From a virus (Duplodnaviria; Caudoviricetes): 64,000 nt of DNA. The notes beneath the pieces were generated by a model, which was given only the letters and a program-made list of their open reading frames with translations, searched no databases and was not told the origin of the DNA. The stretch spans positions 1 to 64,000 of the IMG/VR virus record IMGVR_UViG_3300035424_000154; one strand, 5' to 3'. Shown one piece after another: positions 1 through 64,000 of this stretch (positions are counted from its first letter, which is position 1; the number at the start of each line of letters is the position of its first letter). The position numbers and the translations under genes are program-made.

Positions 1-33
1 AATTCGTTTTCCCATGTCTGCTCTCCCTTGTTT

Positions 34-270
34 TTATTGTTTCGCTGTCTGTCTTATAGGGAGCATATCAGCATTGGCCCGAAGCCAAGCAGCCATAGCA
101 TCCAGCTGATCGCGGTTCTTAATCGGGAAGACGGTTTGCTCCTCTCCCTTGCGATAGTTGGTCTTTTTAGGAGGCTCAGCAATTCCAGGGAACTGAATGA
201 TTTTGCAAGAGTGGTTTACCGTAGTGCTGGTCTGAAAAGCCTGATCGAACAGTGTAAGCTGAGCGTTCAT
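34..270 (-). pseudogene. Short ORF resembling a truncated tyrosine-recombinase N-terminus
   Basis: TVFPIKNRDQLDAMAAWLR resembles the V-x-PI-x-D start of Bacillota integrase-like proteins; stops after 78 aa; GAGGTG RBS and promoter upstream; another gene (MGKRI) starts at 15 on the minus strand. Confidence 0.4.
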
Positions 271-330
271 AAGATCACCTCATCCAAAGTAGTCAGAACT
301 CACGTCTACAATTAGAGTTTTCTATAATTT

Positions 331-359
331 ATTGTACCATAAAGACGGCCTGAAGTCAA
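331..359 (-). promoter_or_regulatory. sigmaA-type leftward promoter
   Basis: Reverse complement reads TTGACT-N17-TACAAT. Confidence 0.75.
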
Positions 360-367
360 TAAAAAGT

Positions 368-384
368 TTATGTATTTTTGTTTC
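368..384 (-). promoter_or_regulatory. 17-bp repeated operator-like motif
   Basis: Reverse complement GAAACAAAAATACATAA, 8 bp upstream of the leftward -35. Confidence 0.7.
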
Positions 385-519
385 TATCGAGTAAAAATGC
401 GTCTGTAATTGGTAGAAATTCAAACGATTATGATATTCTTGAGTAACAATCGCTGAGATTTTGCTACTGGTGCAGGCGATGTTTTCTTGACTGTAAAGGG
501 GAGAAGCCCGAGGTTATTG

Positions 520-1230
520 CCGAGTGAAAAATGAGGGGTACGTGAGGGAAGGAAGGTACTGAGTCAATTTGTAAAATTGACCGGGACGTTGGAAATGTAG
601 AGGCTCCCCCGGTGCCTGTATGCTGAGCAGGCGGGCGGGCAGGTGTTCACCGTCTGCAATCGGGGCTTCAGGGGGCTGGGGTTCTGCAAACTCTCCAAAA
701 GCAGAATTGCACGACAACGGGCGCAAGAGCTGAGCAGGTAGCAGGACGGGCAACGGCTGGGAGTTCTCAGGGGCTGGGCAGGTGCTGGTGGGCATCGGTT
801 CGGTATATATGACTTTGACGGCACGGCGGCGGGTTGTTTTGCCTTGCTCCTCTCTCCTTGCCTCTCTCCCTCTCCTCTCCTTCTCCCATCCGGTGCAGGT
901 GCAGGCGCTGGGCGTGTCGCTGGGATTCGTGGAGCGCTGGCAGCTGGCCGGTGCAGCTCCTGGGGGCTGGCCGTGTCCGTCGTGGTGCTGGGCTGAGGGC
1001 TGGCCGGTGGTGCAGATCATCCGGGCGGCGGGGCGTCCTTCTCCGGGCAGGTGGTGCAGGTGCAGGCGGGGCGGGTGCTGATCGCCTCCGGGCGTCTCCT
1101 GGGGTGCTGGGCGTGCTGTGTCCGTCTGGCCGTGTCTCTCCCTCTCCTCCTCTCCTCTTGCCCTCCTGGGGCGTGCTGGGGCATTGCTGGGGCGCTGGTG
1201 CTGGGCACTGGGCAGGTGCAGGCCATGCCG
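520..1230. repeat. G-rich low-complexity non-coding region with short degenerate repeats
   Basis: Repeated GCAGGTGCAGG and GCTGGGCGTG units; two CT tracts (about 849-887 and 1136-1167); strong G-over-C skew on + strand; only shadow ORFs. Confidence 0.6.
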
Positions 1231-1374
1231 GGACTGCTATCCGTCAAAATGCACAAACTTAGTCCTAAAAAGGCAGCACTTTGACGAAAAAATGATCTTG
1301 AAATCATCACTTTTTTATGGGTATTTATGCCCTATTCATTGCAAAATGGGCTACTTTTGCAATCTTTTTCTTTT

Positions 1375-1420
1375 GAGTCAAAAATACATAGTTGACAGTT
1401 AGGATATTTTTTGGTAAGAT
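1375..1420 (+). promoter_or_regulatory. 17-bp motif abutting a consensus sigmaA promoter of the sigma-factor gene
   Basis: GAGTCAAAAATACATAG (1375-1391) then TTGACA (1392-1397)-N17-TGnTAAGAT (1415-1420). Confidence 0.85.
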
Positions 1421-1491
1421 ATAGACAGTTCAAGGGACGGGGCGCGGGCCGTCTGGGGCGCTGAGTGCTTCCCCTTGCTTCCCTTCCCATT

Positions 1492-1508
1492 GAGCCAAAA
1501 ATACATAA
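1492..1508 (+). promoter_or_regulatory. 17-bp repeated motif
   Basis: GAGCCAAAAATACATAA just before the RBS of 1530. Confidence 0.7.
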
Positions 1509-1529
1509 ACTTAAAGGAGATCAAAAGCA

Positions 1530-2327
1530 ATGAAAAAGAGTTACAATCTGAAGGCCATCATGGGCCGCGCCTGGGCTATCCGTAAAGCTGCCGCCGCTGA
1601 GATCGGCTGCAAGGTGTCCGAAATCGTTTTCTCCCTGTGTCTGAAGCAGGCGTGGGCTGAGGCTGAGGGCGTCAACGCTGAAGCTAACGTCTGCGAGATC
1701 ATCCACGAGTGGGGCGAGCTGGGCGAGGCCGGGCAGGTCAAAATGATGTCCGCCTGTGTTCGCAAGGCCGCAAAGAATGAAATCCGGTATAGCACCGAAG
1801 ATCATTACCTGCAGTTTTCTGAAGTTCCCGCTTTCGCTTGCTTCCGTGCCCATGATTTTGATGAGTTTATCAGTGAAACGGTCATCCGGGTGCTTGATAA
1901 GCTGGGCGACGTTGAAAAGCTAACGGCCACCAATGAAAAGCGGGCCGCGCAAGGCAAGCGCCCCATCCGCCTGGTGTCCATCGTCTACAATGCGGCACGG
2001 GCGAGCATCGCGGCGGTTCACTATCAGGACGCCAAACACGGCGCGGCGTATGACTGGGAGATCGACGACGGCGAGGGCAACACGGCGAGCTATCTGGAGA
2101 CGATGGTGGAGAGCGGGCACGATAACACCGAGGAAAGCGCCATCATCCGGGCGACGCTGGACAGCTACCGGGGCGAGCTGGACGAGATCGGGCAGCAGAT
2201 TCTGGAGCTTGTGGCCGCGCACATGACCGAGCGCGAGATCGCTAAAGTCGTCGGTATCTCTAACGTGGCCGTTCATAAGAGGATCGCCAAAATGCGGGCG
2301 GCGCTGGAAAGCCTGCGGGCGGCGTGA
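1530..2327 (+). CDS. Phage sigma70/ECF-like RNA polymerase sigma factor
   Basis: Region 2-like DEFISETVIRVLDKL...IVYNAARASI and region 4 HTH QILELVAAHMTEREIAKVVGISNVAVHKRIAKMR; AAGGAG RBS. Confidence 0.75.
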   Translation: MKKSYNLKAIMGRAWAIRKAAAAEIGCKVSEIVFSLCLKQAWAEAEGVNAEANVCEIIHEWGELGEAGQVKMMSACVRKAAKNEIRYSTEDHYLQFSEVPAFACFRAHDFDEFISETVIRVLDKLGDVEKLTATNEKRAAQGKRPIRLVSIVYNAARASIAAVHYQDAKHGAAYDWEIDDGEGNTASYLETMVESGHDNTEESAIIRATLDSYRGELDEIGQQILELVAAHMTEREIAKVVGISNVAVHKRIAKMRAALESLRAA

Positions 2328-2330
2328 AAA

Positions 2331-2347
2331 GAACCAAAAATACATAG
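2331..2347 (+). promoter_or_regulatory. 17-bp repeated motif
   Basis: GAACCAAAAATACATAG immediately before the first GGTTAGCA promoter. Confidence 0.7.
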
Positions 2348-2455
2348 TCAATCGGTTAGCAAGGCAAGGAATCCACCTGTAACTATAACAGCGGGCCGGT
2401 GAGTTTCACCGGGCACCGGCCCGCAACAACAAAACGACATAAAGGAGAATAAACC

Positions 2456-2818
2456 ATGAACACCATCAACAACGCCAAACTCCAAAATTGCTTCAAGCTG
2501 AGCAGCAAAGTGACCGTGTACGTGCCCGCCACTAACGGCGTCAGCGAGGCCACCGACAACACGGAGCAGGTCAAGAAAACCGCTTCCCTGTTGGCTGGGC
2601 TGTTCGGCGGCTCCACCTCTACCGCCGCGCTGGGTTACTGGTTGTCTCCCATCGCTGGGCTGGTTGCCGAGGCTACCACCGTAGTTTTCGCCTATGCCGC
2701 TGAAGCTGATCTCCAGGCGCACATCGGCGAGGTTGTGGAGCTGTGCGAGGAGCTGAAGCACGACATGGGGCAGGAGGCCATCGCCCTGGAAATCAACGGC
2801 GAGATGTACTTCATCTAA
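2456..2818 (+). CDS. Hypothetical protein (120 aa)
   Basis: AAGGAG RBS, own promoter and terminator, biased codon use. Confidence 0.85.
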   Translation: MNTINNAKLQNCFKLSSKVTVYVPATNGVSEATDNTEQVKKTASLLAGLFGGSTSTAALGYWLSPIAGLVAEATTVVFAYAAEADLQAHIGEVVELCEELKHDMGQEAIALEINGEMYFI

Positions 2819-2887
2819 CAGTGGAACGCGGGCGGGTACCGGGCAGGGTATCCCGTCCGCTTTGCTTTTTGGGAGGAGGCGGAACGG

Positions 2888-3085
2888 ATGCAGGAGTGCG
2901 GCGCGGACTGGTACCGGATGCAGGCACGGGAACGGAGGCGGCTGGAGGCCGCACGGCGGAGCGGATGGAGAAATTCAATCCGCCGGGATTTGGTGGAGCT
3001 GGAAGCGCTGAAGGTGGAGCTGCTGAGGGGAGCAAGGGCGGAACGGCGGAGGGCGGAACGCATGAAAAATTTTCGGAACGGTTAG
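2888..3085 (+). CDS. Hypothetical basic protein (65 aa)
   Basis: GGAGGAGG RBS; stop TAG lies in the next -35 box. Confidence 0.45.
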   Translation: MQECGADWYRMQARERRRLEAARRSGWRNSIRRDLVELEALKVELLRGARAERRRAERMKNFRNG

Positions 3086-3155
3086 CAATTCCCGCCGCGC
3101 CTTTGTAATTACAGTAGAGGCCACAAAAAACAACATAACGACGGAGGAAATCACG

Positions 3156-3353
3156 ATGTACACATTCAAGATCACGTTTCAGCTGTACGGCGGCGGACGG
3201 AAAACCTACAGCGTAAAGGCTGGAAACCGGGAGGCCGCTATTGATAAGGCACGGGAGAAAGCACGGCGGGCCGTGCTGGACACAACCGGCAATATTGAGG
3301 TTTACCGCGTGGGGCAGATTGCGGAGCCGCTCACCCTGAATATTTCAATCTAA
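3156..3353 (+). CDS. Hypothetical protein (65 aa)
   Basis: Promoter 3080, GGAGG RBS. Confidence 0.8.
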   Translation: MYTFKITFQLYGGGRKTYSVKAGNREAAIDKAREKARRAVLDTTGNIEVYRVGQIAEPLTLNISI

Positions 3354-3443
3354 AAAAAGTTTCCCGGCGTGGTTAGCAGACTGCGCCGGGATTCTGTAAT
3401 TATAACAGAGGGACACAAAAAAACATAATGGAGGCGCTGAGAT

Positions 3444-3725
3444 ATGGCAAAGACAATCCGGGAGATGTTCCCACGGGAAAAGACGCTGTACACCGTTTCA
3501 AGCGTGGAGGAGCTGATTGCAAAGTACACGGAGGCCGGCGGGCAGGTGCTGCAAATGCAGGAGGGAACGCTGGGATGCGGCGACATTCTTTTGCATGACC
3601 CCGCTGGAAAACTGTATACATTCGTTATCCGGGAAGTTTACATCAACGAGTGGAGCAGCGGCCATACCGTGCGGAAATATCGGAAAATCCCCGCAAAGTA
3701 TCAGGCAATAGTGGACGTTGCATAA
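3444..3725 (+). CDS. Hypothetical protein (93 aa)
   Basis: Promoter 3371, GGAGG RBS, terminator 3760. Confidence 0.85.
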   Translation: MAKTIREMFPREKTLYTVSSVEELIAKYTEAGGQVLQMQEGTLGCGDILLHDPAGKLYTFVIREVYINEWSSGHTVRKYRKIPAKYQAIVDVA

Positions 3726-3879
3726 TGGAACACATACAAGATCGCACTGTGATACAAGGCGGACGGGAGAAATCCCGTCCGTTTTTTTTGTTTTCGGGAC
3801 TGGAAAATTATTTTTGTGGACTGGTTAGCAGGAACGGCGGAACGTCTGTAAATATAATAGGCCGAACCAAAACAACATA

Positions 3880-4260
3880 ATGGAGGGTATGGAAATGCTG
3901 GATTATAAGGCAATGCGGGAAATGCTGAAGGGAAGCCCGGAGGGTATTAAGCTGGAACATTTCACGGAGGCATTTTATTCGATTTACTGTGAAGCGTACA
4001 CGACAAAAGACTGGACACCGGTATATTCTACGGATTTTTACAATCTGGACGGTAGTAGCTACTGCGCCTTTTTGGAAGTGTTCAACGCTTCCCTTCCCCG
4101 CTGGCGGTTGACGTTTGGAAAATATGACGCTTTCCACTGGCCTATGGATATGATGCACATTTATGTCAATGAGGCGACGGAGGAGGCCGCGAGAACGCAA
4201 GGGCAGCAGATGCTGGAGCAGTACGGCGCAGATTATGTGGAGGTTATGAAAGTCAGATAG
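3880..4260 (+). CDS. Hypothetical protein (about 126 aa, start uncertain)
   Basis: Promoter 3823, GGAGG RBS. Confidence 0.75.
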   Translation: MEGMEMLDYKAMREMLKGSPEGIKLEHFTEAFYSIYCEAYTTKDWTPVYSTDFYNLDGSSYCAFLEVFNASLPRWRLTFGKYDAFHWPMDMMHIYVNEATEEAARTQGQQMLEQYGADYVEVMKVR

Positions 4261-4471
4261 CTGTTCTGGGCTTGTGGCCCGCATGATCGGGAGACACCCT
4301 TTGCGAGTGCTGCGCCCGGAAATTGCTGGACGGCCTGAGCGCTGTTATCAAGTGAAAAACGGAGGGCGGGAGAAATCCCGCCCTTTTTATTTTACTGGTT
4401 AGCAAATGGATAGAATGGCCTGTAATTATAGTAGAACCGGCAACAAAAAAACTTTATGGAGGCGCTGAGCT

Positions 4472-4819
4472 ATGGCAAGAAATCTGAAGAAAGACTATAT
4501 CAAGAAAATCCTGAGCATGGAGGCCCCGAACGGCTACAAGTTCGATATTGCGAACTACCTGTACAATCCCGCCTATGGGAATGACTATCCCGCATTTCAA
4601 AAGGTTATCGCGGAGACGGAGGACACCGAGACTATCCGCCGCGTCTACTACATGAAGCACTACGACGGCACCGGCGAGTACATCGCGGAGACGTTCACCC
4701 GGAAAAAGGACGGCGACGCTTGGCAGATCGTTAAGGGCCGGACGGAGGAAATTCTGGAGGCGGCGAACCGGTACAACGTGAAAAAGCTGCTGACGTTCTG
4801 TGTGGATACGGCTGCATGA
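4472..4819 (+). CDS. Hypothetical protein (115 aa)
   Basis: Promoter 4397, GGAGG RBS, terminator. Confidence 0.85.
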   Translation: MARNLKKDYIKKILSMEAPNGYKFDIANYLYNPAYGNDYPAFQKVIAETEDTETIRRVYYMKHYDGTGEYIAETFTRKKDGDAWQIVKGRTEEILEAANRYNVKKLLTFCVDTAA

Positions 4820-4934
4820 TATGGAGACGGGCGGGGAAATTCCCCGCCCGCTTTCATTTCCGGCCTGGAAGATATTTTTTCGGAACGGTTAGCAAATTGA
4901 GGGAACAGCCTGTAATTATAGTGTGAACCAATGA

Positions 4935-4972
4935 TGGAGCCGCCGGAACACTGGTGGCAAGCTAAAAGCCCA
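4935..4972 (+). other. Conserved structured 5' leader, copy 1
   Basis: TGGAGCCGCCGGAACACTGGTGGCAAGCTAAAAGCCCA; near-identical to 7633-7670 with pairing preserved. Confidence 0.55.
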
Positions 4973-5004
4973 TCAATCAATCAAACTAATGGAGGCTGAC
5001 AGAT

Positions 5005-5496
5005 ATGAAATGGTTTAGCAATCCTGAGACATTGGAGGACTTGAAAAAGCAGTATCACCGGCTGGCTATGAAGCACCATCCCGACGTGGGCGGAACGGAG
5101 CAGGCCATGAAGGAGATCAACGCAGAATATGAAAAGCTGTTCAATGGCCTGAAGGATACCCACAAAAACGCGGAGGGTGAGTTTTACCAGTCCCGCACGG
5201 CCACAACGGAGACGGCGGCGGAGTTCATGGATATCATCGAAAAGCTGATTCACATGGACGGCATCGAGATCGAGGTCTGCGGCTCCTGGGTTTGGGTAAC
5301 TGGTGACACGCGCCCGCATAAGGACGAGCTGAAGGCGCTGGCTTTCCGTTGGAGTTCTAACAAGGCCGCATGGTATTTCCACCGGGATGGATACAAGAAG
5401 CGGGGCAGAAAATCCCTGACGCTGGACGAGATTAGAGGCTATTACGGCAGCGAGAAGATCGAAAAGAGGCAGGGCGCAAATATCGCGGTAGCGTAA
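5005..5496 (+). CDS. J-domain (DnaJ-like) protein
   Basis: LKKQYHRLAMKHHPDVGG...INAEY J-domain with HPD motif. Confidence 0.85.
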   Translation: MKWFSNPETLEDLKKQYHRLAMKHHPDVGGTEQAMKEINAEYEKLFNGLKDTHKNAEGEFYQSRTATTETAAEFMDIIEKLIHMDGIEIEVCGSWVWVTGDTRPHKDELKALAFRWSSNKAAWYFHRDGYKKRGRKSLTLDEIRGYYGSEKIEKRQGANIAVA

Positions 5497-5627
5497 CGGA
5501 TACGGCGGGCTGGGAGACTGGCCCGCCTTTTCTGTTCTTTAGAAAACTTTTCTTGACGGTTAGCAAAACTTGATGGCCGTCTGTTATTATAGTAGGAACC
5601 TAAAAAGCATTAAGGAGGCCACAAGTT

Positions 5628-5999
5628 ATGACACGGTTTCAACGGGAGCTGAGCGGCGAGCTGGGCGAGTTCTGGAAAAAGGAAGCTGAGAAGCAGCTGG
5701 ACAAGGTGCGGGCGGAGCTGGCGGAGGGAAAGATCAGCATTGACGCGGAGGGCGTCGCCCGGAATTGTATTGGCCGGGTGCTGATGGACGACTTGCTGGA
5801 GCAGCTGGGCATAGCCACGGATAAGGTAAACGCAGAGGCGACACGGGCAGCGAGGGAGACGGAAAACGCTACATTTCTGGCTGAGTATCGGGCACGGCGC
5901 AATGCTCCAAGTGCTGAGGAGCTGGCGGAAATGCGGGCCACCTTCGGCGCTGGTGCTACTGTGGTGGATGCACTGACCGGCGAAAAGATTATCCTGTAA
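5628..5999 (+). CDS. Hypothetical protein (123 aa)
   Basis: Promoter 5558, AAGGAGG RBS, terminator. Confidence 0.85.
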   Translation: MTRFQRELSGELGEFWKKEAEKQLDKVRAELAEGKISIDAEGVARNCIGRVLMDDLLEQLGIATDKVNAEATRAARETENATFLAEYRARRNAPSAEELAEMRATFGAGATVVDALTGEKIIL

Positions 6000-6114
6000 A
6001 TAATGGGCTGGGAGAGATCCCGGCCCATTTTTATTTTTGGAAGGTTAGCAATTTATGTTTTCCGTCTGTAATTATAATAGAAGCAAACAACATAACGATT
6101 GACGGAGGTACAAA

Positions 6115-6717
6115 ATGAGCTGGTTTTATGATACGTTTCTCCCGTCTCTTTTGGAGCGGGCCGGGACAAATAAGGGAATGTGGCTGTCCAGGAAGCAAAC
6201 GGCTATTTGCATCGAAAAAATGGAACAGCACACGACTATGGTGCCACAACTTCAGGGCGATTATTGCCGCCATAACTATTACACGCTGGAATGGAATGGA
6301 CGGCACGTCTTTTTGAATTACTCCAAGCTGAACGGCTGCGGGCAGATCACTTTCGGATTCGATGCAGCGGAGGCTGAGGAGGCGAGCCGTCGCCGTGCTG
6401 AAGAGGAGCGGCGGGAGGCTGAAGAGCGCATGGAGCGCAAGCGTAAGTGGACGGCCTGGGCGCGTGAAAATGCACCGGAAAAGCTGGCGCAAAGGATAGC
6501 ACGTCATCAATCCAAGGTGGACGACCTGAAGGAAGCGATTGAGGATATTCTGGAGGATTTGCGTGAGGAGGAGGCGGCAGGCGACACTAAATATATTGAG
6601 ATCGACCGTGCGGCGCTGGAGCGGGCTAAAAATGAGCTGGCGGAGGCTGAAGCAATATGGAAAATCCCCGGCATTTTTTATGCCTTTTGGTTAGCAAAAT
6701 GCGGGATTATCCTGTAA
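6115..6717 (+). CDS. Hypothetical protein with coiled-coil C-terminus
   Basis: Promoter 6043, GGAGG RBS; 3' end runs through the next promoter. Confidence 0.75.
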   Translation: MSWFYDTFLPSLLERAGTNKGMWLSRKQTAICIEKMEQHTTMVPQLQGDYCRHNYYTLEWNGRHVFLNYSKLNGCGQITFGFDAAEAEEASRRRAEEERREAEERMERKRKWTAWARENAPEKLAQRIARHQSKVDDLKEAIEDILEDLREEEAAGDTKYIEIDRAALERAKNELAEAEAIWKIPGIFYAFWLAKCGIIL

Positions 6718-6752
6718 ATATAGTAGAAACCAAAATAATGGAGGTACCCAAA

Positions 6753-7013
6753 ATGAAAAAAGTGTATCATGTTTACCGTTCCACCAAAACCAGAAAAACC
6801 GTCGTCGTTGGTGATTTTGAGACGCTGGCGGAGGCGCAGGAGGCTATGCTGGCCCATTACAAGAGCACTCCCAAGCGTGGAAAGTTCTGGTATGCGATTA
6901 GCGAGGACAATTTGCGCGAGATCGACGGCGTGATGTTCCGGGAGACGTGCTATGACGGCCAAACCTATCACAAGACTTTCCAGATGGATGAGCTGAAAGC
7001 CCTGGCGGAGTAA
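6753..7013 (+). CDS. Hypothetical protein (86 aa)
   Basis: Promoter 6689, GGAGG RBS; start moved to ATG 6753. Confidence 0.8.
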   Translation: MKKVYHVYRSTKTRKTVVVGDFETLAEAQEAMLAHYKSTPKRGKFWYAISEDNLREIDGVMFRETCYDGQTYHKTFQMDELKALAE

Positions 7014-7128
7014 ATACGGAGCGGCGGAGAATAAAAACTCCGCCGCTTTTTTATGGATGGTTAGCAAATACGCATTTCATTCTGTAAATATAGTAGAAAC
7101 CCCAAAACAACATAATGGAGGTAAGATC

Positions 7129-7302
7129 ATGCGCGTTGTAATTTGTATGCCCACGGGCAAAGACGGGATTCAGGATGATTTGATTATTCGGGATTCCCTG
7201 CTGACGGTTGTAAACCGTATCACGCTACTGGACGAAAAGAGTGGCGAGTTTGAGGCCGATAACGATAAGAATATGGTCACGTTCAAAGTTGAGGAGGTGT
7301 AA
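7129..7302 (+). CDS. Hypothetical protein (57 aa)
   Basis: Promoter 7059, GGAGG RBS, ATG 7129. Confidence 0.75.
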   Translation: MRVVICMPTGKDGIQDDLIIRDSLLTVVNRITLLDEKSGEFEADNDKNMVTFKVEEV

Positions 7303-7305
7303 AGG

Positions 7306-7542
7306 ATGATCGTCAAGAAAATCAAGGGAACGGAAATCAGGCGGTACCGAAACGATAACGGCGACGTGCTGGGCATTGCCGGAACGGTGGAGGAGCTGGA
7401 GCGGGCGGAAATCCTGCTGCATGACGGCGACGGAAAACTTATGCCCACGGATTCCTGGTGCTGCATTGATGACAAGGGAAATATTCTGGATTTTGTCGGC
7501 AGTAGAGAGGCCGCAAAGCTGGTTTTTATGGAATTGTGCTGA
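7306..7542 (+). CDS. Hypothetical protein (78 aa)
   Basis: GGAGG RBS, terminator after. Confidence 0.75.
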   Translation: MIVKKIKGTEIRRYRNDNGDVLGIAGTVEELERAEILLHDGDGKLMPTDSWCCIDDKGNILDFVGSREAAKLVFMELC

Positions 7543-7632
7543 CATTTTGCCTAAGGCGTCCTGGAAACGGGACGCCCATTTTTATTTTCTGTGTGGTTAG
7601 CAAAATTGGAAAATTGCTTGTGATAGTAGTAG

Positions 7633-7670
7633 TGGAGCCGCTGGAATACTGGCGGCAGGCCAAAAGCCCA
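7633..7670 (+). other. Conserved structured 5' leader, copy 2
   Basis: TGGAGCCGCTGGAATACTGGCGGCAGGCCAAAAGCCCA. Confidence 0.55.
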
Positions 7671-7699
7671 CCGAAAATCAAAATAAAGGAGACGAGGGC

Positions 7700-7861
7700 A
7701 TGAAAGAAAACTGGATTGTGTTCTACCATGGTGAACAAGAGCTGAGTGCTTGTACTGTCCGGGGATCATTCCCTGGTGAGATTGCAGCGACAAAGGAGCT
7801 GCTGGCCTATGAAAATGGCATCCCCTGTGAGTCCATCCGAGTGGAAGTAGAAAGCCGATGA
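7700..7861 (+). CDS. Hypothetical protein (53 aa, MKENWIVFYHGE...)
   Basis: Below ORF-track cut-off; AAGGAG RBS, promoter 7595. Confidence 0.7.
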   Translation: MKENWIVFYHGEQELSACTVRGSFPGEIAATKELLAYENGIPCESIRVEVESR

Positions 7862-8019
7862 GATACTTTCTTCTGGATGGTACAGAAATCACTGAGGAGG
7901 AGGCCAAACGCATTGAAGCCCAAAACCGGGAGATTTTAGAGGATGGTACGGTGGAGGAGCTTTTGCAAATTCGACACATTATCATAAGGAGGAATAATCA
8001 TTGCTTTGAGGAGCTATAA
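7858..8019 (+). CDS. Hypothetical protein (53 aa, MRYFLLDGTEIT...)
   Basis: ATGA overlap with previous gene; terminator follows. Confidence 0.65.
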   Translation: MRYFLLDGTEITEEEAKRIEAQNREILEDGTVEELLQIRHIIIRRNNHCFEEL

Positions 8020-8143
8020 ACCGTGGGGCGTTCTGGAAACGGAGCGCCCCATATTTTATTTTTTTAGCATGGTTAGCAGGGATTATATATCATCTGTATA
8101 TATAGTGTAGGAACTCAAAAACAACATAATGGAGGTAAAGAAA

Positions 8144-8539
8144 ATGGCTTTAATTGAAATGTATGTGTCTGATAGCTTGTACTTGGATGCGGAGAGAATC
8201 ACCGACAAGGTGTATATTGTCCACCTCTCCAATGGCAAGGAGATCAGGGTTGAGAAAGAACCGGAGTACAACGGAGATACTTGGGCGTGGAAAGTGGATA
8301 GTCAGGTGTTCAGCCGTGATGATTATGCCCTGTCTTATCTCAAGGAGATTGTGGTGGAAAAACTGACCGGCAAGCGCATTATACTCCATGCAAAAAAGGA
8401 AGTTCCTGATATTTGTGGAGTGGAGGGCCGTGCCTGCCGTGCTAAGGGGAAATGCAATACGGCGCTGTGTTCATTTTGTCCTGTGGCGGAGAAGTTCGAG
8501 GCTGACCGGGATGGAGTCGAGTTAATATATGCAGTTTAA
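8144..8539 (+). CDS. Hypothetical protein with Cys-rich C-terminus
   Basis: Promoter 8071, GGAGG RBS; C-x5-C...C-x4-C-x2-C cluster. Confidence 0.8.
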   Translation: MALIEMYVSDSLYLDAERITDKVYIVHLSNGKEIRVEKEPEYNGDTWAWKVDSQVFSRDDYALSYLKEIVVEKLTGKRIILHAKKEVPDICGVEGRACRAKGKCNTALCSFCPVAEKFEADRDGVELIYAV

Positions 8540-8684
8540 GTATAGCGGGCTGGCCTGGAAGGGCTGGCCCGCTATTCTGTTTTTCCAGAAAATTTTTCAG
8601 GATAGGTTAGCAAATATGGGAGGCTGTCTGTGATATATAGTGGGGAGCCTCCCCAACACAAAACGAAAACGGAGGAATAACAAA

Positions 8685-9005
8685 ATGAACAAGGCTTACA
8701 TGATCGGTGAGAAGAACGGACAGAAGTACGTGGCGCACACGGCCACCCGCCCCCCCCTGGACAACGCGCAGGAGATCACCAAGGCGGAGTACCGTCGGCA
8801 CCGCGCCGCTGGCATCCCGAGCTGGGGTGAGCGCGTGACGGCCATCGCCAAGCAGGAGAGCAGCGACCCCAAGCGGGCACGGCGCTGGGCTGCGCGGCGT
8901 GCCAAGGCCAAGGCGGAGGCGCGGAAGATGGAGATGGAGCGGAAGCACACCTGGAAGGAGCGGCGGGCTAAGGCCAAGGCGGAGCAGGCGCAGGCCACCG
9001 CCTGA
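8685..9005 (+). CDS. Basic Arg/Lys/Ala-rich protein
   Basis: Promoter 8605, GGAGG RBS, terminator. Confidence 0.8.
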   Translation: MNKAYMIGEKNGQKYVAHTATRPPLDNAQEITKAEYRRHRAAGIPSWGERVTAIAKQESSDPKRARRWAARRAKAKAEARKMEMERKHTWKERRAKAKAEQAQATA

Positions 9006-9136
9006 GAATTGGAGCAGATTAGCGGGGTTGCTTTTCGGAGTGGCCCCGCTTTTTTGTTTTCACGGTTAGCAAAGTTTCTGAACGGTTTGTATATATAGTG
9101 AGCACATCCAAAATTGAATTTAGGGAGGACAACAAA

Positions 9137-9550
9137 ATGGCAAGCTACACACGCGAACAAATCAACCGATGGAACGCAAAGCTCAAAAACGGTTTTGAGC
9201 TGGATTTTCAGTATCTGCTGAACCACAACGAGAAAGTCGCCACAAAGTACCTGGATTTGTCCAACGGCAAGCGGCTCCAGGCGCGGCTGATCTGGAACGA
9301 CGTGCGGGACGGCCACCGCTACACTGGTTTGGTGCGGCCTCAGCTCCACCTGTCCGTCTGGAGCAGTACGGGCACCGGTATGATGCACAGTTTCGGCCTG
9401 GGTGCTTTTGTAGAAATCACTGAGCAGACCTATACCCGCCGCAACTGGAACGAGATCGCCAAGCTAACGGCTGATTTTACGGACGACAAGATCATGGAGA
9501 TTGCACAGCAGCATGTCGCCGCGCTGAAAAAGGAAACGCTGCTTACCTGA
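9137..9550 (+). CDS. Hypothetical protein (137 aa)
   Basis: Promoter 9064, GGAGG RBS. Confidence 0.85.
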   Translation: MASYTREQINRWNAKLKNGFELDFQYLLNHNEKVATKYLDLSNGKRLQARLIWNDVRDGHRYTGLVRPQLHLSVWSSTGTGMMHSFGLGAFVEITEQTYTRRNWNEIAKLTADFTDDKIMEIAQQHVAALKKETLLT

Positions 9551-9637
9551 TATGGGGAGGGGAGAAATCTTCTCCCCTTTTCCTTTAGGTTAGCAAAATT
9601 TCAAAAGCGTTTGTATATATAGTGGGAGGTGTCAAAA

Positions 9638-9934
9638 ATGACAAAAGCAACTGAAATTTGTAGCGCTGTGGAGCAGGCGCTGGCTGTTGGCCGAACGGTG
9701 TATATCACCGATGCAACGGAGACGCGCAAGGTTGTCAGTGTGGAATTTCTGGCGGCAAATTCATATCGCAAATTTGATGAGCAGTCGCTGAACGTCTTGG
9801 CTGATTATGGAAACGGCGAGACAAAACCATGGGAAATCGTGGTGACATGGCCTTGGGACGAGCTGGATGGCTGGGCGCTGGAAGAAGTAGACGGAGACTT
9901 GTTTATTGCACCGGAATGGTGGTTGAAACTATGA
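9638..9934 (+). CDS. Hypothetical acidic protein (98 aa)
   Basis: Promoter 9588, GGAGG RBS. Confidence 0.8.
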   Translation: MTKATEICSAVEQALAVGRTVYITDATETRKVVSVEFLAANSYRKFDEQSLNVLADYGNGETKPWEIVVTWPWDELDGWALEEVDGDLFIAPEWWLKL

Positions 9935-10038
9935 TTCATATGGGTGGACTGGCGGAAATGCTGGCCCGCCCATTCTTATTTTTGGGGCTGGTTAGCAAAG
10001 CCGGATGGATGGTTGTAATTATAGTAGGAGGTGCTAAT

Positions 10039-10242
10039 ATGCAGACTTTTACTAAAAATGAAGTGGCCTGGATGCTGGAAGCAATCAAGCTGACGGCTGA
10101 GTATTACAACACACATTCCAAACGCTGTGCTGGTATGGAAGCGTCGCTGGCGGTGCTGAGGGCTGAGCAGCTGACCGTGATTTCCGAAAAGCTGAATAAA
10201 GCGCTGGAAGCTGGCAACAAGCGCATTGAGATCAAATACTGA
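10039..10242 (+). CDS. Hypothetical protein (67 aa)
   Basis: Promoter 9990, AGGAGG RBS, ATG 10039. Confidence 0.75.
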   Translation: MQTFTKNEVAWMLEAIKLTAEYYNTHSKRCAGMEASLAVLRAEQLTVISEKLNKALEAGNKRIEIKY

Positions 10243-10255
10243 GGAGGGCGTCAAG

Positions 10256-10432
10256 TTGAGCAAGTGTTTTGAGCAAAAGCTGATGGCGATTGGCCTGCTA
10301 CTGATTTGCGCTGTTGTGCTGTGGCTGTGTTCCACTGGCACGACGCCGGAAGATCAGGATGCCACGGTGGTGGTGCTGCTGGCTCCCCTGGGGTTGTGGA
10401 TGCTGTTCACAAAAGAGATTGTGATATGTTAA
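10256..10432 (+). CDS. Small two-TM membrane protein
   Basis: GAGGAGG RBS, TTG start, two hydrophobic stretches. Confidence 0.65.
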   Translation: MSKCFEQKLMAIGLLLICAVVLWLCSTGTTPEDQDATVVVLLAPLGLWMLFTKEIVIC

Positions 10433-10554
10433 AGATCGGGAGGCTGTCAGAAGATAGTCTCCTGGTTTTATTTTCTGTTGTGGTTAGCATGGCTTGGATT
10501 CTGTTTGTAAATATAGTGAGCAGACCAAACAAACTAATATAAAGGAGAATCGAA

Positions 10555-11118
10555 ATGGGCTGGACAAGTTATTATCCGTCACACTTCAAGCGCGACGGTT
10601 CCGTTGATCGGAAAGCGGAATTGGACTACGAGCTTTTTACACGGTGGTGTGACCATGACAATGCGCACGAGCTGTTGAAATCTTCCGTTGTCGGTTCCAC
10701 TTACTATGCAGCGGCACGGAGTCAGCGTGGCAATATCTACGGCCTGGTGGTTATTACTCAGGTAGACAGAAAAACCGGCGAGTTTTACTATAAGGATATG
10801 TCGGAGGATATGCTGCCGTACTACTTCGACTGCCCGCTGTCTATCCTGAAGCTGTTGTCTCCTACTGATAACGAGTCCGCGCTGGAATGGCGGAAGCAAT
10901 GCCAGGAGAAAGCGGAGCGGAAAAAGTCTCCTACAGCGCTGGTGAATCTCCCAATAGGGGCGCGGATACGGTTTACCTATGGCGGCGAGGTGAAAGAGCT
11001 TGTAAAACATCCGCCTGCATATCAATTTAAGCGTCCGTTTTGGTACAATCCGGCCTGTCATCAATATATGTCCGCTAAACATATCCCAGATAACTATGAG
11101 ATCGTGAGTATGGCATAA
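10555..11118 (+). CDS. DUF6927-like mobile-element protein
   Basis: MGWTS...GSTYYAA...YKDMSEDMLPYYFDCPLSILKLLSPT...WRKQC pattern; family from memory. Confidence 0.7.
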   Translation: MGWTSYYPSHFKRDGSVDRKAELDYELFTRWCDHDNAHELLKSSVVGSTYYAAARSQRGNIYGLVVITQVDRKTGEFYYKDMSEDMLPYYFDCPLSILKLLSPTDNESALEWRKQCQEKAERKKSPTALVNLPIGARIRFTYGGEVKELVKHPPAYQFKRPFWYNPACHQYMSAKHIPDNYEIVSMA

Positions 11119-11219
11119 GCAAATGGGGAAGCCGTTATTTGACGAGCTTCCCTATTTTGTTTTCAATATGGTTAGCAAATTTGTTTGTCAGTTTGTAAAT
11201 ATAGTAGGAGGTGCGATTT

Positions 11220-11510
11220 ATGTTCAACATCGAAAAATTTATGGCCTATATGAAAGAGACGTTCGGGCCGATGGATAACCACTTCACCTATGACACGGTG
11301 GAAAATCTGGTGCGGTACGCTATGGAGCATAAGAGCCATACCAAAGACGCGGTGTGCTTCTTCTTGTCCGATATCATTGAGGAGCTGGAATTTGGTGAGG
11401 CCGCTATGTTTGAGGACGATGCCAACCTGACCAATTTTGGGCGGGCCGAAAAGCGTGATGCACTGAAGCGCCGCTATCCTGATACCTGGGACTTGAAAAG
11501 CTGCGGTTGA
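11220..11510 (+). CDS. Hypothetical protein (96 aa)
   Basis: Promoter 11170, AGGAGG RBS. Confidence 0.8.
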   Translation: MFNIEKFMAYMKETFGPMDNHFTYDTVENLVRYAMEHKSHTKDAVCFFLSDIIEELEFGEAAMFEDDANLTNFGRAEKRDALKRRYPDTWDLKSCG

Positions 11511-11628
11511 TCGTTGGGGGGGGATTGCCGGAAGGTAGTCTCCCCTATTTTATTTTGGTGTGTGGTTAGCAAAATATCTGAACCGTTTGTATATATAGTG
11601 AGCACAAAAAATAAGGAGGTTTTCTTTT

Positions 11629-12084
11629 ATGGAAAAGATTTGTAAGTGCTGTGGTAAGATCATCAAAGATGACGATGATTGCTTTGTAGTCAATTCTGGG
11701 ATGCCGGAGGAATTTGTTCAGTGCTGGCTGTGCCATACCAGCGACATGGACAACGGCAAAGTGCTCCAGTGTGAAGCCTGCGGTGAGTATTTTTCCGCCG
11801 GTGTACTCCATGACGAGGAGATTCACGGCAATTCTTTCTGTGCGTGTCCCAGTTGTGGCTGTGACATCGTGGAAGGAATGACGCGGGATGAGTTCACCGA
11901 CGAGCACCGGCCTATCCGTTTTGCTGTTGTGGTACATTTTTTCAATGGCCCGCGTGGATATGTCGTATCGGTGCCTGTTGGCGAGTGTGCCTCTGTGGTT
12001 AAAAAGCTGGCGGAAAAGGTGGATTTGTCCGGCGCGTCGGAGATCACCTACGCTGAAATTCTTTTGGGGGAGGATGAGTTCTAA
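11629..12084 (+). CDS. Multi-CxxC zinc-binding protein
   Basis: Four CxxC pairs; promoter 11564, AAGGAGG RBS. Confidence 0.8.
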   Translation: MEKICKCCGKIIKDDDDCFVVNSGMPEEFVQCWLCHTSDMDNGKVLQCEACGEYFSAGVLHDEEIHGNSFCACPSCGCDIVEGMTRDEFTDEHRPIRFAVVVHFFNGPRGYVVSVPVGECASVVKKLAEKVDLSGASEITYAEILLGEDEF

Positions 12085-12326
12085 TGTACATGACCAAAGA
12101 GAAGTTTGATGCGATTCAAAAGAAATATGGCACCCTTTTGGTTTTAAGCACCGACGCCAACGACGCTATGGAATTTGTCCGGGAGCTGTTGGAGACTGAG
12201 GCGGATGCCCTGCGGGAGAAATGTGCATATGCCCATCGGTCGATTGCCGAGATGGAGGATGCAGCCCGTCGGGTGGCAGAATTGAATAATGACGCTGAGA
12301 ACGATAAGTTCGGGGATGGGGAGTAA
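12084..12326 (+). CDS. Hypothetical protein (80 aa)
   Basis: TAATG overlap, GGAGG RBS. Confidence 0.75.
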   Translation: MYMTKEKFDAIQKKYGTLLVLSTDANDAMEFVRELLETEADALREKCAYAHRSIAEMEDAARRVAELNNDAENDKFGDGE

Positions 12327-12426
12327 CCCATCCCCATTTTATTTTTCTGTATGGTTAGCAAATCTGGATAGTGGCCTGTAAATATAGTGTAGCGATACAA
12401 CAAACAACTTTAAGGAGGCTGACACA

Positions 12427-12963
12427 ATGAGTGCTGCGAATTTTTGCACTATGAGAGACTTTCCCCTGTTTGCCAAGGACTACTACGAGGAGGCCAAGCG
12501 TTGCCCTGAATGTGGGGCTATCATGGATACTGACGCTGTTTCCTGTGAGGACTGCGGTTGCGAGGAGCTGGAGGACTACACCTACTTTAATCAGTTCCAG
12601 TGTGATGAGGAGTGGGAGGAAATCACCAGCCTGATGGATGAGCTGAATCGTGACCTGATGTTCCACAAGGTTGAGATGCGGAGTGGCTACTATACCGGCG
12701 TCCAGTTTTATGTGGAGGTTGAACACGATCTGGGTGATGAGGACTACTCCAACGACGATTGCCACTACTACTTTGACTGCTGCCGGAGTGTGGCCTACCG
12801 GAAGTACGCCGCTGAGGTGCGGAAGATCAATCGCAAGCTGGCCGCTTGGGGAAAAGAGTACGGATTCCAGGAGTATGTATGTATTGCCCGCTTTTCCAAT
12901 GGGGAGGCTATATACGATTTGGCATCCAATCCCCGCGCCCGCCTGAAGGATGCTGTTGCATGA
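12427..12963 (+). CDS. Acidic zinc-ribbon protein
   Basis: CPECG...CEDCG; promoter 12353, AAGGAGG RBS. Confidence 0.85.
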   Translation: MSAANFCTMRDFPLFAKDYYEEAKRCPECGAIMDTDAVSCEDCGCEELEDYTYFNQFQCDEEWEEITSLMDELNRDLMFHKVEMRSGYYTGVQFYVEVEHDLGDEDYSNDDCHYYFDCCRSVAYRKYAAEVRKINRKLAAWGKEYGFQEYVCIARFSNGEAIYDLASNPRARLKDAVA

Positions 12964-13088
12964 CCCTATCGCCCGCCGTGTAAAAAAACGGCGGGCTTTA
13001 TATTTTAGTGGTTAGCAATACACCTATTTGCTTTGTAATAGGTAGTGAGAGGCAACTCCACAACAATTTTTTGAAAGGACTGACAACT

Positions 13089-13292
13089 ATGGAAGAAGCA
13101 AAAAAGACCTATGTGTGCAAGCGGGCGCGGATGTGTACCTACCTCATGGGGAAGGGATTCAAGCCCTACAAGGTATGCCCTGACCGGGATAACCCCATGT
13201 ATGACGTGTTTCTTTTCACCGCGACCCCTGAGCTGTATAAAGCTGTGACGGAGTACATCAGCAATCGTGCCGAGAGGAGGGCCGACAAATGA
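13089..13292 (+). CDS. DUF5659-like small protein
   Basis: YLMGKGF...DRDNP..DVFLF pattern; promoter 13010. Confidence 0.65.
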   Translation: MEEAKKTYVCKRARMCTYLMGKGFKPYKVCPDRDNPMYDVFLFTATPELYKAVTEYISNRAERRADK

Positions 13293-13726
13293 AAATTTAC
13301 GTTTTGGTCTATGAGCAGGATACGGACTGCGGGTGTGACGCAGAAGTGTCTACCTTTATCCGCAAGGAGGACGCCCAGGCTACCATGCGGGCCGGCTGGG
13401 AAGAATCTGTCGAAAGCTGGGAGTACAACTCCAAGGAGCACAAGGATGAGGATGAGTGCTACTGCGAGGAGGAAAGCGCCGTTATCCGTGACGGTATGGA
13501 TTCTGTACGCTGGCGCATTGAGGAACATGATCTGGATGTGCAGGTAGCCGTGCGCGTCAAAGGTGGCCTGGTGGATGAGGTTCACGCCAATGCTGACGTA
13601 AATGTTGACGTGTACGATCTGGACGTGTCCGATTTCCCCGATGAGGGTGAGCAGGACGAGGCCGACAAGAAAGAAGCTGAGCTGGATGAGCTTGTTAAGG
13701 CTCCTGGCTGGCGGGCTGTGTGGTAA
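13289..13726 (+). CDS. Very acidic hypothetical protein
   Basis: ATGA overlap, GAGGAGG RBS. Confidence 0.8.
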   Translation: MKIYVLVYEQDTDCGCDAEVSTFIRKEDAQATMRAGWEESVESWEYNSKEHKDEDECYCEEESAVIRDGMDSVRWRIEEHDLDVQVAVRVKGGLVDEVHANADVNVDVYDLDVSDFPDEGEQDEADKKEAELDELVKAPGWRAVW

Positions 13727-13740
13727 GGAGGGATAGAGAA

Positions 13741-13929
13741 ATGAACAGTACCTATGATGTGTCCAAACAAAAGGGCAGTTCCCGCTGGTATGCCCACTTG
13801 ACGGAGACTCCCAAGGTTCCGGCAAGTCCTCTGGCTGACAAGAAAACTGCGCTCCATGACGCGGCTGACCTGATGGGGATGCCCTACAAGGAGTACATGA
13901 ATTGGAGGAGGAAAAAGGGATGCGCCTGA
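13741..13929 (+). CDS. Hypothetical protein (62 aa)
   Basis: AAGGAGG RBS. Confidence 0.7.
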   Translation: MNSTYDVSKQKGSSRWYAHLTETPKVPASPLADKKTALHDAADLMGMPYKEYMNWRRKKGCA

Positions 13930-14270
13930 GCTTCACCCCCGATGAGATCGGGGCGATGCACGACCGGAACGAAAACTTCCAGGGTACGCAGGCGAATTTT
14001 GAAAAGCTCCAACTCTACCAGGCCGTCAAGCGCGGCCTGGTGGAGTTTAAGGAGCGCTGCGACTGCGTGCAGGTAGTTGATGGGTATGACCCTAACACAC
14101 GGGAAAAGCACGCTATTCTCTGGGTAGACTTCTCCCCTGCCGCTACATTGGATAGTGAAGAAACTGCCGCCTTGACCGCCATTATGAATAAGGCAGACGG
14201 TGTAATCATCGCCGCCATTGAGGAATGTACACGTATATCCTTTGTAATTAAAAACATTTGGGAAAAGTGA
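13920..14270 (+). CDS. Hypothetical protein (116 aa)
   Basis: GGAGGAGG RBS upstream; start at ATG 13920. Confidence 0.7.
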   Translation: MRLSFTPDEIGAMHDRNENFQGTQANFEKLQLYQAVKRGLVEFKERCDCVQVVDGYDPNTREKHAILWVDFSPAATLDSEETAALTAIMNKADGVIIAAIEECTRISFVIKNIWEK

Positions 14271-14351
14271 GGGGACGGTTAGCAAAACCGCCCTTTTTTC
14301 TGTAGATATAGTAAGAGGCGGAAACGTCCAAACATTAAGGAGGAATGACCT

Positions 14352-14726
14352 GTGGAAAATACCCTTCGGAAGAAAATCGAGGAAAACAAGGCGTGGTACA
14401 TCGAGCACTTTGGTGAGCTGAACTGGCAGTGGGTGGATGAGGGACTTCCCAACACCATCATGGACTATCATGGCAGCGTCGGTTCTGTGCTGGACTTCAC
14501 CGAGGATGATTGGATGGCCTGCAAGGAAAACGACTGGACGCTGGATGAAGTGTTGGAGTTGTGCGACGAAAAGGCGTTTGGCTCTGACGTGGACACCTTG
14601 GAGCACTTTTTCTCCTGCTTCCCCCAGGATATGCCCAAGGAGGACGCCATCGCTGCCGTTGAGGATTTCTACACCTGGCGGTGTGATTGCCTGCCCATCG
14701 TGGAAAAAATTTATAACAACGGTTAG
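14352..14726 (+). CDS. Acidic hypothetical protein
   Basis: Promoter 14277, AAGGAGG RBS; stop is the TAG of the next -35 box. Confidence 0.8.
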   Translation: MENTLRKKIEENKAWYIEHFGELNWQWVDEGLPNTIMDYHGSVGSVLDFTEDDWMACKENDWTLDEVLELCDEKAFGSDVDTLEHFFSCFPQDMPKEDAIAAVEDFYTWRCDCLPIVEKIYNNG

Positions 14727-14822
14727 CGAAACCGTATCCCATTCTGTAAATATAGTGAGGAGGGGAACAATCCTCTCCTCCTCACTGAAAAATCAACAAA
14801 TAATTTGAGGAGGAACAAAAAA

Positions 14823-15758
14823 ATGTCTGCAAATGTTGAAACCATGATGTACGTCCGCGAGAAGCCCTGGCACGGCCTGGGTACACGGGTCGAGGAGGCC
14901 CCCACCAGTGCTGACGCGCTGCGGCTGGCCGGTTTGGACTGGACGGTGGATCGCAAGCCTCTGCAGGTCTGCGGCGGGCCGAAGGTCGAGAATTTCTTCG
15001 CCAACGTGCGGAGTAGCGACGGCTCTGTGTTGGGTGTCGTGAGCGACCGCTACAAGGTGGTACAGAACGCCGACGCCTTTGCCTTTACGGACAGCCTGAT
15101 TGATGGAGAGGTTCGCTACGAGACGGCGGGAAGCCTGATGGGTGGCCGGAAGATTTGGCTGCTGGCAAAACTGCCGGATACCGAGATTGTCGGTGATAAG
15201 ACTGAGCCGTACCTGTGTTTCTCCAACACCCACGACGGAAGCGGTGCTATTCGCGTCTGCATGACCCCGATTCGTGTGGTTTGCAACAACACCCTGAACA
15301 TCGCCCTGAGCGGGGCCAGACGTGCGTGGTCTGTGCGACATACTGGCGACATCCAAACCAAGCTCCATGAGGCGCGGATGTGCCTGGATATGGCAAACAA
15401 GTACATGGACAAGTTGGCCGTGTACGCTGACCAGCTGGCGAACAAGACCGTCAAGGATGAGGAGATCGCCAAGATTCTGGATGAGATGTTCCCCGTAACC
15501 GAGGAGAGCAGCGACCGCGAGAAGCGGAACGCGGAAAAGGCCCGCACGGAGTACATGATCTGCTACTTTGCCCCGGATATCGCCAAGTTTAAGGGGACTG
15601 CCTGGGGTGCTCTGAACGCCATGAGCGACATGGTAGGGCACAATGCTCCCCGGCGTCAGACGGCCAACTACTGGGAAAACAACTGGGGGCGTATCATGGA
15701 CGGCCACGCCATGATGGACAAGATGGCCTCCCTGCTGGTGGGTGCTGGTGCAAAGTGA
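14823..15758 (+). CDS. DUF932 (TIGR03299 phage/plasmid-like) protein
   Basis: MSANVETMMYVREKPWHGLG...LAGLDW...YETAGSL.GGRKIW...NTHDGSGA...PIRVVCNNTL. Confidence 0.9.
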   Translation: MSANVETMMYVREKPWHGLGTRVEEAPTSADALRLAGLDWTVDRKPLQVCGGPKVENFFANVRSSDGSVLGVVSDRYKVVQNADAFAFTDSLIDGEVRYETAGSLMGGRKIWLLAKLPDTEIVGDKTEPYLCFSNTHDGSGAIRVCMTPIRVVCNNTLNIALSGARRAWSVRHTGDIQTKLHEARMCLDMANKYMDKLAVYADQLANKTVKDEEIAKILDEMFPVTEESSDREKRNAEKARTEYMICYFAPDIAKFKGTAWGALNAMSDMVGHNAPRRQTANYWENNWGRIMDGHAMMDKMASLLVGAGAK

Positions 15759-15858
15759 GATTGGAACGGTGGGTGGAGAAATCCACCCACCTCCCTTTCT
15801 GATTAGCAAATATCCATTTCATCTTGGAATAATAACAAAAAGAAGATGGGGACAAAGA

Positions 15859-16035
15859 GTGGTAACTGTCGAGCCAGGACATACTTGGAATGAAGATGAT
15901 CCGTTTGTTAGTCTGGATCACCTTATTAGGCGATTTGATGGACTTGGTGGAAAGGACTATTATCCATGCTTCTGCTTTTTTAAGTCTTATGACGAGTGCC
16001 GCAGGCATGAAATGAACCCATGGGATTATGTATGA
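15859..16035 (+). CDS. Hypothetical protein (start uncertain)
   Basis: Weak promoter variant at 15801; open frame. Confidence 0.4.
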   Translation: MVTVEPGHTWNEDDPFVSLDHLIRRFDGLGGKDYYPCFCFFKSYDECRRHEMNPWDYV

Positions 16036-16106
16036 AAGTATTATTTGGAGCAGGTCGGTTAGCAAACACCGGCCTGCTTTTGTAATGATAATGGGAGGTG
16101 TATGCA

Positions 16107-16322
16107 ATGGACAAAAAGATATTCTTTTTCTGTATGACTGTGTGCAATCACCGTACTGGCGCACGCATTGGAAAGCGTTGTGGTGTGGTGTTTGCCTCAA
16201 ACTCTGATGAAGCGGAGCGCATCGCTTGGGATAAGTATGGCAACGATGATACTTGCTTACCCTGGGTGGAGGAAGTTTCTGCTGACGGCTACGACTTTAC
16301 AGTTTATAAAAGCGAAATTTAG
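16107..16322 (+). CDS. Hypothetical protein (71 aa)
   Basis: Promoter 16057, GGAGG RBS. Confidence 0.7.
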   Translation: MDKKIFFFCMTVCNHRTGARIGKRCGVVFASNSDEAERIAWDKYGNDDTCLPWVEEVSADGYDFTVYKSEI

Positions 16323-16333
16323 GAGGTAGCAAG

Positions 16334-16543
16334 ATGACAAAGATATGTTGGCCTTGGAAAATGGTGGCGCGTTATGCTGACGGTGAAGAAATTGAAGTCG
16401 GCGGGAACAGCGAGGAGGATTGCATGGAACGGCTGGCCGCGTTCGAGGAAGCACATGGCGAGATGACCTGGTACAGCGGAGTCTGTGATGAGGACTATGC
16501 AAACGGTGAGTATATCGGACGGGACAACTTCATTTACGATTAA
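16334..16543 (+). CDS. Acidic hypothetical protein (69 aa)
   Basis: AGGAGG RBS, terminator after. Confidence 0.75.
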   Translation: MTKICWPWKMVARYADGEEIEVGGNSEEDCMERLAAFEEAHGEMTWYSGVCDEDYANGEYIGRDNFIYD

Positions 16544-16640
16544 CCGATACCGGACGGCGGGGTAAAATCCCCCGCCGTTTTTTATTTTGGTGGTTAGCAA
16601 TATTTTGAATTAGCCTGTAAATATAGTGGGAGGTGGATGT

Positions 16641-16994
16641 ATGTTTAGAGTTATCGTCGCAGGAGGACGTGACTTCGGTGACTACCAACTACTTCGGAAA
16701 ACGCTGGATAACCTTCTTTGCAATATCACTGAGGAGATTGTGGTGGTATGTGGACAAGCCAAGGGAGCTGACACATTGGGAGAGCAGTACGCCAAGGAAA
16801 GAGGATATGCAGTAAACTACTACCCTGCTAACTGGAAGCTGTACGGTAAACGAGCTGGATTCCTTCGCAATGAACAAATGGCTCAGAACGCGGATGCTTT
16901 GGTAGCGTTTTGGGATGGAGAAAGTCGAGGCACCAAGCATATGATCGACCTTGCTAAGCAATACAATCTAAAAATTCGGATAAAGCGATACTAA
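16641..16994 (+). CDS. YspA/DUF2493-like SLOG-family protein
   Basis: VIVAGGRDF...VVCGQAKGADTLG...G.RAG..RN.QM...DALVAFWDGESRGT.HMI. Confidence 0.85.
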   Translation: MFRVIVAGGRDFGDYQLLRKTLDNLLCNITEEIVVVCGQAKGADTLGEQYAKERGYAVNYYPANWKLYGKRAGFLRNEQMAQNADALVAFWDGESRGTKHMIDLAKQYNLKIRIKRY

Positions 16995-17009
16995 GAGGAG
17001 GAGTAAGTA

Positions 17010-17248
17010 TTGAATATCGCTGAGAATATCAAATGCAAGGAATTTACATTTAAGTGCCGCCCGACTGGAAGTCGGCTGCGCGGAATGGAAAATACTTGGG
17101 AGTATGAAATCTGGTTTCGTGGCAAGATTGTTGGAACGGCGAGAACTAAAAAGAAGCCCAGCAATGGGTGAGCAAGAAAGTCAAAGCGGTCAACGCCGTT
17201 CTGGAGGCGGCTCGAAAAAAGTATGGAGAGGAGAAGGAGAGAGGTTAG
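17010..17248 (+). pseudogene. Small gene with apparent frameshift at an A5 run (17148-17152)
   Basis: GGAGGAG RBS, TTG start; one extra A joins ...ARTKK to EAQQWVSKKV...ERG ending at the TAG of the -35 box. Confidence 0.45.
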
Positions 17249-17291
17249 CAGCCTCTCTCCTTTTTCTGTATATATAGTGGAGGTGTTGATA

Positions 17292-17489
17292 ATGACAGTA
17301 GACAATATCAAGTACGGCATTAGCATATTGCCAGAAAACTGCATGGCCTATTCTGACGGCTACCGTTTTGGAGCTTATAAGAATGATCTTGCAACTGGGG
17401 AAACTCATGTAGTGGAGTTTTTCAAGACCCGTAGCGAGATACAGGCTTTCGTAAATGCCAATCCACAATACGGGAAGGAGCGGGGCTGA
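17292..17489 (+). CDS. Hypothetical protein (65 aa)
   Basis: Promoter 17243, GGAGG RBS. Confidence 0.75.
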   Translation: MTVDNIKYGISILPENCMAYSDGYRFGAYKNDLATGETHVVEFFKTRSEIQAFVNANPQYGKERG

Positions 17490-17491
17490 TA

Positions 17492-17782
17492 ATGTTACGG
17501 CCTGGACGATACAAGGCCGAACATGATGGGGATATCTTCCACGCATACCGCTACATCATGGAGGTCAAGGAAACAGAGAAAAGCTACATTTTCAAGATGG
17601 TGGAGACGTCCAATCGGTACGCCAGCGATCAAATTGAGACAATGTTTAACGGAAGGTCAAAGGTGGTTCTTCGTAAGGACAAACCGTGTCGCCACGCTAT
17701 GCGAGTATGGAGCGATCATGATTTTACAATCTATCCATATCAGGCCGGTGTGCCATTTTATTTTCAGTTGGAGGAAGGTTAG
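17492..17782 (+). CDS. Hypothetical protein (96 aa)
   Basis: AAGGAG RBS; stop in -35 box 17777. Confidence 0.8.
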   Translation: MLRPGRYKAEHDGDIFHAYRYIMEVKETEKSYIFKMVETSNRYASDQIETMFNGRSKVVLRKDKPCRHAMRVWSDHDFTIYPYQAGVPFYFQLEEG

Positions 17783-17891
17783 TGCCCTCCTCTTTTTTTT
17801 TGTAAATGTAGTGAGAAGGTTAGCAAATCGGTGTTTTATCTTGAAATAGCAATAGGGCACCAACAACAAAATGACTTTTGGAGGGAAGGAA

Positions 17892-18206
17892 ATGATTACT
17901 GAAAGAAGTCTGGCTCGCTTATACAATCTGGTTGCTAAATATGCCTATCAAGATTTTTTGGCAGCCAACAAGAAGCGTATCAAGCGTGGTAGCAAAACAC
18001 ACGCCCCGTACTCTTTGTCGGATGCCACCAATGAGGCTCGTGAAATGTACCAGCTTGCGTTGAAAGGAGATAGGATCACGCCGGATGAGGAGAACCGTGT
18101 TAAGGCATATTTGCTAAAGAAAAATATGCTGGGCGAGCTGGATGATATTATTGCTGCGGAAAACGAGGGGAGAAAATACAGTCCCTCAGAAAAGGTAGAA
18201 ATTTGA
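17892..18206 (+). CDS. Hypothetical protein (104 aa)
   Basis: Tandem promoters 17777/17818; GGAGG RBS. Confidence 0.75.
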   Translation: MITERSLARLYNLVAKYAYQDFLAANKKRIKRGSKTHAPYSLSDATNEAREMYQLALKGDRITPDEENRVKAYLLKKNMLGELDDIIAAENEGRKYSPSEKVEI

Positions 18207-18287
18207 TTTTTGATACAAAAAGATTGGGGAGTGGTTAGCAGACCGCTCCCCTTTTTCTGTAATTGTAGTGAGAGGAGGTTCGCAACC

Positions 18288-18398
18288 ATGGAAATTTTCT
18301 TTGCACTGATTCTGGTGATTGGGAAGCTGGTCATAGAACAGGTCGCTGTGAAGCGGGCCAACAAATATGCCGACCTTGTGGTGCGGCGCTACGAATAA
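18288..18398 (+). CDS. Small hydrophobic peptide (36 aa)
   Basis: Promoter 18233, AGGAGG RBS. Confidence 0.6.
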   Translation: MEIFFALILVIGKLVIEQVAVKRANKYADLVVRRYE

Positions 18399-18416
18399 AA
18401 GGAAGGATGGAACGAC

Positions 18417-19394
18417 ATGGGCATTATGGATAAGTTCTCCGCTGTGGAGATCAAGGCGGACAATAGAATTTCTGAGGCGGACAAGGCTTTCTGCCAGCGT
18501 CAACAGGACGCTTTCGATAAGTCCGGGCCGGCGCTCCAAAAAATCGCGGACATGATGGTATCCGCCCAGAACGAGCAGAGCAAAATCCTGGCTGTGGATA
18601 GGGACAAATTCTGTAGTTCCTACATGACCGCTGATGGATTCAGCTGTGACGAGGCTTATGTTTACAAGGCGATGACGCGGCGGAACAAGACCTTCATCTC
18701 CACTATTGTGAATTACTTCTCCAAAAATTACAAAGTGGAGCTGGATGCTCATGCGATTATGGAACATTTGGTTCCAGCGGAGCCTCAGCAGCCTAAACTT
18801 CCTGGCGGTGGATACCGTAACATGAGCGACGACGAAATTGACGCTTATAAGGAAGCACTGGATGCTCACAAGGCCAAAAGCTATGAGCATGAAAAACTCC
18901 TGCGCTCTTTGCCACTCCGTTATGAGCAGATCGTGGACGAGATTTTTGTCCAGTTGGGTGGATTCTCTTTTCAAGAGCAGGCTATGAACGAATTTCTGGA
19001 ACGCACTTGGAAAAGCTGCCACAAAGCATGGAAGGATGATGAAGAAGCGTTCGAGATCAAAAATGACGTTCTTCGTCTGCCCAACGGTTGCTACTGTGAT
19101 GAGAACAAGTGGATGACTTACCCTGAGCCGCGTTATGAGCTGAGCGATAATTCCAAAATTTTGCTGGACGCTTTGGCCTACTACGAGTGTGGGCGTATGG
19201 ATGAGGGGCACCTATGGTTTCCTAATCTCTGTGGATTCAGTAAAACGACGGAGAATTTCTTTGAAATCCGTAACATGAGCAAAGTCAAAAGTATCAGGCT
19301 CTTTAAGAATGGCCGTGTGGATATCAAATTCCGCAGTGCGGCCTATCTGCAAGAGTTCGCGGAGCAATATATGAGGAGGCGGAGAGTTTCATGA
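18417..19394 (+). CDS. Hypothetical protein, DUF4942-like C-terminus
   Basis: C-terminal KSIRLFKNGRVDIKF motif; family from memory. Confidence 0.7.
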   Translation: MGIMDKFSAVEIKADNRISEADKAFCQRQQDAFDKSGPALQKIADMMVSAQNEQSKILAVDRDKFCSSYMTADGFSCDEAYVYKAMTRRNKTFISTIVNYFSKNYKVELDAHAIMEHLVPAEPQQPKLPGGGYRNMSDDEIDAYKEALDAHKAKSYEHEKLLRSLPLRYEQIVDEIFVQLGGFSFQEQAMNEFLERTWKSCHKAWKDDEEAFEIKNDVLRLPNGCYCDENKWMTYPEPRYELSDNSKILLDALAYYECGRMDEGHLWFPNLCGFSKTTENFFEIRNMSKVKSIRLFKNGRVDIKFRSAAYLQEFAEQYMRRRRVS

Positions 19395-19990
19395 AAATGA
19401 CCAAAAAGCAAATTTCCGCATTGCAGCGGATGATCGACCGAGAGGCTTCCCGTATTGAGTGGAAGAAGCAGAACAGGAAAGAGGGCGACCCGGCGGTTGA
19501 GGAAACCGCCGGTGCCCATCCCAGCCATGAGAAGTACATTGTAACAGATGGGTATGTGGCTGTTATCTTTCCTGAGAAGCCTGCGGAGCTGCCCGAGGCC
19601 GAACGCATGGATAGTCTGTATGATGTGATGCGGAGCGACATCCAAAATCAGGATTGTTTCAACGATCATTTTCTGGCTTTGGCCGTCACCGCCGCCCACA
19701 TCAGCGAGTGGAAACAGCAGGCCAAACCGTGGAAAGCTGGAAAGACTCACAAAACTGGTGCTGTTCCCGTGAAACTCACCGCTCAGAAGCCGGACGGTGG
19801 AACGGTTGAGGGATTCTATGATCCACGCTATCTGGTGGATGTTGTGGAGGCTATCGGCCCCGGTGCAATGCTCTATATTGGGAGGTATAGCCGACACAGC
19901 CCCTTCTGTTCCTTGTTGGTGTATCCCAAGAACTGGATGGAGGAACACGATTCCAAGGTTGGCTATGTCCTGCCGCTCAGAATTATGTGA
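19391..19990 (+). CDS. Hypothetical protein (199 aa)
   Basis: ATGA overlap, GGAG RBS. Confidence 0.8.
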   Translation: MKMTKKQISALQRMIDREASRIEWKKQNRKEGDPAVEETAGAHPSHEKYIVTDGYVAVIFPEKPAELPEAERMDSLYDVMRSDIQNQDCFNDHFLALAVTAAHISEWKQQAKPWKAGKTHKTGAVPVKLTAQKPDGGTVEGFYDPRYLVDVVEAIGPGAMLYIGRYSRHSPFCSLLVYPKNWMEEHDSKVGYVLPLRIM

Positions 19991-20004
19991 TGGAGGTGTC
20001 TACA

Positions 20005-20727
20005 ATGACCAGACGACAGATTTACTTTTTCGACCCCGACAAAAATACCTACTATCTGTCCGGGGAACTAAACGGAGACAAAGAGGAGTTTGAGCGTTTT
20101 GGCTCCTCTGATACCTGTGAAAAGACGTGGACGGAAATTGCGGCGGAACTGAGCTGTGTCCAGACTTTGCCCGAGTTTATGGAGACTGTGGCCCGAGTTA
20201 TGCGCTACTACCATTCCTCTATTGCTTCGGAAATCCCCGGTACCCGTCTGATCGTCAAACATTCCCGCAACGATTTGGAGCGGAAGGATGAAACGTGGGG
20301 AATTGTTGCCGGGTGCCCACGTATTTTCAAGGATAATTCGTTCTCTGAATACAGCGGAGGGCAGATGTTCTACAATGGCAGGCCGCTATATGGAGAGAGT
20401 GACTTTTCCTACTCCTCTGTAAAAGTTGGTGACTATGTGACCCAGGACGTGGTGGACGACGCCATGGACTGTTTGCCGCCTGCCTGTATGAGGTCGGATT
20501 GTTCGCAGATGGGCGAACCATACTCCAGCAAATACGATGAGCAGAGCGGCAAATGGCGGAATACCTACGCCACGTTCAGCCAGATTCCCAGCCAGCGATA
20601 TAACTACACGCCACGGGAAAACAGGATTTGGAAATACTGTGGTCACTGTTTCTGTGGCGAAACTGAGGAGCGCGGTATGGATATGCCCATCGTGGCGGCG
20701 TCAAATGGAGGGAATGGCAATGGCTGA
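20005..20727 (+). CDS. Hypothetical two-domain protein
   Basis: GGAGG RBS; C-terminal VGDYV...LPP...QMGEPYS...YCGHCF. Confidence 0.8.
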   Translation: MTRRQIYFFDPDKNTYYLSGELNGDKEEFERFGSSDTCEKTWTEIAAELSCVQTLPEFMETVARVMRYYHSSIASEIPGTRLIVKHSRNDLERKDETWGIVAGCPRIFKDNSFSEYSGGQMFYNGRPLYGESDFSYSSVKVGDYVTQDVVDDAMDCLPPACMRSDCSQMGEPYSSKYDEQSGKWRNTYATFSQIPSQRYNYTPRENRIWKYCGHCFCGETEERGMDMPIVAASNGGNGNG

Positions 20728-20977
20728 GAAAATTCAGATTGCCCTTGTCTACATTCGGAACGGGAAAGAGACAATCTTTCCCGTTCGGGATGTTGACCAG
20801 GCCGTGCAGCTTGCAGATGCCATAGCTGACAGTGATCTCCTTAACGATTCTGTGGATTACAATATGTTCGATGTGTGCTGGTATCATGATGGGGAGATCG
20901 GAGATTCCTGGGAAAATGGAGACGGGCAGGATTTTGAGGAGTATTGGAACCTTTGTCGAGCGGAGGCAACACCATGA
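20720..20977 (+). CDS. Acidic hypothetical protein (85 aa)
   Basis: GGAGGG RBS. Confidence 0.7.
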   Translation: MAEKIQIALVYIRNGKETIFPVRDVDQAVQLADAIADSDLLNDSVDYNMFDVCWYHDGEIGDSWENGDGQDFEEYWNLCRAEATP

Positions 20978-21225
20978 GAATGTATCAAGTGTATGTCTGT
21001 GAACACTGTGGAAAAGAGTCCACAAACTGCGCGGATATTGAGGTTTGTGAGGCGTCTCATATGGGATTGTCGGTCGAAGAAAAACACTCTTGGGACGCTT
21101 TGAAGTCTGCTGCGGCTTATTTTGGAAGCGTTGTAGCAACAACAAATAATGAAAAGACGCGAGCTGCATATGACGAAGCGATTGAGAAACTTGTTTCGTT
21201 TGAGCAGGCTCATGGGATATCGTAA
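20974..21225 (+). CDS. Small zinc-finger protein
   Basis: YVCEHCGK...CEASH; GGAGG RBS. Confidence 0.75.
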   Translation: MRMYQVYVCEHCGKESTNCADIEVCEASHMGLSVEEKHSWDALKSAAAYFGSVVATTNNEKTRAAYDEAIEKLVSFEQAHGIS

Positions 21226-21254
21226 ATCGGCATTTGGAGCAGATGGAGGACGGT

Positions 21255-21641
21255 ATGGAGCAAAGAACTTGCAATATTATCATGTGCTGTAAAGGTCATT
21301 GTCAGTTGGAGGGAGCGGGCGAAACACCTATGGAGGCTATCGCTGCATACATGAGCCATGAGTGTGATTGCCCCAAAGAGGATTATAAAGGTGCGCTGAT
21401 GGAGTCTATTTTGCGGGAGGCGCTATTTGACTATATTGCTACTGCGGATAAGCCTGGTTTTGATCTGCGTCAGCTTTTTTATCAATACGCCCTTCGGGAA
21501 CCTACTTTGTCGGAGCGTATTTGTACCATGTTCCAGCTGGTGAAGGTGCGAGATGATTCTTTTGGATGCACCAATGGATTTTCTGAGAAACAGCTTACTC
21601 AAAGTGAAAAAGATTTGGGTGGGAAGGTAACGATCGGTTAG
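21255..21641 (+). CDS. Hypothetical protein (128 aa)
   Basis: GGAGG RBS; stop in -35 box 21636. Confidence 0.75.
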   Translation: MEQRTCNIIMCCKGHCQLEGAGETPMEAIAAYMSHECDCPKEDYKGALMESILREALFDYIATADKPGFDLRQLFYQYALREPTLSERICTMFQLVKVRDDSFGCTNGFSEKQLTQSEKDLGGKVTIG

Positions 21642-21696
21642 CAACATTCGTCTCCCGTCTGTAATTAAAATAGAAACGATTTTGGAGGTGTTAAAT

Positions 21697-22554
21697 TTGA
21701 AGCGTTTCAGGATTACGACGGGAGACGGTCATACCTTGCGGCTCTGTTATCCTTCACTTGAAACAGCCAAAGAGCGGTATCCGGATGCTGAAATCGTCGA
21801 GGATAATGACCAATCCCATGTGGCCTATATTCAGCGGATGATCGAAGCGGCGGCAGAGTGCCAGACTGTGGAGCGAAACGGATCTATCGTCTATCTGTTA
21901 CGGTTTGAGACTTCAGTTGGAACTTGCTTTGCTATGCTCTCTAAAGATAGCAATGATGGTGTGTGGTATGACCTATGTAAGTACCAGCTATGGAAAACAG
22001 GTGCGGTTGTCGTACCTTTTGGGTGGAATCTCTCAAATCCCGTTGATTTTTGTAAACGGTTTTTATTCCAAAAGGCGGAGTACATTGTGCTTTCCAGTGG
22101 ACGGAATCATAAGAAGCCAAAAGAACTGTGTGGCATCAGGAAATTCGCGTCTGTTTCTTTTGGGAAATGTAAATGCCAACTCTTTCTAAAAGGTGATGAT
22201 CTCTATATCAATCATCATGATTATTTTAGTCGATCATGGAGGCCCCCGGATGATGATATTGGGAAGCCGACAACATATTACTTGAAAAAGTATTTCGGGA
22301 TCATTAAGCCAGAGAAGTTTTGCTATGCGGATTGCTGGGGCGACATAGTGCTACAAAACAAAGCGTGGTTACAGATCAACAACTTTATCCCTATGGTAAA
22401 AATTCTGAACGCTTCGCAAATTGCCCAAGTAGTTTGGGTTTTGATTCGAGAGTATTATAAGTGGCCGTCTTATGAACGCAATATGGATTGGGAGCGCTTT
22501 CTGGAGGACATAGCAAATGTAACCAAAAGCTATCTTGATCGGGAGGTAACATAA
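21697..22554 (+). CDS. Hypothetical protein (AT-richer)
   Basis: Promoter 21636, GGAGG RBS, TTG start. Confidence 0.75.
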   Translation: MKRFRITTGDGHTLRLCYPSLETAKERYPDAEIVEDNDQSHVAYIQRMIEAAAECQTVERNGSIVYLLRFETSVGTCFAMLSKDSNDGVWYDLCKYQLWKTGAVVVPFGWNLSNPVDFCKRFLFQKAEYIVLSSGRNHKKPKELCGIRKFASVSFGKCKCQLFLKGDDLYINHHDYFSRSWRPPDDDIGKPTTYYLKKYFGIIKPEKFCYADCWGDIVLQNKAWLQINNFIPMVKILNASQIAQVVWVLIREYYKWPSYERNMDWERFLEDIANVTKSYLDREVT

Positions 22555-22557
22555 CAG

Positions 22558-24156
22558 ATGGGCAAAAGAGTTGAGTATAGAGACACCTTTGATTTTCGCT
22601 TATTCCCAGAGTATACCTATACAAGAGCGCAGAATAGGCGATTGCGCTTATTCCAGGGGAGGGTTGAACACTGGCGAGCAGCAATCAATTATGCGGACTC
22701 CTTTAACTATCCAAATGAAATAAACCTGCTGTATATGATTGGATATAAACCCCAGATGAAAGCGTATGTAGAAAAAACTGTGAGCAATGTTGTGGTACTG
22801 TGTGCAGATGTTCCTCCAGAATTTTTAGCCGCATATGACGCATATTGGGGGTTTGTCAAACAATACCGGGGAACAGGATATGTGAACCAAGATGGCGTAT
22901 TCTCCCCCGCATTTTTTGCAGAACGTGAAAAAGAGGAAGCATATCGTGGCACTGGTATACTACCGGATGAACTGTATCGGCGCAACGATGAGCAGGCAGC
23001 TATCATTAGTGCTTACCAGCGTATCACAGAAGAATCAGAAAAATATTTTTCGCATTATCTCATTATAAGTAAATCAATCCCTGAATGTAGTATTTCTCAT
23101 GACGAGCTGGATTGGCTTATTCAGGAATACTTTCCTTTTGGCCGAGAACAGTGTGGCATTGGTGAAAAAGCGTATAGGTCTTTGCGCAAAATCGAAGAGG
23201 CTTTAAGGGCTGGATTGAATCGGGCTGATACTGCAAAACTGTTAGACCTTCCTAACGGAGTAGATAGTTATACCGCTTGTCAAAATGGAATCAAGCAGTG
23301 TCAAATGAATCTGAGCGTAGCTATGCAAAATGACGGATTGGTGGATCTGGTTCAGCTAATGGAGGATATGAAAAAACCGCCATATGGATGGGACGATGAT
23401 CCTCATGCGGCTTATTGCCTTGGGTATGCCATATGTGATTATTTGGATAATACATGGATTTGGGACGAGATTTATTGTTTTCAATCTCATAGCGAAACGC
23501 TCGTTAGTGTTCTACGTAATGTTCTCAGAGGAAGTCTGGGACGGAGACATTCTTTTGTGTTGGTGTCAGAGGTCGGTCAGTATCTCTCCAGTCGGTTTGC
23601 GTATATGTTTGGAATTAAGGGAAGTGAGTATTGTCCAAGAGACGCTACAGATGTAAGGATATTGGAACTCTATAAGGATGGGGCGTCTGAACGCAAGATC
23701 GCCGCTGAACTTGGTACAATATCCAATGTTGCAATACACAAACGTATTGTAAAAATGCAGACTTTTTCAAAAGAAGATATGCCGTTTTGCAACATGGCTC
23801 TTCAGATTTGTTCAAAAATTGAGAAAACTACACGATGGCCTGTAGCTGTAATTGATGAACATTTGCACGAAGTCTTATGTGGCACCTTTGACTCCGAAAA
23901 ACATATCTGTATCCCAGTGTTTGGTAGGACTAACGTTTGTGCTGAGCTTTCTTATTTTACAGCAGAAAAATGTAAAGCATTGAAGAAAGTATTGGAGACA
24001 ATTAACACTTACGTTCCCGCTTTGATACAACAAAAGTATGGCACTGATATAGATATGGCGGAGTTGGAACAGGCTTGTACCACATCAGCTTCTGGATGGT
24101 TATGGAGCAGTGAAACTTTTTGGGAATGTGTTGAGCACTATATAAAAAAAAGATAG
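22558..24156 (+). CDS. 532-aa protein with an internal sigma-region-4-like HTH
   Basis: ILELYKDGASERKIAAELGTISNVAIHKRIVKM matches the HTH of 1530-2327. Confidence 0.8.
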   Translation: MGKRVEYRDTFDFRLFPEYTYTRAQNRRLRLFQGRVEHWRAAINYADSFNYPNEINLLYMIGYKPQMKAYVEKTVSNVVVLCADVPPEFLAAYDAYWGFVKQYRGTGYVNQDGVFSPAFFAEREKEEAYRGTGILPDELYRRNDEQAAIISAYQRITEESEKYFSHYLIISKSIPECSISHDELDWLIQEYFPFGREQCGIGEKAYRSLRKIEEALRAGLNRADTAKLLDLPNGVDSYTACQNGIKQCQMNLSVAMQNDGLVDLVQLMEDMKKPPYGWDDDPHAAYCLGYAICDYLDNTWIWDEIYCFQSHSETLVSVLRNVLRGSLGRRHSFVLVSEVGQYLSSRFAYMFGIKGSEYCPRDATDVRILELYKDGASERKIAAELGTISNVAIHKRIVKMQTFSKEDMPFCNMALQICSKIEKTTRWPVAVIDEHLHEVLCGTFDSEKHICIPVFGRTNVCAELSYFTAEKCKALKKVLETINTYVPALIQQKYGTDIDMAELEQACTTSASGWLWSSETFWECVEHYIKKR

Positions 24157-24262
24157 CTGGTATTGGAAGTCTGAAAAACGTAAAGATGGTTAGCAAATCC
24201 GCCTCCCCTTCTGTAATAAGAAGTGGGAGGCATTTTTGCGTTCGGAAAATCTCCGGTGCATA

Positions 24263-24279
24263 GAGCCGAAAATACATAG
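24263..24279 (+). promoter_or_regulatory. 17-bp repeated motif
   Basis: GAGCCGAAAATACATAG before the RBS of 24295. Confidence 0.7.
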
Positions 24280-24294
24280 CGAGGGTGAGAACGA

Positions 24295-27200
24295 ATGAAG
24301 TACATATACCACAATGAACCTATTCCGCAGGAAGCTCGCCAAGAGTTGAACGACAAAATCCTTTATCTGGTTGAACAGGATTTAGCCGCTCAGTCTGGGA
24401 TTACCTGCGAGGATATTTATAACGCATACACCGGAGATGGTGGGCTGCATGGCCTGAAGCGTTCCGATTTTGCCAACTACCATGAATATTCGGAAGCTAA
24501 GAAGGAGTTTGAAAACGGCCAGTTCTTTACCCCGCCCGCTCTCTGCCAGTTTATTATGGAGGCTCTGTCCCCGGAGATGGACGAGACGGTGGCTGACCTC
24601 ACTTCCGGCATTGCCACCTTTGCCAATTTTATGCCGTTGGAAGCCAACTTCTACGGCTGTGAGTTGGACATCAAATCTCATAAGGTGGCGCACTACCTCT
24701 ACCCCGCTGCCAATCTGGAACATCGGGACATTCGGTTTTACCAGCCGGATATGCGCTTTGATTACGTGGTCGGCAATCCTCCGTTCAATTTGAAATGGAG
24801 TACAGAACAGGGGGAGATCATCTCCCAGATGTACTACTGTCTTAAAGCGGCGGAACTGTTAAAGCCTATGGGGATTATGGCGATCGTTGTACCGGCGCAA
24901 TTTCTCTCTGACGACTATATGGATAAGCAGAAGATAGCGGAGATGGAGAAACATTTCTCCTTTATGGGACAGATTGAAATTATGGCCGGCGCGTTCAAGT
25001 ATCTTGGTGTAACCAACTATCTGACGAAGGTGATGTTTTGGCAGAAGCGGATGGACGGCGAAGAAATCTCTGGCGAATACCGTTTGGACTGCGACGCTCA
25101 AATGCACAGCCTGGATAATACCGCTGATTTACTGGCCTACACCAAGGAGAAGATTGTTGCCCCTGCCAGGATGCTGAAGCAACAAAATCGTACCCGTGCC
25201 AAACTGCTTGGACGCAGTGATAGCAATGGCGAGTTTGACTACCAGGTGCGGAAAATGCTGTTTCACATCAAAAAGAACCCCAAATTGGTGGACAAATATG
25301 CTAAGTGTCAGGAATATCTGTACAAATTCCAGCACCAGGAGCAGCCCAAGGACATGAAGGCTGAGGAATGGGCGAAAGTTCGCATCACCGAGGCCAAAGT
25401 TCTGGCCTATCTGCGCCGTGTTATTTGTTCCCAAAATAAAAAGCCGAGCCAAGATATAGTGCGGTTGGTCAAACAGGACGGAGGATTGGTTTATAAGGGC
25501 TACAGTCAAAAGTCACGCAATTCTATCCCAGCTGAACTGAAGCAGCCCATCCCGTTCTATGAACTGGCTTCGGGGCAGGTGGACGCCAAAGGCTATGAAC
25601 TGTATGGGCGGCTAATTCGTCGCAAACAGCGTAACTATGAGCGAGAAACCAAACCGTTCAAAGAAATGGTGGAACAGTCGGATATCGCTCAGTACCTGGA
25701 CGAGTTTACCGTCTACGACAAGGAGAATGAGGAATGGATTTATCTTAACGATACACAAAAGCACGACCTCAACCTTGTTCTTCAGAAGCACTACCACCTG
25801 TTGCAATGGGAGCAGGGCGGCGGTAAGACGCTGGCCGGTATCTCTACGGGCCGATATCGGATGGAACGCCAAGGAGCGCGGAATGTCTGGGTAGTGTCCT
25901 CTGCTATCTCCATCAAGAACAACTGGGATTTGGTGTTCAAGAATTATGGGATGACAAACTATCGGATGATCCGCAGCCTTGCCGATTTGGACGCGGTACA
26001 AGATGGAGAGTTTGTCATAATCACTTTGAATATGCTTTCCAAGTACCGGAAGCAGATTAAACGCCACATTAGGATCAGAGGCAGGAATGTCTGCTTGGTT
26101 TTTGATGAGTCGGATGAAATGACCAATCCTGATAGCAAGCGCACCAAAGCCGTACTGGATTGCTTCCGTCGTGTGAGGTTCAAGCTGGCAATGACTGGTA
26201 CTGTTACCCGTAACAACATTTCGGAATGTGCGCCTCAGCTGGAACTGTTGTATAACAACTCCTACAATATGCTTTCCTGGGCGGATACATTGTACTACTT
26301 TGAGAAGGGCGATGGTGGTGAAGGGTTCTTGAGCTGCACCAATAATCCGTACTATGGAAAACCCATTCCTGCCTATAAGCCTGGATACACTCTGTTTGCT
26401 GAGTCTCATTTGCCGGAGAAGATCACAGTTTTCGGAGTGGGTAAGAAATCACAGGACATCTTCAACGCGGAGGCGCTGGATAAATTGCTGTCCTATGCGG
26501 TCATCACCCGGACGTTTGCGGAAATCACAGGCAAGGAGATCAGAAGGATTCATCAAATCCCAGTTTCATTCGCCCCTGCGGAGCGTGAGGTGTACAAAAA
26601 GGCCGTAGAGGAGTTCTATTCTATGCGGTCACGGTACTTTGCTTTGACCGGGAATAGCCGTAAGGACAGCATGATGGCGCTGATTCAACAGATTACTTTA
26701 CTGTTGCGTATTTCTGCTGCTCCAAACACTGTGGATGAATATGCTGGAGCAGAAGCGCCGGTAAAAATCCAAACGGTTTGTAATATGGTGGAAGAATGGG
26801 ATAACGAGATCGTAGTGATTGGTGTGCGCCACAAAGTCGTAGTGGAGTCATATGCCGAGGAGATTCGCAGAAGATTCCCAGATCGGAAACTGTTTGTTGT
26901 CACCGGGTCTACTACCACCTTGGCTGGACGGCGGAAGTTGAAGCGGACACTGAAGGAGAGCGGGAACGGGATTCTGCTTTGTACGCAACAGTGCCTCCCC
27001 TCCTCTGTCAATTTTGAGTTCGTCAATAAGATCATCATTCCTGAGCTGCACTACAACAATGCCCGGATGAGTCAATTCTATATGCGTTTTGTCCGGTTCA
27101 CTTCTACGGATTGGAAGGACATCTACTTTGTCACCTATTCTGGAAGTATTGAGTCAAATCAAATGCAAATGGTGTTAGCAAAAGAGAAATTGAATCTGTT

Positions 27201-27342
27201 TATGAAGGGGGAGGACGTAGACCTGGACGAGATATACAATCGTTTTGGAGTGGACTATGATCTGATGAGTTTGCTTATGTCTCGTGACCAGGACAAGGAC
27301 GGAAACTTCTACATCTCTTGGGGCGAGCAGCAGATCAGCTAA
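24295..27342 (+). CDS. N6-adenine DNA methyltransferase / SF2 helicase fusion (DarB-like)
   Basis: QFFTP, DLTSGIA, GNPPF methylase motifs; EQGGGKT, FDESD, MTGT helicase motifs. Confidence 0.85.
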   Translation: MKYIYHNEPIPQEARQELNDKILYLVEQDLAAQSGITCEDIYNAYTGDGGLHGLKRSDFANYHEYSEAKKEFENGQFFTPPALCQFIMEALSPEMDETVADLTSGIATFANFMPLEANFYGCELDIKSHKVAHYLYPAANLEHRDIRFYQPDMRFDYVVGNPPFNLKWSTEQGEIISQMYYCLKAAELLKPMGIMAIVVPAQFLSDDYMDKQKIAEMEKHFSFMGQIEIMAGAFKYLGVTNYLTKVMFWQKRMDGEEISGEYRLDCDAQMHSLDNTADLLAYTKEKIVAPARMLKQQNRTRAKLLGRSDSNGEFDYQVRKMLFHIKKNPKLVDKYAKCQEYLYKFQHQEQPKDMKAEEWAKVRITEAKVLAYLRRVICSQNKKPSQDIVRLVKQDGGLVYKGYSQKSRNSIPAELKQPIPFYELASGQVDAKGYELYGRLIRRKQRNYERETKPFKEMVEQSDIAQYLDEFTVYDKENEEWIYLNDTQKHDLNLVLQKHYHLLQWEQGGGKTLAGISTGRYRMERQGARNVWVVSSAISIKNNWDLVFKNYGMTNYRMIRSLADLDAVQDGEFVIITLNMLSKYRKQIKRHIRIRGRNVCLVFDESDEMTNPDSKRTKAVLDCFRRVRFKLAMTGTVTRNNISECAPQLELLYNNSYNMLSWADTLYYFEKGDGGEGFLSCTNNPYYGKPIPAYKPGYTLFAESHLPEKITVFGVGKKSQDIFNAEALDKLLSYAVITRTFAEITGKEIRRIHQIPVSFAPAEREVYKKAVEEFYSMRSRYFALTGNSRKDSMMALIQQITLLLRISAAPNTVDEYAGAEAPVKIQTVCNMVEEWDNEIVVIGVRHKVVVESYAEEIRRRFPDRKLFVVTGSTTTLAGRRKLKRTLKESGNGILLCTQQCLPSSVNFEFVNKIIIPELHYNNARMSQFYMRFVRFTSTDWKDIYFVTYSGSIESNQMQMVLAKEKLNLFMKGEDVDLDEIYNRFGVDYDLMSLLMSRDQDKDGNFYISWGEQQIS

Positions 27343-27352
27343 ACGTAAAGAA

Positions 27353-27379
27353 AAGCCGCCCTCTAAATGGGGGCGGCTT
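27353..27379. terminator. Bidirectional terminator between convergent genes
   Basis: AAGCCGCCCTC-TAAAT-GGGGGCGGCTT. Confidence 0.7.
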
Positions 27380-27382
27380 AGT

Positions 27383-27772
27383 TCAATCATAGAACCTGAG
27401 TGCATCATCGGGGACTTGTACTGGATGGTCTGGGTGCTCCTCGTTGTATTCTTGTAGGAAAGAATAGATATCCTCAATGATTCTTCTTGGTGTGTTTTCA
27501 GTAAGATAGCTGGACAACCGCTCTGGATTGTCTGAGTCCTGATATGCTTCAGATATTTGCATTAAGCAACCTGACATCATATTGACGCTTCTTCTTTTAT
27601 CGTCTGGATCTGTGGCGCTCTTAGCTGACCTATAAGCCTCCATAAGAAGGTCTATATGCGATGTAAAATCTTTGTACTGCTGGGATTTGTCAAAAAACGC
27701 TTTGGAGGCTATGGAGACACAAATTAGGACGATCACAGCGGCAAGGCCGACCCATATGCGTTTTTTCATCAC
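27383..27772 (-). CDS. Membrane-anchored/secreted hypothetical protein
   Basis: N-terminal KKR plus hydrophobic helix; overlaps the ImmA-like stop. Confidence 0.75.
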   Translation of the reverse strand: MMKKRIWVGLAAVIVLICVSIASKAFFDKSQQYKDFTSHIDLLMEAYRSAKSATDPDDKRRSVNMMSGCLMQISEAYQDSDNPERLSSYLTENTPRRIIEDIYSFLQEYNEEHPDHPVQVPDDALRFYD

Positions 27773-28380
27773 TGCACTCTCCTTGCAACATTTTTCGCTC
27801 GGAACGCACGGAGCATATCACTTTCCCATGCTGTTTTGATATGGCTTCTGCACCATTTCACATAGCGATCGTATTGAAGTGCTGCCGCTTGAGTGGATAG
27901 GCCACACACTGTCTTCAGTTCGTCAACTGAACGGATTCCCATTTCTCGTAATATTGGCAATGGTGCAAGTAAATTCCACGCAAAATAGTCTGCTTCACTT
28001 TCAAGCTGATCGTAAAATTCGCGTTGTTCTGTATAAGCAATTTCAGCCACCTCCATGGTTTCCAAGTGTCCGATGCAAATATGTCCTATCTCATGCCCCA
28101 GCGTCCAACGAACACGCCCTGGATTCATAGACCCATTGTATAGAATAAGGTAGCGGTTTAACTCTGGATCATAATGGGTAGCACCAGAATTGCTTTTGCA
28201 TAGGACAGCAACATCTTGAACAGAGCAGCCTGCAACCTCTGCCGTCTTTTGATACGACATGATGCGGCAGCTATGAGGAACACACGGCAGGAGTGTTTCG
28301 GGCTGGATGGGATAGGAAATGGTATCCATCCTCTGGTATAGCTCCAAAACCTTGCGTTGTACAAAAACATTTCTTACCAT
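27769..28380 (-). CDS. ImmA/IrrE-family metallopeptidase (anti-repressor)
   Basis: RWTLGHEIGH (HExxH) and ESEADYFA; GGAGG RBS places the start at 28380. Confidence 0.9.
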   Translation of the reverse strand: MVRNVFVQRKVLELYQRMDTISYPIQPETLLPCVPHSCRIMSYQKTAEVAGCSVQDVAVLCKSNSGATHYDPELNRYLILYNGSMNPGRVRWTLGHEIGHICIGHLETMEVAEIAYTEQREFYDQLESEADYFAWNLLAPLPILREMGIRSVDELKTVCGLSTQAAALQYDRYVKWCRSHIKTAWESDMLRAFRAKNVARRVQ

Positions 28381-28422
28381 TTCGACCTCCCCCATTGTTG
28401 TGGGATTCTCAATTCTATCATG

Positions 28423-28806
28423 TTAGGTGTCCGATAATACGGACTTTTTCTGAGGCGGTATATCTTCATCGGAAAACGCATAGTCAAAGCCAATACGGAG
28501 AATCCCCATCATGCGCGTTTTATCCTTATCGGTCATACGCTCTCTGGCCCGCTGGAGGCTTATATAGTCAGGATCGCCCGCCAATGTGTCAGCGGTAGAT
28601 TTGATATCGGAGACACCAACCAAATAGTCGATGGAAACGTTAAAATAACTTGCAATTTTAGCAATTTTGTCGATAGTTGGAGAAACTGAGTGCTTCCACT
28701 TTGATATGGAAGAAGCGCTCATTCCCATTTCGGCCTCTAATTTGTTGAGAGTTATGTTATTTTCTGCACATAGTTCTTTGATTCTGGAGAAAATAATGGA
28801 GTCCAT
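28423..28806 (-). CDS. XRE-family HTH repressor (ImmR/CI-like)
   Basis: RIKELC...TLNKLEAEMGMSASSISKWK...PTIDKIAKIASYFNVSIDYL. Confidence 0.9.
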   Translation of the reverse strand: MDSIIFSRIKELCAENNITLNKLEAEMGMSASSISKWKHSVSPTIDKIAKIASYFNVSIDYLVGVSDIKSTADTLAGDPDYISLQRARERMTDKDKTRMMGILRIGFDYAFSDEDIPPQKKSVLSDT

Positions 28807-28819
28807 AACTGCACCTCCT

Positions 28820-28931
28820 GAAAATTTTCCGGAAAATGTGTTGACATCATGAATATATTCTGTTATAGTAGTCCACGGTCAGAAAATATTCTGGATATAG
28901 GCATTATATCATGAATAAACGGCAAAGTCAA
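28820..28931. promoter_or_regulatory. Face-to-face sigmaA promoters with three palindromic operators
   Basis: Rightward TTGACA 28841-N17-TATAGT 28869; leftward TTGACT-N17-TATAAT (28931-28903); GAAWAWWTTC palindromes at 28820, 28851, 28882. Confidence 0.8.
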
Positions 28932-28959
28932 TATTCTATAAAGTTGGGAGAGAACAAAA

Positions 28960-29424
28960 ATGCACATTAAAAACAGTATCGTAGCAGACTTCGGCAACTT
29001 CAAGCTGGACACTGACGCTGTGGGGCTGCGTAGCCTAAGCGATGAGGATATCAAACTCCCTTATACCGGAGTTCTCCCCCAGCAGATGGCCTTAGCGTCC
29101 AGTGCCTACATCTACTTCAACGTCCAGGTCACGCAGGACGTGAATGTGGTGCTGGTGGTGACTATGAAGAACGGGAAGCAAATGAAGCGTCCTCTGCATA
29201 CCTCCAATGAGGAGCTGATTTCCTTGCTGGATGAGTTTTTCGAGCAGGCCCTCGAAAGCACGGGAATGAAGTCCTATTATCTCGGTCTGTGGTGGGCGCA
29301 CTACATAGACTGGAAAAAGATCGTGACAAAGCCAGCCCGGTTGCTGAGTGCAATTTCAATGCTCTCTATAAATGACAAAAAAGCGTTGAAAGATGGAATT
29401 TCTCGCTGTATATCAACTGGATAA
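28960..29424 (+). CDS. Hypothetical protein, first gene of the rightward immunity transcript
   Basis: GGGAGAG RBS, 154-aa ORF. Confidence 0.75.
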   Translation: MHIKNSIVADFGNFKLDTDAVGLRSLSDEDIKLPYTGVLPQQMALASSAYIYFNVQVTQDVNVVLVVTMKNGKQMKRPLHTSNEELISLLDEFFEQALESTGMKSYYLGLWWAHYIDWKKIVTKPARLLSAISMLSINDKKALKDGISRCISTG

Positions 29425-29474
29425 TTTAGAAAACTGGTTTCTTGAAAAAAATTGTTTATTTTTTCATTTCTCTA

Positions 29475-29503
29475 TTGACATCTCTTGTAAGGTGTGGTAA
29501 TAT
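29475..29503 (+). promoter_or_regulatory. sigmaA promoter
   Basis: TTGACA-N17-TGnTAATAT. Confidence 0.8.
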
Positions 29504-29539
29504 AAGAATCACAGGGAACAAGTTGAGCGGATTGGAGAG

Positions 29540-30463
29540 ATGAAAATGATCCGTAATACCTTCTTTGAGGACTCCGTATTCACATCTATGGGTGAAGTAC
29601 AGCAGCGAGAGCTTCGTCGGACTTTGAAAAAGGTGGCCGAGTTTGAGGAAAGTACAGGCCAGTCATTGGAGGACGGATTCACCAGAGAACAGTATGTAGC
29701 TCTGTTTAACTCGATGAAGATTCGTCGCACCTATAATCTTTTTCACTTCAAGAGCCTCCTAACCAAGTATGTACAGTATCTTGTTGCTGACGGTTCGTTG
29801 GCGTTGGAACAGTGCAACATTTTAGATTCTATCTCCCCAGACGACCTCAGTGTGGTTTACTACTTCAAGAACATCAATATGCTGTACGAAGCCGTAAAGG
29901 ATACTATCGAATCGTCGGAGTGCTATGATCCAGCGACATTTGATCCACCTGCGGTAGCAATCTTCCTTTCTTGGTATGGGTTGACAAAGGAAGAAATTGC
30001 TGATTATCGAAAAGAGAATGTTCTTGACGATGGGATTATCATAAGAGGTGAGAAGATTACACCTCCATTCCACGTCCTTCAGTTCTTTACGGCAATGCGT
30101 GACGCAGAGGGTTATTATCAGCAGGCCAAAGGCCGTGTCTTTCACACCTACCCCTATTCTGAGTATCTGATCCGTACAAGATTCAAAGATCACGTTAAGC
30201 CGATTGATGTGGTGAATCTGGTAGCTCGTGCAAACAAAGTGATGGATGGCGAGTATTCTTTAGAGCTGAACGTGATTCGTCAGTCTGGTATCTTCTTCCG
30301 GGCTTATCAACTGGAATGTGATAGCGTCAAGTTCGATTTGAGCGATCCGGTATTTGCTTCCAAGGTCTTTTGCGAGGACTTCACCGGTAAGGCCAAAAAG
30401 TACAAAGTGGCGCATATGTCCCGTATCCAGGACTTCAAGCTCTACAAGCAACTATTTTACTAA
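29540..30463 (+). CDS. MrpR/YopR-like tyrosine-recombinase-fold protein, probably non-catalytic repressor
   Basis: Integrase-type N-domain; WYGLTKEEI lacks the catalytic Arg; NVIRQSGIFFRAYQL resembles SPbeta YopR as recalled. Confidence 0.65.
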   Translation: MKMIRNTFFEDSVFTSMGEVQQRELRRTLKKVAEFEESTGQSLEDGFTREQYVALFNSMKIRRTYNLFHFKSLLTKYVQYLVADGSLALEQCNILDSISPDDLSVVYYFKNINMLYEAVKDTIESSECYDPATFDPPAVAIFLSWYGLTKEEIADYRKENVLDDGIIIRGEKITPPFHVLQFFTAMRDAEGYYQQAKGRVFHTYPYSEYLIRTRFKDHVKPIDVVNLVARANKVMDGEYSLELNVIRQSGIFFRAYQLECDSVKFDLSDPVFASKVFCEDFTGKAKKYKVAHMSRIQDFKLYKQLFY

Positions 30464-30482
30464 ATGGCTTCGGCCATTTAGT
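30459..30482 (+). terminator. Perfect 10-bp hairpin with C(UUCG)G loop at the gene end
   Basis: ACTAAATGGC-TTCG-GCCATTTAGT; no long T tract, so may be a stability element. Confidence 0.5.
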
Positions 30483-30492
30483 TAATAGAATA

Positions 30493-30509
30493 GAGACAAA
30501 AATACATAG
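30493..30509 (+). promoter_or_regulatory. 17-bp repeated motif
   Basis: GAGACAAAAATACATAG. Confidence 0.7.
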
Positions 30510-30517
30510 CAAAGGAG

Positions 30518-30823
30518 ATGAACAGTATGCTATTCAGCAAGCAGTCAGCGCCTACCCCCCCCATCTCGCACGACATTCTCATGGAAAAGCAGAACGAGGT
30601 GGCTCGGCTGGCCCGACAAGCAAACGAGGCAGTTGACCTCGTGACCCGCACTATCAACGATTTGGAGGGTATCAACCAGCAGATCGACGGTGCATTGTCT
30701 GAGATCGACGCCTACGCTCAGGAGCTGGCCGCGACTCGTGCGGCTATGTCCAAACAGCGGAGCAACAATACCGCTATCATTTCTAACTTCGCAAAGCTCC
30801 TGGATACCAGCAGCGCGGAGTAG
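30518..30823 (+). CDS. Coiled-coil hypothetical protein
   Basis: AAAGGAG RBS, heptad-like pattern. Confidence 0.75.
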   Translation: MNSMLFSKQSAPTPPISHDILMEKQNEVARLARQANEAVDLVTRTINDLEGINQQIDGALSEIDAYAQELAATRAAMSKQRSNNTAIISNFAKLLDTSSAE

Positions 30824-30838
30824 TAACCAATGAGATTG

Positions 30839-30890
30839 GGACGCTAACAGCCATTTTACAATATCAATTTTTCTTTGACACAATGCGTCC
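30839..30890 (+). ncRNA. Free hairpin with ACAGC(C)A module (variant)
   Basis: GGACGC-TAACAGCCA...AAT-GCGTCC. Confidence 0.55.
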
Positions 30891-30902
30891 TATGAAGCCC
30901 AT

Positions 30903-30993
30903 GGAGGGGTAAGCCTAATTGGTAAGGCCCCGGTTTGCTAAACCGGCAGTAACCCGAAAGGGCGTATGGGTTCGAGTCCCATCCCCTTCGCCA
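30903..30993 (+). tRNA. tRNA-Ser(GCT)
   Basis: Cloverleaf with CCGGT-TTGCTAA-ACCGG, long variable arm, GGTTCGAGTCC T arm, G73, encoded CCA. Confidence 0.95.
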
Positions 30994-31044
30994 GGACAGT
31001 GCATCCACACAGTCCATAACAATGTGGAGAACTTCTGGCACCTC

Positions 31045-31064
31045 CTCTCTCTCTCTCTCTCTCT
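31045..31064 (+). repeat. (CT)10 microsatellite
   Basis: Direct reading. Confidence 0.9.
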
Positions 31065-31111
31065 TTGACGGCGGGAAAGACCGCTGACAGCCTGGAAAGA
31101 CAGGCGCATAT

Positions 31112-31223
31112 GGGAAGCGTCTGGTAGGCAGCATTACAGTGTAATAGACGGCGGACACTTACAGCAATTTTACATAAAAAGACTTGAAATCTTTTGCTTG
31201 CGGTTCGACTCCGCAGCTCCCCA
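31112..31223 (+). ncRNA. tRNA-like RNA with ACAGCAA insert; residual TGA anticodon arm
   Basis: Acceptor GGGAAGC/GCTCCCC, T arm TGCGG-TTCGACT-CCGCA, AAAGA-CTTGAAA-TCTTT arm; degenerate D arm; ACAGCAA at 31161. Confidence 0.75.
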
Positions 31224-31263
31224 CAAAGCCGTCATAGCGATTCTCAGAAAGGAGGTTCGTGCC

Positions 31264-31293
31264 GTGAACAGAGTACGCGACCAGACCATTTGA
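31264..31293 (+). CDS. 9-codon mini-ORF MNRVRDQTI
   Basis: AAAGGAGG RBS 8 nt before GTG. Confidence 0.4.
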   Translation: MNRVRDQTI

Positions 31294-31403
31294 GCTATCT
31301 ATGGAAAAATGTATTCGGCTGAAATGTATGGGGCGGTGCCCCGACAAAATGTGAACCGCTCACAAAAGTGCGGAAAATTGGGACGCAGTTAAGGAGGCTC
31401 TGC

Positions 31404-31433
31404 ATGAATAAAGCACGAGACAAGCCCTGGTAG
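31404..31433 (+). CDS. 9-codon mini-ORF MNKARDKPW
   Basis: AAGGAGG RBS 6 nt before ATG. Confidence 0.4.
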   Translation: MNKARDKPW

Positions 31434-31480
31434 CGGATGAACCAATCGTACATTCGATCTGATGATTTTTGAACAACATA

Positions 31481-31530
31481 TGGACGCTAACAGCAAATCA
31501 TTCATAAATTTGAAAAACAAAATGCGTCCA
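31481..31530 (+). ncRNA. Free hairpin with ACAGCAA module
   Basis: TGGACGC-TAACAGCAA...AAT-GCGTCCA. Confidence 0.6.
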
Positions 31531-31572
31531 CTACACATCTGGCGAACGCCATTCATGGATATAGCGGTTTAT

Positions 31573-31629
31573 AGGGGCTTCCGTTTCCAATGTGTTTCAG
31601 ATGACACAGACAGCAATTAAAAAGCCCCT
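31573..31629 (+). ncRNA. Free hairpin with ACAGCAA module
   Basis: AGGGGCTT...AAT-GTGT..ACAC-AGACAGCAA...AAGCCCCT. Confidence 0.55.
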
Positions 31630-31634
31630 GATAT

Positions 31635-31751
31635 GCGGGGATAGCTCAGTGGATAGAGCGGCGGTATAAGAAATGTGGAACGGGTATTTCACTAACAGCA
31701 AAATTCTTGGGGAACCGTAAGTCGTAGGTTCGATTCCTACTCCCTGCACCA
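31635..31751 (+). ncRNA. tRNA-like RNA (117 nt) with ACAGCAA insert in the anticodon loop
   Basis: Acceptor GCGGGGA/TCCCTGC, A73+CCA, full D and T arms; GCGGT/ACCGT stem encloses an expanded region with ACAGCAA at 31695. Confidence 0.85.
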
Positions 31752-31835
31752 GCCGTTTGGGAACGGTGCATACAATCAAATCTCCTTTGCATGACGGTGG
31801 GAACGACCACTACTGCCGTGTAAGCGCGGCAATAT

Positions 31836-31952
31836 GCGGGCGTAGCTCAAGTGGTAGAGCAACCGACAATACAAAGTGTGTCATGGTATGACACCAACAG
31901 CAATTTCTTTGGAAAAATCAGTTTGTTGGAGGTTCGAGTCCTCCCGCCCGCA
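31836..31952 (+). ncRNA. tRNA-like RNA (Phe-like scaffold) with ACAGCAA insert
   Basis: Acceptor GCGGGCG/CGCCCGC, D and T arms canonical; GTGTCAT/ATGACAC hairpin then CAACAGCAA (31897); residual GAAAA. Confidence 0.85.
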
Positions 31953-31958
31953 TCATAT

Positions 31959-32033
31959 GCCACTGTAGCTCAGTTGGTAGAGCGCTGCAAGACAATGTTC
32001 AGGCCGTCATTGGTTCGAGTCCAATCAGTGGCA
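31959..32033 (+). ncRNA. tRNA-like RNA with degenerate anticodon arm
   Basis: Acceptor GCCACTG/CAGTGGC, perfect D and T arms, no U33-type 7-nt loop. Confidence 0.75.
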
Positions 32034-32214
32034 AGTTAATTTTTCACGAAGATGCAATCGCCAGCGTTGTGTCGGGAGTAAGTGGCTGGAAGTCCTCGAA
32101 GTACAAGGGGCCGTCTAAGGGTGTTCAGCAAAGGACGTAAAATAAGTGTAGTAACCGTGCAAATCGGAACGTCTGGGAAGTGTGCTACTCCCACCTGTGA
32201 GAGCCAGGATTATA

Positions 32215-32327
32215 TGTGTGGTGGCGGAATATGTAGACGCAAGTGGTTCAGGCGTGAGAACCGCCCGGAGTGTGCGCACACAAACGGCAGAAGACGCTTT
32301 GCGAGGTGAAAATCCTCGCCCACACAT
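32215..32327 (+). ncRNA. Leu/Ser-type tRNA-like RNA with two extra hairpins and aberrant T loop
   Basis: TGTGTGG/CCACACA, GCGGAATATGTAGACGC D arm, CGAGG-TGAAAAT-CCTCG T arm; no anticodon loop. Confidence 0.65.
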
Positions 32328-32334
32328 ATGATAA

Positions 32335-32452
32335 GCCAGGGTAGCTCAGTCGGTAGAGCACGTATCAATGCGTATCCAAGGAAACGCTTACAGCAATTTT
32401 TAAAAAGGACTTTTTAATCCCGTGGTCGTGGGTTCGAGTCCCACCCTTGGCA
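32335..32452 (+). ncRNA. tRNA-like RNA (Lys-like scaffold) with ACAGCAA insert
   Basis: Acceptor GCCAGGG/CCTTGGC; insert splits the 5' anticodon strand CG|GGA-CTTTTTAA-TCCCG; ACAGCAA at 32390. Confidence 0.85.
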
Positions 32453-32571
32453 CAAAACGCTTTGTTTCTGGTTTCTTGGGCGTATAACCAACTAAACCAG
32501 CGGGGGCCAAATTTTCGGTGCAGACAACGATAAGTGGGAACCGATGACCGCTCGGAAAGACGAGCAATTAT

Positions 32572-32676
32572 GCCGGGATAGCTCAGCGGTAGAGCAGTAT
32601 CGGACGGTACCGCCGACAGAATGTACATTCTGGACATTTAATCTACAGGTGGCAGGTTCGACTCCTGCTCCCGGCG
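32572..32676 (+). ncRNA. tRNA-like RNA (Asn-like scaffold, G73) with a two-hairpin insert
   Basis: GCCGGGA/TCCCGGC; insert splits GTA|GA-CATTTAA-TCTAC; includes palindrome CAGAATGTACATTCTG and ACAGAA variant. Confidence 0.8.
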
Positions 32677-32681
32677 TTCAT

Positions 32682-32803
32682 GCGGCAGTGGTGAAGTGGT
32701 AACACAGCGGTCGTCGAAATGCGAAGTGCAAAATTTCGCTAACAGCAATTTTCGGACAAAGCCAAACCGCCATGCGCAGGTTCGATTCCTGCCTGCCGCT
32801 CCA
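32682..32803 (+). ncRNA. tRNA-like RNA (Gly-like scaffold, U73+CCA) with ACAGCAA insert
   Basis: GCGGCAG/CTGCCGC; GCGGT/ACCGC stem; residual GCCAA; ACAGCAA at 32742. Confidence 0.85.
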
Positions 32804-32809
32804 TTCTCT

Positions 32810-32841
32810 GAACACAAACAGCAACAACGACAAACGTGTTC
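32810..32841 (+). ncRNA. Free ACAGCAA hairpin in the leader of the TROVE-like gene
   Basis: GAACAC-AAACAGCAA...AAC-GTGTTC, about 16 nt before the AGGAGG RBS. Confidence 0.6.
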
Positions 32842-32872
32842 CGGGTATCTCAAAATTAGGAGGTAAGAGACA

Positions 32873-34432
32873 ATGAGCAACTTTATGGATGGACTCAAGA
32901 GCACTCTCAACGACGAGCGTTCTGTCACTGAGAACGGCGCGGTCGGGTTCCGCACTACGGGCCGGTCGCTGCTGGATCTGAACTTTGCTGTGGCCTCTCT
33001 GCGGAGCGCCAGTGAGAAGGATATCCAGAATCGCTTCTCCAAGGCATTCTTCGAGGATAAGCTGACGGCAATGAAATGGCTCTTTTATGCGCGTGATGTG
33101 CGCGGTGGCCTGGGTGAGCGGCGCTTGTTCCGCGCCTGCATGGTGCCGATGGCGAAGGAGTTCCCCGAGTACGTCCGGCCCATCGTCAAGCTGATCCCTG
33201 AGTATGGACGCTGGGACGACCTGTGGTGCCTGCTGGACACGCCGGTGGCCGATGAGGTCATGCACAACGTATCTTTGCAGCTGACTGAGGACAACCACTT
33301 CTATGAGCAGAACCAGCCCATTTCTCTGCTGGCGAAGTGGATGCCGAGATGCAAGTGCCGGAACAAGGACAGGCGGCGTTATGCCACGATGTTGCGGGGA
33401 TACCTTAACCTGACCGAGCGTGACTACCAGCACACGCTGTCTGCTCTGTGCCGCCACCTGAAGGTGGTTGAGATGGATATGTCGGCTCAGAACTGGGATG
33501 GCATTGACTATCAGCGTGTCCCCTCCCGTGCCAACCTGCAGTATAACAGTGCGTTCCTGCGGCACGACGAGGATCGGCGGCGGGCGTTCTTGGCGGCGGT
33601 TGAGAAGGGCGAAGCGAAGATCAACGCTTCTGTTCTGTTCCCTCATGATATCGTGCATCAGTATCGTCGTGCTGGCAGCGGCATTGACAGCAATCTGGAA
33701 ATGCTGTGGAAAAACCTGCCTGACATGGTGCAGGGTTGCGGCAATACCATCGTGGTGGCCGATGGTTCCGGCAGTATGAGTGTCAACGTGGGTGGTACCA
33801 ACGTGTCTGCTCTGGAGGTCGCAAACGCACTGGCGATCTATTTTGCTGAGCGTTCCTCCGGCCAGTTCAAGGATCAGTATATCACCTTCTCTGAGCGTCC
33901 CCAGCTGGTGGATTTGAGCCACGGGAAGAATCTCCGCGAAAAGCTGAGGATTGCGGCAACTCATAACGAAGTTGCCAACACCAACGTCGAGGCGGTGTTT
34001 GACCTGATTCTTACCACGGCAATTAACAAGCACATGGAGCAGAGCGAGTTGCCGGCCAATATCCTTATCATTTCTGATATGGAGTTTGACAGCTGCGCCA
34101 CTACCAACGCTCAGCCTCGTAGGGGCTACAGCTGGGGGTACAGTAGCTGTGTGGCCCCTACTTCTACCCTGTTTGAGGTGATCGCCAAGCGATATGCTGA
34201 CGCCGGATACCAGCTTCCTCGTCTGGTGTTCTGGAATGTCAATTCCCGTACTGGCACCATCCCTGTTAAGGAGAACGATTTGGGGGTCGCCCTGGTTAGT
34301 GGCTTTTCTCCCAATGTCGCCAAGATGGTTATGAGCGGCAAGCTCGATCCCTATGATTGCCTGTTGGAGGCGATCAATGCTGAGCGGTATCAGCCGGTGG
34401 ACGATGTTCTGCGGCCTGTAATTTTCACTTAG
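32873..34432 (+). CDS. TROVE-like/vWA protein (DUF2828 family)
   Basis: TENGA, RDVRGGLGERR, EYGRWDDL, LLAKWMPR helical region plus vWA MIDAS VADGSGSM, TFS, ISDMEFD, VFWNV, VSGFS. Confidence 0.85.
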   Translation: MSNFMDGLKSTLNDERSVTENGAVGFRTTGRSLLDLNFAVASLRSASEKDIQNRFSKAFFEDKLTAMKWLFYARDVRGGLGERRLFRACMVPMAKEFPEYVRPIVKLIPEYGRWDDLWCLLDTPVADEVMHNVSLQLTEDNHFYEQNQPISLLAKWMPRCKCRNKDRRRYATMLRGYLNLTERDYQHTLSALCRHLKVVEMDMSAQNWDGIDYQRVPSRANLQYNSAFLRHDEDRRRAFLAAVEKGEAKINASVLFPHDIVHQYRRAGSGIDSNLEMLWKNLPDMVQGCGNTIVVADGSGSMSVNVGGTNVSALEVANALAIYFAERSSGQFKDQYITFSERPQLVDLSHGKNLREKLRIAATHNEVANTNVEAVFDLILTTAINKHMEQSELPANILIISDMEFDSCATTNAQPRRGYSWGYSSCVAPTSTLFEVIAKRYADAGYQLPRLVFWNVNSRTGTIPVKENDLGVALVSGFSPNVAKMVMSGKLDPYDCLLEAINAERYQPVDDVLRPVIFT

Positions 34433-34448
34433 AGCCAAAAATACATAG
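34432..34448 (+). promoter_or_regulatory. 17-bp repeated motif
   Basis: GAGCCAAAAATACATAG. Confidence 0.7.
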
Positions 34449-34527
34449 CGACAAGGAGGTTTGAATAGAGAACATACGCATTGTACCGTTCCTGTTCAAA
34501 CCTCCTTTGCTGTTAGGAGTGTGTAAA

Positions 34528-35676
34528 ATGATCTATCTGGACAACGCGGCCACAACTCCTACTTTCTCAGAGGTTTTGGAAGCCATGTTGCCATGGTTCC
34601 AGCCTGAGCGAGTGGGCAACCCTGGAAGTATTCATACCCAAGGCGTCAAAGCCCGTAACGCTGTTGAGAAAGCCCGTAAACAAGTGGCGCGGATGATTGG
34701 CGCTGAACCTTCTGAGATTTTTTTCACTTCTGGTGGAACAGAGTCCAACAACACATGGTTGCAATGTGCTAAAGACAGAGTTGTGCAGAGGCCAATTATC
34801 TTAACCACTAAGATTGAGCATCATTCTGTAATCGAGCCGATTGAACACAGTTCCTACCACCGTGCAGAGTATGTCAAGGTTTATCGTGACGGTTCAGTTA
34901 ATCTTGACGACTTGGAACGGTTGCTCCAGCTTCATCGTGAAGAAGTTGGCGGCGTCTCCATTATGTGGGTGAATAATGAGCTGGGAACGGTCAACCCCAT
35001 TAAAGAAATCGGAACGCTTTGCAAAAAGTACAATGTGCTGTTCCATACAGATGCGGTACAGGCAGCAGGCCATGTTGCTATGGACGTTCATGATTGCAAT
35101 GTGGACTTTCTTTCGCTCTCTGGTCACAAATTCGGCGCTCCTTTGGGTACTGGCGTGCTGTACATCAGTAACTCTATCCGAAAACATCCGTTGATCGTTG
35201 GTGGTGGACAAGAACGAGAGATGCGAGGCGGCACAGAGAACGTACCCGGAATTGTGGGCATCGGTAGAGCCGCCGAGATCGTAACTGGCCGACTGTTGGT
35301 CAATAGGCAGTTGTGGAGCTACCATCGCTCTGTGTTTTTGACTGAGCTTGGTAAAAATATGTATGGGGAGTTCAAAATCAACGGCGACACAGAGAATTAC
35401 CCTTCAAATATTATCAGCATGACGATTCCCGGCGTGAACAGTGAATCACTTTTGTTGCTGTTGGATCAGCAGGATGTTTATATCTCTGCTGGCTCTGCGT
35501 GTAGTGCGGCCAGTTCTGAACCTTCACACGTTTTGCAAGGGGTTGGGATTTCCAATGAAGATGCGGCTTGCACTGTGCGAATCTCTATGGGGTTTGCGCC
35601 CAGTTATGTCGATATGGTGCAGGCAGCTGAAGTCATTGCAAACACAGTGCATAGGCTGAAATCTATGTATCCGTGA
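34528..35676 (+). CDS. iscS: Cysteine desulfurase (IscS/NifS family)
   Basis: YLDNAATT, FTSGGTESNN, HTDAVQA, SGHKF (PLP Lys), SAGSACS (catalytic Cys). Confidence 0.95.
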   Translation: MIYLDNAATTPTFSEVLEAMLPWFQPERVGNPGSIHTQGVKARNAVEKARKQVARMIGAEPSEIFFTSGGTESNNTWLQCAKDRVVQRPIILTTKIEHHSVIEPIEHSSYHRAEYVKVYRDGSVNLDDLERLLQLHREEVGGVSIMWVNNELGTVNPIKEIGTLCKKYNVLFHTDAVQAAGHVAMDVHDCNVDFLSLSGHKFGAPLGTGVLYISNSIRKHPLIVGGGQEREMRGGTENVPGIVGIGRAAEIVTGRLLVNRQLWSYHRSVFLTELGKNMYGEFKINGDTENYPSNIISMTIPGVNSESLLLLLDQQDVYISAGSACSAASSEPSHVLQGVGISNEDAACTVRISMGFAPSYVDMVQAAEVIANTVHRLKSMYP

Positions 35677-35679
35677 TTT

Positions 35680-35695
35680 GAGGCAAAATACATAG
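35680..35695 (+). promoter_or_regulatory. 17-bp repeated motif (one A short)
   Basis: GAGGCAAAATACATAG before the AAGGAGG RBS. Confidence 0.6.
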
Positions 35696-35715
35696 TTCAA
35701 AGGAGGCGGGTTACT

Positions 35716-36132
35716 TTGAGTTACGATATCTCATTGGTTGATCCCGTTACAAAAGAAACTCTCTTACTGGACGCTCCCCATCAGATTAAGGGCGGCACCT
35801 ATGCCATAGGCGGTACTCGTGAGGCGGAGTTAAACATCACCTATAACTACGCCAGATGGTATCGCATGGAAGGTGTTTTCCCGGAGCGAGAGTGGAGCGG
35901 TATTCGTTCTATCTACGGCATGGCAGGAGCTGAGAGTATCCCGGTGCTCAAAAACGCAATCGCTGTATTGAAAAACTCCGATCAGGAGCTTTCTGATGAG
36001 GAGCAGGCCGAATATGAGAAGCAGGGTGTGACCGGTTACTGGATGCCAACAAAGGTAAATGCAATGAAACCCCTGCATAGTCTGTTGGCATTTGCGCAAA
36101 TGCGCCCAGATGGTGTGTGGAATGGAGACTAA
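35716..36132 (+). CDS. Hypothetical phage protein (138 aa)
   Basis: AAGGAGG RBS, TTG start. Confidence 0.8.
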   Translation: MSYDISLVDPVTKETLLLDAPHQIKGGTYAIGGTREAELNITYNYARWYRMEGVFPEREWSGIRSIYGMAGAESIPVLKNAIAVLKNSDQELSDEEQAEYEKQGVTGYWMPTKVNAMKPLHSLLAFAQMRPDGVWNGD

Positions 36133-36460
36133 CTTAAATGTTTCTGCCATCCTTGACTTCATTAGCAATTTTAAGGATGCTCAGGACACATTTCTTTACG
36201 GTTGCTGTTACTGGTTCGCCTTTATCCTCAATGAGCGCTTTGGCGGGACGACGATGTATCTTCCAGTGGAAAATCACTTTGTTCAAGCAATAGGCAAGCG
36301 TTTATATGATGTATCTGGTGACGTAACGGCAGAATACCTAACCGCCAGGATTATTCCGTGGGCGGCGATGGAGCAATATGATTCAACCATGTACCGGAGG
36401 CTAATCCGGGACTGCATCAATAAGGAGAGATTCGACGATGACAGTATTAACTCAGGATGA
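36122..36460 (+). CDS. Hypothetical protein (112 aa)
   Basis: Overlap-coupled start; FLYGCCYWFA motif. Confidence 0.7.
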   Translation: METNLNVSAILDFISNFKDAQDTFLYGCCYWFAFILNERFGGTTMYLPVENHFVQAIGKRLYDVSGDVTAEYLTARIIPWAAMEQYDSTMYRRLIRDCINKERFDDDSINSG

Positions 36461-37305
36461 GCAGAAGCGCCAGAAGATTATGGCGCGTATGCAGGAACAC
36501 TTGGTTCCCGTCCTGGAACATTGTAGGGGGGGGGTGGGTCGGCCTCTTTCTGCAAGGTTCCCAAAACTATAACCTTGATTATGAGGGAAGTGACATTGAT
36601 ACCAAAGCTATCTTGCTTCCCAGTTTTTCCGACTTTGTTTGGAACAGAAAACCAACCAGTACGACCCACATCATGGAAAATGATGAGCACGTAGATTTCA
36701 AGGATATTCGGCTCATGTTTGACTGCTTCAAAAAGCAGAATGTCAACTTCGTCGAAATCCTGTTTACTCCCTACTGCATTATCAATCCTATGTATGAGGA
36801 TCTGCTTCAGCCGGTGCTAGATGCCCGAGAGGAGATTGCCCGCTACAACAATTATGCTGGTATGAGGTGCATTATGGGTATGGCTTACGAGAAGCAGAAA
36901 GCAATGGAGCACCCCTACCCTGCCACAATCGACAAAATCAAAGTGTATGGATATGATCCGAAGCAACTCCATCATGCTTTGAGGCTGCGGGAGTTTATGA
37001 CCAGATACATGGCCGGCGAAAATTATGCTGATTGCTTGGTTAGCAAACAGCGTGATTATTTGAAAGATGTAAAGAAGGGTTGTTACTCCCTGGACGAAGC
37101 TCGTGCTTTGATGAATGTTACGATCAAATCCATGGCTGAGGATAAGCAGCAGTATATGGAGGCTGTTCCGGCCATTATCAATGAGCACGCCGACGAGGTG
37201 CTGAAAACGGCCACGGTTGAAATTCTCAAAAGGAGCTTCCTGAACGAGATTCAAAGAGGTGATCAAGTTGCAAACGTTTTACATGATGGTTGGCCTGCCC
37301 GGTAG
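36438..37305 (+). CDS. RlaP-like Pol-beta nucleotidyltransferase, frameshifted at G9 (36526-36534)
   Basis: GSQNYNLDYEGSDIDTKAI signature; AAGGAGAG RBS + ATG 36438 is in frame only if the G run is 8. Confidence 0.8.
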
Positions 37306-38185
37306 TGGTAAATCACTCACTGCCAGGACTTTCCCCAATACCATCATCCATTCCAGCGATGCAATCCGTGCGGAAATCTTGGGTGACGAGAACCGGCAAG
37401 ACCAACAAGAGCTGGTGTTCCAGACGCTTCACGAGCGAGTGCTGAATGATCTGGCAAGCGGCAAGAATGTCGTGTATGACGCCACCAATATCAACTACAA
37501 GCGTCGTATGGAGTTCTTGCAGCAGGTAAACGCGATGAAGCTCCCCAGCCTTAGAACGGTCTGTGTCTTTTTGACCACTCCGTATGAGGAGTGCATAGAG
37601 CGCAATGCCAACCGAGAGCGCTCTGTTCCAAGGTCTGTAATTCGTAGAATGTATGAGAAAATCGACATTCCTATGAAAGCAGAAGGATGGGACGAAATTT
37701 GGGTTTTTGGCGACATAAAGGATTACTATGGCCGGTTAGAAACCTTTATGAGCCATCTGTCCAAGCTGGAGCATGATAATCCCCACCATACATACACAGT
37801 CGGTCAGCATTGTATGGCGGCATGGCAATACCTGATCAGCCACTATAAGGACTACGATGCTTGTCTGCTCCGTGCCACTCTCTTGCACGATATCGGCAAG
37901 GAAAAAACCAAAGTGTTCTATGACACTAAAGGCAACCCCACGGATATTGCCCACTACTATCATCATGAGCGTGTGGGCGCTTATGACAGTTTCTGCTACA
38001 CCAGCGATCTCAGCAATGACCAACGCCTGATGGTTGCGCTTTTGATTCGCTGGCATATGTGGCCGTATGTAGTGGAAAAGTCAGATAACCCGAACAAAAC
38101 CGCTCGTAAAGTGCGGCGGTTGCTCGGTGAAGATATCTGGAAGCAGGTTGCGGTCTTGAATGACTGTGATCGACACGCACACTAA
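37259..38185 (+). CDS. Polynucleotide-kinase-like P-loop (AAA_33) + HD phosphohydrolase fusion
   Basis: GLPGSGKS, SSDAIR, YDATN; HTYTVGQH...LLHDIGK...HE...WHM. Confidence 0.85.
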   Translation: MIKLQTFYMMVGLPGSGKSLTARTFPNTIIHSSDAIRAEILGDENRQDQQELVFQTLHERVLNDLASGKNVVYDATNINYKRRMEFLQQVNAMKLPSLRTVCVFLTTPYEECIERNANRERSVPRSVIRRMYEKIDIPMKAEGWDEIWVFGDIKDYYGRLETFMSHLSKLEHDNPHHTYTVGQHCMAAWQYLISHYKDYDACLLRATLLHDIGKEKTKVFYDTKGNPTDIAHYYHHERVGAYDSFCYTSDLSNDQRLMVALLIRWHMWPYVVEKSDNPNKTARKVRRLLGEDIWKQVAVLNDCDRHAH

Positions 38186-38206
38186 ATGAAATAGGAGGAA
38201 ACAATC

Positions 38207-38717
38207 ATGAACCCGAATCAGTATCAGATCTCTATGCGTCCCGCTTTTGAGCCGGAGGCCATCCACGTTGAGCCATTCAATCCGATCAGTGTTCTGCTTG
38301 AGGCGTTGGGTGGTACCCCCCCCCATCATTGCGCCTAATGGTGAGCGTGACCGTTTCGCTGACGGTTGGAACGCTGCCATGCAGCACATGAGGGACAACC
38401 CGCCTGCACCCGCTCCCCTTCCGCTGCCTACGAATGTGATCTTCAACAACCCGGCCACCATTGTGTACTGGAACGACGGTACCAAGACTGTGGTGAAGTG
38501 TCAGCCCGGAGATGTGTTCAGCGCTGAGGCTGGCCTGACCACTGCTATGCTCAAGAAGTACATGGGTAACGACAACACCTTCAACCGGGTTATCAACGAG
38601 TGGTTGAAGCACACTGGCGAGTATAAGCCGTCTGTTGCTCCTGCTTTGCCGGCAGCTGAGACGCCCGCCGCCCTGCCTGCTCCTACGGATCAGGGAGCGC
38701 CTGAAATGGTGGAGTAA
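38207..38717 (+). CDS. Hypothetical phage protein, frameshifted at C9 (38316-38324)
   Basis: AGGAGG RBS + ATG 38207; C8 joins it to the frame with VIFNNPATIVYWNDGTKTVVKC. Confidence 0.7.
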
Positions 38718-38720
38718 GCT

Positions 38721-38828
38721 ATGGAGGGCGTTATCATTCCAATCGTGGTGTTGGGGCTGTTGTTCATACTGACAAGATCGAATGATGACGACAATAACGG
38801 GAATTGGGGAGGTGGGTGTTTTGCATAG
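38721..38828 (+). CDS. Small membrane peptide (35 aa)
   Basis: MEGVIIPIVVLGLLFILTRSNDDD...; follows the previous stop closely. Confidence 0.5.
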   Translation: MEGVIIPIVVLGLLFILTRSNDDDNNGNWGGGCFA

Positions 38829-39759
38829 TCGAGAGCAATTAGAAGAAATGCAGCGCCTACCTCTTTCCCGTAAAATCCAGATCACCACGGCCAGAATTAT
38901 TGAGTGGTACCAACACTACGATGGCAAGGTTTATGTGGCTTTTTCTGGCGGCAAGGACTCAACAGTTCTCCTTGATATTGTACGGCGCATCTATCCTGAT
39001 GTGCCAGCAGTATTTTCGGACACTGGATTGGAGTTTCCAGAAGTTAGAGCATTTGCCAGGAGTTGCGAAAATGTCACCATTATCAAACCTGAGATGAATT
39101 TCCGGCAGGTCATTGAGAAGTACGGATACCCTGTTGTTTCTAAACGTGTGGCTGACGCCGTGAAATACGGTCATAAGCCAGGGTCTTTTCGCTGGAAGGA
39201 GCTACATGGCGAAATTATGCGGAGCAACGGGACTCCTTCAGAGTTCAACTGTGAGAAATGGTGCTATCTGCTCAACGCACCCTTTAAGGTGTCTGCTCGG
39301 TGTTGTGCCGTCATGAAAAAGCGGCCTATGAAGAAATATTCCAAAGAAACCGGGCGAGTGCCTATCATTGCGACAATGGCAGACGAAAGCCGATCCCGTC
39401 GTGCTACTTGGTTGCGTTTGGGGTGTAACGCTTTTGCTGCCAAAAAGCCCAGCTCTCAACCTATGTCATTCTGGACTGAGGACGATGTACTTGAATATCT
39501 CTATACCTACAAAATTCCCTATGCCTCGGTTTATGGCGAGATCGTCAAGACTGACGGGGGGGGGTGGACAACAACCGGAGAAAAACGTACTGGTTGTGTC
39601 TTTTGTGCCTTTGGTGCTCATTTGGAAAAGGCTCCAAACCGTTTCCAGCGACTAAAGGTTACTCACCCGAAACTCTGGAATTATTGTATGAAGCCATGGG
39701 AAGAACATGGCTTGGGTATGCGGCGAGTGCTTGAGTACATTGGAGTCCCAATAGAATAA
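38821..39759 (+). CDS. PAPS-reductase-family (PP-loop, Fe-S) protein
   Basis: AFSGGKDS, SDTGLEFPE, CC, RTGCVFC; start uncertain. Confidence 0.85.
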   Translation: MHSREQLEEMQRLPLSRKIQITTARIIEWYQHYDGKVYVAFSGGKDSTVLLDIVRRIYPDVPAVFSDTGLEFPEVRAFARSCENVTIIKPEMNFRQVIEKYGYPVVSKRVADAVKYGHKPGSFRWKELHGEIMRSNGTPSEFNCEKWCYLLNAPFKVSARCCAVMKKRPMKKYSKETGRVPIIATMADESRSRRATWLRLGCNAFAAKKPSSQPMSFWTEDDVLEYLYTYKIPYASVYGEIVKTDGGGWTTTGEKRTGCVFCAFGAHLEKAPNRFQRLKVTHPKLWNYCMKPWEEHGLGMRRVLEYIGVPIE

Positions 39760-39784
39760 GCCTTTAATAAGGAGGAAGAAAAAC

Positions 39785-40339
39785 ATGAATAAATCATCTA
39801 TCAACTGGAAAGCGATTGCCATTGCTGCGGCTGGCGTTATCGCGGTCATCCTGCTTGCTGTGTTTTGTGTACAAGGCGCTCAAAATACGGCCTACTCTCT
39901 GGAAGAGCAGGTGAATACTGCATCTTCGGATATTAAGGTGCAGGAGAAACGCCGGGTCGATCTGGTTTACAACCTTGCCGATTGTGTAAAGCAGTACGAT
40001 AAGCATGAAGCCGACACCCTTACGGCTATCGTTGAGGGGCGTGGCTCTGCTGGTGACATCGAGAATGTCACCACGGCCATTGTTGCTGTATCTGAGGCGT
40101 ATCCTGAACTGAAGTCAAACGAGAATTATAAGGAGCTGATGAACGAGCTTGCCATCACCGAAAACCTGATTGCTGAGTATCGCTCCAATTATAACAAGCA
40201 GGTAAAAGAATACAACAGGTATGTTCGCAAGTTCCCGACTCGCTGGTTCCTTGATATCCTTGGTTATGACGTAGCGGATTTTGCCTACCTTGACTACAAC
40301 GCTCCGGTGGATGCCCCTCAGAATCTATTTGGTGACTGA
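39785..40339 (+). CDS. lemA: LemA family protein
   Basis: N-terminal TM; RRVDLVYNL...EAYPELKSNENY...YN..VKEYN..VRKFP. Confidence 0.85.
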   Translation: MNKSSINWKAIAIAAAGVIAVILLAVFCVQGAQNTAYSLEEQVNTASSDIKVQEKRRVDLVYNLADCVKQYDKHEADTLTAIVEGRGSAGDIENVTTAIVAVSEAYPELKSNENYKELMNELAITENLIAEYRSNYNKQVKEYNRYVRKFPTRWFLDILGYDVADFAYLDYNAPVDAPQNLFGD

Positions 40340-40342
40340 TAT

Positions 40343-41113
40343 ATGAGGCGACGCAGACGAGATGGTGTCCTATTCGATTTTGGATGTTTTGAGATAACCA
40401 AAAGAGAGGTTATGGCAAGCATTTCAATCATAGCTGTCATGCTGCTTATCGGTGTTCTGATTGGAGGAAAAGTTTCTGATTATCAGATGGACACGAACGA
40501 GAAGTACAATAAGGCAGTGAAAATTGAAACATCTGAACTTTTCGAGTATGGGATGCGAACGGACATCGGTAACGCATTTGTCTACGGGGATTTATTGGCA
40601 GTTGATACTGTCACTTACCCAGAGATTGGCGGAGCGTATATGTATGTCGAAAAGGTAGAAGAGCATTACAATAAGCACACCAGACAAGTTGCGCATACGC
40701 GAACTGTAAATGGAAAATCCCAGACCTATTACACCACGGAAACCTATTGGACGTGGGATTATGCCAGAAGTGACAGCCTAACTTGTAAAGAGATCTCGTT
40801 TTTGGGTGTTGTGTTTGACACAAATAAAATCAACATCCCAGGCGATCACTACATTGACACAATCAAAGAATCCAGTCGTGTTCGGTATAAGTATTATGGT
40901 GTTGAAACATATTTCACGGGAACTATTTTCACTGAACTCCGTGGCGGAACAATCTCAGATGATACCCCGTTTTATGAGAATCAGACCATAGATACAGTGG
41001 TGAAGCATCTCGAATCCGGTGCGCTATTGGTTGTCTTTTGGGTCTTTTGGTTTTTCTTAATCGCCGTCTGTCTTTGTGGATTTTTCTACATGGATAACCG
41101 ATGGTTGGAGTAA
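40343..41113 (+). CDS. Two-TM membrane protein
   Basis: Hydrophobic helices near both termini; GC3 lower. Confidence 0.8.
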   Translation: MRRRRRDGVLFDFGCFEITKREVMASISIIAVMLLIGVLIGGKVSDYQMDTNEKYNKAVKIETSELFEYGMRTDIGNAFVYGDLLAVDTVTYPEIGGAYMYVEKVEEHYNKHTRQVAHTRTVNGKSQTYYTTETYWTWDYARSDSLTCKEISFLGVVFDTNKINIPGDHYIDTIKESSRVRYKYYGVETYFTGTIFTELRGGTISDDTPFYENQTIDTVVKHLESGALLVVFWVFWFFLIAVCLCGFFYMDNRWLE

Positions 41114-41126
41114 CAGATGATATCTT

Positions 41127-41162
41127 GGTTAGCAGATCCAAGTTTGCATCTGTATTTATAGC
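41127..41162 (+). promoter_or_regulatory. Isolated copy of the phage-sigma promoter
   Basis: GGTTAGCA-N16-TGTATTTATAGC upstream of the PAPS-like/NAD genes. Confidence 0.7.
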
Positions 41163-41388
41163 AGAAAGGAGGTGTTGGTAATGAGAGACAAACCCCTGGT
41201 CTGCGCGACCCTCACCACTATCAGCAAGTATTTCAAAAGCACTCAAACCAATAACAACGAAAGGGGATAATACCAATCCTGGTAAACCAGGTTCGTATGA
41301 GATTGGTAAGCATACGGTAAAGCTGCCTGTTGCAGCGTGAAAGTCTTTGGGCGAGTAGCATGGGAGGATTAGGCAGCTGGCCTCAGCC

Positions 41389-42219
41389 ATGATGGTTGTG
41401 GTCGGTATGAAGCACATCGTTTGTTTTTCTGGCGGTCATTCATCTGCGATTGCCGCCGTGGAAGTAGTCAGAAAGTACGGGGCAGAGAACACGATTTTAC
41501 TCAATCATGATCTTTGTCCCCGTACCGAAGACAAAGACATCAAGCGTTTCAAAAATGAGGTTGCGGATTATCTGGGCGTTCCTATCACATACGCCAATAT
41601 GCCCGGATGGGAAACCAAAGATCAGTTTGATGTGTGCATGGAGATCAAAGCGTTCAAGTGCGGCGCACAGTCTACCGCTCTCTGCACCAATAGGCTGAAA
41701 ACTGAGCCATTCCATAAATGGCTTGCTGAGCATTATCCCGCAAATCCTCCAGAAATCCGAGACGACATTTCCTTGGTATACGGTTTTGATGCCAATGAGC
41801 AGCACCGCATCCGGCGTAGAGTCGGCATCATGGCTGCTATGGGTTATCAGACTGAGTATCCGTTGACTTGGGAAACGAGAACGATCTATGAGATTGAAGA
41901 GGTTGGGATTGATCGTCCAAAACCTTACAGCATTTTCAACCATGCAAATTGTACCGGTTGCCTAAAAGCTGGTAAACAACACTGGTTTATTGTGTATTGC
42001 CTCTACCCTGAGATATGGGCAAAGGCAAAGCAAGCTGAGGATGCAATCGGGTACAGTATTCTAAAGCAAGGTTTTCTTTCAGAATTTGAGGCGGAATTTG
42101 CCAAGCTCAAAGAAAAGGCGTTGCCGCCCACTGAAAAAACCAAACCTCAAAAATTCTGGGCAGTCGCACGGAAGCTCATTAAAGATGATGATAACCTACC
42201 GTGTGAGTGCTCATTCTGA
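41389..42219 (+). CDS. Second PAPS-reductase/PP-loop-like protein
   Basis: CFSGGHSSA, CTNRLK, YGFDANE, HANCTGCLK; start may be ATG 41407. Confidence 0.8.
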   Translation: MMVVVGMKHIVCFSGGHSSAIAAVEVVRKYGAENTILLNHDLCPRTEDKDIKRFKNEVADYLGVPITYANMPGWETKDQFDVCMEIKAFKCGAQSTALCTNRLKTEPFHKWLAEHYPANPPEIRDDISLVYGFDANEQHRIRRRVGIMAAMGYQTEYPLTWETRTIYEIEEVGIDRPKPYSIFNHANCTGCLKAGKQHWFIVYCLYPEIWAKAKQAEDAIGYSILKQGFLSEFEAEFAKLKEKALPPTEKTKPQKFWAVARKLIKDDDNLPCECSF

Positions 42220-42232
42220 AGGAGTGATTACG

Positions 42233-42790
42233 ATGAAAGTTCTTGTGATCGTAGATATGCAGAACGATTTCATTGATGGTGCCCTTGGGACGCCGGCAGC
42301 ACAGGCTATTGTTGATAACGTCGTTAAGAAAATCGACCAGTTTGATGGCGACGCAATCTACATTACCAAGGATACGCACCAGCGCAATTATCTGGAGACT
42401 CAGGAGGGCAAGTTGCTCCCTGTTGAGCACTGTATTGAGGAGACGGCGGGATGGAGACTCCACGATGCTGTGGCTACGGCTGTCAGCCATGCGGCTATTG
42501 ACTTTCACAAAGGTGTGTCGGTATTCCAGAAGGACACTTTCGCCTCTGTTGATCTGGGCGAGTGCCTGGATACTCTTTCTCAGCGGCAGCGTGTAGATGA
42601 GGTGGTTGTGATTGGCCTCTGCACCGATATCTGTGTTATTTCCAACGCTTTGCTTATCAAAGCGTTTCTGCCAGAGGTGAAGATCACTGTTGATGCTGCC
42701 TGCTGTGCTGGTGTAACCCCTGAAAGCCATGCCAATGCTTTGGTCGCTATGAAGGTGTGCCAGATCAATGTGGAGAACTGGGAGGGCTGA
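42233..42790 (+). CDS. pncA: Nicotinamidase (isochorismatase family)
   Basis: VIVDMQNDF, TKDTH, HCI..T.GW, KDTF, GLCTDICV. Confidence 0.9.
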   Translation: MKVLVIVDMQNDFIDGALGTPAAQAIVDNVVKKIDQFDGDAIYITKDTHQRNYLETQEGKLLPVEHCIEETAGWRLHDAVATAVSHAAIDFHKGVSVFQKDTFASVDLGECLDTLSQRQRVDEVVVIGLCTDICVISNALLIKAFLPEVKITVDAACCAGVTPESHANALVAMKVCQINVENWEG

Positions 42791-42791
42791 G

Positions 42792-43586
42792 ATGTTTACG
42801 GTAAATGGTGAAAAGCTCTCCCCTACATCCTTCCCAGACAAAACCTGCTCTTTGCGGCTTTACGCAAGAGACGACGCTTACAAGATTGACTGGAAGTATG
42901 ATGGCGACCACGAGTGTATGTTGCTTTGGAACCTTGTTCATCATATCCGGGCCAACAATGGGGAGAATACTCCAATCGGGCTGTATATGCCATATGTGCC
43001 CAATGCGCGTATGGATCGTGTGAAAAACTGCGATGAGGTTTTCACCCTCAAATGGTTTGCGGAGTTTATCAACAGCCTGCATTTCTCCTATGTCCAAGTA
43101 TTTGATCCCCATTCTAATGTCTCTGAGGCTTTGATTAACCATGTCGAGACTATTGCAGCCCATGACTGTATTGAGTCGGTGATCGACGAACTGAACGGCA
43201 AGCGCAACATGAATGTTTTGCTGTGCTACCCCGACGAGGGTGCAGCCAAGCGGTACTCTGCTATGTTCCAGATGGACTATGTGTTCTGTATCAAGCACCG
43301 CGATTGGCGTACCGGCAAAATTGAGCGTTTGGAGCTGACTGACTCATGGAAGGTTGTTGGGCAGAACGTTTTGATCGTAGATGATATTTGCTCTCGTGGC
43401 GGTACGTTCACCCATACCGCTAAGGCTTTGAAAGAGGCTGGGGCAAAAGAAATCTTCCTTTATGTCAGCCATTGTGAAAACACCATTTTGCAAGGTGATG
43501 TGCTGACAGACGGCATGATCTCCCGCGTGTTCACTACCAGTAGTATCCTTCGCGCTTCCCATGAAAAAATCTCCATCATTGACTGA
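42792..43586 (+). CDS. Ribose-phosphate pyrophosphokinase-like protein (Adps candidate)
   Basis: MPYVPNARMDR, YPDEGAAKRY, IVDDICSRGGTF. Confidence 0.9.
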   Translation: MFTVNGEKLSPTSFPDKTCSLRLYARDDAYKIDWKYDGDHECMLLWNLVHHIRANNGENTPIGLYMPYVPNARMDRVKNCDEVFTLKWFAEFINSLHFSYVQVFDPHSNVSEALINHVETIAAHDCIESVIDELNGKRNMNVLLCYPDEGAAKRYSAMFQMDYVFCIKHRDWRTGKIERLELTDSWKVVGQNVLIVDDICSRGGTFTHTAKALKEAGAKEIFLYVSHCENTILQGDVLTDGMISRVFTTSSILRASHEKISIID

Positions 43587-43602
43587 AAGAGGGTATCAAA
43601 CA

Positions 43603-45099
43603 ATGATTTCATACAATCCTTTGCTGTGCCTGGACTTCTATAAGACAGCGCACGCGGAGCAGTATCCTGAAACGCTGACCAAAATGGTATCCTACTACAC
43701 GCCCCGTATGACCCGCCTGCCTGACGTGAATAAGATCACGATGTTTGGTTTGCAGGCGTTTATTCAGGAATACCTGATTGAGGCGTTCAACACCTACTTT
43801 TTCAACCGTCCTCTCGGCGAGGTTATGAAAGAGTACGTTCGGATTCTGGGCTGTACCATTGGCACAGTTGGTGTTGGCTATGGTCGTGTGAAAGCGCTTC
43901 ACGAGTTGGGCTACCTGCCCCTTATGATTCGTGCTGTGCCGGAGGGTACTCGCACCGACATCCATGTCCCGCAAATCGAAATCTCGAATACCAACCCCCA
44001 CTTTGTCTGGTTGGTCAACAGCATTGAAACTATGCTGTCCTGCTCCATGTGGCACACTCAGATCTCAGCTGAGGTGGGATACCGTTATCGGCAGATTGTC
44101 AACGAGTTTGCTGATATCACCTGCGACGACAGCGTGGTGCGGGCAAAGCTCCTGGGCGACTTTTCTATGCGTGGTCAGGAAAGTGTTGAGAGCGCCACCA
44201 AGAGTTCTGCTGCATTCTGCCTGAGCTTTTTGAATACGGCCACTGTGCCGGCCATCCTCTGGCTGGAAAAGAATTATGCCTGCCGTGTTGAGAATGAGCC
44301 TGTGGCTTACGGTGCTCTGTCCACTGAGCATAGTGTCATGTGTTCCAACTACGCTGTGGACGGTGATGAGGTAACACACATCAAGCGTCTGTTGAAAGAG
44401 GTTTATCCGCACCAGAACTTCTCTATGGTCAGTGACAGCTATGACTACTGGAACCTGGTAGACAATATTCTTCCTCAGATCAAGGACGACGTTCTGGCAC
44501 ATGATGGGTGTCTCGCCGTTCGTGGAGATAGTGGCGACCCCGTAGAGGTCGTAACTAAGACCGTGTTCAAACTGTGGGATATCTTTGGCGGCACTGTAAA
44601 CAGCAAGGGCTACAAAGTTCTTGATCCGCACGTTAAGGCACTCTATGGTGATAGTATTACTCCACAGCGCTGCGAGGCGATCTATCAGATTCTCATGGAG
44701 CGTGGGTTCGCTATCGACAACGTCTCGTTGGGTGTTGGTTCCTTCTCCATGCAGTGTCTGGAGACAACGGACGGTAATAGCAAGGCTTATGCGCCTTATA
44801 CCCGTGATACCTTTGGCATCGCTGTCAAGGCTACTTATGCTGAGGATTATAAGGGCAAGCCCATTATGATTTACAAGAATCCCAAGACCGATAGCAGTCA
44901 TTTTAAGAAGTCCCAGCGTGGGTGTTGCCGTGTTATATATGACTTCCACAGCGACACCTATCAGTACCAAGATGGTTTGACATGGGCGCAGGCTAATATG
45001 CCTGGAAACTGGCTGGTCCCCGTGTTCAAAAACGGCCAGATGCTCCGTGTTTTTACCTTGGGCGAGGTACGCAAAAATCTCCATGGAGGTGAGTTTTAA
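43603..45099 (+). CDS. Nicotinamide/nicotinate phosphoribosyltransferase, Nampt fold (Namat candidate)
   Basis: DFYK, DFSMRG, STEHSV, SDSYDYW, RGDSGDP, YGDSIT. Confidence 0.9.
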   Translation: MISYNPLLCLDFYKTAHAEQYPETLTKMVSYYTPRMTRLPDVNKITMFGLQAFIQEYLIEAFNTYFFNRPLGEVMKEYVRILGCTIGTVGVGYGRVKALHELGYLPLMIRAVPEGTRTDIHVPQIEISNTNPHFVWLVNSIETMLSCSMWHTQISAEVGYRYRQIVNEFADITCDDSVVRAKLLGDFSMRGQESVESATKSSAAFCLSFLNTATVPAILWLEKNYACRVENEPVAYGALSTEHSVMCSNYAVDGDEVTHIKRLLKEVYPHQNFSMVSDSYDYWNLVDNILPQIKDDVLAHDGCLAVRGDSGDPVEVVTKTVFKLWDIFGGTVNSKGYKVLDPHVKALYGDSITPQRCEAIYQILMERGFAIDNVSLGVGSFSMQCLETTDGNSKAYAPYTRDTFGIAVKATYAEDYKGKPIMIYKNPKTDSSHFKKSQRGCCRVIYDFHSDTYQYQDGLTWAQANMPGNWLVPVFKNGQMLRVFTLGEVRKNLHGGEF

Positions 45100-45833
45100 T
45101 GTTGTCCGATCCGAAGCGAACCAAGGATGAGATTGTCAAGTGGATTCGTGACTATTTCAATGTGAACGGCCCCAACTGTGACGCTGTGATTGGCATTTCT
45201 GGTGGCAAAGATTCGAGTGTCGTCGCTGCTCTCTGTGTTGAAGCTCTAGGGAAGGAAAGAGTAGTTGGCGTCCTTATGCCGTGTGGGGAGCAGGCTGATA
45301 TCGAGGACAGTAAACGGATCGTGGAGCATCTTGGTATCCGGTCGTATCTGGTAAATATCCAGAGTCCTGTTGACTCCATTTTGTTCAGACTCCGTATTAA
45401 AATGGACGTTAGTGAGCAGACAAAAACGAACCTGCCTGCTCGTATCCGCATGGCTACACTCTATGCTGTTGCTCAGTCTCTTTCTAATGGTGGGCGGGTA
45501 GCTAATACCTGTAATCGCTCTGAAGACTTTGTGGGGTACTCTACGAAATTTGGTGACAGCGCCGGAGATTTCAGCCCTCTTGCTAATCTTATGGTGCATG
45601 AAGTGATCCAAATTGGCTATGAGCTGGGGATTCCTGTTGACTTGGTGGATAAGGTTCCGTCTGACGGCCTGTGCGGTAAGACAGATGAAGATAACCTTGG
45701 CTTTACCTATGCCCAGCTTGATAATTATATCAGCAAAGGTACGTCCGGTTCTATGGATATCGACAAGAGAATTTCCGACCTACACGCCCACAACCTTCAC
45801 AAGCTCACTCCTATGCCTATGTACTGTTTTTGA
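45099..45833 (+). CDS. nadE: NH3-dependent NAD+ synthetase
   Basis: GISGGKDS, NLPARIRM, GYSTKFGD, PSDGL; no glutaminase domain. Confidence 0.95.
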   Translation: MLSDPKRTKDEIVKWIRDYFNVNGPNCDAVIGISGGKDSSVVAALCVEALGKERVVGVLMPCGEQADIEDSKRIVEHLGIRSYLVNIQSPVDSILFRLRIKMDVSEQTKTNLPARIRMATLYAVAQSLSNGGRVANTCNRSEDFVGYSTKFGDSAGDFSPLANLMVHEVIQIGYELGIPVDLVDKVPSDGLCGKTDEDNLGFTYAQLDNYISKGTSGSMDIDKRISDLHAHNLHKLTPMPMYCF

Positions 45834-45843
45834 GGTAAATTCA

Positions 45844-46614
45844 ATGGTTACACAATCGAATAATTGTATACATGATGACTGTGTACATTGTAAAGATGGT
45901 AGTTGTAATTGTTTATCAGATGGTACATTCTTCGGAGATAATTGTCCTCTTTATCGAAGGTTTTATTTGAACAAAGTTGAAATCTGTGATGCAATGGAAG
46001 CTCTTGATCGGATTAAAGGAGTCGCGGATCTACTTGTAACAGATCCACCATATAAAACAATTACGGGTGGGGACTCTGATGGTAAAAACTCTGTTCGTCC
46101 AAAGGGGATGTTGGGCGGGAACCGAAAACTGTTTGATTATCAAACAGAATTAAAACCATCTGATTGGATGTCAAAGGTATACGCTGCGTTAAAAGACAAC
46201 ACTCAAGCGTACATATTTACTAATGTACTCAATTTGGAGGAGATGCTGGCAGCAGCAAGAAGCGTAGGATTTAAGCTACACAATGTTTTGGTCTGGGAAA
46301 AGAATAACTGTACTCCTTCACAATACTACATGAAGAACTGTGAGTATATTCTCTTCCTTCGTAAAGGTAAAGCAAAATACGTCAATAACATTGGAGCGAG
46401 CAAAACAGTTCACCAATTTGCGAATGTTCGAGGGAAGCGTCATCCGTGTGAAAAGCCAGTTGATTTATTGCGATTCTATATTGAAAATTCAAGTATCCCT
46501 GGTGATATCGTGTTAGATCCCTTTGCAGGATGTGGAAGCACTATGGAAGCGGCATTATCGTGTGGTCGAGATTTTGTGGGGTTTGAAATCAATCCTCAAT
46601 GGAGGGCAAATTAA
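45844..46614 (+). CDS. Beta-class N4/N6 DNA methyltransferase with Cys-rich N-terminus
   Basis: TDPPY before HPCEKP and DPFAGCGST; AT-richer. Confidence 0.9.
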   Translation: MVTQSNNCIHDDCVHCKDGSCNCLSDGTFFGDNCPLYRRFYLNKVEICDAMEALDRIKGVADLLVTDPPYKTITGGDSDGKNSVRPKGMLGGNRKLFDYQTELKPSDWMSKVYAALKDNTQAYIFTNVLNLEEMLAAARSVGFKLHNVLVWEKNNCTPSQYYMKNCEYILFLRKGKAKYVNNIGASKTVHQFANVRGKRHPCEKPVDLLRFYIENSSIPGDIVLDPFAGCGSTMEAALSCGRDFVGFEINPQWRAN

Positions 46615-46616
46615 GT

Positions 46617-46763
46617 ATGGAAGAGGACAAAGTTTGTTTTAACTGTGCCTTTTGTAGTGAAAGCTATCCAAGTTTTGTGGATACTTGCGATGTTGATGAT
46701 CATGTAGTCCGTGATGTATGTCATGAAACTTGTGAGAACTTTCTAAGGTTGGATGAGGAGTGA
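46617..46763 (+). CDS. Small Cys-rich protein (48 aa)
   Basis: MEEDKVCFNCAFC...; GGAGG RBS; translated by hand. Confidence 0.55.
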   Translation: MEEDKVCFNCAFCSESYPSFVDTCDVDDHVVRDVCHETCENFLRLDEE

Positions 46764-46972
46764 TTGGTCAGGGTAATCCAGTCAATGTTGGTTCTGGCTT
46801 TTCAGATGAGCAACGTGTAAAATTTTGGAAACATCGGGACGAGCTGATTGGAGTTCTTTGTGAAGTTAAGTATAAAGAGATTTCCAGTGATAAGAAAACC
46901 AAAGCTCATAGCTTACGATTTCCAACCTTTGAGACGTTACGAACTGATAAGAAGGATGTCAGCTATGGATAA
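46760..46972 (+). pseudogene. Isolated C-terminal OB-fold of an ATP-dependent DNA ligase
   Basis: VNVGSGFSDEQR..FW...LIG...EVKY...SLRFP.F...R.DK; no adenylation domain upstream. Confidence 0.7.
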
Positions 46973-47001
46973 GGGGTAAGAGCAGAATAAAAAATCACAT
47001 T

Positions 47002-47047
47002 GAAGCAAAAATACATAGTTGACAGTGTGAAAATAGTGTGATACAAT
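47002..47047 (+). promoter_or_regulatory. 17-bp motif abutting a consensus sigmaA promoter
   Basis: GAAGCAAAAATACATAG then TTGACA (47019)-N17-TGnTACAAT (47047). Confidence 0.85.
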
Positions 47048-47097
47048 AAAGGGGAAGTGAGGGATGCTCACATTGCTCCCTCACATCTCTCCCCAAA

Positions 47098-47114
47098 GAA
47101 ACAAAAATACATAG
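47098..47114 (+). promoter_or_regulatory. 17-bp repeated motif
   Basis: GAAACAAAAATACATAG before the AGGAGG RBS. Confidence 0.7.
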
Positions 47115-47131
47115 TTCAGGAGGAGTTACCA

Positions 47132-48798
47132 TTGAATTATCAGACTGCCCTTTTCTGCGAGTTTGATAAGTACGCCGCAGAAAGCTATTGCGCAGTTCAT
47201 GGCGTTGATCCGAGTCTTAACATCGGCGATATAACCCAGGCCGATGAGACGGTTGTCCCTGATTTCAACGTTATGTTCGGTGGGAGTCCGTGTCAGGACT
47301 TTAGCATAGCGGGCAAACAGGGGGGGGCTGCATGGAGCTGTAAAGACTGCGGTCATATTTACAACCCCTTAGAGGCTCGCTACGATCAGCGCGATTGCTG
47401 TCCCAAGTGTGGTTCAACCACTATTGAGAAGACCCGATCTTCCCTACTTGTTGAGTGGCTACGTTTTCTCAGAGAAAAGGAACCTCGCTTCGCTATTTAC
47501 GAGAATGTCAAAAACATCACTGGCTCGCGTTTCCGCTCTACTTTCGACCTCTTTGTCAAAGAGCTGGAGGACTACGGTTACAACGTCTATTGGAAGGTTC
47601 TGAACGCGAAAAACTATGGTATCCCTCAGAACCGTGAGCGTGTCTATTGTGTCATTATCCGCAAGGACATGGACAACGGGAACTTCAAGTTCCCCGCTCC
47701 GATTCCGCTGAAAAAAGCACTGGTGGATATGCTTGATGACAAGGTTGACGAACGCTACTACCTGTCCGACGATAAGGTAGCTGCCATGATCACCCCCCCC
47801 ACTCAAACAGATCAGTAACACAGTCCGTACCAGCGGAAGAGGCTCTACAGACCGTCACTGCTGGGACTTGCTCACTTGTCGGCGTGAAGCTGAGCAAGAA
47901 AGGCACTCAGTTTGAAGGATACTGTGATACAGCCTTGACCTTGCTGGCCCGTGATTACAAAGGCTTTGGAAATCAGCAAATGACAGGAGTGGTTGAGAGA
48001 AATGTGTAAACATATTGTCCCTGCCGCTATTCGTGGAAGATATGCGGGGGGGGGACAAGATAGTTCAGCACTTGGAAGTTCGCCCTGATTTTTGTACCAA
48101 CACCTTGACGGGAGTTCAGAAAGATAATGTGCTAATTGAAATATGCGAAAGCGAGGAAACCAATGTGAAAATCGTATGTGAGCAGCGTTGTGACGAAGGT
48201 GTACGCTTTTTTAAGGATGATGTCTGCGGCACCATTCGCACCATTGACGGGGGGGGGCAAAAGAGTAATGGAAATCAGTGAGAAACTTGAAGCGGGTGTC
48301 CGTGTTCGGAAACTAACCCAGCTGGAAGCGTGGCGGCTGATGGGGTTCTCTGACGAGGACTTCTATAAAGCGCAGATCGCAATGAACCAAAATCTATACG
48401 GCGGCAATGACCGTAGCGGCTCCCAGCTTTACAAACAGGCGGGAAATTCCATCGTGGTGGATGTGCTTTGTGCCATTATGCAGGAGTTGTATGATGCCAT
48501 GCCATATCTCTTCGAGGATATGGTGGTTGGCTCCTTCTTCTCCGGTATCGGCGCATTTGAAAAGGCACTTTCCACTTTTGATACCCCTTTTGATAGCGAT
48601 GCAGAAAACTGTCCAGTTGAGAGTGATGAGTTAAGGCAACTCGGATATATCAACGACTACAACGGAGATGCCAACCGTGTTTATGACGGATCAACTGTTG
48701 CTCGTGCCTTGAAAGCTGAGGCTGGGGGAGGTGGAGCAAAGACTGGTTGGTACAAAATCCAACGAAGCGACCTACACAAACCGGCATTTGTCGGATAG
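47132..48798 (+). CDS. Circularly permuted, split C5-cytosine DNA methyltransferase with several TRD-like modules
   Basis: 47132-47818 has EFD, GGSPCQDFS, ENV, PQNRER (motifs II-VIII); 48268-48798 has RKLT..EAWRLMGF, QAGNSI, then SFFSGIGA (IX, X, I); frames change at C8 47793, G9 48046, G9 48249. Confidence 0.85.
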
Positions 48799-48804
48799 AA
48801 AGGG

Positions 48805-49101
48805 ATGATTTCTATGAACATTGAACTGAAAGATCGCAGGGAGGCATACCAGAGGGTCAAACCGAAGTGCTCTAACCGTAAGGCTATGATTCTGAATGTG
48901 CTGACCAGCGGTGATCCTGGGGGTATGACCGCCGACGAAATCGGCGATCGGCTGGTGGCTGATGGCATAATCGCCACCAACAGTCCGAACTTCACCAGGC
49001 CGCGCCTGACAGAACTGAAGGCCGAGGGTGTGGTTGAGGTCGTCGGCAGGCGTCCCGGCAGATCGGGGTGCAACACGGCAGTGTGGAAGGTAAAGCGCTG
49101 A
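48805..49101 (+). CDS. Small winged-helix DNA-binding protein
   Basis: GMTADEI...RPRLTELK..G.VEVVG. Confidence 0.7.
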   Translation: MISMNIELKDRREAYQRVKPKCSNRKAMILNVLTSGDPGGMTADEIGDRLVADGIIATNSPNFTRPRLTELKAEGVVEVVGRRPGRSGCNTAVWKVKR

Positions 49102-49361
49102 TGTATGGCGAGTACACCTGCCTCGATTGCGGCCAGACCTTCGACGAGCCACGACGCTGGGAAGAACGCCATGGGCTGGGCACTCCACCCTATGAGCAGT
49201 TTAGTGGTTGTCCCTATTGTGGCGGGGTTTATACCCGCACTGTTCTGTGTGATGCCTGCGGACAGCCGATAACCGGCGAGTATGTCAAAATCCAACCGAC
49301 CGGCGATTGCTTTTGTGACGAGTGCTTCATGATAAAGTCGCTGGGCGAGGATGATCTGTGA
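49101..49361 (+). CDS. Zinc-finger protein
   Basis: CLDC, CPYC, CDAC, CDEC. Confidence 0.75.
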   Translation: MYGEYTCLDCGQTFDEPRRWEERHGLGTPPYEQFSGCPYCGGVYTRTVLCDACGQPITGEYVKIQPTGDCFCDECFMIKSLGEDDL

Positions 49362-49374
49362 GAGGGGTTTCAAG

Positions 49375-50154
49375 ATGAAAAGCTCAGTCAAAATACGCAT
49401 AAAGAACAACCTGCGTGGTATGGTGCTGCTGGTCTGCTTTATCGCTATCTGGTATGTGGCTTCGTGTTTTACGACGCCCCTGTTTATTCCTGCTCCTGCT
49501 GCTGTGTGGCAAGCAATCGTTGGGCTGGCGGAGACGGGTCAATTACAGAAGGGGTTGCTGTACTCCTTCATGAGGATTACCAGTGCGTCAGCTCTTTCTA
49601 TGCTGGTGGCAATACCCCTCTCGTTGCTGATCTATGGTGTGAAACCCCTCAAAGAAACAATCATGCCGGTCGTCTCGTTCCTACGATATGTACCCGTCAC
49701 CGCGTTCTCCCCGCTCCTGATCCTCTGGTTTGGCATTGATGAGGAAATGAAGATTTCATTCTTGTTCACTGCTACCTTCGTTTACCTACTGCCGTCAATC
49801 CTACTTTGTTTCAACGATGTACCACAAGACCTAATGGACACCGGTAAAACGATTGGAATGACCAGCTGGGAGACAATCAAGGAGATTTTGCTTCCTGCCT
49901 CGCTCCCCTCCATTTGTAACACATTCCTTATGATGTATGGCATTGGTTGGACGTACTGCGCTGTGGTAGAAGCCACTAATGCTAAATACGGGCTGGGCTT
50001 TATCATCAACGTTAGCTCTGCCAGGGGGCGAACAGCGGTAGTGTTTGGGGCAATTATCGTCATTATGGTGTTCAGCTTTGTTTTTGACAAGCTCGGAAAT
50101 ATTTTGATTCAGAAAGTCTTTCGATGGAGGTTCTGCAATGATCAAGTTGAATGA
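49375..50154 (+). CDS. ABC transporter permease (NitT/TauT/SsuC type)
   Basis: Multiple TMs; LRYVP, EAA-like loop, ILLPASLP. Confidence 0.9.
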   Translation: MKSSVKIRIKNNLRGMVLLVCFIAIWYVASCFTTPLFIPAPAAVWQAIVGLAETGQLQKGLLYSFMRITSASALSMLVAIPLSLLIYGVKPLKETIMPVVSFLRYVPVTAFSPLLILWFGIDEEMKISFLFTATFVYLLPSILLCFNDVPQDLMDTGKTIGMTSWETIKEILLPASLPSICNTFLMMYGIGWTYCAVVEATNAKYGLGFIINVSSARGRTAVVFGAIIVIMVFSFVFDKLGNILIQKVFRWRFCNDQVE

Positions 50155-50788
50155 CTTATCCATTGGATATGGCGGTGAGGCCATCCTGGAGCATCTGAAT
50201 ATGGATTTTGACGACGGCCTGATCTACGGTATCTTGGCAAAATCGGGAGCAGGCAAAACGACACTTTTGAAAACCATTGCCGGTCTGATTCCGCCTGTTA
50301 AAGGCCATGTCAGTATTGATGGCGTGTATTATCGGACTTCCAGACGCAATCCGGTGTACATGATACATCAGCGATATTGCAATTTCAACTGGCTCACCTG
50401 TTTGGAAAATGTGTTGATTGCTCAGCGCGATAGGCGAGAACGGTACACAACCGAAAGCCGCGACAATGCCTATTCTGCTCTCTGCCAAGTAGAGTTGGGT
50501 GACTGCAAAGACAAATGGCCGTGTCAGCTCTCTGGTGGTATGCAACAGCGCCTTGCTTTGGCAAGGACGTTGTATGTACAGCCGAAATATCTACTCATGG
50601 ATGAGCCGCTGTCAGCCTTAGATGATCGGACACGCGCCGAAATGCAGCGTCTAATTTTAGACGTACATGAAGCAACAGGCAATACAATCATTATGGTAAC
50701 ACACAGCCAGGACGAAGCGTTCAAAATGTGTGATGAAATAATCAAATTTGAAGCGAAAGGAGTTGTAGACCATGGCAAATCTGCTTGA
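50138..50788 (+). CDS. ABC transporter ATP-binding protein
   Basis: AKSGAGKT, LSGGMQQR, LLMDEP, VTH. Confidence 0.95.
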   Translation: MIKLNDLSIGYGGEAILEHLNMDFDDGLIYGILAKSGAGKTTLLKTIAGLIPPVKGHVSIDGVYYRTSRRNPVYMIHQRYCNFNWLTCLENVLIAQRDRRERYTTESRDNAYSALCQVELGDCKDKWPCQLSGGMQQRLALARTLYVQPKYLLMDEPLSALDDRTRAEMQRLILDVHEATGNTIIMVTHSQDEAFKMCDEIIKFEAKGVVDHGKSA

Positions 50789-51329
50789 ACGCATGGGGCT
50801 GGTTCGTGCCGAATACGATGGCCCGCCCGTTGCGCCCCCGGTACCCCTGTCAGAGATCCCATACGCGCCGGATGTACCGGAGATTGACGCCTCCCAGGTG
50901 TCCTATGAGGATGTCATTCCCTCTATTTATCAGCAAGGCGGGGTGAGTGACGACGATTCGATCTTCAAGATCAAGGCTTACATCGACATCCTGCCCCCAG
51001 AGATGACCAAGGCAAAGAAGCAGGCGTCCATTGCTGGTATTCTCACTGTCAACGGGATCAATGTGGGCAACCTCATCAATGATGGCCTGAATCGCGTTCA
51101 TGTCTTAGAGACTGCGGAGAGCAGTATCAAGGCTGAAAGCGATAAGCTGATCGCTGAAGCTGAGGCGGACATTGAGCACTTGAAGTCTCTGATTGAAAGT
51201 GCTGAGGCAAAAATCCAGGAGTCGAAACAGAAGAGTGCCGATTCCAGCGCTGCCATCCAAAGGGAAAAGGAAGCTATCACCCAGCTTTTGGAGTTTGCAG
51301 ACGGCGTTGCCGGCAAGGAAGGAGAGTAA
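50772..51329 (+). CDS. Coiled-coil hypothetical protein of the ABC/PspA cluster
   Basis: Overlap-coupled; helical C-terminus. Confidence 0.8.
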   Translation: MANLLERMGLVRAEYDGPPVAPPVPLSEIPYAPDVPEIDASQVSYEDVIPSIYQQGGVSDDDSIFKIKAYIDILPPEMTKAKKQASIAGILTVNGINVGNLINDGLNRVHVLETAESSIKAESDKLIAEAEADIEHLKSLIESAEAKIQESKQKSADSSAAIQREKEAITQLLEFADGVAGKEGE

Positions 51330-51331
51330 CT

Positions 51332-52150
51332 ATGGGAATGGTAATTGGAGCGGCAGCGGTTGTATTTGTGCTTGCCCTGATTGTGTTTCCCGGCGTGCGG
51401 CAAAAAATCAGGGTGCTTGTTGGCGGGTTCCTTAATATTTTTGTTGAGGATGTGGCAAAAACGCCCGAGGGCGCAAAAGCTGTGTTCCAGCAGGCCATTG
51501 AGGAAGTACAGAACCGCTACAATAAGGCTGGTGACACCCTAAATCGGTTTAGGGGTGAGCAAGCCTCTGTGCAAAGAGAGCTAAATAGGCTCCGTTCTGA
51601 GCTGCAAGATGTTGAGAAGAAGTGCGAGTCATTGGTCAGGTCGGGCAATATGGCGGATGCTGCCATCTACTCAAACAGACGCGAAGAAATCTTGTTTGAG
51701 ATTTCCCAAAAGGAAGGGTACCTGCGCGAGCTTGATCCGATGATCAGAGAAGCCCAGACTGTTTATGAGGCATATGACAAAAAGCTCCGTGAGCTGAAGA
51801 AGCAAAGCCGCATGACCGTTGAGGAAATGAAGCTGCGGGGCAATATGAAAGACCTCTTGGGTGATCTGGACGAGTTGCGGCGCGATTCCGCAACCGATAA
51901 GCTCTTGGGTGTCGTTCGGGACGGTGCGGAAGATCTTCGCAAAGAGGTTGACGGGGCGATTCTTGTACACGCCAGCCGCACGTCTACCAAAATGTCAACG
52001 GCTGAGAAACACGCGGCACAAGCTCAGTCTGATGCTTACCTACAGTCCCTTGCCGCAAAGTACGGGGGACAGCCTGCTTTGTCGGCTCCTCGTGCTGGTT
52101 TCACACTCAACACTACCGCTAAATCTACCGTCAAAGAAGAAAGGAAGTAA
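51332..52150 (+). CDS. PspA/IM30-like protein with N-terminal TM
   Basis: Long coiled coil; TM anchor. Confidence 0.7.
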   Translation: MGMVIGAAAVVFVLALIVFPGVRQKIRVLVGGFLNIFVEDVAKTPEGAKAVFQQAIEEVQNRYNKAGDTLNRFRGEQASVQRELNRLRSELQDVEKKCESLVRSGNMADAAIYSNRREEILFEISQKEGYLRELDPMIREAQTVYEAYDKKLRELKKQSRMTVEEMKLRGNMKDLLGDLDELRRDSATDKLLGVVRDGAEDLRKEVDGAILVHASRTSTKMSTAEKHAAQAQSDAYLQSLAAKYGGQPALSAPRAGFTLNTTAKSTVKEERK

Positions 52151-52156
52151 TCTGTC

Positions 52157-53761
52157 ATGAAGAGAATGAAGTTGACTACTGCTGGCCGTGTGGTGATCTT
52201 CGTAATCGTGCTGGCGCTCCTCGCCGGTATCGGCGGCTTCGGCTACAACTACTACAAGAACAACATCGAACCCAACAAGCCTATTGTGTCTACGCCGAAC
52301 AGCTCCAGCGCTCCTGGTAGCAGCGGTAACGGTGTTGGCAATACCCAGAATCCCACGACAACTCCTTCGGCGGGCAAAACCGATACCTCAAGCCCGGTGA
52401 TCAACCTGTCCTTGGATGAATGGGTGGGCTGGAAGCCCATCATTGACGCCAACCAGGGCTTGACCACGCAACCCGGCTCCATTTTTGACAAGTTGGGCAT
52501 TAAGGTCAACATCAATATTATCAACGACGCCACCGCCAGTAGCAATGCGTTGATTACTGGCGAGCTGAACGCGGCAGGCTATACTACTAACCGCACCTCG
52601 TTCCTCTCTGGCAAGTTCCAAGAGGCTGGTCTAAATGTGGTTATGCCGGTGTTTACGAACTACAGCGCTGGCGGCGACGGCATCATTGCCAAGTCCGACA
52701 TCAATACTGTGGACGACTTGATCGGTAAGAAAATCGGCGTCCCTCGTTTCAGCGAAGCCCAGACCCTTGTGGCTTGGTTTGTAAACAAGTCTGATCTGAC
52801 CGATACCGAGAAGCAGTCTATCATTGACAATATGATTCTGTTTGAGGATGCGTCTGAGACAGGCGAGGCGTTCTTCGCCGGCCAGCTGGACGTGGCTGCT
52901 ACTTGGCAACCCTACCTGTCCTATGCCACCGAAAACAGCGATGCGCACATTATGTTCTCGACTACGGCATCCAAGAGTCTGATTATGGACGGTATTGTGT
53001 TCCGCGCTGATTTTGCTCAGGCACACCCAGACGTTGTGACGGCTTTTATTGACGGCATCTTCCAGGCTAACGAAATGTATACCACTGAGTTTGATTACAT
53101 CCGGGCCGTTATGCCCATGTTTGCCGGTGTATCCGACGAGGAAATTAAGGCTCAGTGCGGCGATGCTGAAATGATGAGCTATGCCGAGAACAAGGAAGTT
53201 TTGGATTCCACCGCTCCCTCCGTCTACTCTGATATGTGCGACATCTGGGAGTCTCTGGGTGAGACAGTAAACCGTAAGGCGGCTATGTCCCTTTTCGATA
53301 ATCAGTATTTGCTGCCGCTGGCAAGCAAGTATTCCTCTACTCCTTCCAATACCAATAAGCCTGTTGAACTGACCGAGGAGCAGAAGGAAGAGATTATCAA
53401 CTATGAGGCACTGCTGACCAAGAGCGCTACCATTGAGTTTGTGGCGGATATGGCAGCGTTCAGAAATCCCGACGAAGCATATGCCACCTTGGATGAATTT
53501 GTGGCTATTGCCAATACCCTGGACGGCGCAATTATTCAGGTGGAGGGCAATATCAACGCCCGTGACTACAGCGATTCTGGTCAGGCGTTGTCTGCTGAGC
53601 GTGCCAAGGCTGTCGCCAAGTATCTTATTGCCTGCGGTATTGATCCCAACCGTATCATTACAGTGGGTAATGGCAACACGAAGATGGTCGCTGATCCCGG
53701 CTCTGCTGACGCATATCTGAACCGTAGAACCGATGTATTCTTCAAAATTATTGAAGAGTGA
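52157..53761 (+). CDS. ABC substrate-binding (NMT1/SsuA-like) + OmpA-like domain fusion
   Basis: TM anchor, low-complexity linker, WVGW...SAGGDGI...VAATWQP; C-terminal VEGN...ALSAERAKAVAKYL...GNG...NRR. Confidence 0.85.
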   Translation: MKRMKLTTAGRVVIFVIVLALLAGIGGFGYNYYKNNIEPNKPIVSTPNSSSAPGSSGNGVGNTQNPTTTPSAGKTDTSSPVINLSLDEWVGWKPIIDANQGLTTQPGSIFDKLGIKVNINIINDATASSNALITGELNAAGYTTNRTSFLSGKFQEAGLNVVMPVFTNYSAGGDGIIAKSDINTVDDLIGKKIGVPRFSEAQTLVAWFVNKSDLTDTEKQSIIDNMILFEDASETGEAFFAGQLDVAATWQPYLSYATENSDAHIMFSTTASKSLIMDGIVFRADFAQAHPDVVTAFIDGIFQANEMYTTEFDYIRAVMPMFAGVSDEEIKAQCGDAEMMSYAENKEVLDSTAPSVYSDMCDIWESLGETVNRKAAMSLFDNQYLLPLASKYSSTPSNTNKPVELTEEQKEEIINYEALLTKSATIEFVADMAAFRNPDEAYATLDEFVAIANTLDGAIIQVEGNINARDYSDSGQALSAERAKAVAKYLIACGIDPNRIITVGNGNTKMVADPGSADAYLNRRTDVFFKIIEE

Positions 53762-53819
53762 TCCTCATATCTGGCGGGAGGGGCAACGCCCCTCCCCTGG
53801 GTACCAAATATAGTAAGGA

Positions 53820-54467
53820 GTGGTAAATTTGGATGACGTAAAGAAGGGCGTAGATTTGGATGCACTGAAACAGCGGTTTATTGAGATCTGTGCCACTATC
53901 AATCGTTCGGGCATGGAGGAGCTGATGGGGTGGCTTGAACGCTCCGATTTCTATACTGCCCCAGCCAGCACTCGATTCCATGGCAGCTATAAGGGCGGTT
54001 TGCTGGAACACAGCCTTAATGTCTATGACAAGCTGTCGGGGTTCGTGTCAAGGTATCCCGAGCTTGGTATCTCCCCTGAAACGGTAGCGGTTACTGCCCT
54101 ATTCCATGATCTGTGCAAGGTGAACAATTACATCTCTGACTTCAAAAATGTCAAGGTGTACAGTGAGCATGGTTCAAAGAATGACGCCAAGGGCCGGTTT
54201 GACTGGGAGATGCAGCCCACATTCAAAACAGAAGACCGTCTCCCTCTGGGGCACGGCGAGAAGTCTGTTATTATCCTTCAGAGCTATATCAAGCTCACGC
54301 GGGATGAAATTTATGCCATCCGCTGGCATATGGGCAGTTTTGACAGTGCGGTCAAGGGTGGTGACTACGGTATGGGTAACGCTTTTGAGCTTTGTCCGCT
54401 GGCCGTTATGACACATTTGGCTGACATGGAAGCTACTTACCTGGTAGAAGGTAAGAGCAAAGAATAG
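53820..54467 (+). CDS. HD-domain phosphohydrolase
   Basis: APASTRFH...GGLLEHS...LFHDLCK...GHGEKS...WHMG. Confidence 0.9.
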   Translation: MVNLDDVKKGVDLDALKQRFIEICATINRSGMEELMGWLERSDFYTAPASTRFHGSYKGGLLEHSLNVYDKLSGFVSRYPELGISPETVAVTALFHDLCKVNNYISDFKNVKVYSEHGSKNDAKGRFDWEMQPTFKTEDRLPLGHGEKSVIILQSYIKLTRDEIYAIRWHMGSFDSAVKGGDYGMGNAFELCPLAVMTHLADMEATYLVEGKSKE

Positions 54468-54476
54468 GAGGTAGCT

Positions 54477-54725
54477 ATGAAAAAGATTGGCGCATTTTTG
54501 CTGGCCGTTGCCTTGTGCGCTTCCTTGGCAGCGTGCGGTAATCGGCAAATCCTTGACACAACCTACACCTACGATCGTGCAATTATTTCTTTGCCTAACG
54601 GCGAGGTGGTTGATGGGAAAATTCAGTCGTGGCGTGATTACGAGGATGGCGACCAGATTCAGGTCACAGTCGATGGTAAGACGTATTTGGTGCATAGCAC
54701 CAATATTGCTCTGATCAACGATTGA
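54477..54725 (+). CDS. Small lipoprotein
   Basis: Signal peptide with LAAC lipobox. Confidence 0.8.
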   Translation: MKKIGAFLLAVALCASLAACGNRQILDTTYTYDRAIISLPNGEVVDGKIQSWRDYEDGDQIQVTVDGKTYLVHSTNIALIND

Positions 54726-54740
54726 AAACAAAATACATAG
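54724..54740 (+). promoter_or_regulatory. 17-bp repeated motif
   Basis: GAAAACAAAATACATAG before the GGAGG RBS. Confidence 0.6.
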
Positions 54741-54754
54741 TACGGAGGGCAATT

Positions 54755-55462
54755 ATGGCAGACAACGAAAAACTGCAAGCAGAGTTGCAGGTACTGAGGG
54801 CCGAAAATGCTCAGCTCAAAGATGAGCTGCAAAAGCTGACGGCAACCCAGTCTGAAAAAAGTGTGTTCCAGACTCTGAACGAGTACGACATCTCGGAGCA
54901 CCTAAAGAAAAAGGACAAAATTATCTACCTGCCGTGGTCAAAGGCGTGGATGATCCTGAAGACGCTTTACCCCGATTCTCAGGTCGAGGTCATTGAAAAT
55001 GCTGGTTTTGATAGTGACGACGTTGTTCGCTATTTCACGGACGGCAAGACTGCATGGGTAAAGGTTGCTATCACAATCAAAGGCCACACCGAAACCGAGA
55101 GTCTGGCAATCATGGATTTCCGCAACAAGTCTATCCCCGTGGCGAACATCACCTCAGCTGACGTGGAAAAGTCGATCAAGCGTTGCATGGTTAAATGTGC
55201 GGCACTGCACGGCCTCGGGTTGTCTCTCTGGACTGGTGAGGAGCTTTCCAGCGCCGCCCGCGAGAAGAAGGAGAACGACTTGGACGGCGTGAAGCAGGAT
55301 ATCTTGATCATTGTCAGTGGCAAGCTGGAGGCCGGTGTCCCGAAGGAGCAGATCTACAAGGTCATTGAGTCCATCGCGGGTACTAAAAACCCCAACGCCA
55401 TTAAGGATATCCCCACGGCCCAAAAGGTCGCTGAGCAGATTAAGAAACTGGAGGTAAAGTAA
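54755..55462 (+). CDS. sak: Sak/DUF1071 single-strand annealing protein
   Basis: YLPWSKAW, AWVKV, LAIMDFRNKSI, IKRCMVKCAALHGLGL. Confidence 0.85.
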   Translation: MADNEKLQAELQVLRAENAQLKDELQKLTATQSEKSVFQTLNEYDISEHLKKKDKIIYLPWSKAWMILKTLYPDSQVEVIENAGFDSDDVVRYFTDGKTAWVKVAITIKGHTETESLAIMDFRNKSIPVANITSADVEKSIKRCMVKCAALHGLGLSLWTGEELSSAAREKKENDLDGVKQDILIIVSGKLEAGVPKEQIYKVIESIAGTKNPNAIKDIPTAQKVAEQIKKLEVK

Positions 55463-55463
55463 G

Positions 55464-55898
55464 ATGCTGAACAAAGCAATCATTATGGGGCGCTTGACCC
55501 GCGATCCCGAAATCAGGCAGACACAGAGCGGTCTTTCGGTGTGTAGCTTCTCTGTTGCTGTTGACCGTGACATCGTGAACAAGAGCACCAACCAGCGCGA
55601 GACGGATTTCATCAACGTGACTGCGTGGCGTAGCACCGCCGATTTTGTTGGCAAGTACTTCACCAAAGGCAGTTTGATCGTTGTCGAGGGGCGTATTCAG
55701 GTGCGCAATTACACCGACAAGGACAACAACAAGCGTACTGCCACTGAGATCGTTGCCAATAGCGTTTACTTCGGCGGCAGCAAAAAGAAGGATGATGATC
55801 CCGCTGATGCACCTTCCGCGCCTTCCTCTAATGCCTCTGCTTCGCAGAACGATTATGCCGAGATGGGCGCTCCCAACGAAGACGACCTGCCCTTCTGA
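55464..55898 (+). CDS. ssb: Single-stranded DNA-binding protein
   Basis: LNKAIIMGRLTRDPE...VEGRIQ...DDLPF. Confidence 0.97.
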   Translation: MLNKAIIMGRLTRDPEIRQTQSGLSVCSFSVAVDRDIVNKSTNQRETDFINVTAWRSTADFVGKYFTKGSLIVVEGRIQVRNYTDKDNNKRTATEIVANSVYFGGSKKKDDDPADAPSAPSSNASASQNDYAEMGAPNEDDLPF

Positions 55899-55901
55899 TA
55901 G

Positions 55902-56657
55902 ATGGACAATTCATTTCTTCTGGACGCTATGGACTGGTCGTACTCCCGTGTTAGTAGTTTCGATCAATGCCCACATATGTTCGACCTTACATACCTCCAA
56001 TGCAAAGATCGCATAGAAAATGCTTTTGCTCAGTGGGGGTCGCTGGGGCACTCGCTTTTTGAGAGATACTTCCGGCAGCAGATCGAATTATGGGATATGT
56101 CCCGCCTCTATGAGAGTGAATATCCTACGGTAATTTCAGAGCGGTTCCCATTTCCACGGTTGGAGGAAAGCTATTACGAGCGTGGTTTTGAGTATTTCAA
56201 CGACTTCCCTGGGCAAATTGGGGATGAAGTAGAGATACTTGGAATAGAGGAGCGATATCACTCCACCTTGGGTGGTAGGCCGGTGGTCGGCGTCATCGAC
56301 CTGATCCCCCGTAATAAGTCCGGCTTGATTGTCTGTGACCACAAAAGTCGCGGCAAGTGGAAGTCCAAAGAAGAACGCCGAAAGTACCTCCGTCAGCTGA
56401 ACATCTACGCTATACGGCTGAAAGAGAAGTATGGAGAATGGCCCACCGAATTGTGGTTTAACAAGTTCCGTGAGGGCTGTTTGGACAGGGAACCATTTTC
56501 TGAGATTGCCGCACAGGAAGACAGAGACTGGTTCTTGCGATCCATTGATAACATCTATAAGGCCGAGAGTTTCCCGGCTAAACCAGATCGTTTCTTTTGC
56601 GACTATCTGTGCTCTGTGCGAGAGCACTGTGCGCACTCAGCATCGTTCGTAGAATGA
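55902..56657 (+). CDS. PD-(D/E)XK RecB/Cas4-like nuclease
   Basis: WSYSR..SF..CP, GVIDL, DHKS, QL..Y, C-terminal C..C...C. Confidence 0.85.
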   Translation: MDNSFLLDAMDWSYSRVSSFDQCPHMFDLTYLQCKDRIENAFAQWGSLGHSLFERYFRQQIELWDMSRLYESEYPTVISERFPFPRLEESYYERGFEYFNDFPGQIGDEVEILGIEERYHSTLGGRPVVGVIDLIPRNKSGLIVCDHKSRGKWKSKEERRKYLRQLNIYAIRLKEKYGEWPTELWFNKFREGCLDREPFSEIAAQEDRDWFLRSIDNIYKAESFPAKPDRFFCDYLCSVREHCAHSASFVE

Positions 56658-56736
56658 AAGACTGGTTTCATTCAGAAGAAGTCCCCGCTCATGAAGAGTG
56701 GGCGGGGACTTTCTGAGAATTGAGGTGATTTTATCC

Positions 56737-58701
56737 GTGCAGATTGATAGAGACGCAATCATGCAGGCCAAAGAAAAGCTCGGAGACAAAAACGCACAGA
56801 TCATTGTTGAAGAGCTGGGGATCACCGACTTCGACGAGAGGAATATGAAGTGTTGCTGTCCATTCCATCAGGAGGATCATGCTTCCTTTATCTACAATAG
56901 AAAGGCGTTCAACTTCCGCTGTTTTGGGAGCTGTGGCCGCAGCTACGACCTTTTGGATGTACTTGTTCATAAGGGCGCAACCTACGCCGAAGCCTGTAAG
57001 AGACTTTTTGAGCTTGCTGAGATGCCCTATTCCTTCGGGGAGCTGGGTGTAAAAACCAAACGACATTACAGGTATCCCAAAGAGGTCGCTTGTAGTGATA
57101 AATCCAAAGTGTACGCATATTTCGGTACACGCAAAATCAGCCCTGCTACTCTGGATTACGCTGATGTGCGGCAGGATGCCGATGGTAATGCTGTATTCAA
57201 CTACTACGACACCAACGACGTGCTGACGATGGTGAAATACAAACCGTCGCATAAAGTCCAGCATGGTCAAAACAAGTGTTGGTGCCAGCCTGGTTCCGAT
57301 ACTGCGCCACTGCTGTTCAATATGAACCGGGTGAATGTCAATTCTCCTCTGCTGATCTGCGAAGGGGAGCCTGACTGTCTGTCTGCAATCGAGGCGGGCT
57401 TCAAAAACGCCGTATCTGTTCCGTTGGGTAGCTCCAATCTTCACTGGATTGACGAGAATCTTGAATGGCTCGATCAGTTTGACAGCATTATCATTTGTGC
57501 TGACAACGATGAAGCGGGCTTGAAAATGCAAAAAGAGTGCGTCCCCAGGTTGGGCAGCTGGCGAACAAAGGTTGTGGATGTGCCTGCTATACCGATTGGA
57601 AAAACAGGTCGTGTCACAAAAGACCTAAACGAAGTCCTATATGTTGCTGGTAAAGAAAAGGTTTTAGAGCTGATCCTGGACGCTAAGGACTCCCCTGTTC
57701 CCTCTGTGGCAGATTTGTCTGACATTGAACCAACCGAGTATGAGGATGTAGACGGCGTGACATTTGGCCTCAAAGCCATTGATGATGAGCTGATGCGGCT
57801 ATTCTTTGGTACTCTTACCATTGTCAGCGGCCAACCCGGAGCAGGCAAGAGCAGCCTTTTGACACAGCTCATGTGTAATTCCCTTGACCACGACATAAAA
57901 GCGTGGATATTTAGCGGTGAGCTTCCAAACGGTGTGGAAAAGAGCTGGTTCAATTACATTTTTGCCGGCCCCCGCAATGTTGAGGATGCTGTTTCGCGTC
58001 GGGGAAACCCTTACAAGAAAATCTCTGGCGCTACCCTGGGAGCAATCAATAAGACCTACAAAGGTCAATGGTTCATCTATCGTGATGATTATGACAACGT
58101 GCTTGATAATCTCATTACCTCTATGACAGATACGGTGCGAAAATATGGCACTCGTTGTCTTATCCTCGACAACTTTATGTGTATCGACACAGATAGTTCA
58201 GACGAGGAATTGCGCTCCCAGACCCAAACCATCAAGCGCCTTATCAAATTTGCCAAAAAGTATCAGGTAGCTGTGATTTTGGTCTGCCATCCCCGCAAAA
58301 TGGATGCAGGTTCCAATGTTGGTATTTACGATATCGCTGGTACCAGTAACATCGTAAATCTTGCCCACCGGACGATCGGCCTCCGCCGTGTGACTGATGC
58401 TGAGCGTGAGAACGCGGCTAAGTTCTCCGAAAAGCGTCGTTGTCTGCTCAAATACGATGTAATTGTAACCGTTGTCAAAGATCGTATGTTTGGTCGGCAA
58501 AACATTGATATCGGCCTATATTATGACTCAGCGTCCCGCCGCTTCTTTGGTGATATGGATGAGTATGATCGCCGATTTAGTTGGGACACCAAGTCCTATT
58601 CTGAACCGCTGCCGTTACCTCCTCAACTGATTGCTGAGCAGGAAAACAGTGAGGACGAAGCGTTTGGCAAAGTCAATGACAAGCAGGGAGGTGACTCATG
58701 A
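56737..58701 (+). CDS. DNA primase-helicase (T7 gp4/Twinkle-like)
   Basis: CPFH zinc finger, ICEGEPD and ADND Toprim, GQPGAGKS, ILDN, VCHPRK helicase motifs. Confidence 0.92.
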   Translation: MQIDRDAIMQAKEKLGDKNAQIIVEELGITDFDERNMKCCCPFHQEDHASFIYNRKAFNFRCFGSCGRSYDLLDVLVHKGATYAEACKRLFELAEMPYSFGELGVKTKRHYRYPKEVACSDKSKVYAYFGTRKISPATLDYADVRQDADGNAVFNYYDTNDVLTMVKYKPSHKVQHGQNKCWCQPGSDTAPLLFNMNRVNVNSPLLICEGEPDCLSAIEAGFKNAVSVPLGSSNLHWIDENLEWLDQFDSIIICADNDEAGLKMQKECVPRLGSWRTKVVDVPAIPIGKTGRVTKDLNEVLYVAGKEKVLELILDAKDSPVPSVADLSDIEPTEYEDVDGVTFGLKAIDDELMRLFFGTLTIVSGQPGAGKSSLLTQLMCNSLDHDIKAWIFSGELPNGVEKSWFNYIFAGPRNVEDAVSRRGNPYKKISGATLGAINKTYKGQWFIYRDDYDNVLDNLITSMTDTVRKYGTRCLILDNFMCIDTDSSDEELRSQTQTIKRLIKFAKKYQVAVILVCHPRKMDAGSNVGIYDIAGTSNIVNLAHRTIGLRRVTDAERENAAKFSEKRRCLLKYDVIVTVVKDRMFGRQNIDIGLYYDSASRRFFGDMDEYDRRFSWDTKSYSEPLPLPPQLIAEQENSEDEAFGKVNDKQGGDS

Positions 58702-61700
58702 TGGGTGACAACTATACTGTGTATCATCTGCATACTGAGTTATCTTTGCTTGACAGTGCGACCAAATTCCAAGACTACATCGCCCGTGCCGTAGAACTGG
58801 GGCAGACGGCCATTGCTTTTACAGAGCACGGGAATATCTATCAGTGGGTAGAGAAGAAGATGACCTGTGACAAAGCTGGGCTAAAGTATCTGCATGGTTG
58901 CGAAGTATACCTGACCGAAAAATTGCTTCACACCGATCCGCGCACTGGCGAGCAGAATAAGGTGCGTGACAATTACCACACTATTCTAATCGCTAAGAAT
59001 TATGCGGGTTTGCAAGAAATGAATGAGCTTATCAGCCGGTCAAGCCAAGAAGATCATTTCTACTACAAGCCGAGGATTTCTTTTGAAGAATTTCTTGGTC
59101 TTTCCAGAAACGTTATCAAGATCAGCGCCTGCCTTGCCTCTCCGCTAAACCGCATGAGTATAACTCACCCCATGTATGAACGAATATTGAGGCATTATGA
59201 CTACTTGGAAATTCAGCCACACAACTATGTTGATCAGGTTGATTACAACCGGCACCTGGCAGAAATGTCCTTGCAGTATGGTATCCCGCTGATTGCTGGC
59301 ACTGATACCCATAGCCTCAATAAGTACAAGGCTGAGTGCCGAACAGTTTTGCAGCTGTCAAAGCACATCGACTTTGCTGATGAAGATACCTTTGACCTCA
59401 CATATAAATCCTATGATGAGCTGGTCGCTATGTTCAAAGCTCAGGATGCGTTACCAGAAAAAATGTATCTGGAGGCAATCGAAAACACTAACCGCATGGC
59501 CGAATCTGTTGAGCCATTTGAGTTGGATGTCTCCTTCAAATACCCCATCCTATATGGTGAGCGTGATCGTGAGGTGCTACATCAGGTTCTCCATGATAAT
59601 TTGCACAGCAAAATTGCAGAGGGAGCAATCACACCAGAACAAGTAGAGTCGTTCAAAGCGGCTATTGCTGAGGAGTGCCGGGTTTTTGACAAAATTGAGA
59701 TGTCAGGCTTTATGCTTTTTATGAGCGAGCTGGTGACGTGGTGTAAAGAGAACGGAATCCCCATTGGTTTCAACCGTGGTTCTTGTGGCGGTTCTCGTGT
59801 GGCCTATGTATCCAATACCACAGACCTCAACCCAGAAACTTGGCATACGGTGTTCAGCCGATTCTGTAATGAGGATCGTAAAGAAATTGGGGATATTGAT
59901 ATCGACGTGTCCCCCACTCAGCGCGATCTGGTTTACAACTACATCATCAATCGGTTTGGTCAAGAGAAGACAGCTTTTATTCTTGCCATTGGCACTATTA
60001 AGTCTAAGGGCTGCATTGATGAAATCTGTCGTGCTCTATCAGTTCGCTGGAATAAGGAACATCAGCACGACGACAAACCGTTCAAACGTCTCTTAGCAGC
60101 TTTGAAAGACGATGGTATCAAGGTGTCGTTTGGTGATGTGCGCACCTGCTTTGGCGCGTATCTTTTTGATGAGAAAGGCAACCTCATTTTTGATTCTCAG
60201 TATGAAGGTACACCGAGAGGTGAGCTAATCAAACATTTCAACCAAGAGTATACCAAGCTGAAAACCGAAAACGAAAAAATCTTTGCCAAAAACCCATGGG
60301 TTGGCAAAATCGGAGCCACCATCAAAAAGGAGTTTGAGGCTGACGAGGAAGCGACTCGAAAAAAATATCCCGAGGTATTCTATTACTATGACGGGTTGCT
60401 TGACGTAGCAATCTCTCAGTCTATGCACCCCGCCGGCATCGTAGCAAGCCCTATTACTCTACGTGATAACTATGGCACATTCATTTCTGACGGCAAAGAG
60501 ATTTTGCAGATTGATATGGAGTGTGTACATGAGGTTAGCTTGGTCAAGTATGACATCCTGGGGCTGAAAAATATCGAAATCGTAAAGGATGCCTATGAGC
60601 TGTTAGGGCAACCTTATCCTAAGTCTCACGAAATCAACTGGGCTGATGAAGCAGTATGGCAAGATATGCTCCGCTCTCCTATTGGCATTTTCCAGTTTGA
60701 AGGTGACTTTGCGTTCCAAATGCTCAAACAGTATGAGCCGCACAGTATTTTTGACATGAGCCTTGTGACGGCGGCGCTTCGTCCTTCTGGCGCTTCTTAC
60801 CGTGATGAGCTTATGCAGCACAAGCCACATAAGAACCCCTCACCCATTATCGACGAGCTTTTGGCCGATAACAACGGCTATCTGATCTACCAAGAGGATG
60901 TTATTAAGTTCCTACAGCAAATCTGCGGTTTCTCTGGATCTGACGCCGATAATACACGTCGGGCAATCGCCAGAAAAGATGAAGACCGTTTACAAAAAGC
61001 TCTGCCTGAGATTTTAGAGGGGTATTGCGACAAGTCTCCACAGCCCAGAGAGGTTGCCGAGCAAGAAGCTAAGGAGTTCCTGCAGATCATTCAGGACGCT
61101 TCCAGCTATATGTTTGGCTATAACCATTCTGTTGGTTACTGTATGATCGGCTATCTTTGTGCCTATCTGCGGTACTATCATCCCTACGAGTTCATCACTG
61201 CCTACCTCAACAATGCCAACGGCGAAGAAGATGTGAAAAACGGTAATGAACTGGCTACGCTCTATGGTATCAGGATCATCCCCCCTCGTTTTGGCCTCTC
61301 CAAAGACAAATATCTTTTGAACGCTGAAGAAAAGGTAATTGCCAAAGGGATCTCCTCAGTGAAATATATGAACGCTGACGTTGCCAATGAGCTTTACGAA
61401 TTGGCTGAAGCAAGCAAGCCTGAGTCGTTTATGGATTTGCTGATGTTGCTAAACGAAAAAACTCGGTTGGATACCAGGCAGCGAGAAATTTTGGTGAAGA
61501 TTGACTATTTCGCCGAATATGGCAATGCCAAAGAGCTGTTACGCATGGTAGACCTCTTCACTTTCTTCAAGAATGGCACAATGAAAAAGATTCCCAAGGA
61601 TAAGTTGACTCCTGAGCTTGAACCTGTGATTGCGCAGTATGCTACCGATATGACCAAAAGTGGCACGGTAGCAAAGAACTATACGTTCACTAATCTTCCG

Positions 61701-62069
61701 GGCTTACTTCGCCATATCGAGTCTATGGTACGGGATATGCACATTCCCGACTTTGATTTGAAAAGCAAGATGCAGATTCAGCTTGAAAATCTGGGATACA
61801 TCGACCTTACCACCAACAAGAAAGAGGATCAGCGTAAGCTGATTGTCATGGATATCTACCCATTGAAGTCCAAGGCAAGCGACAATATTTGGGCGTATGC
61901 GCTGCAAGTAAGATCTATCGGCACCGGAAAAACAAACCGTTGGACAATTTACTCCGAGCTTTATGACCGCAAACCTCTCAAACGTTTTGACACCATCCAA
62001 GTTCCAGCTGATGGTTGGGGTAGGCGGCGAGGCTATTTGTACCTATATCAATATGACTACGTGATTTAG
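58698..62069 (+). CDS. dnaE: DNA polymerase III alpha subunit (phage DnaE)
   Basis: HLHT, FTEHG, GTDTH PHP domain; RGSCGGS, DIDID, SMHPAG, KYDILGL. Confidence 0.95.
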   Translation: MMGDNYTVYHLHTELSLLDSATKFQDYIARAVELGQTAIAFTEHGNIYQWVEKKMTCDKAGLKYLHGCEVYLTEKLLHTDPRTGEQNKVRDNYHTILIAKNYAGLQEMNELISRSSQEDHFYYKPRISFEEFLGLSRNVIKISACLASPLNRMSITHPMYERILRHYDYLEIQPHNYVDQVDYNRHLAEMSLQYGIPLIAGTDTHSLNKYKAECRTVLQLSKHIDFADEDTFDLTYKSYDELVAMFKAQDALPEKMYLEAIENTNRMAESVEPFELDVSFKYPILYGERDREVLHQVLHDNLHSKIAEGAITPEQVESFKAAIAEECRVFDKIEMSGFMLFMSELVTWCKENGIPIGFNRGSCGGSRVAYVSNTTDLNPETWHTVFSRFCNEDRKEIGDIDIDVSPTQRDLVYNYIINRFGQEKTAFILAIGTIKSKGCIDEICRALSVRWNKEHQHDDKPFKRLLAALKDDGIKVSFGDVRTCFGAYLFDEKGNLIFDSQYEGTPRGELIKHFNQEYTKLKTENEKIFAKNPWVGKIGATIKKEFEADEEATRKKYPEVFYYYDGLLDVAISQSMHPAGIVASPITLRDNYGTFISDGKEILQIDMECVHEVSLVKYDILGLKNIEIVKDAYELLGQPYPKSHEINWADEAVWQDMLRSPIGIFQFEGDFAFQMLKQYEPHSIFDMSLVTAALRPSGASYRDELMQHKPHKNPSPIIDELLADNNGYLIYQEDVIKFLQQICGFSGSDADNTRRAIARKDEDRLQKALPEILEGYCDKSPQPREVAEQEAKEFLQIIQDASSYMFGYNHSVGYCMIGYLCAYLRYYHPYEFITAYLNNANGEEDVKNGNELATLYGIRIIPPRFGLSKDKYLLNAEEKVIAKGISSVKYMNADVANELYELAEASKPESFMDLLMLLNEKTRLDTRQREILVKIDYFAEYGNAKELLRMVDLFTFFKNGTMKKIPKDKLTPELEPVIAQYATDMTKSGTVAKNYTFTNLPGLLRHIESMVRDMHIPDFDLKSKMQIQLENLGYIDLTTNKKEDQRKLIVMDIYPLKSKASDNIWAYALQVRSIGTGKTNRWTIYSELYDRKPLKRFDTIQVPADGWGRRRGYLYLYQYDYVI

Positions 62070-62081
62070 GAGGCGTTTTCA

Positions 62082-62684
62082 ATGAACGAGACGAAATTTG
62101 AACCATTCATAAAAGGCTTTATGGTGCTGGTGGTGATTTGTGCTGTCATCTATGCCATAGCCTTTGCATCAAAAGAAGAAGCCATACTGAAAGAGGCTAT
62201 ACAAGATTCCACCGTATGTGAGACTCTTACATTGTCAGCACCGCCTGAGATAACAAGGGCTGTTGAAACAAGGACTATGGTGCCTGCTACCCCTCCCATT
62301 CAATCAGTTCCAGAGGAAGAAGCCCCAAACCCTTATGCTGAGTTGGTGATCACCGCTGCCGAGAAAGAGTTGTTGGCCTGCATGGTCTATAACGAAGCAC
62401 GGGGAGAACCTTTTGAGGGACAGATTGCTGTTGTCCAGGTTGCGCTTAATCGTTATATGCACGAAGCATTTGACGGAAGTATCTCTGATATCCTTTTGGC
62501 TCCTAATCAGTTCTCTGTGGGGAATACCTATGGGGAGGAGCAAATGGAAGCGGTTGAGGCTGCGCTTGCCGGTGAGCCAGTCTTAGAGCTTAACACCGAT
62601 GTGGTGTTCTTTTCCACTGGCAAACTAACCTATGGTAGCTACTACAAGACGATTGGCGGTCACGTCTTTCGTACTTACTTTTAG
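62082..62684 (+). CDS. SleB-like cell-wall hydrolase (Hydrolase_2) with TM anchor
   Basis: LACMVYNEARGEPFEGQIAV..V.LNR...NQFS...IGGHVF. Confidence 0.9.
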   Translation: MNETKFEPFIKGFMVLVVICAVIYAIAFASKEEAILKEAIQDSTVCETLTLSAPPEITRAVETRTMVPATPPIQSVPEEEAPNPYAELVITAAEKELLACMVYNEARGEPFEGQIAVVQVALNRYMHEAFDGSISDILLAPNQFSVGNTYGEEQMEAVEAALAGEPVLELNTDVVFFSTGKLTYGSYYKTIGGHVFRTYF

Positions 62685-62686
62685 TA

Positions 62687-62703
62687 GAGACAAAAATACA
62701 TAG
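62687..62703 (+). promoter_or_regulatory. 17-bp repeated motif
   Basis: GAGACAAAAATACATAG before the AGGAGG RBS of thyX. Confidence 0.7.
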
Positions 62704-62719
62704 TCAGGAGGAACGACAA

Positions 62720-63349
62720 ATGAGGGTAATCAAAGCCGGGTTTCATATTCTTTCGCCTGTTGACGGACAGAAGATTTTGAAATCCATTGAGGAGGCCGGA
62801 CGTGTCTGCTACAAGTCCGAGGAGAAGATCACGGAAGATAGTGCCGAAAAATTCGTGGCAGGTATCATCAAGCGCGGCCATGAAGCGGTGCTGGAGCATG
62901 AGGCTATTCGGGTCAAGTTTATCGTTGATCGCGGTGTATCGCATGAGATTGTGCGGCACCGACTGGCGGCGTATTGCCAGGAGAGCACCCGCTACTGTAA
63001 CTACAGCAAGGGGAAGTTCGGTGAGGAGATCACGGTAATTGAGCCGTGCTTCTGGGATAAGGACTCTGATTTGATGAAGGATTGGAGATCGGCCATGCGT
63101 ATGGCTGAGAACCATTATCTTGGGCTGCTGCATCAGGGCGCTTCTCCACAGGAAGCCCGTAGCGTTCTTCCCAACAGCCTCAAAACTGAGGTGGTCATGA
63201 CGGCCAATCTTCGTGAGTGGCGGCATTTCTTCAAGCTCAGAACTGCGCCTGCGGCACATCCTCAGATGCGTGAGGTTGCAATCGCCCTTTTGAAAGAGTT
63301 CCAGAAGTTGGTTCCCGTTGTCTTTGATGATATTGAGGTGACGGCATGA
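62720..63349 (+). CDS. thyX: Flavin-dependent thymidylate synthase
   Basis: RHRLAAYCQESTRY, ARSVLP, NLREWRHF. Confidence 0.97.
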   Translation: MRVIKAGFHILSPVDGQKILKSIEEAGRVCYKSEEKITEDSAEKFVAGIIKRGHEAVLEHEAIRVKFIVDRGVSHEIVRHRLAAYCQESTRYCNYSKGKFGEEITVIEPCFWDKDSDLMKDWRSAMRMAENHYLGLLHQGASPQEARSVLPNSLKTEVVMTANLREWRHFFKLRTAPAAHPQMREVAIALLKEFQKLVPVVFDDIEVTA

Positions 63350-64000
63350 AAGTGATTTGCATTTCTGGCAAAGCCCAGCACGGCAAGGACACCACAGCGG
63401 CCATACTGAAAGAGCTGTTGGAGGCAGACGGCAAAAGCGTCAAGATTGCTCACTTTGCCGATCTTCTCAAATTCATTTGTAAGACCTATTTTGATTGGGA
63501 TGGGCAGAAGGATGAACGTGGCCGACACATCCTCCAGTATGTTGGCACTGATGTGATCCGGGCGAAATCGCCTGACTACTGGGCGGATTTCATTGTCAAT
63601 TTCCTGTCTATGTTCCAAGAGGAGTGGGACTATGTGCTCTTGCCCGACTGTCGCTTCCCAAACGAGTATGAGCTGTTTAAGTACAGCGGCATTAACACAG
63701 TGCTGTTGCGAGTTGAACGTCCCGGTTTCGTCTCGCCCTTGACACCTGAGCAGCAAGCGCATAAATCCGAAACCGCTTTGGATGGCTACCGTTACGATTA
63801 TGTCATCCAAAACGATGCAGATTTGGACAAATTGCGGGGCGCTCTTGCCACCTTCGTTGTAGGTCTGGAACCGAAGTTTGTGCCGCTGACTATCCTCTTT
63901 GACGCTGATGATGTGGCCGAAAATCTGCTGAACTGCTGGATTAAGCTCTTGAATGAGCGCTATGGTACATCGGTCGCCTTTGAAGATGTCAATGATTGGG
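63346..64000 (+). CDS. dNMP kinase fused to a HAD 5'(3')-nucleotidase-like domain (runs off the window)
   Basis: ISGKAQHGKDT, FADLLK, DCRFPNE, H.SET then, in frame, ILFDADDVAENLL...LNERYGT; hand-translated with no stop. Confidence 0.8.
   Translation, partial: MKVICISGKAQHGKDTTAAILKELLEADGKSVKIAHFADLLKFICKTYFDWDGQKDERGRHILQYVGTDVIRAKSPDYWADFIVNFLSMFQEEWDYVLLPDCRFPNEYELFKYSGINTVLLRVERPGFVSPLTPEQQAHKSETALDGYRYDYVIQNDADLDKLRGALATFVVGLEPKFVPLTILFDADDVAENLLNCWIKLLNERYGTSVAFEDVNDW

Follow-up and report, generated by a model that had tools for sequence, protein, structure and literature searches.

Phage tRNA-shaped RNAs carry a shared inserted module that probably serves as the docking handle of a neighboring Ro60-like protein

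An array located between positions 30839 and 32841 of a stretch of mouse-gut phage DNA of 64,000 nucleotides (the window) holds one normal tRNA-Ser and seven tRNA-shaped RNAs (A to G). Five of these RNAs, starting at 31112, 31635, 31836, 32335 and 32682, have in common a module composed of AAU, a G...C stem (P2), NN-ACAGCAA and a U-rich tail. We propose, with a probability of roughly two in three, that the module is the docking handle of the Ro60-like protein encoded by the next gene and stays in the RNA, while the tRNA body presents an anticodon arm that changes fast. In many phages that are not related to one another, the module accompanies the gene of a Ro60-shaped protein; together they therefore probably represent a hitherto undescribed relative of the Ro60/Y-RNA particle.

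With R1, a covariance model built for the module, RNAs A, B, C, E and G scored 21-41 bits; their inserts, which carry the module, are about 40-58 nt long. This agrees with a preliminary description of the same DNA, in which five tRNA-shaped RNAs were said to share one insert. Searched over both strands of the window, R1 found six array copies only, five in the tRNA-shaped RNAs and a free one at 31583-31625. The heptamer ACAGCAA occurs eight times within 1.7 kb on the plus strand, and 29 copies were counted in the whole window versus 10.7 expected. In 74 hits from loci anchored on the protein gene, P2 was 93% paired with double-sided changes at all seven pairs, and ACAGCAA was nearly invariant; since R1 was trained on exact ACAGCAA matches pre-selected for a hairpin, these invariance and pairing figures lean towards the model. 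The covariation score of P2 in the same 74 hits was 0.79, compared with 0.25 in shuffled and at most 0.20 in slid alignments. P2 has about 7 bp, the pairs at its junction end being G-C, Y-R and G-C, and is followed by two free bases and then by the single-stranded ACAGCAA. The module exists in two topologies, type 1 and a circularly permuted type 2, with an identical junction in both. An outer helix, P1, is not claimed: it was 57% paired at a fixed register, with a composition that was A-rich/U-rich only, and with a free register the linkers paired no better than permuted partners (3.5 versus 3.47 bp on average).

Complete copies of the module are found inside the five tRNA-shaped RNAs named above, four others stand alone, and all elements of the array lie on the plus strand. 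The first copy (30839..30890, type 2, read from the sequence) lies 5' of the tRNA-Ser and has the order GGACGC, UA, ACAGCCA, an A/U-rich 31-nt linker with an AAU end, and GCGUCC. In its homologue from a related locus, L002, the linker contains an anticodon-arm-like hairpin with the loop CTTGAAA. Next comes the normal class II tRNA-Ser (GCT; 30903..30993; Rfam 52.6 bits), which encodes its CCA and was the only normal tRNA that ARAGORN called in the array, as the preliminary description had it. In RNA A (31112..31223; R1 21.5 bits), the module (31130-31176) has the D arm on one side and an intact anticodon arm (31177-31195) on the other, with the anticodon UGA in the loop CTTGAAA. RNA A is a weaker tRNA match (Rfam 18 bits over 31153-31223, the 3' two thirds only), its D stem has 3 bp and its variable loop 3 nt, and its orthologues in L001 and L002 retain a Ser-type anticodon, GGA. 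Two free modules follow. One, identified with a stem finder and also kept in L001, is of type 2 (31481..31530; UGGACGC, UA, ACAGCAA, a 27-nt linker with an AAU end, GCGUCCA), and the other is the type 1 copy at 31583-31625, which is enclosed by the stem GGGGCUU/AAGCCCC (31574..31628; R1 24.5 bits and fold).

RNA B (31635..31751; Rfam 54.4 bits with a 46-nt insert; R1 36.9 bits) has normal D and T arms and a CCA, and its module (31666-31710) is located in the anticodon loop, the remnant of which, UUGGGGA, is Pro-like. RNA C (31836..31952; Rfam 48.7 bits; R1 40.7 bits) carries the module (31869-31912) in the anticodon region, has a mismatch in the anticodon stem and is of ambiguous identity. RNA D (31959..32033; Rfam 50.1 bits) is free of a large insert and has a mismatched anticodon stem and an aberrant 8-nt loop, AGACAAUG, for which ARAGORN called a four-base anticodon. 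The spacer that follows (32037-32334) gave a fold z of -0.07, and the frame of its 75-aa ORF is broken in L001. RNA E (32335..32452; Rfam 47.9 bits; R1 24.6 bits) has the module (32361-32405) after nt 28 of the anticodon stem; minus the insert, the stem reads CGGGA/UCCCG and the loop has 8 nt, CUUUUUAA. RNA F (32572..32676; Rfam 46.7 bits; read from the sequence) had been described as bearing a related insert, and this holds: a degenerate 33-nt version, a hairpin plus ACAGAAU that R1 does not match, lies after nt 29, and without it the stem is GUAGA/UCUAC and the loop CAUUUAA (A33). RNA G (32682..32803; Rfam 49.7 bits; R1 30.9 bits) has a CCA and the module (32712-32757) in the anticodon loop, with the Gly-like remnant AAGCCAA (A33), which is AAGCCAA or AAUCCAA in its orthologues. 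The last copy, found with the stem finder and again of type 2, lies in the 5' leader of the Ro60-like gene (32810..32841; GAACAC, AA, ACAGCAA, an 11-nt linker, GUGUUC), and the ATG is 31 nt further on.

The bodies of these RNAs are recognizably those of tRNAs. Acceptor stems in RNAs A to G have 7 bp and are open as in tRNAs, and CCA is encoded in three. The Rfam tRNA model matched the RNAs starting at 30903, 31635, 31836, 31959, 32335, 32572 and 32682 with 47-54 bits, six of them at or above the gathering score and 32572 only in an E-value run of the region. The cloverleaf of B to G was recognized if an insert of 44-58 nt in the anticodon region was tolerated in five. A 7-nt anticodon loop with U33 is absent from B, C, E, F and G as encoded. 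In its intron mode ARAGORN placed introns arbitrarily (after positions 30 to 36) with inconsistent anticodons, and this output was not used as evidence.

The inserts of the window all lie in or near the anticodon arm, as originally reported, but the site varies: position 26 in 31112, the 5' anticodon-stem strand in 32335 (after nt 28) and 32572 (after nt 29), and the loop in 31635, 31836 and 32682. In relatives, the insert most often follows nt 28 of the anticodon stem (20 cases) or nt 29 (13 cases), and overall the sites are scattered over the D loop, 26, 28-33 and 37/38. The module is in the D loop in L001 and takes the place of the D arm in L129, L130 and L035. The anticodon remnants read as Ser (UGA), Pro (GGG or UGG), ambiguous, Lys-like in an 8-nt loop, Lys with A33 and Gly with A33. 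The Ser, Lys and Gly types noted previously were thus visible, while a clear Phe was not seen and a Pro was found instead. Orthologues of RNA E have a tRNA body that is nearly constant outside the insert, with the loops CTTTTTAA, CTGTTAA or CTTCTAA. In several dozen RNAs of relatives, an ARAGORN deletion scan showed that removal of the insert yields a canonical tRNA as the unique best solution, with a 5-bp stem, U33 and a purine at 37. The distance from the module core to the tRNA junction is 5-14 nt on the 5' side and 6-13 nt on the 3' side in nearly all RNAs with a unique best solution. Therefore, splice sites could not be measured off at a fixed distance from the core.

The module and the DUF2828 gene are coupled in both directions. 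Among 119 loci collected solely by the RNA pattern ACAGCAA...GGTTCGANTCC, 38 encode a DUF2828 homologue (25-80% identity), and the runner-up window protein was present in 6 loci only. In those of the pattern-found loci that were compared by eye, the DUF2828 gene shared the strand of the module and was mostly no more than about 1 kb away. Conversely, when 80 loci were chosen by the protein alone, 115 of the 116 R1 hits were on the strand of the gene, at most 1.7 kb upstream or 1.2 kb downstream of it, in about 50 loci; around 30 of the 80 had no type 1 hit. Of 79 loci, 50 had a permuted module in the 200 nt before the start codon, as compared with 4 of 79 in an intragenic control, which leaves 29 of 79 without a leader copy. 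No other protein family, including endonucleases or ligases, was conserved around the DUF2828 gene in the 80 loci. In the window, the last tRNA-shaped RNA stops 70 nt before the Ro60-like gene on the same strand. A promoter and terminator scan gave chance-level results, with no terminator-like site between this RNA and the gene.

The next gene had been called TROVE-like/vWA, and the structural comparison upheld this. Its 519-aa product (32873..34432, plus strand) has the Pfam domains DUF2828 and DUF7788 and belongs to PHROG 850, "RNA-binding protein" (E 5e-142), a branch with at least 563 relatives in the viral collection. The AlphaFold model (pLDDT 82.7) predicts a ring of helical repeats followed by a vWA domain with the MIDAS motif DxSGS, whose residues D297, S299 and S301 are invariant in 29 homologues. 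In a Foldseek search of the PDB with this model, the best 13 matches were all Ro60/TROVE proteins aligned over the full length (515-597 columns, TM 0.37-0.57, E 1.6e-7 to 1e-4). Identity to the solved Ro60 structures is 10-15%, Pfam found only DUF7788 and DUF2828 and no TROVE in the protein, and a PDB sequence search with it did not find Ro60. Judged from the predicted model, the product is Ro60-like by fold only.

The system closest in kind is Ro60 (Rsr) with its Y RNAs, above all the bacterial and mycobacteriophage YrlA RNAs (RF02553; PMC4201824). Both have a ring-shaped protein of the TROVE plus vWA type, one or more small RNAs adjoining its gene on the same strand, and a protein-binding element together with a tRNA-like domain in each RNA. 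In contrast to Ro60, the phage protein is of the DUF2828/DUF7788 type without a Pfam TROVE match. YrlA has as its Ro-binding motif a helix, GNCGAAN0-1G, which lies close to the 5' end (Chen et al. 2014, PMC4201824), whereas the phage handle is a stem plus a single-stranded ACAGCAA. The only GNCGAAN0-1G match in 30800-32900 (at 31541) lies in a spacer, and none was found within the RNAs. The Ro-binding stem of YrlA is made by the two ends of the RNA, and a loop closes the acceptor-like stem of its permuted tRNA-like domain; the phage RNAs are built differently, with a complete, unpermuted tRNA part that has an acceptor stem of its own and bears the handle as a graft in the anticodon arm. Phage loci also have up to about ten RNAs each, plus the copy in the mRNA leader. 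No Rfam family matches the module, and the best YrlA score in the array was 27.5 bits (31923-31984), below the cut-off of 69 bits; this match is an artefact that joins two adjacent RNAs, running from the T arm of C into the D arm of D. The module RNA did not turn up in literature searches on DUF2828, PF11443 and Ro60-like phage RNAs, and phage GenBank records searched with the array gave generic tRNA similarity only.

Other tRNA-related RNAs offer partial parallels. In engineered tRNA-scaffold RNAs, tRNA bodies carry foreign RNA in the anticodon arm, and the tRNA cluster of T4 encodes the stable non-tRNA RNAs C and D. The former resemble the phage RNAs in using a tRNA body as a stable, correctly processed carrier of another RNA element, and the latter in being stable non-tRNA RNAs inside a phage tRNA cluster. 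Unlike these, the system described here is natural, widespread and coupled to a dedicated protein.

The preliminary description had proposed a family of tRNA mimics with a docking site for the TROVE-like neighbor, a proposal that co-occurrence, Rfam, RNA contigs and the protein fold support. The genomic coupling suggests that the handle is the RNA part that would dock the DUF2828 protein of the phage, and the array would then be a set of Y-RNA-like partner RNAs. The handle would be grafted onto complete tRNA bodies as an extra arm, mostly in the 5' strand of the anticodon stem, or alternatively would close small stem-loops. The tRNA body would give stability and tRNA-type processing and display the anticodon arm, whose triplet appears to change fast between related phages; the RNAs may serve in a contest over tRNAs as a decoy for, or a tether to, tRNA-directed enzymes, and the preliminary description also named RNA repair, for which they might be scaffolds. 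The leader copy probably lets the protein gauge free handle RNA, a feedback that would amount to autoregulation. The insert is taken to remain in the mature RNA, and its presence where splicing is impossible (free, permuted, leader, in the D loop of L001 and in place of the D arm) argues for retention. Furthermore, contigs assembled from the RNA libraries of four studies contain the array unspliced and without mismatches; these libraries may include DNA, and they under-sample 75-nt mature tRNAs. Joints in RNA runs at 31988>32424 and similar positions contained foreign letters from tRNAs of other organisms, and a gap in coverage at 32506-32574, present in all four RNA runs, most likely arose where assembly broke at tRNA-like repeats; neither observation is used as evidence.

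The inserts might instead be mini-introns excised by proteins, the module marking the intron for an endonuclease and the halves being re-joined into ordinary decoding tRNAs, with the Ro60-like protein holding or presenting the precursor. This is unlikely, although the deletion scan behaves as an intron predicts, the preferred sites after nt 28 and nt 29 fit, and a PNK-like kinase-HD protein is encoded 4.4 kb downstream of the array. The scattered sites recall archaeal non-canonical tRNA introns. Like the archaeal bulge-helix-bulge introns, the inserts are short, occupy varied tRNA positions and leave a canonical cloverleaf upon exact removal. However, the phage junctions lack a bulge-helix-bulge and are flanked by A-rich and U-rich linkers, the core is conserved in sequence at a variable distance from the junction, the element occurs outside tRNAs as well, and the setting is a phage of bacteria. 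RtcB, the splicing endonuclease (PF01974) and an Rnl2-type ligase were not found in the 87-kb record, which is 63% complete (in a search of this record for Rnl1 the control matched nowhere), and the 80 protein-anchored loci share no endonuclease or ligase family. After removal, the window RNAs are non-canonical, with an 8-nt loop in E and A33 in F and G. The body of RNA A, with its 3-nt variable loop, bears a Ser anticodon, and class I bodies with Ser or Leu anticodons were seen in relatives. No spliced joint appeared in the contigs of the four RNA studies, in which short mature tRNAs are invisible. It is quite unlikely, too, that the handle RNAs are true phage pre-tRNAs and that the Ro60-like ring is the subunit by which a tRNA splicing or licensing system of a bacterial virus recognizes them. 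The ring would hold the handle arm either during removal of the insert or for as long as the tRNA stays inactive and protected from host anticodon nucleases, and would let a decoding tRNA go on need only. If true, this would mean protein-dependent tRNA splicing in the bacterial world.

A rather improbable explanation is that the module is mainly a cis-acting signal, either an RNase processing site or a regulator of the DUF2828 mRNA, copied through a co-transcribed array and forming no stable handle. The 5' leader of the gene is indeed the most constant position of the module, the stretch between the last RNA and the gene is free of terminator-like sites, and ACAG plus an A/U-rich run is similar to the older consensus for RNase E sites. 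Yet many copies per locus lie in well-folded tRNA bodies, where processing would destroy the RNA, and the 7-bp stem covaries strictly beside an invariant heptamer. The junction is the same in both topologies, and the module is coupled to a single protein family, over a range of 25-80% identity. Finally, the different positions in unrelated tRNA bodies and the two circular permutations, a habit of small ribozymes, could point to a small RNA element, selfish or self-cleaving, that invades tRNA genes and is linked to DUF2828 by hitch-hiking. This is highly improbable in view of the strand bias of the hits (115/116) and the fixed place in the leader of one gene family; moreover, the module has only about 30 nt and a single helix, and no Rfam ribozyme matched it at E values up to 10.

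Ro60 and Y RNAs are conserved from bacteria to humans, and the way in which Y RNAs guide the ring to its targets is still debated. In the present case the Ro60 fold occurs in a distant phage branch that is very common, and this branch appears to have an RNA handle of its own, simple and easily recognized, together with a modular set of partner RNAs. If the docking handle does stay in the RNA as proposed, a domain of unknown function gains a likely RNA partner, and many odd insert-bearing phage tRNA genes that tRNA finders skip or miscall would be explained. The 30-nt handle and one protein would also make a tractable system for studying how Ro-type rings act on tRNA-shaped RNAs, and the fast turnover of the displayed anticodon points to a contest between phage and host over tRNAs.

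All inserts in the tRNA-shaped RNAs share one module, which consists of an A-rich run ending in AAU, a stem (P2, first base G and last base C), two free bases, the heptamer ACAGCAA and a U-rich run. The insert of RNA F (32572) is a degenerate relative, with a hairpin followed by ACAGAAU. ACAGCAA occurs in eight copies on the + strand within 1.7 kb, and in the whole window it was observed 29 times against 10.7 expected. A covariance model of this usual order (type 1), R1, was built from 41 module copies of many phages. Its only matches in the window were six type 1 copies, all in the array: five in tRNA bodies and one free (31583-31625, + strand). Circularly permuted (type 2) copies were recognized by sequence on the + strand at 30839-30890, 31481-31530 and 32810-32841, the last in the leader of the DUF2828 gene. 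In them the 3' strand of P2 precedes NN-ACAGCAA, which is followed by a linker with AAU at its end and then by the 5' strand of P2. Since both arrangements coexist, the constant feature is one helix end flanked by AAU (5') and NN-ACAGCAA (3'); at the far end of the P2 helix the closing element is free to vary.

P2 is a real stem. In an alignment of 74 R1 hits from loci chosen by protein only, it was 93% paired, double-sided changes were found at all 7 of 7 pairs, covariation was 0.79 versus 0.25 after shuffling and at most 0.20 with the partner slid, and within ACAGCAA the C, G, C and final A were invariant. The pairing and invariance figures are biased in the model's favor, since the training set of R1 consisted of exact ACAGCAA matches preselected for a hairpin. 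No support was found for an outer helix, P1, past the A-rich and U-rich composition.

The Rfam tRNA model identified seven tRNA-shaped genes in the window (47-54 bits). Six of the seven reached the gathering score, the one at 32572 being seen in the E-value run only, and five of the seven matched solely when an insert of 44-58 nt in the anticodon region was skipped. RNA A (31112), an eighth tRNA-shaped RNA, gave a weaker match; its D arm is short and its anticodon arm intact. ARAGORN reported Ser-GCT at 30903 as the only ordinary tRNA and assigned a four-base anticodon to RNA D (31959-32033), which does not have the large insert and shows a mismatched anticodon stem and an 8-nt loop, AGACAAUG, without U33. 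RNA C (31836) is separated from RNA D by 6 nt, and RNA F from RNA G (32682) by 5 nt. Together with the R1 matches, these results confirmed the preliminary description of a tRNA-shaped array with one shared insert. As to whether the RNAs belonged to a known family, no other family of Rfam 15 came near its cut-off in the array and the module has none there; YrlA was rejected at 27.5 bits versus a cut-off of 69, with a match straddling two adjacent RNAs.

The array is part of an 87-kb phage record from mouse gut, of which the window is the initial 64 kb, and among the carriers listed all those with a named organism came from mouse or mouse-gut samples. No long conserved ORFs were found in 30839-32841. 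Two mini-ORFs of 9 codons within the array, 31264-31293 (MNRVRDQTI) and 31404-31433 (MNKARDKPW), are each preceded by a strong GGAGG site and have counterparts in the related locus L001 (MNRARDQTV and MNKARDKP, respectively); possible roles are as leader peptides or small proteins. Between the tRNA-Ser and RNA A there is a (CT)n repeat with about 11 units (31041-31066), and 31037-31073 was left out as a repeat when RNA-library data were placed on the window. Between RNAs D and E, the non-coding stretch 32110-32334 shares 92% identity with L001, the adjoining Ro60-like proteins sharing 67%. It includes TCAGCAA at about 32126 and a 75-aa ORF that is frame-broken in L001, has a fold z-score of -0.07 and is covered by RNA-library contigs. 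It may be a further array RNA without the ACAGCAA handle.

The coupling between the module and the DUF2828 gene was assessed in both directions. A search of IMG/VR with the pattern ACAGCAA, 20-40 nt, GGTTCGANTCC yielded 119 loci, and tblastn searches of these loci with every ORF of the present phage found the DUF2828 protein in 38 of them (25-80% identity); the next most frequent protein of the phage was present in 6 of the 119. In the loci compared by eye, the gene was on the same strand as the pattern and usually within about 1 kb. Conversely, 80 loci were selected by protein profile alone (the best 80 of at least 563 relatives). On the strand of the DUF2828 gene were 115 of their 116 R1 hits, which were spread over about 50 of the 80 loci and confined to at most 1.7 kb upstream or 1.2 kb downstream of it. 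In the 200 nt preceding the start codon, a permuted copy was found at 50 of 79 loci; the same scan run inside the gene gave 4 of 79. No other conserved protein family was found around the gene in the 80 loci. A bacterial genome ('Bacterium D16-76') also carries a DUF2828 gene with the module directly upstream. The co-occurrence proposed in the preliminary description was thus borne out. Further downstream, 34507-39759 encodes a class V aminotransferase of the cysteine desulfurase type, a Pol-beta-type nucleotidyltransferase (PHROG 388), a fusion of a PNK-like kinase with an HD domain, and a PAPS-reductase/PP-loop protein; this combination was found only in the closest relatives, L001 and L094, and has no general link to the RNA module.

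The gene at 32873-34432 (+ strand) encodes a protein with DUF2828 and DUF7788 domains (PHROG 850, 'RNA-binding protein'). No solved structure matched its sequence. An AlphaFold model built on 29 homologues had a mean pLDDT of 82.7, and each of its 13 best PDB matches was a Ro60/TROVE protein with a full-length alignment. None of the 29 homologues deviates at the vWA MIDAS residues. The two-way coupling and the Ro60-like model support the main reading of the preliminary description, namely that the array RNAs are tRNA mimics carrying a predicted docking module for the Ro60-like protein, which would bind it.

The module enters the tRNA bodies at several sites: position 26 in RNA A, after nt 28 in RNA E (32335) and nt 29 in RNA F, both in the 5' strand of the anticodon stem, the anticodon loop in RNAs B (31635), C and G, and the D loop in one case in L001. 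Around each of 140 module copies, drawn from all loci, every possible stretch was deleted and the products were run through ARAGORN. One unique deletion restored a perfect tRNA (5-bp anticodon stem, U33, purine 37) in several dozen RNAs, with the site after nt 28 (n = 20), after nt 29 (n = 13) or elsewhere from 27 to 38, and with many anticodons, including Asn, Thr, Val, Pro, Arg, Ser, Lys, Asp, Leu and Trp. Among the 32 cleanest cases, nearly all had the conserved core 5-14 nt away from the 5' junction and 6-13 nt away from the 3' one.

Such deletions are what removal of the insert by splicing would amount to. RNA-library contigs from four studies contained array RNAs with their inserts and zero mismatches (e.g., 31074-31902 and 31822-32478), possibly from library DNA, and depth was unequal among contigs of the same phage in one RNA run. 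No insert-removing joint was found in these contigs, which are blind to 75-nt mature tRNAs; the joints that were present belonged to tRNAs of other organisms. Because of this blindness and the possible DNA, the contigs are weak evidence for retention. Retention is more strongly favored by the module itself, which also occurs where splicing is impossible: as free or permuted copies, within an mRNA leader, and replacing a D arm with P2 as the acceptor stem. It is also favored by the variable core-to-junction distance and by junctions without a bulge-helix-bulge. The products in the window would have an 8-nt loop (RNA E) or A33 (RNAs F and G), and in several relatives class I bodies carry a Ser or Leu anticodon. 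Finally, no endonuclease or ligase is conserved beside the DUF2828 gene (80 loci) or was found in the record (63% complete), which points the same way. The insert therefore probably stays in the RNA.

A retained insert would leave the anticodon arm on display. In E-type orthologues from six phages, the tRNA body hardly changes outside the insert, and the anticodon loops read CTTTTTAA (window, L001), CTGTTAA (L075, L127, L128) or CTTCTAA (L129). L128:2478-2605 and L129:2505-2632 differ at about 6 of some 127 positions; two of these differences fall in the anticodon (GTT versus TCT), an apparent anticodon switch on one body. A-type anticodons stay Ser (UGA, GGA) and G-type stay Gly (GCC, UCC). 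Normally no part of a decoding tRNA is more conserved than the triplet, whereas in E-type RNAs the triplet is the most variable part, so a displayed bait or address fits better than a decoding tRNA. In four leaders at most 130 nt upstream of DUF2828 genes (L018, L028, L037, L134), the linker of the permuted copy forms a small hairpin whose 7-nt loop, CTTTTAA or CTTGAAA, is identical to a tRNA anticodon loop. Even the minimal forms thus show an anticodon-arm look-alike.

Among known systems, Ro60 with YrlA-type Y RNAs (PMC4201824) comes closest; there, too, a ring protein is accompanied by neighboring RNAs with a tRNA-like domain; here, binding is predicted. Unlike YrlA, the array RNAs fail its covariance model, Ro-binding motif and topology, and the DUF2828 protein resembles Ro60 by predicted fold only. 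We found no paper on this RNA/protein pairing. The window contributes whole tRNA bodies in which the position of the handle differs, a survey of insertion sites that peaks after nt 28-29, turnover of the anticodon among orthologues, and a first, weak RNA-level view of unspliced forms. The leader copy may provide feedback on the DUF2828 gene, and the RNA/protein pair may act against tRNA-directed host defences.

Follow-up and report, generated by a model that had tools for sequence, protein, structure and literature searches.

The 64,000-nucleotide window analysed here, the first part of an 87,115-base Caudoviricetes record (IMGVR_UViG_3300035424_000154), carries at 42233-45833 on the plus strand four consecutive genes, whose products are a hydrolase resembling nicotinamidases, a Prs homologue similar to Adps, a transferase similar to Namat and a NadE of the NH3 type; all features below lie on this strand. 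A sequence-only reading had described pncA, Prs-like, Nampt-like and nadE genes in tight coupling, and all four are indeed present there, the gaps between them measuring -1 to 16 nt. AGGAG lies 8 nt upstream of the pncA ATG, and a single nucleotide separates the pncA stop from ATG 42792, the probable start of the Prs-like gene, with GGGAGGG upstream of both. The transferase perhaps begins at ATG 43603, 16 nt downstream of the Adps stop, and its junction with nadE is a TAATG stop/start overlap with GGAGG just upstream. The genes of the cassette are translationally coupled. They occur together in every related locus with enough flanking DNA, and their clustering is not a chance arrangement. Between 38.5 and 47.5 kb, promoter-like sites number 13 against a shuffled expectation of 12.6 and terminator-like sites 14 against 6.7, a modest enrichment; no promoter- or terminator-like site in this interval convincingly marks an operon boundary. 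A megablast search of the cluster against phage records gave no match, that is, no close phage relative. The source phage is described as infecting a gut bacterium.

The first gene (42233..42790) encodes a PncA-like protein of 185 aa that matches the Pfam Isochorismatase family (PF00857, 6e-25) and, among PDB entries, nicotinamidases including those of S. pneumoniae, M. tuberculosis and P. horikoshii (~1e-10). Alignment to the M. tuberculosis and S. pneumoniae PncA proteins recovers the Asp-Lys-Cys triad and the Asp/His/His metal site of the isochorismatase fold, and 80-82 of 82 homologues carry the residues of both the triad (D8/K100/C134) and the metal site (D47/H49/H66) unchanged. Its score against the NCBIfam PncA equivalog NF008623 is 41.4 bits, below the cut-off of 174, and it falls in phrog 19305, a PHROG with no function attached. 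The protein is predicted to be a divergent member of the nicotinamidases, which would convert nicotinamide to nicotinate and NH3.

The second gene (42768..43586; 272 aa, or 264 aa from ATG 42792) encodes a protein of phrog_619 (1e-68), a family that also holds the Adps proteins of phages SPbetaL1 and ICP1. It is 41% identical (E 1e-46) to SPbetaL1 Adps, a biochemically validated enzyme (bioRxiv 10.1101/2024.02.11.579819). With host PRPS it shares 23-24% identity, and it scores under the TIGR01251 cut-off. Residues reported for ICP1 Adps (PMC13586617) were mapped via the ICP1 GenBank record, and the catalytic and ADPR-contacting positions F18, R87, H121, D161, K185, D212 and D213 are retained. 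A PDB sequence search returned only cellular PRPS at ~1e-10, with the ICP1 Adps structures not among the matches. Phylogenies against Adps and Namat had been proposed as a check in the sequence-only reading; in the former, rooted on host PRPS, the protein nests within the SPbetaL1/ICP1 Adps bracket. Judged by sequence, it is a member of the Adps clade rather than a PRPS, and it would convert ADPR, with ATP, to ADPR-PP and AMP.

The transferase (43561..45099, 512 aa; phrog_448, 2e-151) finds its top PDB match, in sequence and in fold, in SPbetaL1 Namat (9w5x/9w5w; E 3e-117), to which its model compares with TM 0.89/0.93 and an rmsd of 1.8 A. Membership of phrog_448 is non-discriminating for transferase type, because this family contains both Namat and NARP2-type Nampt. 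The Namat core residues Asp13, Tyr15, Phe189, Arg192, His245, Arg306 and Asp308 are all conserved, so that the catalytic core is retained as D25, Y27, F201, R204, H257, R321 and D323. The base pocket departs from that of Namat at two positions. Asp215 of Namat (human NAMPT Asp219), which forms a hydrogen bond with the amide of nicotinamide, aligns unambiguously (NTATVP against GTDTIP in SPbetaL1 Namat) with Ala227, encoded at 44239..44241, and the nicotinamide-binding Asp of NARP1 Namat is replaced by Ala or Ser in all tips of a 67-71-tip clade. The second position, Namat Ala242 (human Ala244), also lines the base pocket, is Ser254 here (44320..44322) and changes in step with position 215, the 215/242 pair being D/A in 91, A/S in 33 and S/S in 17 of 150 cluster representatives.

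According to the table in PMC4919578 and to PMC7096376, D219S in human NAMPT is a substrate switch and D219A loses activity. Most clade members carry Ala, and the listing of D219A as inactive in that table, with only D219S as a switch, counts against a nicotinate reading. The same listing, in which D219A is inactive on nicotinamide, and the clade-wide loss of the Asp also weigh against taking the locus as ordinary NARP1 with unrelated passengers, in which the transferase would join nicotinamide to ADPR-PP while PncA and NadE served other ends, such as lowering nicotinamide or boosting host de novo NAD+ synthesis. The core and overall fold of the transferase, which are those of Namat, fit such a passenger arrangement; PncA, on the other hand, would consume the transferase's own substrate.

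At the adenine side, the SCH clamp motif GSX-phi-X-phi-X-phi-TRD, a signature of Namat as opposed to Nampt (PMC12774641), is not kept in the window transferase, where the segment at 44746..44799 reads GS-FSMQCLETTDGNSKAYAPY-TRD instead of GS-FTYQYN-TRD, a 13-residue insertion that brings the GS-to-TRD spacing from 6 residues in Namat to 19. The insertion is modelled as an ordered beta-hairpin (pLDDT ~83-93), and F395 (SPbetaL1 F392), R52 (R40) and the TRD are kept, with the second adenine-stacking Tyr out of register in the window's subclade. Basal members of the clade lack the insertion and keep GS[FY]T[YF]QY[NV]TRD, phAss-1 having the ICP1 motif GSYTYQYVTRD and L155 the SPbetaL1 motif GSFTYQYNTRD. 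Given the insertion and the displaced Tyr, a preference for ADPR-PP is therefore less secure here than in the basal members, and a side reaction from PRPP to NaMN is possible, since Namat itself accepts PRPP in vitro (PMC12774641; Osterman preprint).

The altered clamp and the PRPP activity that Namat keeps in vitro lend some weight to a phage-boosted Preiss-Handler salvage, in which PncA would supply nicotinate, the transferase would combine it with PRPP (taken from the host's pool or made by the Prs-like enzyme) into NaMN, host NadD would form NaAD and the phage NadE would complete NAD+. The transferase also passes the NCBIfam model NF006629, 'nicotinate phosphoribosyltransferase', with 436 bits against a cut-off of 405. 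Set against this are a partner of the Adps clade rather than a PRPS, the lack of PRPS activity of SPbetaL1 Adps in vitro (Osterman preprint) and the exact adenine-clamp motif of the basal members.

The last gene (45099..45833) encodes an NH3-dependent NAD synthetase NadE of 244 aa (PF02540, 1.7e-51; TIGR00552, 175.5 bits against a cut-off of 63.65), which has kept the SGGxDS P-loop and other motifs and lacks a glutaminase domain. Its best PDB match is P. horikoshii NadE (2e-43), followed by Francisella NadE 3fiu (2e-34), and with the NadE encoded on the chromosome of Dysosmobacter segnis it shares 52% identity. This chromosomal enzyme, from a host that uses NadD, is an ordinary NaAD amidase, which is indirect evidence for a preference of the phage protein for NaAD over NaMN; the phage protein is predicted to convert NaAD, ATP and NH3 into NAD+. 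NadE-like genes of cyanophages and a pelagiphage lie in glycosyl/carbamoyl-transferase, sugar-modification clusters; they were considered as relatives of the cassette and rejected, their genomic context being unrelated.

The absence of an NMN/NaMN adenylyltransferase, as claimed in the sequence-only reading, holds for the window and not for the genome: a PF01467 search of the entire record gave a single match, at 74675-75142, beyond positions 1-64000. This match is a NadR-like NMN adenylyltransferase/ribosylnicotinamide kinase that adjoins a PnuC-like transporter, the pair lying at ~74.5-76.5 kb of the record, ~30 kb from the cassette. Five complete cassette-bearing phage genomes, phAss-1 included, contain no PF01467 adenylyltransferase. 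With an NMNAT present in the window's genome and a Francisella enzyme as the second PDB match of NadE, a Francisella-like order of steps can be drawn, in which nicotinate and PRPP would give NaMN, NadE would turn NaMN into NMN, as the NMN synthetase of Francisella does (PMC3376133), and the distant NadR-like NMNAT would form NAD+. We consider this hardly credible: the five complete genomes do without the NMNAT, the phage NadE has nearer relatives in the NadE on the chromosome of a host that uses NadD and in archaeal-type NadE, which in M. jannaschii is NaAD-specific (PMC3376133), and NadR and PnuC form a separate NARP3-like pair (PMC13464706).

The pocket residues and the gene neighbourhood change together across viruses. 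We tallied 229 viral loci, using an alignment of deep-branching members among the queries, and divided them into 113 of the non-Asp (Ala/Ser) type and 116 of the Asp/Glu type. NadE lies within 6 kb in 113/113 loci of the non-Asp type and in 0/116 of the Asp/Glu type, a 113-to-0 tally that does not amount to 113 independent tests, since one event in a common ancestor accounts for both the changed residues and the acquisition of PncA and NadE. PncA accompanies the former in 106/113 loci (six of the seven gaps lie at truncated flanks) and the latter in 0/116. The non-Asp transferases, that of the window among them, form a single clade (support 0.978 and 0.988) inside the SPbetaL1-ICP1 Namat bracket, with divergence down to 31% identity (phAss-1); its immediate sister group is not settled by the tree. 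In P0057, found in two assemblies, an S/S-type transferase is naturally fused to NadE. In the Prevotella megaphage Lak-A1 the Namat-like gene is split, and the 7 kb around it contain no Adps, PncA or NadE; its transferase, too incomplete, was left out of the tree. Although phage NadE-like genes do occur in unrelated contexts, namely the sugar-modification clusters above, the exceptionless co-occurrence of residue state with NadE and the translational coupling of the cassette genes make it very unlikely that PncA and NadE are passengers of an ordinary NARP1.

The likely hosts, Dysosmobacter and Hominicoprocola, encode NadD above cut-off and their own NadE, have no other PF04095 enzyme and lack a pathway of their own for salvaging pyridine bases. 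The only member of the isochorismatase family in Dysosmobacter segnis and Hominicoprocola fusiformis is the gene of the prophage, and a host nicotinamidase was rejected for these hosts as the reason for a nicotinate route. Because no other PF04095 enzyme is present, a nicotinate phosphoribosyltransferase activity would be useful to these hosts, which, like their NadD, speaks for the Preiss-Handler alternative. The phage, however, brings a NadE that the host already has and, in five complete genomes, never a NadD, and the transferase-NadE fusion joins the two activities directly. On this evidence we regard Preiss-Handler salvage as improbable, and retain it as a fallback with a modest chance because the likely hosts have NadD.

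We favour instead, as fairly probable, a nicotinate-type version of NARP1, in which the four genes would rebuild NAD+ via nicotinate and NaAD. A defence NADase would cleave NAD+ into ADP-ribose and nicotinamide. The PncA-like enzyme would then deamidate nicotinamide to nicotinate, and the Adps-like enzyme would pyrophosphorylate ADP-ribose to ADPR-PP at the expense of ATP. In the third step the Namat-like transferase, with an Ala/Ser pocket in place of the Asp/Ala of Namat, would join nicotinate and ADPR-PP into NaAD with release of PPi, and NadE would finally amidate NaAD to NAD+, using ATP and ammonia. Such a route would make an adenylyltransferase unnecessary. Gene content, family memberships, residue states, neighbourhood covariation and phylogenetic position are its observed foundations, and the substrates and products assigned here, those of the third step above all, are predictions from them. 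The deamidating route was originally suggested from gene content; it gains support from the loss of the nicotinamide-selecting Asp and the strict distribution of NadE, and further from the Adps-clade partner, the Namat adenine clamp of basal members and the natural fusion. Further points against it are that deamidation followed by re-amidation costs one extra ATP and that the genome also encodes a NadR-like NMNAT. One idea for the detour is that charged nicotinate might be retained in the cell while nicotinamide diffuses out. Our literature searches found no paper describing the cassette's route, nor one on the reaction of nicotinate and ADPR-PP to NaAD. The more specific proposal, that the transferase is a nicotinate ADP-ribosyltransferase and the cassette a complete, adenylyltransferase-free 'deamidated NARP1' carried by a large clade of phages and prophages of gut Clostridia whose hosts do not themselves salvage pyridine bases, seems to us slightly better than evenly balanced.

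Among known systems, the closest is NARP1, the Adps and Namat of phages SPbetaL1, Bas63 and ICP1 (bioRxiv 10.1101/2024.02.11.579819; PMC12774641; PMC13586617), with which the cassette shares a phage-borne, adjacent pair of an Adps-clade Prs homologue and a Namat-clade transferase of the same fold (TM 0.89-0.93 to 9w5x) and catalytic His/Arg/Asp core, with no need of an adenylyltransferase. It differs in having Ala for Asp215 and Ser for Ala242, in its obligate companions PncA and NadE, in a predicted product that is NaAD rather than NAD+ and, in the window's subclade, in the adenine-clamp insertion. The Preiss-Handler pathway (PncA-PncB-NadD-NadE) likewise has PncA deamidate nicotinamide, proceeds through an intermediate based on nicotinate and ends with an amidation by NadE, whereas the cassette is without a PncB-type NAPRT and NadD, and its predicted donor is ADPR-PP from Adps, with the NaMN step skipped. 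NARP2 (Nampt and NMNAT of Vibrio phage KVP40) also employs a Nampt-family transferase for phage NAD+ counter-defence, yet it uses PRPP and nicotinamide and requires an NMN adenylyltransferase; the cassette's partner is Adps, cassette-bearing genomes are mostly without an adenylyltransferase, and the classical Nampt/NadV pairing of a PRPP-using transferase with an NMN adenylyltransferase is not seen in the cassette. The NadR-like and PnuC-like pair of the window's genome resembles NARP3 (PnuC and NadR of phage Bas30; PMC13464706), a separate module that imports nicotinamide riboside and has no gene in common with the cassette. Finally, human NAMPT D219S (Khan et al. 2006, as cited in PMC4919578 and PMC7096376) replaces the same Asp with altered base specificity, although, as presented in those sources, that single mutant was engineered and acts on PRPP, while the change in the cassette is natural, paired with A242S, fixed in a large clade and mostly to Ala.

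The residue states provide a sequence marker for annotation (TDT versus T[AS]T, together with A versus S before EHS) in genes now labelled 'nicotinamide/nicotinate phosphoribosyltransferase' and 'ribose-phosphate pyrophosphokinase'. Depletion of NAD+ ranks among the most common strategies of bacteria against phages, and of the phage responses known, NARP1 is the chief one. If our reading is true, NaAD would be formed directly from ADPR-PP and nicotinate, a new reaction that would give phages a fourth means of restoring NAD+, and a two-residue change in a base pocket would have re-routed a pathway and recruited two more enzymes to it. The extra ATP spent on the nicotinate detour may hint at a constraint, or a counter-measure of the host, that has gone unrecognised, and the cassette would represent the prevailing form among phages that infect gut Oscillospiraceae and related Clostridia.

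Profile searches place four co-directional genes at 42233-45833 on the plus strand of the window: an isochorismatase-family, PncA-like protein (185 aa; ATG 42233 to 42790; PF00857, 6e-25), a Prs-like protein (272 aa; 42768 or ATG 42792 to 43586; phrog_619, 1e-68), a Nampt-family transferase (512 aa; 43561 or ATG 43603 to 45099; phrog_448, 2e-151) and a single-domain NadE (244 aa; 45099-45833; PF02540, 1.7e-51; TIGR00552, 175 bits against a cut-off of 64). The first ATG is preceded by AGGAG, ATG 42792 lies behind GGGAGGG one base past the pncA stop, ATG 43603 follows the stop of the second gene at a distance of 16 nt, and the transferase and nadE genes share a TAATG overlap behind GGAGG. Such junctions are typical of operons with translational coupling and bear out the tight coupling of the genes noted in the sequence-only reading.

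The source record is an IMG/VR virus contig of 87,115 bases, of which the window covers bases 1-64000, and the neighbours of the cassette are phage genes encoding a LemA-like virion protein, PAPS-reductase-like proteins and DNA methyltransferases. Just 5' of the cassette, two PAPS-reductase-like genes (phrog_424; 38782-39759 and 41389-42219) flank the LemA-like and phrog_3886 genes; they are conserved in close relatives and in the prophage copy of Dysosmobacter, with identities of 84-98%. ARAGORN also reports, at 31958-32034, a tRNA-like gene whose anticodon has four bases (acaa), a neighbour of the tRNA-Ser at 30903-30993.

The Prs-like gene is predicted to encode Adps, which converts ADPR to ADPR-PP in the NARP1 pathway, and not PRPS. 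Its product scores 82 bits on the PRPS model TIGR01251, under the cut-off of 113, and solved PRPS structures match it at only about 1e-10 in a PDB sequence search. It shares 41% identity (E 1e-46) with SPbetaL1 Adps, which pyrophosphorylates ADPR and in which no PRPS activity was detected (bioRxiv 10.1101/2024.02.11.579819), and phrog_619 is common to it and the Adps proteins of SPbetaL1 and ICP1. The ICP1 Adps residues F18, R87, H121, D161, catalytic K185 and D212/D213 (roles from PMC13586617) are kept in the alignment, and the PP loop, DDICSRGGTF, is similar to DDLSSFGGTF of SPbetaL1 Adps. The phylogeny against Adps that had been suggested as a check, rooted on the PRPS of a likely host, nests the cassette-linked genes inside the SPbetaL1-ICP1 bracket; identity in this comparison is 40% to SPbetaL1 Adps, 35% to ICP1 Adps and 23-24% to host PRPS. 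The N-terminal part of the phrog_12872 profile (547 positions) is matched by Adps proteins and its C-terminal part by Namat proteins, so phage Adps-Namat fusion proteins probably exist.

The third gene product is, by sequence and model comparisons, a relative of Namat, the NARP1 enzyme joining nicotinamide and ADPR-PP, with an altered base pocket. Its top PDB matches are SPbetaL1 Namat 9w5w and 9w5x (E 3e-117), with human NAMPT at 1e-38. Its AlphaFold model has a pLDDT of 93.9 and fits 9w5x (TM 0.89/0.93, rmsd 1.8 A) better than it fits Haemophilus NadV or human NAMPT. Following published residue roles (PMC12774641), the catalytic core D13, Y15, F189, R192, H245, R306 and D308 (Namat numbering) is conserved. 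Asp215 (human Asp219), which forms a hydrogen bond to nicotinamide in Namat (PMC12774641), is replaced by Ala (NTATVP versus GTDTIP), and Ala242 (human Ala244) by Ser. In passages of two reviews citing Khan et al. 2006, Asp219 is said to set NAMPT substrate specificity (PMC7096376), and human D219S to switch substrate and D219A to be inactive (PMC4919578). That the transferase still takes nicotinamide conflicts both with this loss of Asp from the base pocket and with the presence of PncA, in whose homologue alignment the triad D8/K100/C134 and metal site D47/H49/H66 are invariant. Of the adenine-binding selectivity clamp, the protein retains R40, F392 and TRD. Its GS-to-TRD spacing is 19 residues versus 6 in Namat; the 19-residue segment is modelled as an ordered beta-hairpin.

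The substitutions at positions 215 and 242 covary with gene neighbourhood. Among 229 viral loci with flanks, drawn from five viral-contig scans and annotated GenBank records, transferases with Ala/Ser at 215 and Ser at 242 have NadE within 6 kb of the gene in 113/113 cases and PncA in 106/113, six of the seven loci missing PncA being at contig ends or having short flanks. For transferases with Asp/Glu at 215 and Ala at 242, both counts are 0/116. Adps is present at nearly all loci of both types. In the best 150 representatives from 1.84 billion proteins clustered at 50% identity, the 215/242 pairs are D/A (91), A/S (33) and S/S (17); very few representatives have another pair. An 865-aa S/S-type protein found in two assemblies is a natural fusion of transferase and NadE. 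The published gut phage phAss-1 (OQ749652) carries the same cassette, annotated as nicotinamidase, ribose-phosphate pyrophosphokinase, nicotinamide phosphoribosyltransferase and two hypothetical proteins, and its transferase is of the A/S type despite 31% identity to that of the window; the phAss-1 paper does not discuss the pathway. A 139-aa SIS/phosphoheptose-isomerase-like gene (phrog_1238, 4e-18; 7555-7974 of the phAss-1 locus, L086) lies there between transferase and NadE, and the NadE-like protein, of 307 aa, is longer.

Two FastTree phylogenies, with 193 and 235 tips and with NARP2-type or T4-like Nampts at the root, gather the non-Asp transferases into one clade (71 or 67 tips; support 0.978 or 0.988) with no Asp-type member inside it in either tree. 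In this comparison with Namat, which had been proposed as a check, the smallest clade holding SPbetaL1 and ICP1 Namat encloses it. The residue switch thus appears to have arisen once, within NARP1, and then been retained together with PncA and NadE, so that the tally of 113/113 versus 0/116 reflects one event and long retention rather than many independent events. Basal members, among them phAss-1, L155, L156, P0115 and P0025, have the same canonical clamp motif as ICP1 or SPbetaL1, which argues that the clade ancestor still bound ADPR-PP; the clamp insertion is, on this phylogeny, a later trait of the window's subclade.

Many Namat-like homologues (among P0001-P0150) are much longer, at 587-1114 aa, and align to the query as two to five separate segments, interrupted near its residues 250 and 332-340. 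One (P0030) has an HNH_3/AP2 segment at its N terminus, about 94 aa are inserted in the transferase at L012:6001-7797, and the match to several Bacillus phage genes is split in two. These interruptions of the transferase gene resemble inteins, homing-endonuclease insertions or introns. Prevotella phage Lak-A1 (MK250018) has its Namat-like gene as two ORFs, at 6950-8254 and 9581-9916 of locus L154, about 1.3 kb apart, with no Adps, PncA or NadE within 7 kb.

No PF01467 adenylyltransferase was found in five cassette-bearing phage genomes (four CheckV 100% complete, the fifth the complete phAss-1). Since most genomes with the cassette lack an NMNAT, a Francisella-like route via NMN is unlikely. 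The earlier statement that no NMN/NaMN adenylyltransferase is present holds for the window but not for the genome, as a NadR-like NMNAT/RNK (TIGR01526, 9e-56) followed by a PnuC-like nicotinamide riboside transporter lies past the window, near 74.5-75.8 kb of the record, in a row with a Thg1-like tRNA-His guanylyltransferase homologue (about 73580-76515; 406-3341 of locus L089). This pair matches the gene pair of NARP3 (PMC13464706), which differs from the four-gene cassette, suggesting two separate NAD+ modules in one phage. In the main rival reading, the transferase makes NaMN from PRPP and host NadD completes the path, as may apply especially to the window's own protein with its clamp insertion; against this weigh the Adps identity of the partner, the canonical clamp that basal members have, the lack of a phage NadD and the existence of a transferase-NadE fusion.

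Cassette copies at 82% identity occur in the isolates Dysosmobacter segnis BX15 and Hominicoprocola fusiformis and in Oscillospiraceae and Clostridia MAGs, so the hosts are probably gut Oscillospiraceae. Both isolates encode their own PRPS, NadD and NadE, the D. segnis chromosomal NadE being 52% identical to that of the cassette. Their only NAPRTase-family (PF04095) and isochorismatase-family (PF00857) genes are the prophage-cassette copies; these hosts apparently have no nicotinamide or nicotinate salvage of their own, and any pyridine-base salvage in a lysogen would come from the phage.

The reading with the best support is a nicotinate-type NARP1, in which PncA would convert nicotinamide to nicotinate, Adps would convert ADPR to ADPR-PP, the transferase would join nicotinate and ADPR-PP into NaAD, and NadE would convert NaAD to NAD+. 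The deamidating route first proposed from the sequence is favoured on comparative evidence. It is the sole reading with every step phage-encoded, and the sole one needing the residue switch, PncA and NadE all together. A full-text literature search found no paper tying NARP1, Adps or Namat to NadE, nicotinamidase or NaAD. The nicotinate-type NARP1 would be a variant of the known pathway and would imply a new enzyme reaction.
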